A stretch of 20,000 nucleotides of DNA from Reclinomonas americana ATCC 50394 (GCA_048213135.1 PS015097.1:375231-395230), one strand, 5' to 3'; shown: positions 1-20,000, counted from the first letter of the stretch. The notes: generated from the sequence alone by a model not told the origin. A program made the numbers and translations.

Positions 1-527
1 ACCACGAAAGCACAGACCGATGCGGATGACCTGAACACAGCGAGCCGGCCGAGGGCTTCCATCTCTGGCGCACTGGCGGTGAGGAAGCCGATCGAGAGGA
101 TCGCAAGAACGAGCTGTTTGTGCGGGAAACAAGTGAGAGGGCCGGGAGTGGATGAGAGTGTGTGCGTGATCGTGCATGCAGACCTGGATCCACAACAGCA
201 TGCGTGATCGGGCGCGCATCATCATGGCGTGCTCTCGGCGGGTGAGGAGCACGTGCACAATGACCACGAGGCCGAGAAGCGTCAGTGACAGCGGATGCAC
301 GCTGTGTGTTCGGGTTGGTGTGGTCGGTCAGGAGGAGGAGAAGATGCGACGAATGATTGAAAGGGATGCGCTTGTGATCGCACGTGTGTGTGTGAGCGTG
401 CGCGCGTGGATGTGTGTGTGCACACTCACACATGGGCAACATCAACAGACGAGTCCAGCAAGCCACTATTCTGCAACGTGTAGGCCACCTGCCACCGGAA
501 CTCGCAGTCCGCAAACTGCCCAGACAT
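1..527 (-). CDS. 5' part (3 exons: 527-430, 301-184, 113-<1) of a multi-pass membrane protein, GPCR-like (class C / 7TM-RGS-like); continues off the window
   Basis: ATG at 527. Introns 429-302 (GTGAGT..CAG, phase 2) and 183-114 (GTCTGC..CAG, phase 0) join in frame to give MSGQFADCEFRWQVAYTLQNSGLLDSSVDVAHVVHPLSLTLLGLVVIVHVLLTRREHAMMMRARSRMLLWIQLVLAILSIGFLTASAPEMEALGRLAVFRSSASVCAFV. This reads as a hydrophobic helix, a basic RxHxxxxRARSxxLL loop, a second helix, then a Cys at the start of a third. Family assignment is motif-based inference. Confidence 0.7.
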
Positions 528-691
528 CGTGGCGACAAAACGAGCGTGATAGCACAGCTTCCCTCCCCTCCGTGTGCTGGTACGTGCAGCCGGCGATGTT
601 TTCACTCTCGGTTTGTACGAACTTGTCCCACTGTCGCTGCGAGGCTCTCCTCGACGTTAACAACTTCTTTTCTTTTACTTAATAACATCTT

Positions 692-1610
692 CTAGCCGCC
701 TGGCGTATCCGCGGCCCCCAACAGCGGCACCTTGAGTGAGGCCGAGCGGTCTCGCTGACCCGCCGTGACCACCACATCGGACGCCACAATGCCCGTGGTG
801 AGCAGCGGCACCGGGCCAGGTGACAGTGTGGTCTTCCGTTGTTGCATCTCAACGCCGGGAAGGGAGACCGCAGAACGGTCCACATCTGAAGGGCGTGTAC
901 GCACAATGGTCAGGGCGACGTGGGTGCATGGAGTCCTCACTCCCTCGCTCTATAGATCTCACCACTGTCGTCCACCTCCGATCCACTGTCGTAGGCCTCG
1001 GTGCCATTGGTGCGGGTGAGACTTCGCCGCCGTCGTCGACGGCAGAATCGCACAACCCAGCGACCGTAATCGTAGAGAATTGGACTTGCCAGCACCAACG
1101 ACGCGAAAAGCAGCAGAATGAGGCACGTCCAGTTCTTGAAGCCTTGCGATGTCTGCGAGGTGAACACGGTGGCAATGACGACCAGCGTGCCGAGACCGAC
1201 CGTCTGCGCCAAGTGGCAAGCATGAGCACAAACATCGCCATCGTCACCATCATCATCACCATCGCGGCGTACCTCCAAAATGTTGTCAAGACGTCTGTTG
1301 TAGGCCTGAATCCACAGATGCACCGCCAGGAATCCCACACAAACCAGCCACAGCGAGAGCGAGAGCGTGTTGAGGCTGCCGACAGCGGCGAGTGGATACT
1401 GAACGGCCAGGAGAATGATACGGCGCGTCAATTGGTACCCTGGGTGACACATGGTGGGTGAGGGATCGCGCACACGGATAAGTTGGAGCGGCATACCTTG
1501 GTACCACACCACCTGCGGTTTGAACTGGCTGTACATGCTGCCGTACAGGCGCATGGTCTGCGAGTGATGTTGAGAGAGGGAGAAGGAGTTTGAGGGGACG
1601 AGAGAAGAAG

Positions 1611-1642
<32 letters not shown>

Positions 1643-3234
1643 GAAGAACAAGAACAAGAAGAGGAAGAGGAAGAGGAAGAGAAGAAGAAAAAGAAGAACA
1701 AGAAGAGGAAGAAGAAGAACAAGAAGAGGATGAGGAAGAGGACGAGAGAAGAGGAGGAGGAGAAGAAGAAGAAGAACAAGAAGAGGAAGAGGACGAGAGA
1801 AGAGGAAGAGGAAGAGGAAGAGGAAGAGGAAGAGGAAGATGCAGAGGATAGGTGACCTTTAAGAGAGAGAGAGAGAGAGAGAAGAAGAAGAAGAAGAAGA
1901 GAGAATGGACGACAACAAACGTGCAGCAACAGCCCAAGAGCTGCCGTCACACCGCGGAAAAACAAGGAGGCAAAGAAAGCAGAGGAAACATGCAGTGCAG
2001 TGGCGCTGACCAACAACTGCAGATAATATCACACCAGACATGCACCAAGGGAATTGAGAGAGGATCAAAGCAGCACACACTGAAAGAGATGCCGTACACA
2101 GGAGACAGACTAAAAAAAGAAGAGAGAATGCACGTTTACCAACACGTGGAGGAACTGTTGCACCGACCCCACAGCAGACGGAAAGATGCGGAGAAGATGA
2201 GACAAGCGCACTGAAAGGAAACGAGTGGAGAGCATGAGCGTTGATTAACAGGAAACAGCAGTCGTGCCAGTGGCCTAAAAAATCTCGGACCATTTCCTTG
2301 CCTCAACCCTTCTGCTACTGTACCAGCAACGCACCTTTTCGTCATCCAGTCGACGCTGTCGCCGCAAGCGGAGAGTGAGAACGACGATGAGAATGGGGGC
2401 GGCCAGCAAAACGAGGCCCAGTATGACAAAGACGGCAATGAGTTTCATCCACCTGCACACAGAGCGCGCCGTCAGCACCATGTATTCTAAAAAAATGCAA
2501 CATCGCGCGGTAACGGGCACGCAACACTCCCTCGTAGCAAACGATGCTCGGCGAGAAGAGCATCAACTGCGACTGGCCAACCTTGGTGCACGCGAAAAAC
2601 ATAATCGCGGTGTCGACCAGGCCTTCGTAGGCGCCCACCAAAAGCACAACGGTGGTGGTGGCGTAACGGAACGGCGTACCCACACGACCAAACCAGCGCA
2701 CAAAGCGCGTCCAATACTGACGTCGATGCTGGAAGCGGTGGTCTTGCACGCACCACCGGTTCATGGCGACGGCCAGGAGCTTGTGCGCGGCAAACGTGAT
2801 CCACACCAAGGCCAGCGACATGAGCGGCGACAGGATGCGCAGAATGAGATCGCCAACGGCCGTGATTTGCAGCGGACAGCCGGCGTGAATGCGCGGAATG
2901 CGGAAAGACATGAGCGAAGTCAGCGCCTCCAGCTCCACTTCCGGATAGAAGAGCAGAGCGGTTGTTTGCAGAGTGAAGATTAGCATTTCGGCACTCGCTG
3001 TGGCGAGGGGGGAGGTGAGAGAAGGCGGTGAGGGGGGAGCGCGCGGGCAACAACACAGACACACACAAAGAGAGAGAGAGAGAGAGACAGGTACCAACCT
3101 CCACTGCCACCGCCCTGGAAGAAAACGTGCACGATAATGACAAAGCCCCACATGCGCGCAAATACCCACAGCCGGGCCAGGTGGCTGGTGCTCTCGCACT
3201 CGATACACTCGCCCTCCCAGTGCGAGTATCCGTC
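692..3234 (-). other. C-terminal membrane domain of the large gene (~9 hydrophobic helices) plus cytoplasmic tail
   Basis: Hydrophobic segments such as WVFARMWGFVIIVHVFF, ILSPLMSLALVWITFAA, LIAVFVILGLVLLAAPILIVVLTL, LSLWLVCVGFLAVHLW and CLILLLFASLVLASPILY. Motifs FFACTKVG..LMLFSPSIVCY, RLYGSMYSQFKPQVVWYQ..LTRRII and HLWIQAYNRRLDNILE match the pattern I know from protist 'GPCR-related'/TRP-like (fungal Flc/Pkd2-type) C-terminal membrane domains. Confidence 0.7.
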
Positions 3235-6200
3235 CTGCCACAACGTGGTGAGCTCATGAGCATGCCGCCATCCCTTCCTCTTCTCTACGTGACGCACCGC
3301 ACATGCACCACACATGGGTGAGCTGGGCGACCGATGTGATGTCGTCGTACAATAGTTGGTGCCGGGAGCAAATGCCTCGCCGCCAGTGGCACAGTAATCG
3401 TAGGGGCACAAGTAGACGTGGAGAGCGCCGTCGGGAGGTGGCAGCACGATTCCTGAACTCGGACCGCGGACAGTAGCTGGCTGGAACTGCCAGTCGGCAG
3501 ACACCGGGAACGACCAGTACCCGGACTGCACAAACAGATCGGTACCGCCCTGGCACTGCACGTGCGGTGGACAGGAAACACACTGCTCGCCAAACACCGG
3601 CAGCGAGTACTGGCCCTTCGGGCACGACACGCAGCCTTGACCTGTCTGGTACGAGTATCCTGCCGGGCACGCTGTAACGTTCATCGTCATCAGCGGCGGA
3701 TTCACAAACGTGCCGCCAGAGCTCATGCTGACTTGAATGGCAAAGCCGTCTGGCACAGATCGACTACCGGAGCGCACGTGAGAACGCGACGTCATGGTGG
3801 TGGTGGTGGTGTTGGCGTCCGCTACCACAGTCAGATCGAAAGTGGCGACTCCATCACGTGTGGCCTGTGACTGCTGCTGATCCTGTAGTGGAGATTTCAG
3901 CACGTTGAACAAAGGAGAAGAGATCGTTTGTGAACACATTCGCAACTCCCGAATTGCAGGCGCCACAAGCAACATCGAACAGCATGCCATCGAGAGTGGA
4001 CATGAGTTGACCAAAGCTGTCTTCCGCTTGCACGAGGACGACACGTGGCGTAGCTGACGACGGGTACGACACGGAGCTGTTGCTGGTGGACTCTTGCACG
4101 TTGACCGTGTAGATTGCTGTGCGAGAAGTCAACATACGAGGAGGAGGGAAAAGGGGAAAGAGAGAGGAACAAAAGAGATAAGAGGAGGGGGAGAGGAAGA
4201 GAAAAGATAAAGGGAGGAAGAGCGGCAAAGGAGAGGAAGAAAAAAGAGGAGAGGGAGAGGGAGAGGCGGAGAAGGAGTGGAGAAGGAGAGGAAGAGAAAA
4301 GATTAGGGAAGGAGAGCGGCAAAGGAGAGGAAGAAAAGAGGAGGAGAGGGGGAGGAGGGAAAGGAGTGGAGAAGAAGAGGAAGAGAAATGTTAAGGCAAG
4401 GAGAGCGGGAAAAGGACAGAAAGAGAGGAGAGCGGGAAAGAAGAGGAGGAAAAAGAGGAGATATCGACAACTACCGCCAGTAATATCCTCTCTATCTCTT
4501 TTCTTCCTTCTCTCTCCGTCGCGCTGCTGCAATGCTAGACAGAAACACAAGCGAGGCAAGGGACAGACAGCAGCTGCGCCTTCTCTCCTTTCTAAAACGA
4601 AACCCCCTCCATATTGCTCAACTTGTGGCTCCCTCAACGCCCCAGCTGGCCATGTTGCCGTCGAACGCAAACCGATGAGCGGCGGCCCATTGCGGCCATC
4701 CACCGGCCAGTTGCACGGCCTGTACGAGTGGATCGAGAGTCTGCGGATCGCTGTCGCCGTTCCAGAATATGCCGCCGCCGCCGCCCTGCCCCAGCAAATG
4801 CAACATGTCGGGCGGCGCATTGGCGGTGTTCCCGGTGAAGGTCAGGCCCGACAAAGTCGCTCCAGCCGGTGTGGCGGGATACGCGGGCAGCGTAAAGTTG
4901 AGCGACATTCCGCCACCGCGGCTGTTGCTCACATTGTCCGCGAAGAGCGAGTTGAAGAAATGCAGAATTCCACTATTCGAGATGGTCATGCCGCCACCGT
5001 CTCCGTTCTCGGCCACGTTGGCAACCAGCTGACATGCGGTGATGTTCAGGATGCCGCTGCCGCCAAAGAACAGGCCGCCACCGGCACCGAGGGCACGATT
5101 GTTGTTGATAAAGGACGCGGACAGGGAGACTCGAGGCGAGTCAGCCATGTACAACGCACCGCCGGAGATGGCTCGATTGCCGAGAAACGAAACTGATGTT
5201 GCGTCCAATTTGGCGCTCTCGGCCATGCCCACTGCTCCTCCACCGCTGCCGCCGAGCGCAGTGTTGACGGAAAAGCGTGTCCCGACGAGCTTCGAGCTCG
5301 ACCGTCCCGAGAGCTCGACCGCACCTCCGCTGAGACCCGATTGGCCATTCGACAGAGTGCTGTAGTCGTCGAGCCAGTAGCAGAAATCGTCGACCACAAG
5401 GTGGCCACCGGAGGAAACAGCGTTGTTGTTGAAAAAGGTGGCGTTCACGGAGACGAACACGCTGCGTTGGACCAAATTCAAGGCGCCGCCGGCCAGCGTG
5501 GCATTGTTGCCGGAAAATGTGCTGTTGGCCACTGTCACATAGGTGCGACCCTCGGCAAAGATGGCACCGCCGTCGGCCAGCTCAGCTACGTTGTTGAGCA
5601 GCTCACTCTCCGAAAAGTCGTGTGTGCACTGCTCGCCGGCAAACACGCCGCCACCAAAGCTCGCACTGTTGCCCACCACGCTCGCACCATACCAACTCGT
5701 CGTCGAATACGAGGCACTGTAGGCTCCGCCACCAAAGAAGACGGCTGCATTGTTGCTGACCACGCCTGCAATTGTTGTATTCATGAGGCCGGCCAGATAG
5801 AAGCCACCGCCCAGCGTCAGCGCCGCATTGTGCGTCACCGACGAGTCGCTGCTGATGCTGAGTGTCGAGTCACCAATGCCATACACACCGCCACCCACGT
5901 CGCCAAAGTTATCGGAGAGTACGGTGGCGGAGAGCAGACGCACAGCAATGTCGTCGCTCGTGATGGCCAGTCCGGCACCGAACTTGGCCAGATTTTGCAT
6001 CACAGAGCAGCCAACAATGTCCACGGACGACTGCGGCTCCGATACGAGCACACCTCCTCCCACGCCACTAGAGGCCACATTCAAGGCCACGATCACCGCC
6101 GACAATGACGACTGATCGGCGATGGCCAGACCGGCTCCGCCAGTGTCAGCCTGATTGCCAGTCACAGTCGACGTGCGGAGCGTGGCACCGTTGGCCACCA

Positions 6201-9174
6201 CCGCACCGCCTCCCACTGCAGCCGGACCATGCACCACGTTCTGGCGCAACGTACAGCTCGAGCCGACGCTGCCTAAGCCCAGCATCGCACCACCGCCGCC
6301 ACACGTACGCCCGGCATACACACTGTCGATGGAGAGCGTGACAGAATTCGACACGAAATTGCACCACGTCACCGACGCGCCTTTGATGGCGAACACGCCG
6401 CCACCTCCGCACTGATCGCCCGCAGCGTACGACGTGCCACTGGTCGACGCAACGTCGGCAGCCAGGCCACCGATACCAGCATCAACAACGGAGTTGGCGG
6501 AGAACGAGGAAGACTGGACGGCCGTGTAGGGGCCAATCAGCATCAGGCCACCGCCACCATTGTTCGGGCTCGCAGTGCCGTCGAGCGAGGCATAGTCACC
6601 GCCTCGGCCATCACGCACGGACTGATTCCTCGTGAACGTGCAGTTGGCGACAAGCAGTGGCTGCTGCACCTGGTGTGTGAAACACTCGAGACTGAGCACA
6701 AAGACAAAGCAACAACGAATGGCTCGTATGTACGCATGCATGCCTGTGCAAAGGCTCCTGACAAGGTCGGGGACACCATCAGCAGGGCACCACCGCCGCT
6801 GTAGCCGCCATTGGAGGGGCCTACGGTTGTCGAATCACCACCAGCTGCGTTCGACATGGAGAGGTTGGAGTCGAACTGGCATGATCGCACGGTCTGTCGC
6901 ATGACCAGAGGGTGAGATGGTGCGTGACGCATGCAAGAAAAAGGCACAAAAAACCACGTACGCACCACGGGGCCAGAGGGTTCGGTTGGCCGGGTGGAGA
7001 TTAGCACGGCGCCACCGCCGCAAAAGTAGGAGGCGGAGAGCGCCGAGGCAACTTTGCGATTGATTCCGTTGCCGGCATTGTTACCGCCGCTCCCTGAATG
7101 CGAGGGGGCGGGAGAAGGGGGAATGAGGAGAAGGGGGGATGAGGAGAAGGGGGGATGAGGAGAAGGGGGGATGAGGAGAAGGGAGAAGGAGAACGGAGAA
7201 GCGACAAGGGGAAGTAGAAAGGGGAAGGAACAGGGGGAAGGAACAGGGGGAAGGAACAGGGGTGAAGGAACAGGGGTGNNNNNNNNNNNNNNNNNNNNNN
7301 NNNNNNNNNNNNNNNNNNNNNNNNNNNNNNNNNNNNNNNNNNNNNNNNNNNNNNNNNNNNNNNNNNNNNNNNNNNNNNNNNNNNNNNNNNNNNNNNNNNN
7401 NNNNNNNNNNNNNNNNNNNNNNNNNNNNNNNNNNNNNNNNNNNNNNNNNNNNNNNNNNNNNNNNNNNNNNNNNNNNNNNNNNNNNNNNNNNNNNNNNNNN
7501 NNNNNNNNNNNNNNNNNNNNNNNNNNNNNNNNNNNNNNNNNNNNNNNNNNNNNNNNNNNNNNNNNNNNNNNNNNNNNNNNNNNNNNNNNNNNNNNNNNNN
7601 NNNNNNNNNNNNNNNNNNNNNNNNNNNNNNNNNNNNNNNNNNNNNNNNNNNNNNNNNNNNNNNNNNNNNNNNNNNNNNNNNNNNNNNNNNNAAGGAACAG
7701 GAGGAACGGAACAGGGGGAAGGAAAAGGGGAAGGAGAAGGGGAAAGTAACAGGGGAAGGAGAAGGGGGATGGAACGGGGGGGATGGGGAGATGAGGGAAG
7801 GGAGATAAGTGGGATGAATAAGAAGTGAAAGGAGGATGGATATGAAACAGGAGAGAAGGAGAGAGGCAATGAAGAGACAGACGGAGACGGGATACGGGGA
7901 GCACCGAGTGAGGCAATGAGCGCGGACTCAGACGCAGTGAAGGACAGAGGCAACTGGCGGAAAACAGGGAGAATGCAAACGCGAATGCACACCGTTTCCG
8001 ACAGCCTGGTTGCCTGTGAATGTTGAATTCGTCATCTGCGATGTGGAGGAGAGAGTGAGAAGCGAATGCGTGAGACAAAAGGATTGACCATCGAGCCACC
8101 AATTTAGTACGCAACTGTAATGGAACTCTGGTCAAATGGCAGAAACACGAGCACAGCTCCGCCGCCAGAGATGCTCGATGAGGAGTCGCCAGAGAGGCCG
8201 TTAGAGTTGCCACCGACTCCATTGTTGAGGGCCATGTTGTTCGCAAACGTGCAGTTGGACATTGTCGCCTAATACGCACATGTCAGTAAGAAGCAACTGG
8301 TGTATGCAGTGTGATTGCGGAGTGAACGCACCGGCCCAAGAGGGTACAGCATAATTGCACCGCCACCGTTCTGCCCGACGGTTGACACGCCGGAGATGTC
8401 GTTGAATGATCCTGCGTGCGCCACATGGTGTCATGATCAGACTCCACTGCGTAGCGAGCAAAGAACACACTAGCATGTCATCTGCGCACCGCCACAACCG
8501 CATGCTACAGCCGAATTATTAAGGAATCGGTTGTTAGTGATGCTCCCCTGCACATGAGACGGTAAGCATCTCCCTATGAAGCACGTGTGTAAACATGAGC
8601 TGCATATTTCAAACGCACGGTCCCAAAGCCAAAGATCCACGCAGCGCCACCCCCCGCAATACCGGCATTAGCGTCGCCAGTGGTGGAGTTGTTGCCTGTA
8701 CATCAATTGAGCCATGAGTACAGATCACCAGGATGCCACTGAAACTTGCCGACACACCTCCGCTGGCCACCTGCCAGACTCGATTTCCGGTAAACGTGCA
8801 ATTGTCGAGTGTGAAGGTCGGCTGTGACGGGCAGCGCACGGAGAGACGTAAATGCAACGAGCAGTGTGTGGGGAAAAGAGAGAGAAGAGAGAGAGAAGAA
8901 AAGAGAAGAGAAAAGAAAGAAGAAAAGGGGAGGCAAAGAAGAGAGCGAAGAGAAGAGTGGAGTAGAGAATTGTGAGAAGGGAAGAAGAGAAGGGGAGGCA
9001 GAAAAGAGAGCGAAGAGAAGAGAAGAAAAGAGTGGAGCAGAGAAGACGGGAGAAGGGGAGAAGAGGAGAGAGAGAAGAGAAGAGAGGGAGAAGGAGAGAA
9101 GAGGAAAAAGAGAGGAGGATCCGAAGAGAGAATGAGCGAGTGCAAGAGCAAATGCGAGCTCGCGGCGGACACAC

Positions 9175-9209
<35 letters not shown>

Positions 9210-12200
9210 GAGTTATTGCGCACAGACACAACAAGCGAGCATTGCACGCAACAGTGCCGGCGAGGTTAGTTTTCAGCCACACAAAGAGGCCACCGCCACC
9301 AACGTAATTGGAAGTCGAGCTGCTGTCGACACCACGAGCCACTGTGTGTGGCGTTGGGGGTCAGTACAGACCGTGCGTATGATTGATTAGTTGCCACACC
9401 ACCACACTCGCTCAAGTACACCAACCAGAACCACCATTGCCCAGCTGCTGGACAACGTTACTGGAGAATGTGCATCCGGCGACACTCACAGCCGGCTGCG
9501 ACAGGTAGGGATGATGAGAGCAAGCGACAGGCAGCACTCGCAGTCACAAGCACTGACCACAGCCGTATCCTGGAACGAAAAGAAGAAAAACCCGCCACCG
9601 CCTGATCCTTCTGATTCACTCTGGCATGTCCCGGAATTAGTGCCTGTGAGCATCGCACAAGCTCCTTAGCAAGGTACACACAGCTCAGAGCAGACGGACT
9701 CTGGAAGGAGAACCTCCATTTCCGACGTTTGACACTAGGTTGGACGTGAAGTTGGTATTGACCACCGATACGGTGGTCTGCGAGCACAGCAGAGGACAGA
9801 GTTAAGCGCGCCGAAACAAGAGATGAGCTTGGGTGCGATAACATACCGAGTAGTAGGCTGATATCCACACGGCACCGCCGCCGTGTGTGCCAGTTGAAGA
9901 GTCGGAGGAGTCGACATTGTTGTTGCCTGATACGAGAGGTGAGAAGGGAAAGGGGAGAAGGAAAACGGAGAAGGAAAGAGAAGATGAGAACAGAGTAGAA
10001 GGGAAAGTGGAGAAGGGGAAGTGGAGAAGGGAAGAGGAGAGAGGAAAAGCGGAGAAGGGAAAGTGGAGAAGCGAGAGTGGAGAAGGGAAGGAGGACAAGG
10101 AAAACGGAGAAGGAAAGAGAAGAGAGGAGAACAGAGAAGAAGGGAAAGGCGAGAATGGACACGCGAGAGCGGAAATGTGAGAGTGGAGAATGGAAGGAGG
10201 GAAAGAAAGAATCCAGAAGGGAGGGATGCGTGACACAGGACAGAGCGAGAGCGAGAAAAGCAGCGTATCCACACACGCAAGCGTGGAGAACGGAAGGAAG
10301 AAAAGAAAGAGTCCAGAAGGGTGGGATGCGTGACAGAGGGCCAGGCCGTGCTATACCAAGCAGAGCGAAAACGAGGAAAGAAGCGTATCCACACACGCAG
10401 TAGAAGCGTTCACCCCCCTCAAGAAAGCACTGGCAGCAAAGGGACAGACCGGAAGTAACGGAGGCCGAAGAGGGAATATCGAGAGAGGTGGACAGTGCGA
10501 GGAGAGGCGGTTTGACCAGCAACACATACTTACTAACACCGAAGGAAACTTCGTGACAAGAAGCGACACCAATGATGCCTCGTGTAGGATGCAAGGAATA
10601 TTCGGCTGAGTGGGCAAATGGTAGCAACGCACCTCCGTTCCCGCTGTTGGTCACTGTGTTGTTCACGAACTGGCAATTGCCGATGGAAGCCGTGAACTGC
10701 GAGGGTCCCCACGGAAGAGAAAAATGTACATGATGAGACATGGAGACGACGAACACGCGCGATCACACAGGCACAGGTGCGCACCGGCACGGCAGACATT
10801 ATCCAAACACCACCGCCACCACAATACCCGCCAGAAGATGATCCCGTGGTGTATGCCGTGGCTGTGACGAGCAGCATGTGCCAGTCGGTCAACGAAGAAA
10901 GACAACAAAAAAAAGCAGACCTCGACTGGCGGAGCACGCAACCACTGGTAGAGCTGGAACCACCGTTGCAAACGCCATTCACATTATTATTGACAAACAC
11001 GGAGTCGACAATCGACTCTGTCGGTTGCACCGCCTGCGCATGACGGATGGTGAGTGCGCCGCGCGCACCGGAGAGACACCCTCGTCATGCGTACCAGTGC
11101 ACTGCCTTGCGGAGCCATGAAGACCACATATACGGCACCACCGCCGCCGCCACCGCCTGCAGCATCCTGGGAAGCGCCCGTGTTCAACTGACCTCCGTTG
11201 CCCGAGTTGGAGACACTGTTGCCGGAGAAGATTGATCCCGAAATCTATGCAAGAACGGACATTTTCCTTGAGAAAGGGGAGCAACAATGTGCAACGCTGC
11301 GCAATCCACGTACCAGGTGCGACTGGGAGACACGCGCAAAAATCGCTCCACCGCCGACAAAAGTATAGCGAGCGGAATCGATTGAATTGATCAACGAAAC
11401 AGCGATCGTGTTTCCAGATCCGGAATTTGAGTTGCCACCGTTGGCTGCGCCGGTTACCGTGTTGCGCAGAAATGATGACTGCAACACCTGAGAGACGTAC
11501 GCAAGGCCCGACACGTAAAAAAAAAACAGGAGGACAGCATTAACCGATGGGGACAACGCCGGCGCAACTTGGTGCACGCCAGCAGGCGTGTGGAACACGG
11601 CACCGCCACCGCAGATGGCACCGGAGCTGCCGTCGTTGTTGGTTTTTACCGGACCGTTGCAGCTGTTGCTGACGCTGTTGTCGCTGAACTGCGACTGTGT
11701 GATCTGCGCAATCGACGAGATCAGGGGGGAGAAAGGGGAAAGGAGAGGGAGAAGGGGGAAAGGGAAGGGGAAGGGGAAGGGGAGGGAAGGGAAGGGTAGA
11801 GAGGGGAAGGGAAGGGAACGGAAGAGGAGGGAAGGGTAGAGAAGGGAAGGGATGAGATGGGAATGGAAGGGAAGGGAAGGGAAGGGAAGCGAAGGGAAGG
11901 AAGGGAGAGAGTGAGGCAGGGAGAGAGACAGGGAGACGGAGAAATGGCGAGAACGGGGGGAGACGGAATGAGCTGCAGGGAAGGAATGACGAGGAGACAG
12001 AGATGAGAGAGAAAGAGCGAGAAACGAAGAGAGGGAAGAGGGAAGGGCAGGGAGAGAAGGAATAAGACGAGGACACAAGGGGAGTGGGAGAGGGCGAAGA
12101 ATAAGAAGGAATAGGGTGCACAAAACTCGGCATCTCAGTCGCCATCAGGCATCTCACAGACAGCAAAGATATCAGAACAAACTACTCAATCCCACTGCCT

Positions 12201-13990
12201 CTGGCTACCTCTCCCCCATCGCACAGATCAAGCACGCAGAAATAACGTACTCAACTCATGTCCTCCACAACACACATCAGACAAACCCCTCTCAAAACAC
12301 ACCTTGAGCAGTGCCGTATCAGCAAATGACTGGAAGAACACGGCACCACCGCCCGCTCGCCAGCCACCACTTGTGTCCACACCAGAGGCGAATGAACACC
12401 GAGTGCGGCACACAATGCTGTTGGCGCTGGTGGAGACTTGGTTGTTGCTGAAGGTGGAGTTGAAGAACGTGGCACTGAGCATGGTCGAGAGCAGCACGCC
12501 ACCACCTCCCACATACGTCTGGCCGCCGGGAGTTGCCGTGTCACCGTTTCCGCAGTTCACCACCACGTTGTTACGCCACGTACTGCTCGAGTCGGTGTAC
12601 GAGACCGACGACGCTTGCATGGACCCCAGGAAGAGTGCGCCGCCACCGTTGAACTGTCCGGGAAGCCCGCGTGCCGTGTTGCTGTCAAACATGCACTGCA
12701 ATGTACTGACCGAAAAGAGCGCCGTGCCAACAGCAAGCACCGCACCGCCACCTCGATAACTGATCGAATTGGTGGTTGTGGTGCCGGTGGCGTCCACGGT
12801 GTTGTTGAAAAATGTGCAGCGCTGCAGAGACACACAGAGAAAGCGCGGCTCCGCTTGCATTCGCTCCGAGTTTTGCGCAGGATGTAAACGAAGAGTCCAT
12901 CACCGTCACCTTGAGAAACTTGCCGTTCAACGAAATGGCGGAACCCGCCAAACCTCCAGCGGTGGATGTGATGCGAGAGAACACGCAGCCAGTGACCGAT
13001 AGCAGCGGTTGCGTGGTGGAGGGCGCAGCTGTCGAGTCGAGCGAAATGGCACCGGCTGTTGCGTCGGCAAATGTGCAGCTGGAAAAGGTCAGTTGTGGTG
13101 AGACAACGGCCGCGGTGCCCAGCGGAGCCGTCCAGATGACTGGCGCCTTCGTGGAGCCTCCACTGAACGAGAGGCCAGACAAAGTGACTTGCGCAGCCTG
13201 CGTAAAGTTGAAGGCGCTGAAGGAGCCGGCGAGGATGGTGGGGGTCATTGCGTTGTTGGAGGGGGAGACAGAGACGGAGCGGCCTGTGGGAAGAGAGTGG
13301 TGAGTCAAGGAGAGGGAAGAAAAGGCGGACATCGAACTGGACAGTAAGCACGCCAACTTGGATCCAAACAAACTCACCAACGACGGTCAACTGAGTACCG
13401 GCCTGCGTCACGTTGTAGAGACCGCCAAGCATCAGCACGGACAGTGACCACGCCGTCGACTGCGCGTCAAACGACTGCGTGGATGAGCACGACAGCACCG
13501 CCGCGGAGAGGGCACAGGCGTTGTCGGCCGTGAGGCCACAGGCTGCGGCATTCGTTGAACCGGTCGGCGACACAAAGACTGCAGGAAGGCGTCAGCGAGA
13601 GATGAGGGAGAGGGGACAGAACAGGCTCATCTAATGCAATCATATCAATCCCCGCTCTCCACACAACTCACCCGTGCACACAGTAGCCGCCGTCGAAACA
13701 GCGCTGGACTCGTACACTCTTGCGGGCGCTGGCGCTGGCGGTGACGGTGACGCGCGGACACTGAAATCGTCTGCTGGACCAGCCGCAGCCGCCGACACGC
13801 GGTCTGTCTCGCGGTGGACTGCGTGCGTTCGTATGCGAGTGCGGCGGGCAAGCAAGTCGCCAGAGTGCAACTCGAGGAGACGATCGCTCAGGCGCGGCGG
13901 TAACTTCTGCGCTTCACTCGAGGAGATGAAGAGGCAGCTGATGGTCACCAGGCCGAGAAGGAGAAGGAGAGGCGCAGAGAGGCGCGCCAT
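692..13990 (-). CDS. Large (~2,490 aa, ~33 exons) secreted-ectodomain multi-pass membrane protein: Pmp-like/pectin-lyase-fold beta-helix repeats + Cys-rich ephrin-receptor-like region + ~9-TM membrane domain
   Basis: Manual exon chain with all phases consistent: 13990-13672, 13578-13378, 13283-~12904, 12821-12303, 11703-11545, 11487-11314, 11244-11095, 11033-10943, 10861-10785, 10696-10633, 9926-9847, 9777-9714, 9643-9558, 9495-9426, 9341-9253, 8821-8758, 8695-8619, 8547-8490, 8411-8332, 8268-8116, 8035-7993, 7093-6966, 6893-~6744, 6669-4623, 4116-~3947, 3882-3298, 3234-3099, 2997-2526, 2452-2335, 1557-1497, 1439-1273, 1203-963, 885-692 (TAG). Signal peptide MARLSAPLLLLLGLVTISCLFISSSEA. Beta-helix N-cap VFVSPTGS..CG....AC. 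Dozens of FxxN and GG[AG][VIL] motifs. Some junctions are ambiguous and one intron contains a gap. Confidence 0.85.
1600..1905 (+). repeat. (GAA)n/(GAGGAA)n/(GA)n purine-rich simple repeats in intron 1558-2334
   Basis: Seen directly; lies between exons that join cleanly (..RLDDEK|TMRLYG..). Confidence 0.9.
3180..3670 (-). other. Cys-rich juxtamembrane region (ephrin-receptor-like / GCC2-GCC3-type repeat and following Cys module)
   Basis: CPAGYSYQTGQGCVSCPKGQYSL..EQCVSCPPHVQCQGG..VQSGYW...CPYDYC...C...HR....MCGACA|DGYSHW..ECIEC. Confidence 0.75.
4140..4460 (+). repeat. Polypurine low-complexity tract (intronic; polypyrimidine on the transcript)
   Basis: Almost exclusively A/G; within intron 4117-4622. 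Confidence 0.85.
4623..6669 (-). other. Single 2,047-nt exon encoding an uninterrupted run of Pmp-like beta-helix repeats
   Basis: ORF 4618..6741 contains repeated FxxNxA...GGA[ILV] units (e.g. FSGNNATLAGGALNL, FLGNRAISGGALYM, FINNNRALGAGGGLFF). Acceptor CAG at 6672-6670; donor at 4622. Confidence 0.85.
7110..7278 (+). repeat. Short tandem repeats (gaggagaagggggrat-like, ~15-16 bp; gaaggaacagggg, ~13 bp) running into an assembly gap
   Basis: Seen directly; within intron 7094-7992. Confidence 0.8.
7279..7690. other. Assembly gap (Ns) inside a purine-rich intron
   Basis: N run flanked on both sides by aaggaacag-type repeats. Confidence 0.99.
8870..9207 (+). repeat. Polypurine tract followed by (CA)n microsatellite (about 9168-9207), intronic
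   Basis: Seen directly; within intron 8822-9252. Confidence 0.88.
9935..10400 (+). repeat. Polypurine tract plus an imperfect ~100-bp tandem duplication (10201-10279 vs 10301-10399), intronic
   Basis: aaagaaagaRtccagaagggWgggatgcgtgaca...cagagcga...agcgtatccacacacgca occurs twice. Confidence 0.85.
11722..12112 (+). repeat. Polypurine tract with (GAAGG)n/(GAAGGG)n repeats, intronic
   Basis: Seen directly; within intron 11704-12302. Confidence 0.88.
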
Positions 13991-14609
13991 GCCGAGAGTG
14001 GCAGGCTTACAGAAGAGGGCGCTTGCTTTGCGCGCGCTTGATGACGACAGGGTGTGTGAGAAGCATGCTAGCAGGACACGGACCGAACAACATCCGCGCG
14101 CGCTTCGCCACAGCTTACGGCTTGTTGGAAACCTCGGGTGTGTGCCGCGCATGGCCGTTTGCAGGTGGTACGTCGACGTACGCGTCAAAACTGGCTTGCA
14201 ATTGTCGCGCAACTGCAGCGACGTTGACAGCGCTAGCTGCAGGCCAAACGAGTCGCATATTGCAGTGTGTGCGGTACTAGAGAATTTATATCACGGACTG
14301 AACTGCAGTGGCAGTTTATGAAGCTCAGTAGTACAGCGAGCGCTCGAGCAATTAATATCAATTGATATCGACGTCGCGAAGTGCAGTCGAAGTGATGCAC
14401 GTTGACGAGGTTCGCCGACACGGAGAGAAAGAGAGTGAGATCGCAATCATCTGGGGTGTGACTTCCCTGCAAGCGACCCTGCGGAGGACAAGTGTTCGGA
14501 AAAACGAGATTCGCAAAATCGAACACGCACGCACCGCACCCACACGCACACACACACGCAACAATCAAAGAAGCACCATCACCCTTCCAACCCCTTGTAG
14601 TGAACAACA
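13991..14609. promoter_or_regulatory. Probable bidirectional promoter / 5' UTR region between two head-to-head genes
   Basis: 619 bp between ATG 13990 (-) and ATG 14610 (+). Contains an AT-richer patch near 14280-14370 and two perfect 14-bp palindromes (14168-14181, 14355-14368). Function is inferred from position only. Confidence 0.5.
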
Positions 14610-14804
14610 ATGTCCACCAAACATGGTGAGTGGTGCCGTGCTGGCTTCAGCTTCATACTCTCCTTTGTTGTTTGTCTGATTGTTTCTCCGCCTCCCTCTT
14701 CGCAGTCACCTCTCGTCTCCTGGTGCCACTGCTGTGCGTCATCATCCTGCTCGTCGGCGTCTCGCATGGTGAGTCGCACGACGTGCGTGGATGTACTCGC
14801 GGGC

Positions 14805-14850
<46 letters not shown>

Positions 14851-17800
14851 GGCGGACGGCGTCGCGTCGCGCGCACCATGTCGCCCGATCTTAAACTGTT
14901 TCTGTGTGACCAGGTGTGCCTTTGCCGGTCAGGCAAATCTCCACCGGCTTCAAGGGGACGTCCATTGCGCCGCCGGTGGGTGCTGGCGTCACGTTCTCGC
15001 AAGACGACCACTGGAGTGTCACTGTGAACGGCCAGACCACCAAGGCCTACGTGAGCAACCCTTCGATGTGCTACACGGGGACGACCATTTGCTGGGACGC
15101 TCCCTCCACGGCCTCTGCGTGGGTGACTCCATGTGAGTAGATCTCTCTCTCTCTCTTCCCTTATGCTTCGAATTACCTCCTCTCCTTTGTTGAGCAAGAA
15201 CTAAAACACTTGTTCCGCTCACAGCCAGCAGCAGCACGGCCCCCTATGCGTGGGACAACAAGACATTGCAGTACACCACCAGCTTTGACATGACGGGCTA
15301 CGATCCGAGCAAAACAATCTTGCAGATTCGACTTGAGGGAGACGCAGCTTCTGCCTCCCCGTCGAGCGCCTTTGTGCAACTGACGCCTGCCGGCACCACA
15401 AATCTACTTGCAGTGCCCTATCCCTCGTGGTTGGGTGATAACTCGTATGTGCTCTCCAACCATCCGTGGGTGACGGTGACAGGATGGCTTCCGAAGGCAG
15501 GCAATGTGCTGTCGGTGAAAATCAAAAATTTCAGCGATATCACTGGACTCCGAGTGGAGGCGCAGTGTGAGTACCGCTCCACATCCGTGGTGTGTACGTG
15601 TTGCAATGACTTGCAAATTTATGCTCACCGAGTTTCATGTGCATGCAGTGCTCTGCAGCACAAGTGCCTGCGCAGCGTCCTTTACGTGCTGCTTTGGCCT
15701 ATGTGCCCAAACCAGCAGTGATGTCAGCAACTGTGGCGTGTGCGGCAACGTGTGCCCCACTGGCCAGTCGTGCTGCAGTGGCAAGTGTGTCAGTTCCAGC
15801 AGCGACATCAACAACTGCGGCACTTGTGGCAAGGTGTGCGCAGCCGGCCAAGCCTGCTGCAATGGCTCGTGCGTCAACCTCAGCAGCAACACAAGCAACT
15901 GTGGTACTTGTGGCAAGTCGTGTGCGACTGGCCAGGACTGCTGCAGCGGCGTGTGCGTCTTGCCAAGCAGTTACACCAGTGACAGCAAGAACTGCGGCTC
16001 GTGCGGCAACGTGTGCCCCACTGGTCAGTCGTGCTGCAATGGCAAGTGCGTCAACCTCAGCAGCAACACGAGCAACTGCGGTACTTGTGGCAAGTCGTGC
16101 GCCGCCGGTCAGGACTGCTGCAGCGGCGTGTGCGTATTGCCAAGCAGTTACACCAGTGATAGCAAGAACTGCGGCTCGTGCGGCAACGTGTGCCCCACTG
16201 GCCAGTCGTGCTGCAACGGCGTCTGCACCAATCTCGCCAGCAACGCCAACAACTGCGGCACTTGTGGCAAGGTGTGTCCCACTGGGCAGTCGTGCTGCAA
16301 TGGCTCGTGTGTGAACCTCAGCAGCAACACGAGCAACTGTGGTACGTGTGGCAAGTCGTGCGCCGCCGGTCAGGACTGCTGCAACAGTGTTTGTTACGCC
16401 ATCAGCAACTACGCCACTGACGTTAAGAACTGCGGCTCGTGCGGCAACGTGTGCCCCACTGGGCAGTCGTGCTGCAACGGCGTCTGCACCAATCTCGCCA
16501 GCAACGCCAACAACTGCGGCGTCTGCGGCAAGGTGTGTCCCACTGGGCAGTCGTGCTGCAACGGCTCGTGTGTGAACCTCAGCAGCAACACGAGCAACTG
16601 CGGTACGTGTGGCAAGACGTGCGCCGCCGGCCAGGACTGCTGCAACGGTGTNNNNNNNNNNNNNNNNNNNNNNNNNNNNNNNNNNNNNNNNNNNNNNNNN
16701 NNNNNNNNNNNNNNNNNNNNNNNNNNNNNNNNNNNNNNNNNNNNNNNNNNNNNNNNNNNNNNNNNNNNNNNNNNNNNNNNNNNNNNNNNNNNNNNNNNNN
16801 NNNNNNNNNNNNNNNNNNNNNNNNNNNNNNNNNNNNNNNNNNNNGCAGTTACACCAGTGATAGCAAGAACTGCGGCTCGTGCGGCAACGCATGTCCCACT
16901 GGGCAGTCGTGCTGCAATGGCAAGTGCGTCAGCCTCAGCAGCGACATCAACAACTGCAAAACCTGTGGCAACATTTGCCCAGTCCGTCAGGTCTGCTGCA
17001 ACGGCGTGTGCATGTTTCCCGGCAATTACGCCAACGACAGGAACAATTGTGGCTCTTGCGGTTTTGTGTGCCCCGCCACAAGCCAGTCATGCTGCAACAG
17101 CAACTGCGTCGTGTTGAGTAGCGATGTGAGCAACTGTGGCACCTGTGGCAACGTGTGCCCCACTNNNNNNNNNNNNNNNNNNNNNNNNNNNNNNNNNNNN
17201 NNNNNNNNNNNNNNNNNNNNNNNNNNNNNNNNNNNNNNNNNNNNNNNNNNNNNNNNNNNNNNNNNNNNNNNNNNNNNNNNNNNNNNNNNNNNNNNNNNNN
17301 NNNNNNNNNNNNNNNNNNNNNNNNNNNNNNNNNNNNNNNNNNNNNNNNNNNNNNNNNNNNNNNNNNNNNNNNNNNNNNNNNNNNNNNNNNNNNNNNNNNN
17401 NNNNNNNNNNNNNNNNNNNNNNNNNNNNNNNNNNNNNNNNNNNNNNNNNNNNNNNNNNNNNNNNNNNNNNNNNNNNNNNNNNNNNNNNNNNNNNNNNNNN
17501 NNNNNNNNNNNNNNNNNNNNNNNNNNNNNNNNNNNNNNNNNNNNNNNNNNNNNNNNNNNNNNNNNNNNNNNNNNNNNNNNNNNNNNNNNNNNNNNNNNNN
17601 NNNNNNNNNNNNNNNNNNNNNNNNNNNNNNNNNNNNNNNNNNNNNNNNNNNNNNNNNNNNNNNNNNNNNNNNNNNNNNNNNNNNNNNNNNNNNNNNNNNN
17701 NNNNNNNNNNNNNNNNNNNNNNNNNNNNNNNNNNNNNNNNNNNNNNNNNNNNNNNNNNNNNNNNNNNNNNNNNNNNNNNNNNNNNNNNNNNNNNNNNNNN

Positions 17801-18597
17801 NNNNNNNNNNNNNNNNNNNNNNNNNNNNNNNNNNNNNNNNNNNNNNNNNNNNNNNNNNNNNNNNNNNNNNNNNNNNNNNNNNNNNNNNNNNNNNNNNNNN
17901 NNNNNNNNNNNNNNNNNNNNNNNNNNNNNNNGGGCAGTCGTGCTGCGCTGGCAAGTGTGTCAACCTCAGCAACAATCCATTCAACTGCGGCACGTGCGGC
18001 AAGTCGTGCGCCGCCGGTCAGGACTGCTGCAACAGCGTGTGCTACACCATCAGCAACTACGCCACTGACGTCAAGAATTGCGGCAAATGCGGCAACGTGT
18101 GCCCCACTGGCCAGTCGTGCTGCAACGGCGTCTGCACCAACCTCAGCAACAACGCCAACAACTGTGGCACCTGTGGCAAGACGTGCGCCACCGGTCAAGT
18201 CTGCTGCAACGGCTTGTGCGTCCTGTCCAGCAGTTTCACCAACGACAGGAACAATTGTGGCTCTTGCGGCTTTGTGTGCCCCGCTACTAGCCAGTCGTGC
18301 TGCAACAGCAAGTGCGTCGTGTTGAGCAGCGATCCGAGCAACTGCGGCACCTGTGGCAAGACGTGCCCCACTGGCCAGTCGTGCTGCAATAGTGTCTGCG
18401 TTAATACCCAGAGCTTCGCCACCGACGCCAAGAATTGTGGCACGTGCGGACATGTGTGCCCGCTGACGGCACCCAATTGCTGCAGCGGATCGTGTGTGGC
18501 GCCGACCAATGATCCGCTGAAATGTGGTCCGTGCGCCAATATACAGTGCCTTCCCAATCTCAAGTGCTGCACGGGAGTGTGCAAGACCGCCTGCTGA
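14610..18597 (+). CDS. Secreted protein: signal peptide + jelly-roll/galactose-binding-like domain + long array of Stig1-type Cys-rich repeats
   Basis: Exons 14610-14625, 14706-14768, 14914-15132, 15225-15566 and 15649-18597 (TGA; interrupted by 2 gaps). All four introns are GTGAGT..CAG, phase 1, and join in frame. N-terminus MSTKHVTSRLLVPLLCVIILLVGVSHG is a signal peptide. Repeat unit [SD]xxNCGxCGxxCxxGQxCCxGxCVxL is the pattern of Stig1-family repeats. No TM or GPI-like C-terminus (ends CCTGVCKTAC). Confidence 0.85.
14806..14846 (+). repeat. (TG)n microsatellite in intron 2 of the Stig1-repeat gene
   Basis: Seen directly. Confidence 0.95.
16652..16844. other. Assembly gap within the Cys-rich repeat array
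   Basis: N run flanked by repeat units. Confidence 0.99.
17165..17931. other. Assembly gap within the Cys-rich repeat array
   Basis: N run; the flanks read ..tgccccact|gggcagtcg.., i.e. the same point of the repeat unit on both sides. Confidence 0.99.
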
Positions 18598-18773
18598 ACT
18601 GCACCACCCAAGTGAAATCGGGCGCAGCTGAGCATTGTTAATGTAAAGAAGAAGCTCTGGCCTTAGAACAATAGAACCATTGAGGGTGGGACAACGAGGA
18701 GCACAAACATCCAGCTGAGGGGACAGCGATCAAGTACCTGACGTACAACTAGTGCAGGCCATGGTTCATTGCG

Positions 18774-19811
18774 CTACCACCAAAGCGCGCGACGCTCAAT
18801 CACCTCTGCATCCTCCAACACAAAGCACCGCAGCACAACATCAACGAGGATCCAGTCACGGCCATCGTCCTCCTCGCCGAACAGCAGCTCGTCGACGGCC
18901 AGCGCGGCCGATCGCGCGGCCGCAAGCTCGTGCCGCGACAGTCCACGCGGCGTGGTCCACACTCGGATCGTCTTGTCTCCGCCCGCGCTCACAATGTGGT
19001 GACCATTGGAAGTGACGGCAACGCTAACCACTGAGCGAGTGTGTCCCTCCAACCGTCGCACCTCCTCACCGCTCGCCAGCGACCACACACGCACTGTGGT
19101 GTCATCGCTTCCGCTGATGACGTGTTGGCCGTCGGGAGTGAGAGCGACGGACAGCACTGCACTGCTGTGCCCCTCCAATCGCCGTACTTCCTCGCCGCTC
19201 GCCAGAGACCACACACGTACCGTATGATCATCGCCCGCGCTCACAATGCGCTCGCCATCGGGAGCGACAGCAGAAGACCACACCAATTCAGCGTGCCCAT
19301 CCAGTCGTCGTACTTCTTCTCCACTCGCGAGGGACCACACTCGCATTGTAGCATCCTGACACCCGCAAATAATATGCTGACCATCTGGAGTGACGGCGAC
19401 ACAATACACCCCGCCAGAGTGCCCCGACAGGCGCCGCACTTCTTCTCCACCGGCCAGTGACCACACCCGCAATGTCTTGTCATGGCCGCCGCTCACAATG
19501 TGCTGACCATCAGGAGTAACAGCGACAGACCACACCCATGCAGTGTGTCCCTCCAACCGCCGTTCTTCCTCGCCGCTAGCAAGAGACCACACTCGCAATG
19601 TCTTGTCGAAACTGCCGCTGACAATGTGGCGACCGTCGGGAGTGACAGCGACGGAGGCAACCCATCCAGTGTGTCCCTCCAACCGTCGCACTTCTTCTCC
19701 AGTCGTGAGCGACCACACACGCAGTGTCTTGTCAGTGCTTCCACTCACGACGTGGAGACCGTCGGGAGTGATGGCCACACATCGCACCGTGTCTGTGTGA
19801 CCATGTAAGAC
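18774..19811 (-). CDS. Last coding exon of a WD40-repeat protein (7 highly similar repeats, HET-E/NWD-like) with a helical C-terminal tail; upstream exons lie off the window
   Basis: Acceptor CAG at 19814-19812 (phase 0) downstream of a (CT)n tract. Seven 42-aa repeats LEGHxxxVxSVAVTPDGxHIVSGSxDKTxRVWSLASGEEVRR with 126-nt DNA periodicity. TAG at 18776-18774. Confidence 0.88.
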   Translation of the reverse strand, partial: VLHGHTDTVRCVAITPDGLHVVSGSTDKTLRVWSLTTGEEVRRLEGHTGWVASVAVTPDGRHIVSGSFDKTLRVWSLASGEEERRLEGHTAWVWSVAVTPDGQHIVSGGHDKTLRVWSLAGGEEVRRLSGHSGGVYCVAVTPDGQHIICGCQDATMRVWSLASGEEVRRLDGHAELVWSSAVAPDGERIVSAGDDHTVRVWSLASGEEVRRLEGHSSAVLSVALTPDGQHVISGSDDTTVRVWSLASGEEVRRLEGHTRSVVSVAVTSNGHHIVSAGGDKTIRVWTTPRGLSRHELAAARSAALAVDELLFGEEDDGRDWILVDVVLRCFVLEDAEVIERRALWW

Positions 19812-19836
19812 CTGTGTCAAACGATGAGACAGGCAC

Positions 19837-19838
<2 letters not shown>

Positions 19839-19906
<68 letters not shown>

Positions 19907-19931
19907 GACGACGACGACGACGACGTACGAC

Positions 19932-20000
<69 letters not shown>
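19839..20000 (+). repeat. Compound microsatellite (AG)n-(ACG)n-(AC)n in an intron of the WD40 gene
   Basis: Seen directly. Confidence 0.95.

Follow-up and report, generated by a model that had tools for sequence, protein, structure and literature searches.

Repeats bounded by introns of a single phase are familiar from fibrillar collagens, with their 54-bp exons, and from the 1-1 exons encoding EGF and Ig domains, where this bounding is a side effect of exons being duplicated or shuffled and the symmetry goes mostly with constitutive splicing. In protists, solenoid proteins with one repeat unit per tandem exon are described for the LRR arrays of Tetrahymena, built of 90-bp exons, whose near-uniform intron phase is ascribed in that report to an exon-intron unit that expanded clonally (PMC6564038). 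The Drosophila gene for the surface receptor Dscam1 also contains tandem homologous exons that are compatible in frame; the exons of a cluster are alternatives for one structural position, exactly one being included, and the choice is enforced in some clusters by docking/selector RNA pairing (PMC1397879, PMC6071210). In several arrays, mutual exclusion is reported to rest on selector sequences and competing RNA structures (PMC6071210). At the protein level, the chlamydial Pmps and the trichomonad Pmp-like proteins are described as surface-exposed right-handed β-helices with alternating FxxN and GGA(I/L/V) motifs (PMC11166332, PMC10715098, PMC6701047), and the two motifs of the chlamydial Pmps are said to fall within a larger repeat that matches the coils (PMC11166332).

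Here we analysed a window of 20,000 nucleotides from Reclinomonas americana ATCC 50394 (GCA_048213135.1 PS015097.1:375231-395230), in which a preliminary description had noticed an array of twelve repeat units, each bounded by phase-0 introns, in a gene for a Pmp-like receptor. We propose that the array probably encodes a Pmp-type β-helix with one coil per module, originating from an old tandem duplication and spliced constitutively. The array would thus be a tidy though unremarkable remnant of ancient exon duplication, of the repeat-per-symmetric-exon kind that is already known.

Gene structure

The gene lies on the minus strand and comprises at least 24 modelled exons (13990-4623), with additional exons further downstream (Table 1). 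All junctions are predictions made from the sequence. The 24-exon model reads through 1764 codons with 0 stops, and its 21 exons between 12821 and 4623 (4399 nt) are stop-free. Exon 1 ends in phase 1 with the donor G/GTGAGT (the slash marks the exon-intron border), and its hydrophobic stretch reaches a Kyte-Doolittle peak of 2.44 at residues 4-22.

Table 1. Predicted features of the Pmp-like gene, in the order of transcription (positions counted in the window; lengths with internal introns removed)
Feature	Coordinates	Strand	Length (nt)	Description
Exon 1	13672..13990	-		ATG at 13990; hydrophobic signal-peptide-like N-terminus
Exon 2	13378..13578	-		Cys-containing N-terminal cap before the β-helix; AG acceptor, GTGAGT donor, frame continuity
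Exon 3	12910..13283	-		First β-helix coils; followed by an 88-nt phase-0 intron (12909-12822)
Four-unit exon	12303..12821	-		Four long-loop units, intronless, 173 aa
Unit 1	11545..11703	-	159	Single exon, both ends phase 0
Unit 2	11314..11487	-	174	Single exon, both ends phase 0; longest loop (27 aa)
Unit 3	11095..11244	-	150	Single exon, both ends phase 0
Unit 4	10785..11033	-	150	Halves 11033-10961 (73 nt) and 10861-10785 (77 nt); 99-nt phase-1 intron
Unit 5	9847..10696	-	144	Halves 10696-10633 (64 nt) and 9926-9847 (80 nt); 706-nt CT-rich phase-1 intron
Unit 6	9558..9777	-	150	Halves 9777-9714 (64 nt) and 9643-9558 (86 nt); 70-nt phase-1 intron
Unit 7	9253..9495	-	153	Halves 9495-9432 (64 nt) and 9341-9253 (89 nt); 90-nt phase-1 intron
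Unit 8	8619..8821	-	141	Halves 8821-8758 (64 nt) and 8695-8619 (77 nt); 62-nt phase-1 intron
Unit 9	8332..8547	-	138	Halves 8547-8490 (58 nt) and 8411-8332 (80 nt); 78-nt phase-1 intron
Unit 10	8116..8268	-	153	Single exon, both ends phase 0
Unit 11	6966..8035	-	171	Halves 8035-7993 (43 nt) and 7093-6966 (128 nt); 899-nt CT-rich phase-1 intron
Unit 12	6744..6893	-	150	Single exon; followed by the sole GC-AG intron (6743-6670)
2047-nt exon	4623..6669	-		Three long-loop units, then ~19 plain 27-aa coils, intronless
Downstream exons, same gene	2330..4118	-		Boundaries only rough; Ig-like or unknown region, Cys-rich region, hydrophobic helices

The twelve consecutive units measure 138-174 nt (46-58 aa) once internal introns are removed, and each follows the order FxxN, NG, a G/S/N/T-rich loop of 14-27 aa and GGG(A/G)hhh; the alternation of [FW]xxN and then GGG[AGLF] holds in 12/12 units and in both flanking exons. 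The loop, which had been called variable, is so in sequence; its length hardly changes, being 14-16 aa in ten of the twelve units. As for the neighbouring 2-kb exon, said to hold many similar repeats with no intron, it is indeed intronless, but the long-loop type is confined to the first three of its ~22 coils, the remainder being plain coils of 27 aa. Compared with these plain coils, the array units keep the same motif order and carry 14-16 extra residues in 10/12 cases.

Intron positions and splice sites

An acceptor AG precedes each of the 14 segments examined, which comprise the 12 units and one exon on either side of the array. A donor GT follows 13 of these segments and a GC the remaining one, behind position 6744, near which a search for a GT donor in the right phase found none. 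Introns at unit boundaries are all in phase 0 (13/13) and those inside the seven split units all in phase 1 (7/7), as the preliminary description had it. With each split-unit junction picked, by donor consensus and repeat register, among the 3 to 35 GT..AG pairs that keep the frame in a unit, the phase-1 intron falls in the same codon in six of the seven units, 12 residues behind the F of FxxN, and three codons earlier, at the 9th residue, in unit 11. The first half-exons of the consecutive units 5-8 are exactly 64 nt each. Phase-0 introns lie 5-12 residues ahead of the next F and 12-22 residues past the previous GGG, their positions relative to the motifs being spread over 8 residues rather than identical.

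Sixteen of the 20 introns are 57-99 nt long. The intron after unit 7 (431 nt) is CT-rich with a (GT)n run, and that of unit 11 contains an assembly gap (7279-7691) in which further units could be hidden. Only three introns (57, 99 and 72 nt, the 99-nt one being that of unit 4) could be retained without a stop or a frameshift; the reading frame is maintained only if the other 17 are spliced out, so splicing is needed. The consensus throughout is G/GTGCGT for donors and YGCAG or CACAG for acceptors, and the exonic donor flank is mostly G/GT.

Protein family and topology

In Pfam, the 2-kb exon matched PF02415 below threshold (E 0.016; 15.8 bits against a gathering threshold of 20.6), exon 3 gave a weak match to PF13229 under the cut-off (E 0.0038), and PF02415 was not matched by six other pieces, namely exon 12821-12303 and the five exons that hold an unsplit unit. 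Most relatives found belong to PF02415 or PF13229, and the nearest ESM Atlas clusters are assigned to Chlam_PMP at 0.94; the bacterial and metagenomic relatives are intronless and made of short coils. Together with the FxxN/GGA motifs and the predicted β-helix of the 2-kb exon, these matches support a Pmp-like protein, as first proposed. A single Pmp-like sequence, the distant relative P0172, was retrieved among 1.84 billion representatives, as one of only 2 matches at E<=1e-3; it is colinear with model residues 192-460.

Past the Cys-rich region, hydropathy peaks are found at ~3171-3115, 2848-2792 and 2650-2594, with a basic stretch behind the last hydrophobic helix, and a Pfam scan of the downstream exons (2330..4118) returned no family, autotransporter included. 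With the signal-peptide-like N-terminus at the other end, these helices make it very likely that the twelve-unit region is part of an ectodomain. We infer that the product would be secreted and membrane-anchored, with an ectodomain folded as a right-handed parallel β-helix of Pmp-type coils.

Proposed correspondence of one coil to one module

The preliminary description had suggested structure prediction as a way to see whether each module equals an integral number of rungs. AlphaFold2 (AF2) was run on contiguous stretches of the window. For the 2-kb exon (pLDDT 75.9), it predicted a confident β-helix over residues ~160-620, mostly above 85, in which every coil of 27 aa consists of one GGA, one FxxN and three strands, in agreement with the statement on chlamydial Pmp coils in PMC11166332. 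In Foldseek, this model matched Ag43, pertactin, PL6 lyases and tailspikes, though even the best E (7e-4) was weak; AF2 reportedly over-predicts β-solenoids for repeats (bioRxiv 10.1101/2024.10.30.621056). The long-loop units were modelled with low confidence, both within residues 1-160 of the 2-kb exon and in a separate run (pLDDT 32), so that "one coil plus loop" rests on motif homology with the neighbouring 27-aa coils.

On that homology, each module would correspond to one β-helix coil with an inserted loop. The G/S/N/T-rich loop of 14-27 aa would separate the FxxN strand of each coil from its GGGA strand, the phase-0 introns would fall in the turn or strand leading into the FxxN side, and the phase-1 intron would mark the exact start of the inserted loop.

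Origin of the array

One repeat unit per exon module and a uniform intron phase are what exon-module duplication is expected to leave, and the array shows both. The same position and phase in six of the seven split units and the four 64-nt half-exons make duplication of an intron-bounded module the most economical explanation, and the claim that the array grew in this way remains the best reading. The units are 31% identical on average at the protein level (21-46% over 66 pairs). No sequence is shared between introns, their only direct repeats being low-complexity CT-rich tracts, and the other direct repeats found all lie in short coding motifs. The nucleotide-level similarity between neighbouring exon-intron units that marks a young array is therefore absent, which, with the low mean identity, fits an old one. 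Most likely, then, the array stems from an old duplication of an intron-bounded module. The duplicated genomic module would have consisted of half-exon A, a phase-1 intron, half-exon B and a phase-0 intron; the units would have diverged later and five of them lost the internal intron. By default, every module would be spliced in constitutively, all forming one continuous helix.

The order of events could also have been the reverse, with coils that were first intronless gaining introns independently at recurring proto-splice sites, one of which would be G/GT in the Gly codons past NG. Exon 12821-12303 and the beginning of exon 6669-4623 contain units of the same kind with no introns, the relatives in bacteria and metagenomes are intronless short-coil proteins, a G stands at position -1 of 17/20 donors, most of them flanked as G/GT, and the phase-0 positions shift by up to 8 residues against the motifs. 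Moreover, the split units 4-9 are no closer to one another in sequence than to the rest; as identity does not separate split from unsplit units, intron position is the only feature that favours duplication of a split module. Independent hits would nevertheless have had to strike one codon in one phase six times out of seven and to produce four adjacent half-exons of 64 nt. The split units 4-9 are contiguous, as expected from split-module duplication or regional loss and not from independent hits, and unsplit units have NGG at the same place yet no intron. We thus consider introns later than repeats unlikely.

Reliability of the gene model

A further reading is that the model is partly wrong or the locus not a working gene, with coding "introns", misplaced junctions, units hidden by the assembly gap, or gene decay. 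The three introns that stay open in frame, the single GC donor, the run of N within the unit 11 intron and the start of intron 12909-12822, which resembles an in-frame coil, all point in this direction. Against them stand the stop-free frame, for which all 23 junctions are needed, and the consistent splice-site consensus; exons and introns also differ in composition, GC at third codon positions being 0.64-0.72 in exons and flat in short introns (0.49-0.56 over the three positions), and P0172 aligns over the 12909-12822 junction without an additional coil. A faulty model or a decayed gene is therefore improbable.

Suggested combinatorial use of the modules

The preliminary description had further proposed that many isoforms could arise by skipping whole units or by splicing any FxxN half-exon to any loop half-exon further downstream. 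If true, receptor isoforms would differ in their loop sets or helix length. The arithmetic is correct: with boundaries in phase 0 and internal introns in phase 1, every such join keeps the frame. Loss of a module would presumably cost the helix a complete coil without disturbing its register, and the loops, hydrophilic and unlike in sequence, are plausibly on the surface. Frame compatibility, however, follows automatically from module duplication and is no evidence of cassette use.

Other features speak against such use. The units are unequal in length and diverged. Words of 7-9 nt shared or complementary among introns showed no excess over shuffled controls, in a test of simple exact words that weak or G-U-rich pairings could escape, and a single inverted pair of 16 nt was found in 5.8 kb; docking- or selector-like intron elements are thus not seen above these controls. 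Short introns, predominant here, are linked to intron retention and not to exon skipping, and retention is held to be the prevalent form outside animals (PMC6142364). Deviations of the splice sites from the gene's own consensus are uniformly small. Finally, each of the four units in exon 12821-12303 has a single counterpart in P0172, and a unit-specific Cys loop is matched as well, which speaks for fixed, individually conserved coils and not for interchangeable cassettes. Dscam-like mixing of the modules, arithmetically possible, is not supported, and we regard it as very improbable.

Comparison with known systems

The contrast with Dscam1 lies in what the tandem exons encode. Instead of equal-length exons that replace one another at one position, the units described here are successive parts of a solenoid, differ in length, and have introns in which the exact-word test found no docking/selector complementarity.

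The chlamydial Pmps belong to the bacterial autotransporters, end in a C-terminal β-barrel and are encoded by intronless genes, whereas the present gene is eukaryotic with at least 23 introns. Its product differs further by a predicted eukaryotic signal peptide, by the Cys-rich region and hydrophobic helices towards its C-terminus, and by a systematic insertion of 14-16 aa in the coils of the N-terminal half.

Among the genes with one-phase bounding, those for collagens and for EGF and Ig domains concern other folds and lineages, and constitutive use is expected here as it is there. The LRR arrays of Tetrahymena are likewise protist solenoids with one repeat unit per tandem exon, and their older members, like the present array, are described as having short introns and having lost repeat similarity at the nucleotide level (PMC6564038). 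The fold is LRR there and a β-helix here; exons are exactly 90 bp with phase 2 (>98%) there, and 138-174 nt with phase 0 here; and the present array has a second, internal phase-1 intron in its split units. According to the same report, the Tetrahymena arrays occupy thousands of genes with an associated retrotransposon, while here a single gene is concerned, in one window where no mobile element was seen.

Gene model and intron phases

The window is eukaryotic, its G+C content is about 58%, and it contains numerous short GT-AG introns as well as three assembly gaps. On its minus strand, a long gene carries an array of twelve repeat units (FxxN, NG, a G/S/N/T-rich loop, then GGG(A/G)hhh) between an upstream exon with four long-loop units and a downstream exon referred to below as the 2-kb exon. 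The preliminary description had the units bounded by phase-0 introns and seven of them split further by phase-1 introns, and this arrangement is confirmed by the acceptors and donors, the phases and the open frame of the predicted junctions. A sequence check of the minus strand found AG ahead of all 14 segments (twelve units plus two flanking exons), while the donors following the same segments are GT in 13 cases and GC in one, after 6744. Reading the minus strand over 6600-12950 revealed no GT donor of suitable phase near 6744, and the GC-AG intron is therefore the only model at that place.

Five units are single open exons and the other seven (units 4-9 and 11) need an internal intron, which separates a first half-exon with FxxN from a second one with the loop and GGGA. 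All GT..AG pairs of at least 40 nt that keep the unit open were enumerated, namely 18, 35, 24 and 8 for units 4, 5, 6 and 7, 3 each for units 8 and 9, and 6 for unit 11. In each unit the pair retained was the one with the gene-consensus donor directly after the NG downstream of FxxN, which gives back a unit of 46-57 amino acids; the modelled units agree with the 138-174 nt previously claimed, and together they would place 1833 nt of spliced sequence between the two flanking exons. The 21 modelled exons from 12821 to 4623 amount to 4399 nt free of stops, and the addition of three upstream exons leads to a stop-free frame of 1764 codons. At the predicted junctions, unit boundaries are in phase 0 (13/13) and internal introns in phase 1 (7/7). 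That splicing is really needed follows from three observations: retention would introduce a stop or a frameshift for all but 3 of the 20 introns, a gene-wide splice consensus is apparent (donor G/GTGCGT, the slash marking the junction; acceptor YGCAG or CACAG), and GC3 reaches 0.64-0.72 in exons whereas the short introns lack codon-position bias.

The register of the introns relative to the repeat motifs is non-random, far beyond chance. Six of the seven phase-1 introns interrupt the codon of residue 12 past the F of FxxN and the seventh that of residue 9, phase-0 introns lie 5-12 residues upstream of the next F, and the first half-exons of four adjacent units measure exactly 64 nt each. Unit 11 is the only one with a shifted internal intron, by three codons; an assembly gap inside this long intron could conceal further units.

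Two apparent frameshifts, near 12835 and near 3870, were considered as signs of a pseudogene or of an assembly error and rejected in favor of short introns with gene-typical donors and acceptors, the first being also backed by the alignment with a related protein described below.

Features of the window, with coordinates and strand
Feature	Position	Strand	Observation
Start codon (ATG)	13990	-	
Short intron	12909-12822	-	88 nt; removed sequence opens with an in-frame Pmp-coil-like stretch, possibly a former exon part
Upstream exon	12821-12303	-	four long-loop units
Long intron	12302-11704	-	mostly CT-rich repeats
Array, units 1-12	11703-6744	-	
Intron	11488-11544	-	57 nt, multiple of three, stop-free in frame; retention would add 19 residues, without truncation
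Intron	10862-10960	-	99 nt, as above; 33 residues
Long intron	9927-10632	-	mostly CT-rich repeats
Long intron	8822-9252	-	mostly CT-rich repeats
(GT)n run	9169-9207		within one long intron
16-nt near-match	8820-8835 / 10860-10875		15/16 identical; spans the acceptors of the intron ahead of unit 8 and of the unit 4 internal intron
Long intron	7094-7992	-	mostly CT-rich repeats
Assembly gap	7279-7691		within unit 11, in its long phase-1 intron
Intron	6894-6965	-	72 nt, multiple of three, stop-free in frame; retention would add 24 residues, without truncation
Intron separating unit 12 from the 2-kb exon	6670-6743	-	only GC donor of the gene, CAG/GCATGC
2-kb exon	6669-4623	-	
Long intron	4130-4620	-	mostly CT-rich repeats
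Short intron	about 3885-3975	-	second apparent frameshift
C-terminal part	2330-3300	-	hydrophobic helices, Cys-rich juxtamembrane region
Cys-rich repeat gene	15519-18597	+	
Assembly gaps	16652-16844, 17165-17931		break the Cys-rich repeat gene
WD40 open frame	18774-20000	-	408 amino acids, runs past the window end

Protein fold and topology

Relatives of the 2-kb exon retrieved by three word-based protein searches (near, longer and shorter) share only 22-35% identity with it and mostly carry PF02415 (Chlam_PMP) or PF13229 (Beta_helix), and a metagenome scan returned a single locus, L001, which is 28% identical. The exon itself scores below the PF02415 threshold (E 0.016; 15.8 bits for a threshold of 20.6), and adjoins Chlam_PMP clusters at 0.94 in the ESM Atlas. 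An AlphaFold2 model computed from a 35-sequence alignment (A1) has a mean pLDDT of 75.9, with a confident three-stranded solenoid of 27-residue period over residues about 160-620 and low confidence over the long-loop units of residues 1-160; the upstream exon, modelled from its single sequence, reached a pLDDT of 32.3. Foldseek returned right-handed β-helices only (Ag43, pertactin, PL6 lyases and tailspikes), with weak scores (best E 7e-4). AlphaFold2 is reported to over-predict β-solenoids for repeats (bioRxiv 10.1101/2024.10.30.621056); despite this tendency, the sequence family and the motifs agree with the model on a β-helix fold of the 2-kb exon.

In the confident region, DSSP mapped on the sequence gives the following coil order: GGA, a short strand and turn, a five-residue strand, a strand ending in the F of FxxN, and a short link to the next GGA. 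This order concurs with the coil-sized repeat of chlamydial Pmps, in which FxxN and GGA are described as part of a larger repeat matching coils (PMC11166332). The array units follow this order as well and carry extra residues between the post-FxxN NG and GGGA. This insertion is 14-16 residues long in 10 of 12 units, reaches 22 and 27 residues in the other two, and is composed of 74% G/S/N/T/D/A with few hydrophobic residues. By this correspondence with the confident coils, one module would equal one coil with a surface loop. On this mapping, the phase-0 introns would fall in the turn or strand entering the FxxN side of the coil, and the phase-1 intron exactly at the start of the inserted loop.

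The N-terminus is strongly hydrophobic and signal-peptide-like, and 3' of the 2-kb exon come a Cys-rich region, several hydrophobic helices and a basic stretch after the last helix. These hydrophobic segments at both ends make the ectodomain of a membrane protein a reasonable reading of the β-helix, while "receptor", as a role, is a guess. A Pfam scan of the C-terminal region matched no family, and comparison of this region with P0070, a relative bearing a 7TM domain, gave no similarity.

A relative matching the upstream exon

When 1.84 billion representatives were scanned in full by HMMER with the upstream exon as query (E<=1e-3), only two proteins were retrieved, P0172 and P0173, of which P0172 alone looks related; P0173 was rejected, being by eye an unrelated repeat protein. 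P0172 has 457 amino acids and comes from a 2015-nt assembly contig; it aligns colinearly with residues 192-460 of the model and spans the junction of the 88-nt intron without the extra coil expected from read-through, which supports that intron. It pairs one-to-one and in the same order with the four long-loop units, down to the loop with Cys in the fourth. Conservation of single units argues for fixed coils over exchangeable cassettes, at least as far as this exon goes. The Pmp-like part of P0172 ends 19 residues past the last GGG and is followed by unrelated residues; tentatively, its frame may read through a donor of GTGCGT type where the long intron preceding the array lies.

Origin of the array

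Module duplication is the simplest explanation for the shared phase-1 position, for the 64-nt length of four half-exons and for split units 4-9 lying side by side: a split module would have been duplicated in tandem to give the array, five units having later lost their internal intron. Against these regularities, it is unlikely that the introns were gained independently at proto-splice sites provided by the Gly-rich motif, even though both flanking exons hold the unit type of the array without introns, donor position -1 is G in 17 of 20 cases and the phase-0 positions spread over 8 residues. The units are old, and so would be their duplication: pairwise identity between units averages 31% (range 21-46%, 66 pairs), and neighbors are no more alike than non-neighbors.

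Splicing of the array

The frame safety proposed earlier holds, as dropping any unit or joining any first half-exon to a later second one keeps the frame, a compatibility explained as a by-product of module duplication. The tests made of the Dscam-like diversification built upon it yielded nothing in its favor. Regulated combinatorial use, whereby twelve coil modules, each with its own G/S/N/T-rich loop, would be skipped or recombined in splicing, is highly improbable: unit lengths are unequal, splice sites are uniformly good, 16 of the 20 introns measure 57-99 nt, and the introns contain no selector- or docking-like k-mers shared or complementary above shuffled controls; several mutually exclusive exon arrays are reported to rest on selector-docking pairing (PMC6071210). 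Intron retention is moreover held to be the prevalent mode outside animals, unusually high exon skipping being a trait of animals (PMC6142364). All modules are expected to be spliced constitutively, in which case the array records a duplication history and no more. Were the combinatorial reading true, one gene would yield a family of β-helix receptors or adhesins varying in length and loop set, that is, splicing-based surface diversity in a unicellular eukaryote, outside animals and on a solenoid instead of Ig domains.

Two sharply distinct intron classes coexist in the gene, a few long CT-rich introns versus all the others, whose lengths are 57-99 nt. The long ones consist mostly of low-complexity tandem repeats, CT-rich on the gene strand, with periods of 5-139 nt. 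Of the 17 direct-repeat families of region 6600-12400, some are the CT-rich tracts of four long introns and others are short motifs within coding sequence, namely the codons for GGxGG and FxxN. An (AC)n run and a 16-nt near-match linking two acceptor regions make up the rest; on a rough estimate, the near-match is at about chance level for 5.8 kb. Inverted repeats in the same region amount to one 16-nt pair.

Neighboring genes

The plus-strand gene encodes many tandem Cys-rich repeats (CGxCGxxCxxGQxCCxGxC); a scan of 221 amino acids gave 4 stretches with a strong match to PF04885, the STIG1-like family (E 1.7e-36). The open frame at the window end encodes 7 WD40 repeats (PF00400, E 6.5e-82) and has low-complexity sequence derived from (GT)n and (CT)n ahead of it.

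Comparison with known systems

Gene structure here would mirror protein structure, with a coil per exon module and a second intron where the loop starts. The array can serve as an annotation marker, because its short half-exons (43-89 nt) are easily overlooked, may help to date repeat expansion and intron loss in a poorly sampled subfamily, and offers a defined site for seeking splicing-based surface variation in a protist. Eukaryotic Pmp-like proteins are reported in trichomonads (PMC6701047); among the main texts of open-access papers and preprints, we found none dealing with exon structure or a coil-per-exon organization of Pmp-like or parallel β-helix proteins. The nearest described system is that of the Tetrahymena LRR arrays, with 90-bp exons and more than 98% of introns in phase 2, which their authors trace to an exon-intron unit that expanded clonally; arrays of greater age have short introns and no nucleotide-level repeats (PMC6564038). 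The principle is common to both systems, whereas fold, phase and scale are not. The locus belongs to the arrays with one repeat per symmetric exon and illustrates them neatly in a protein subfamily with few sampled members.
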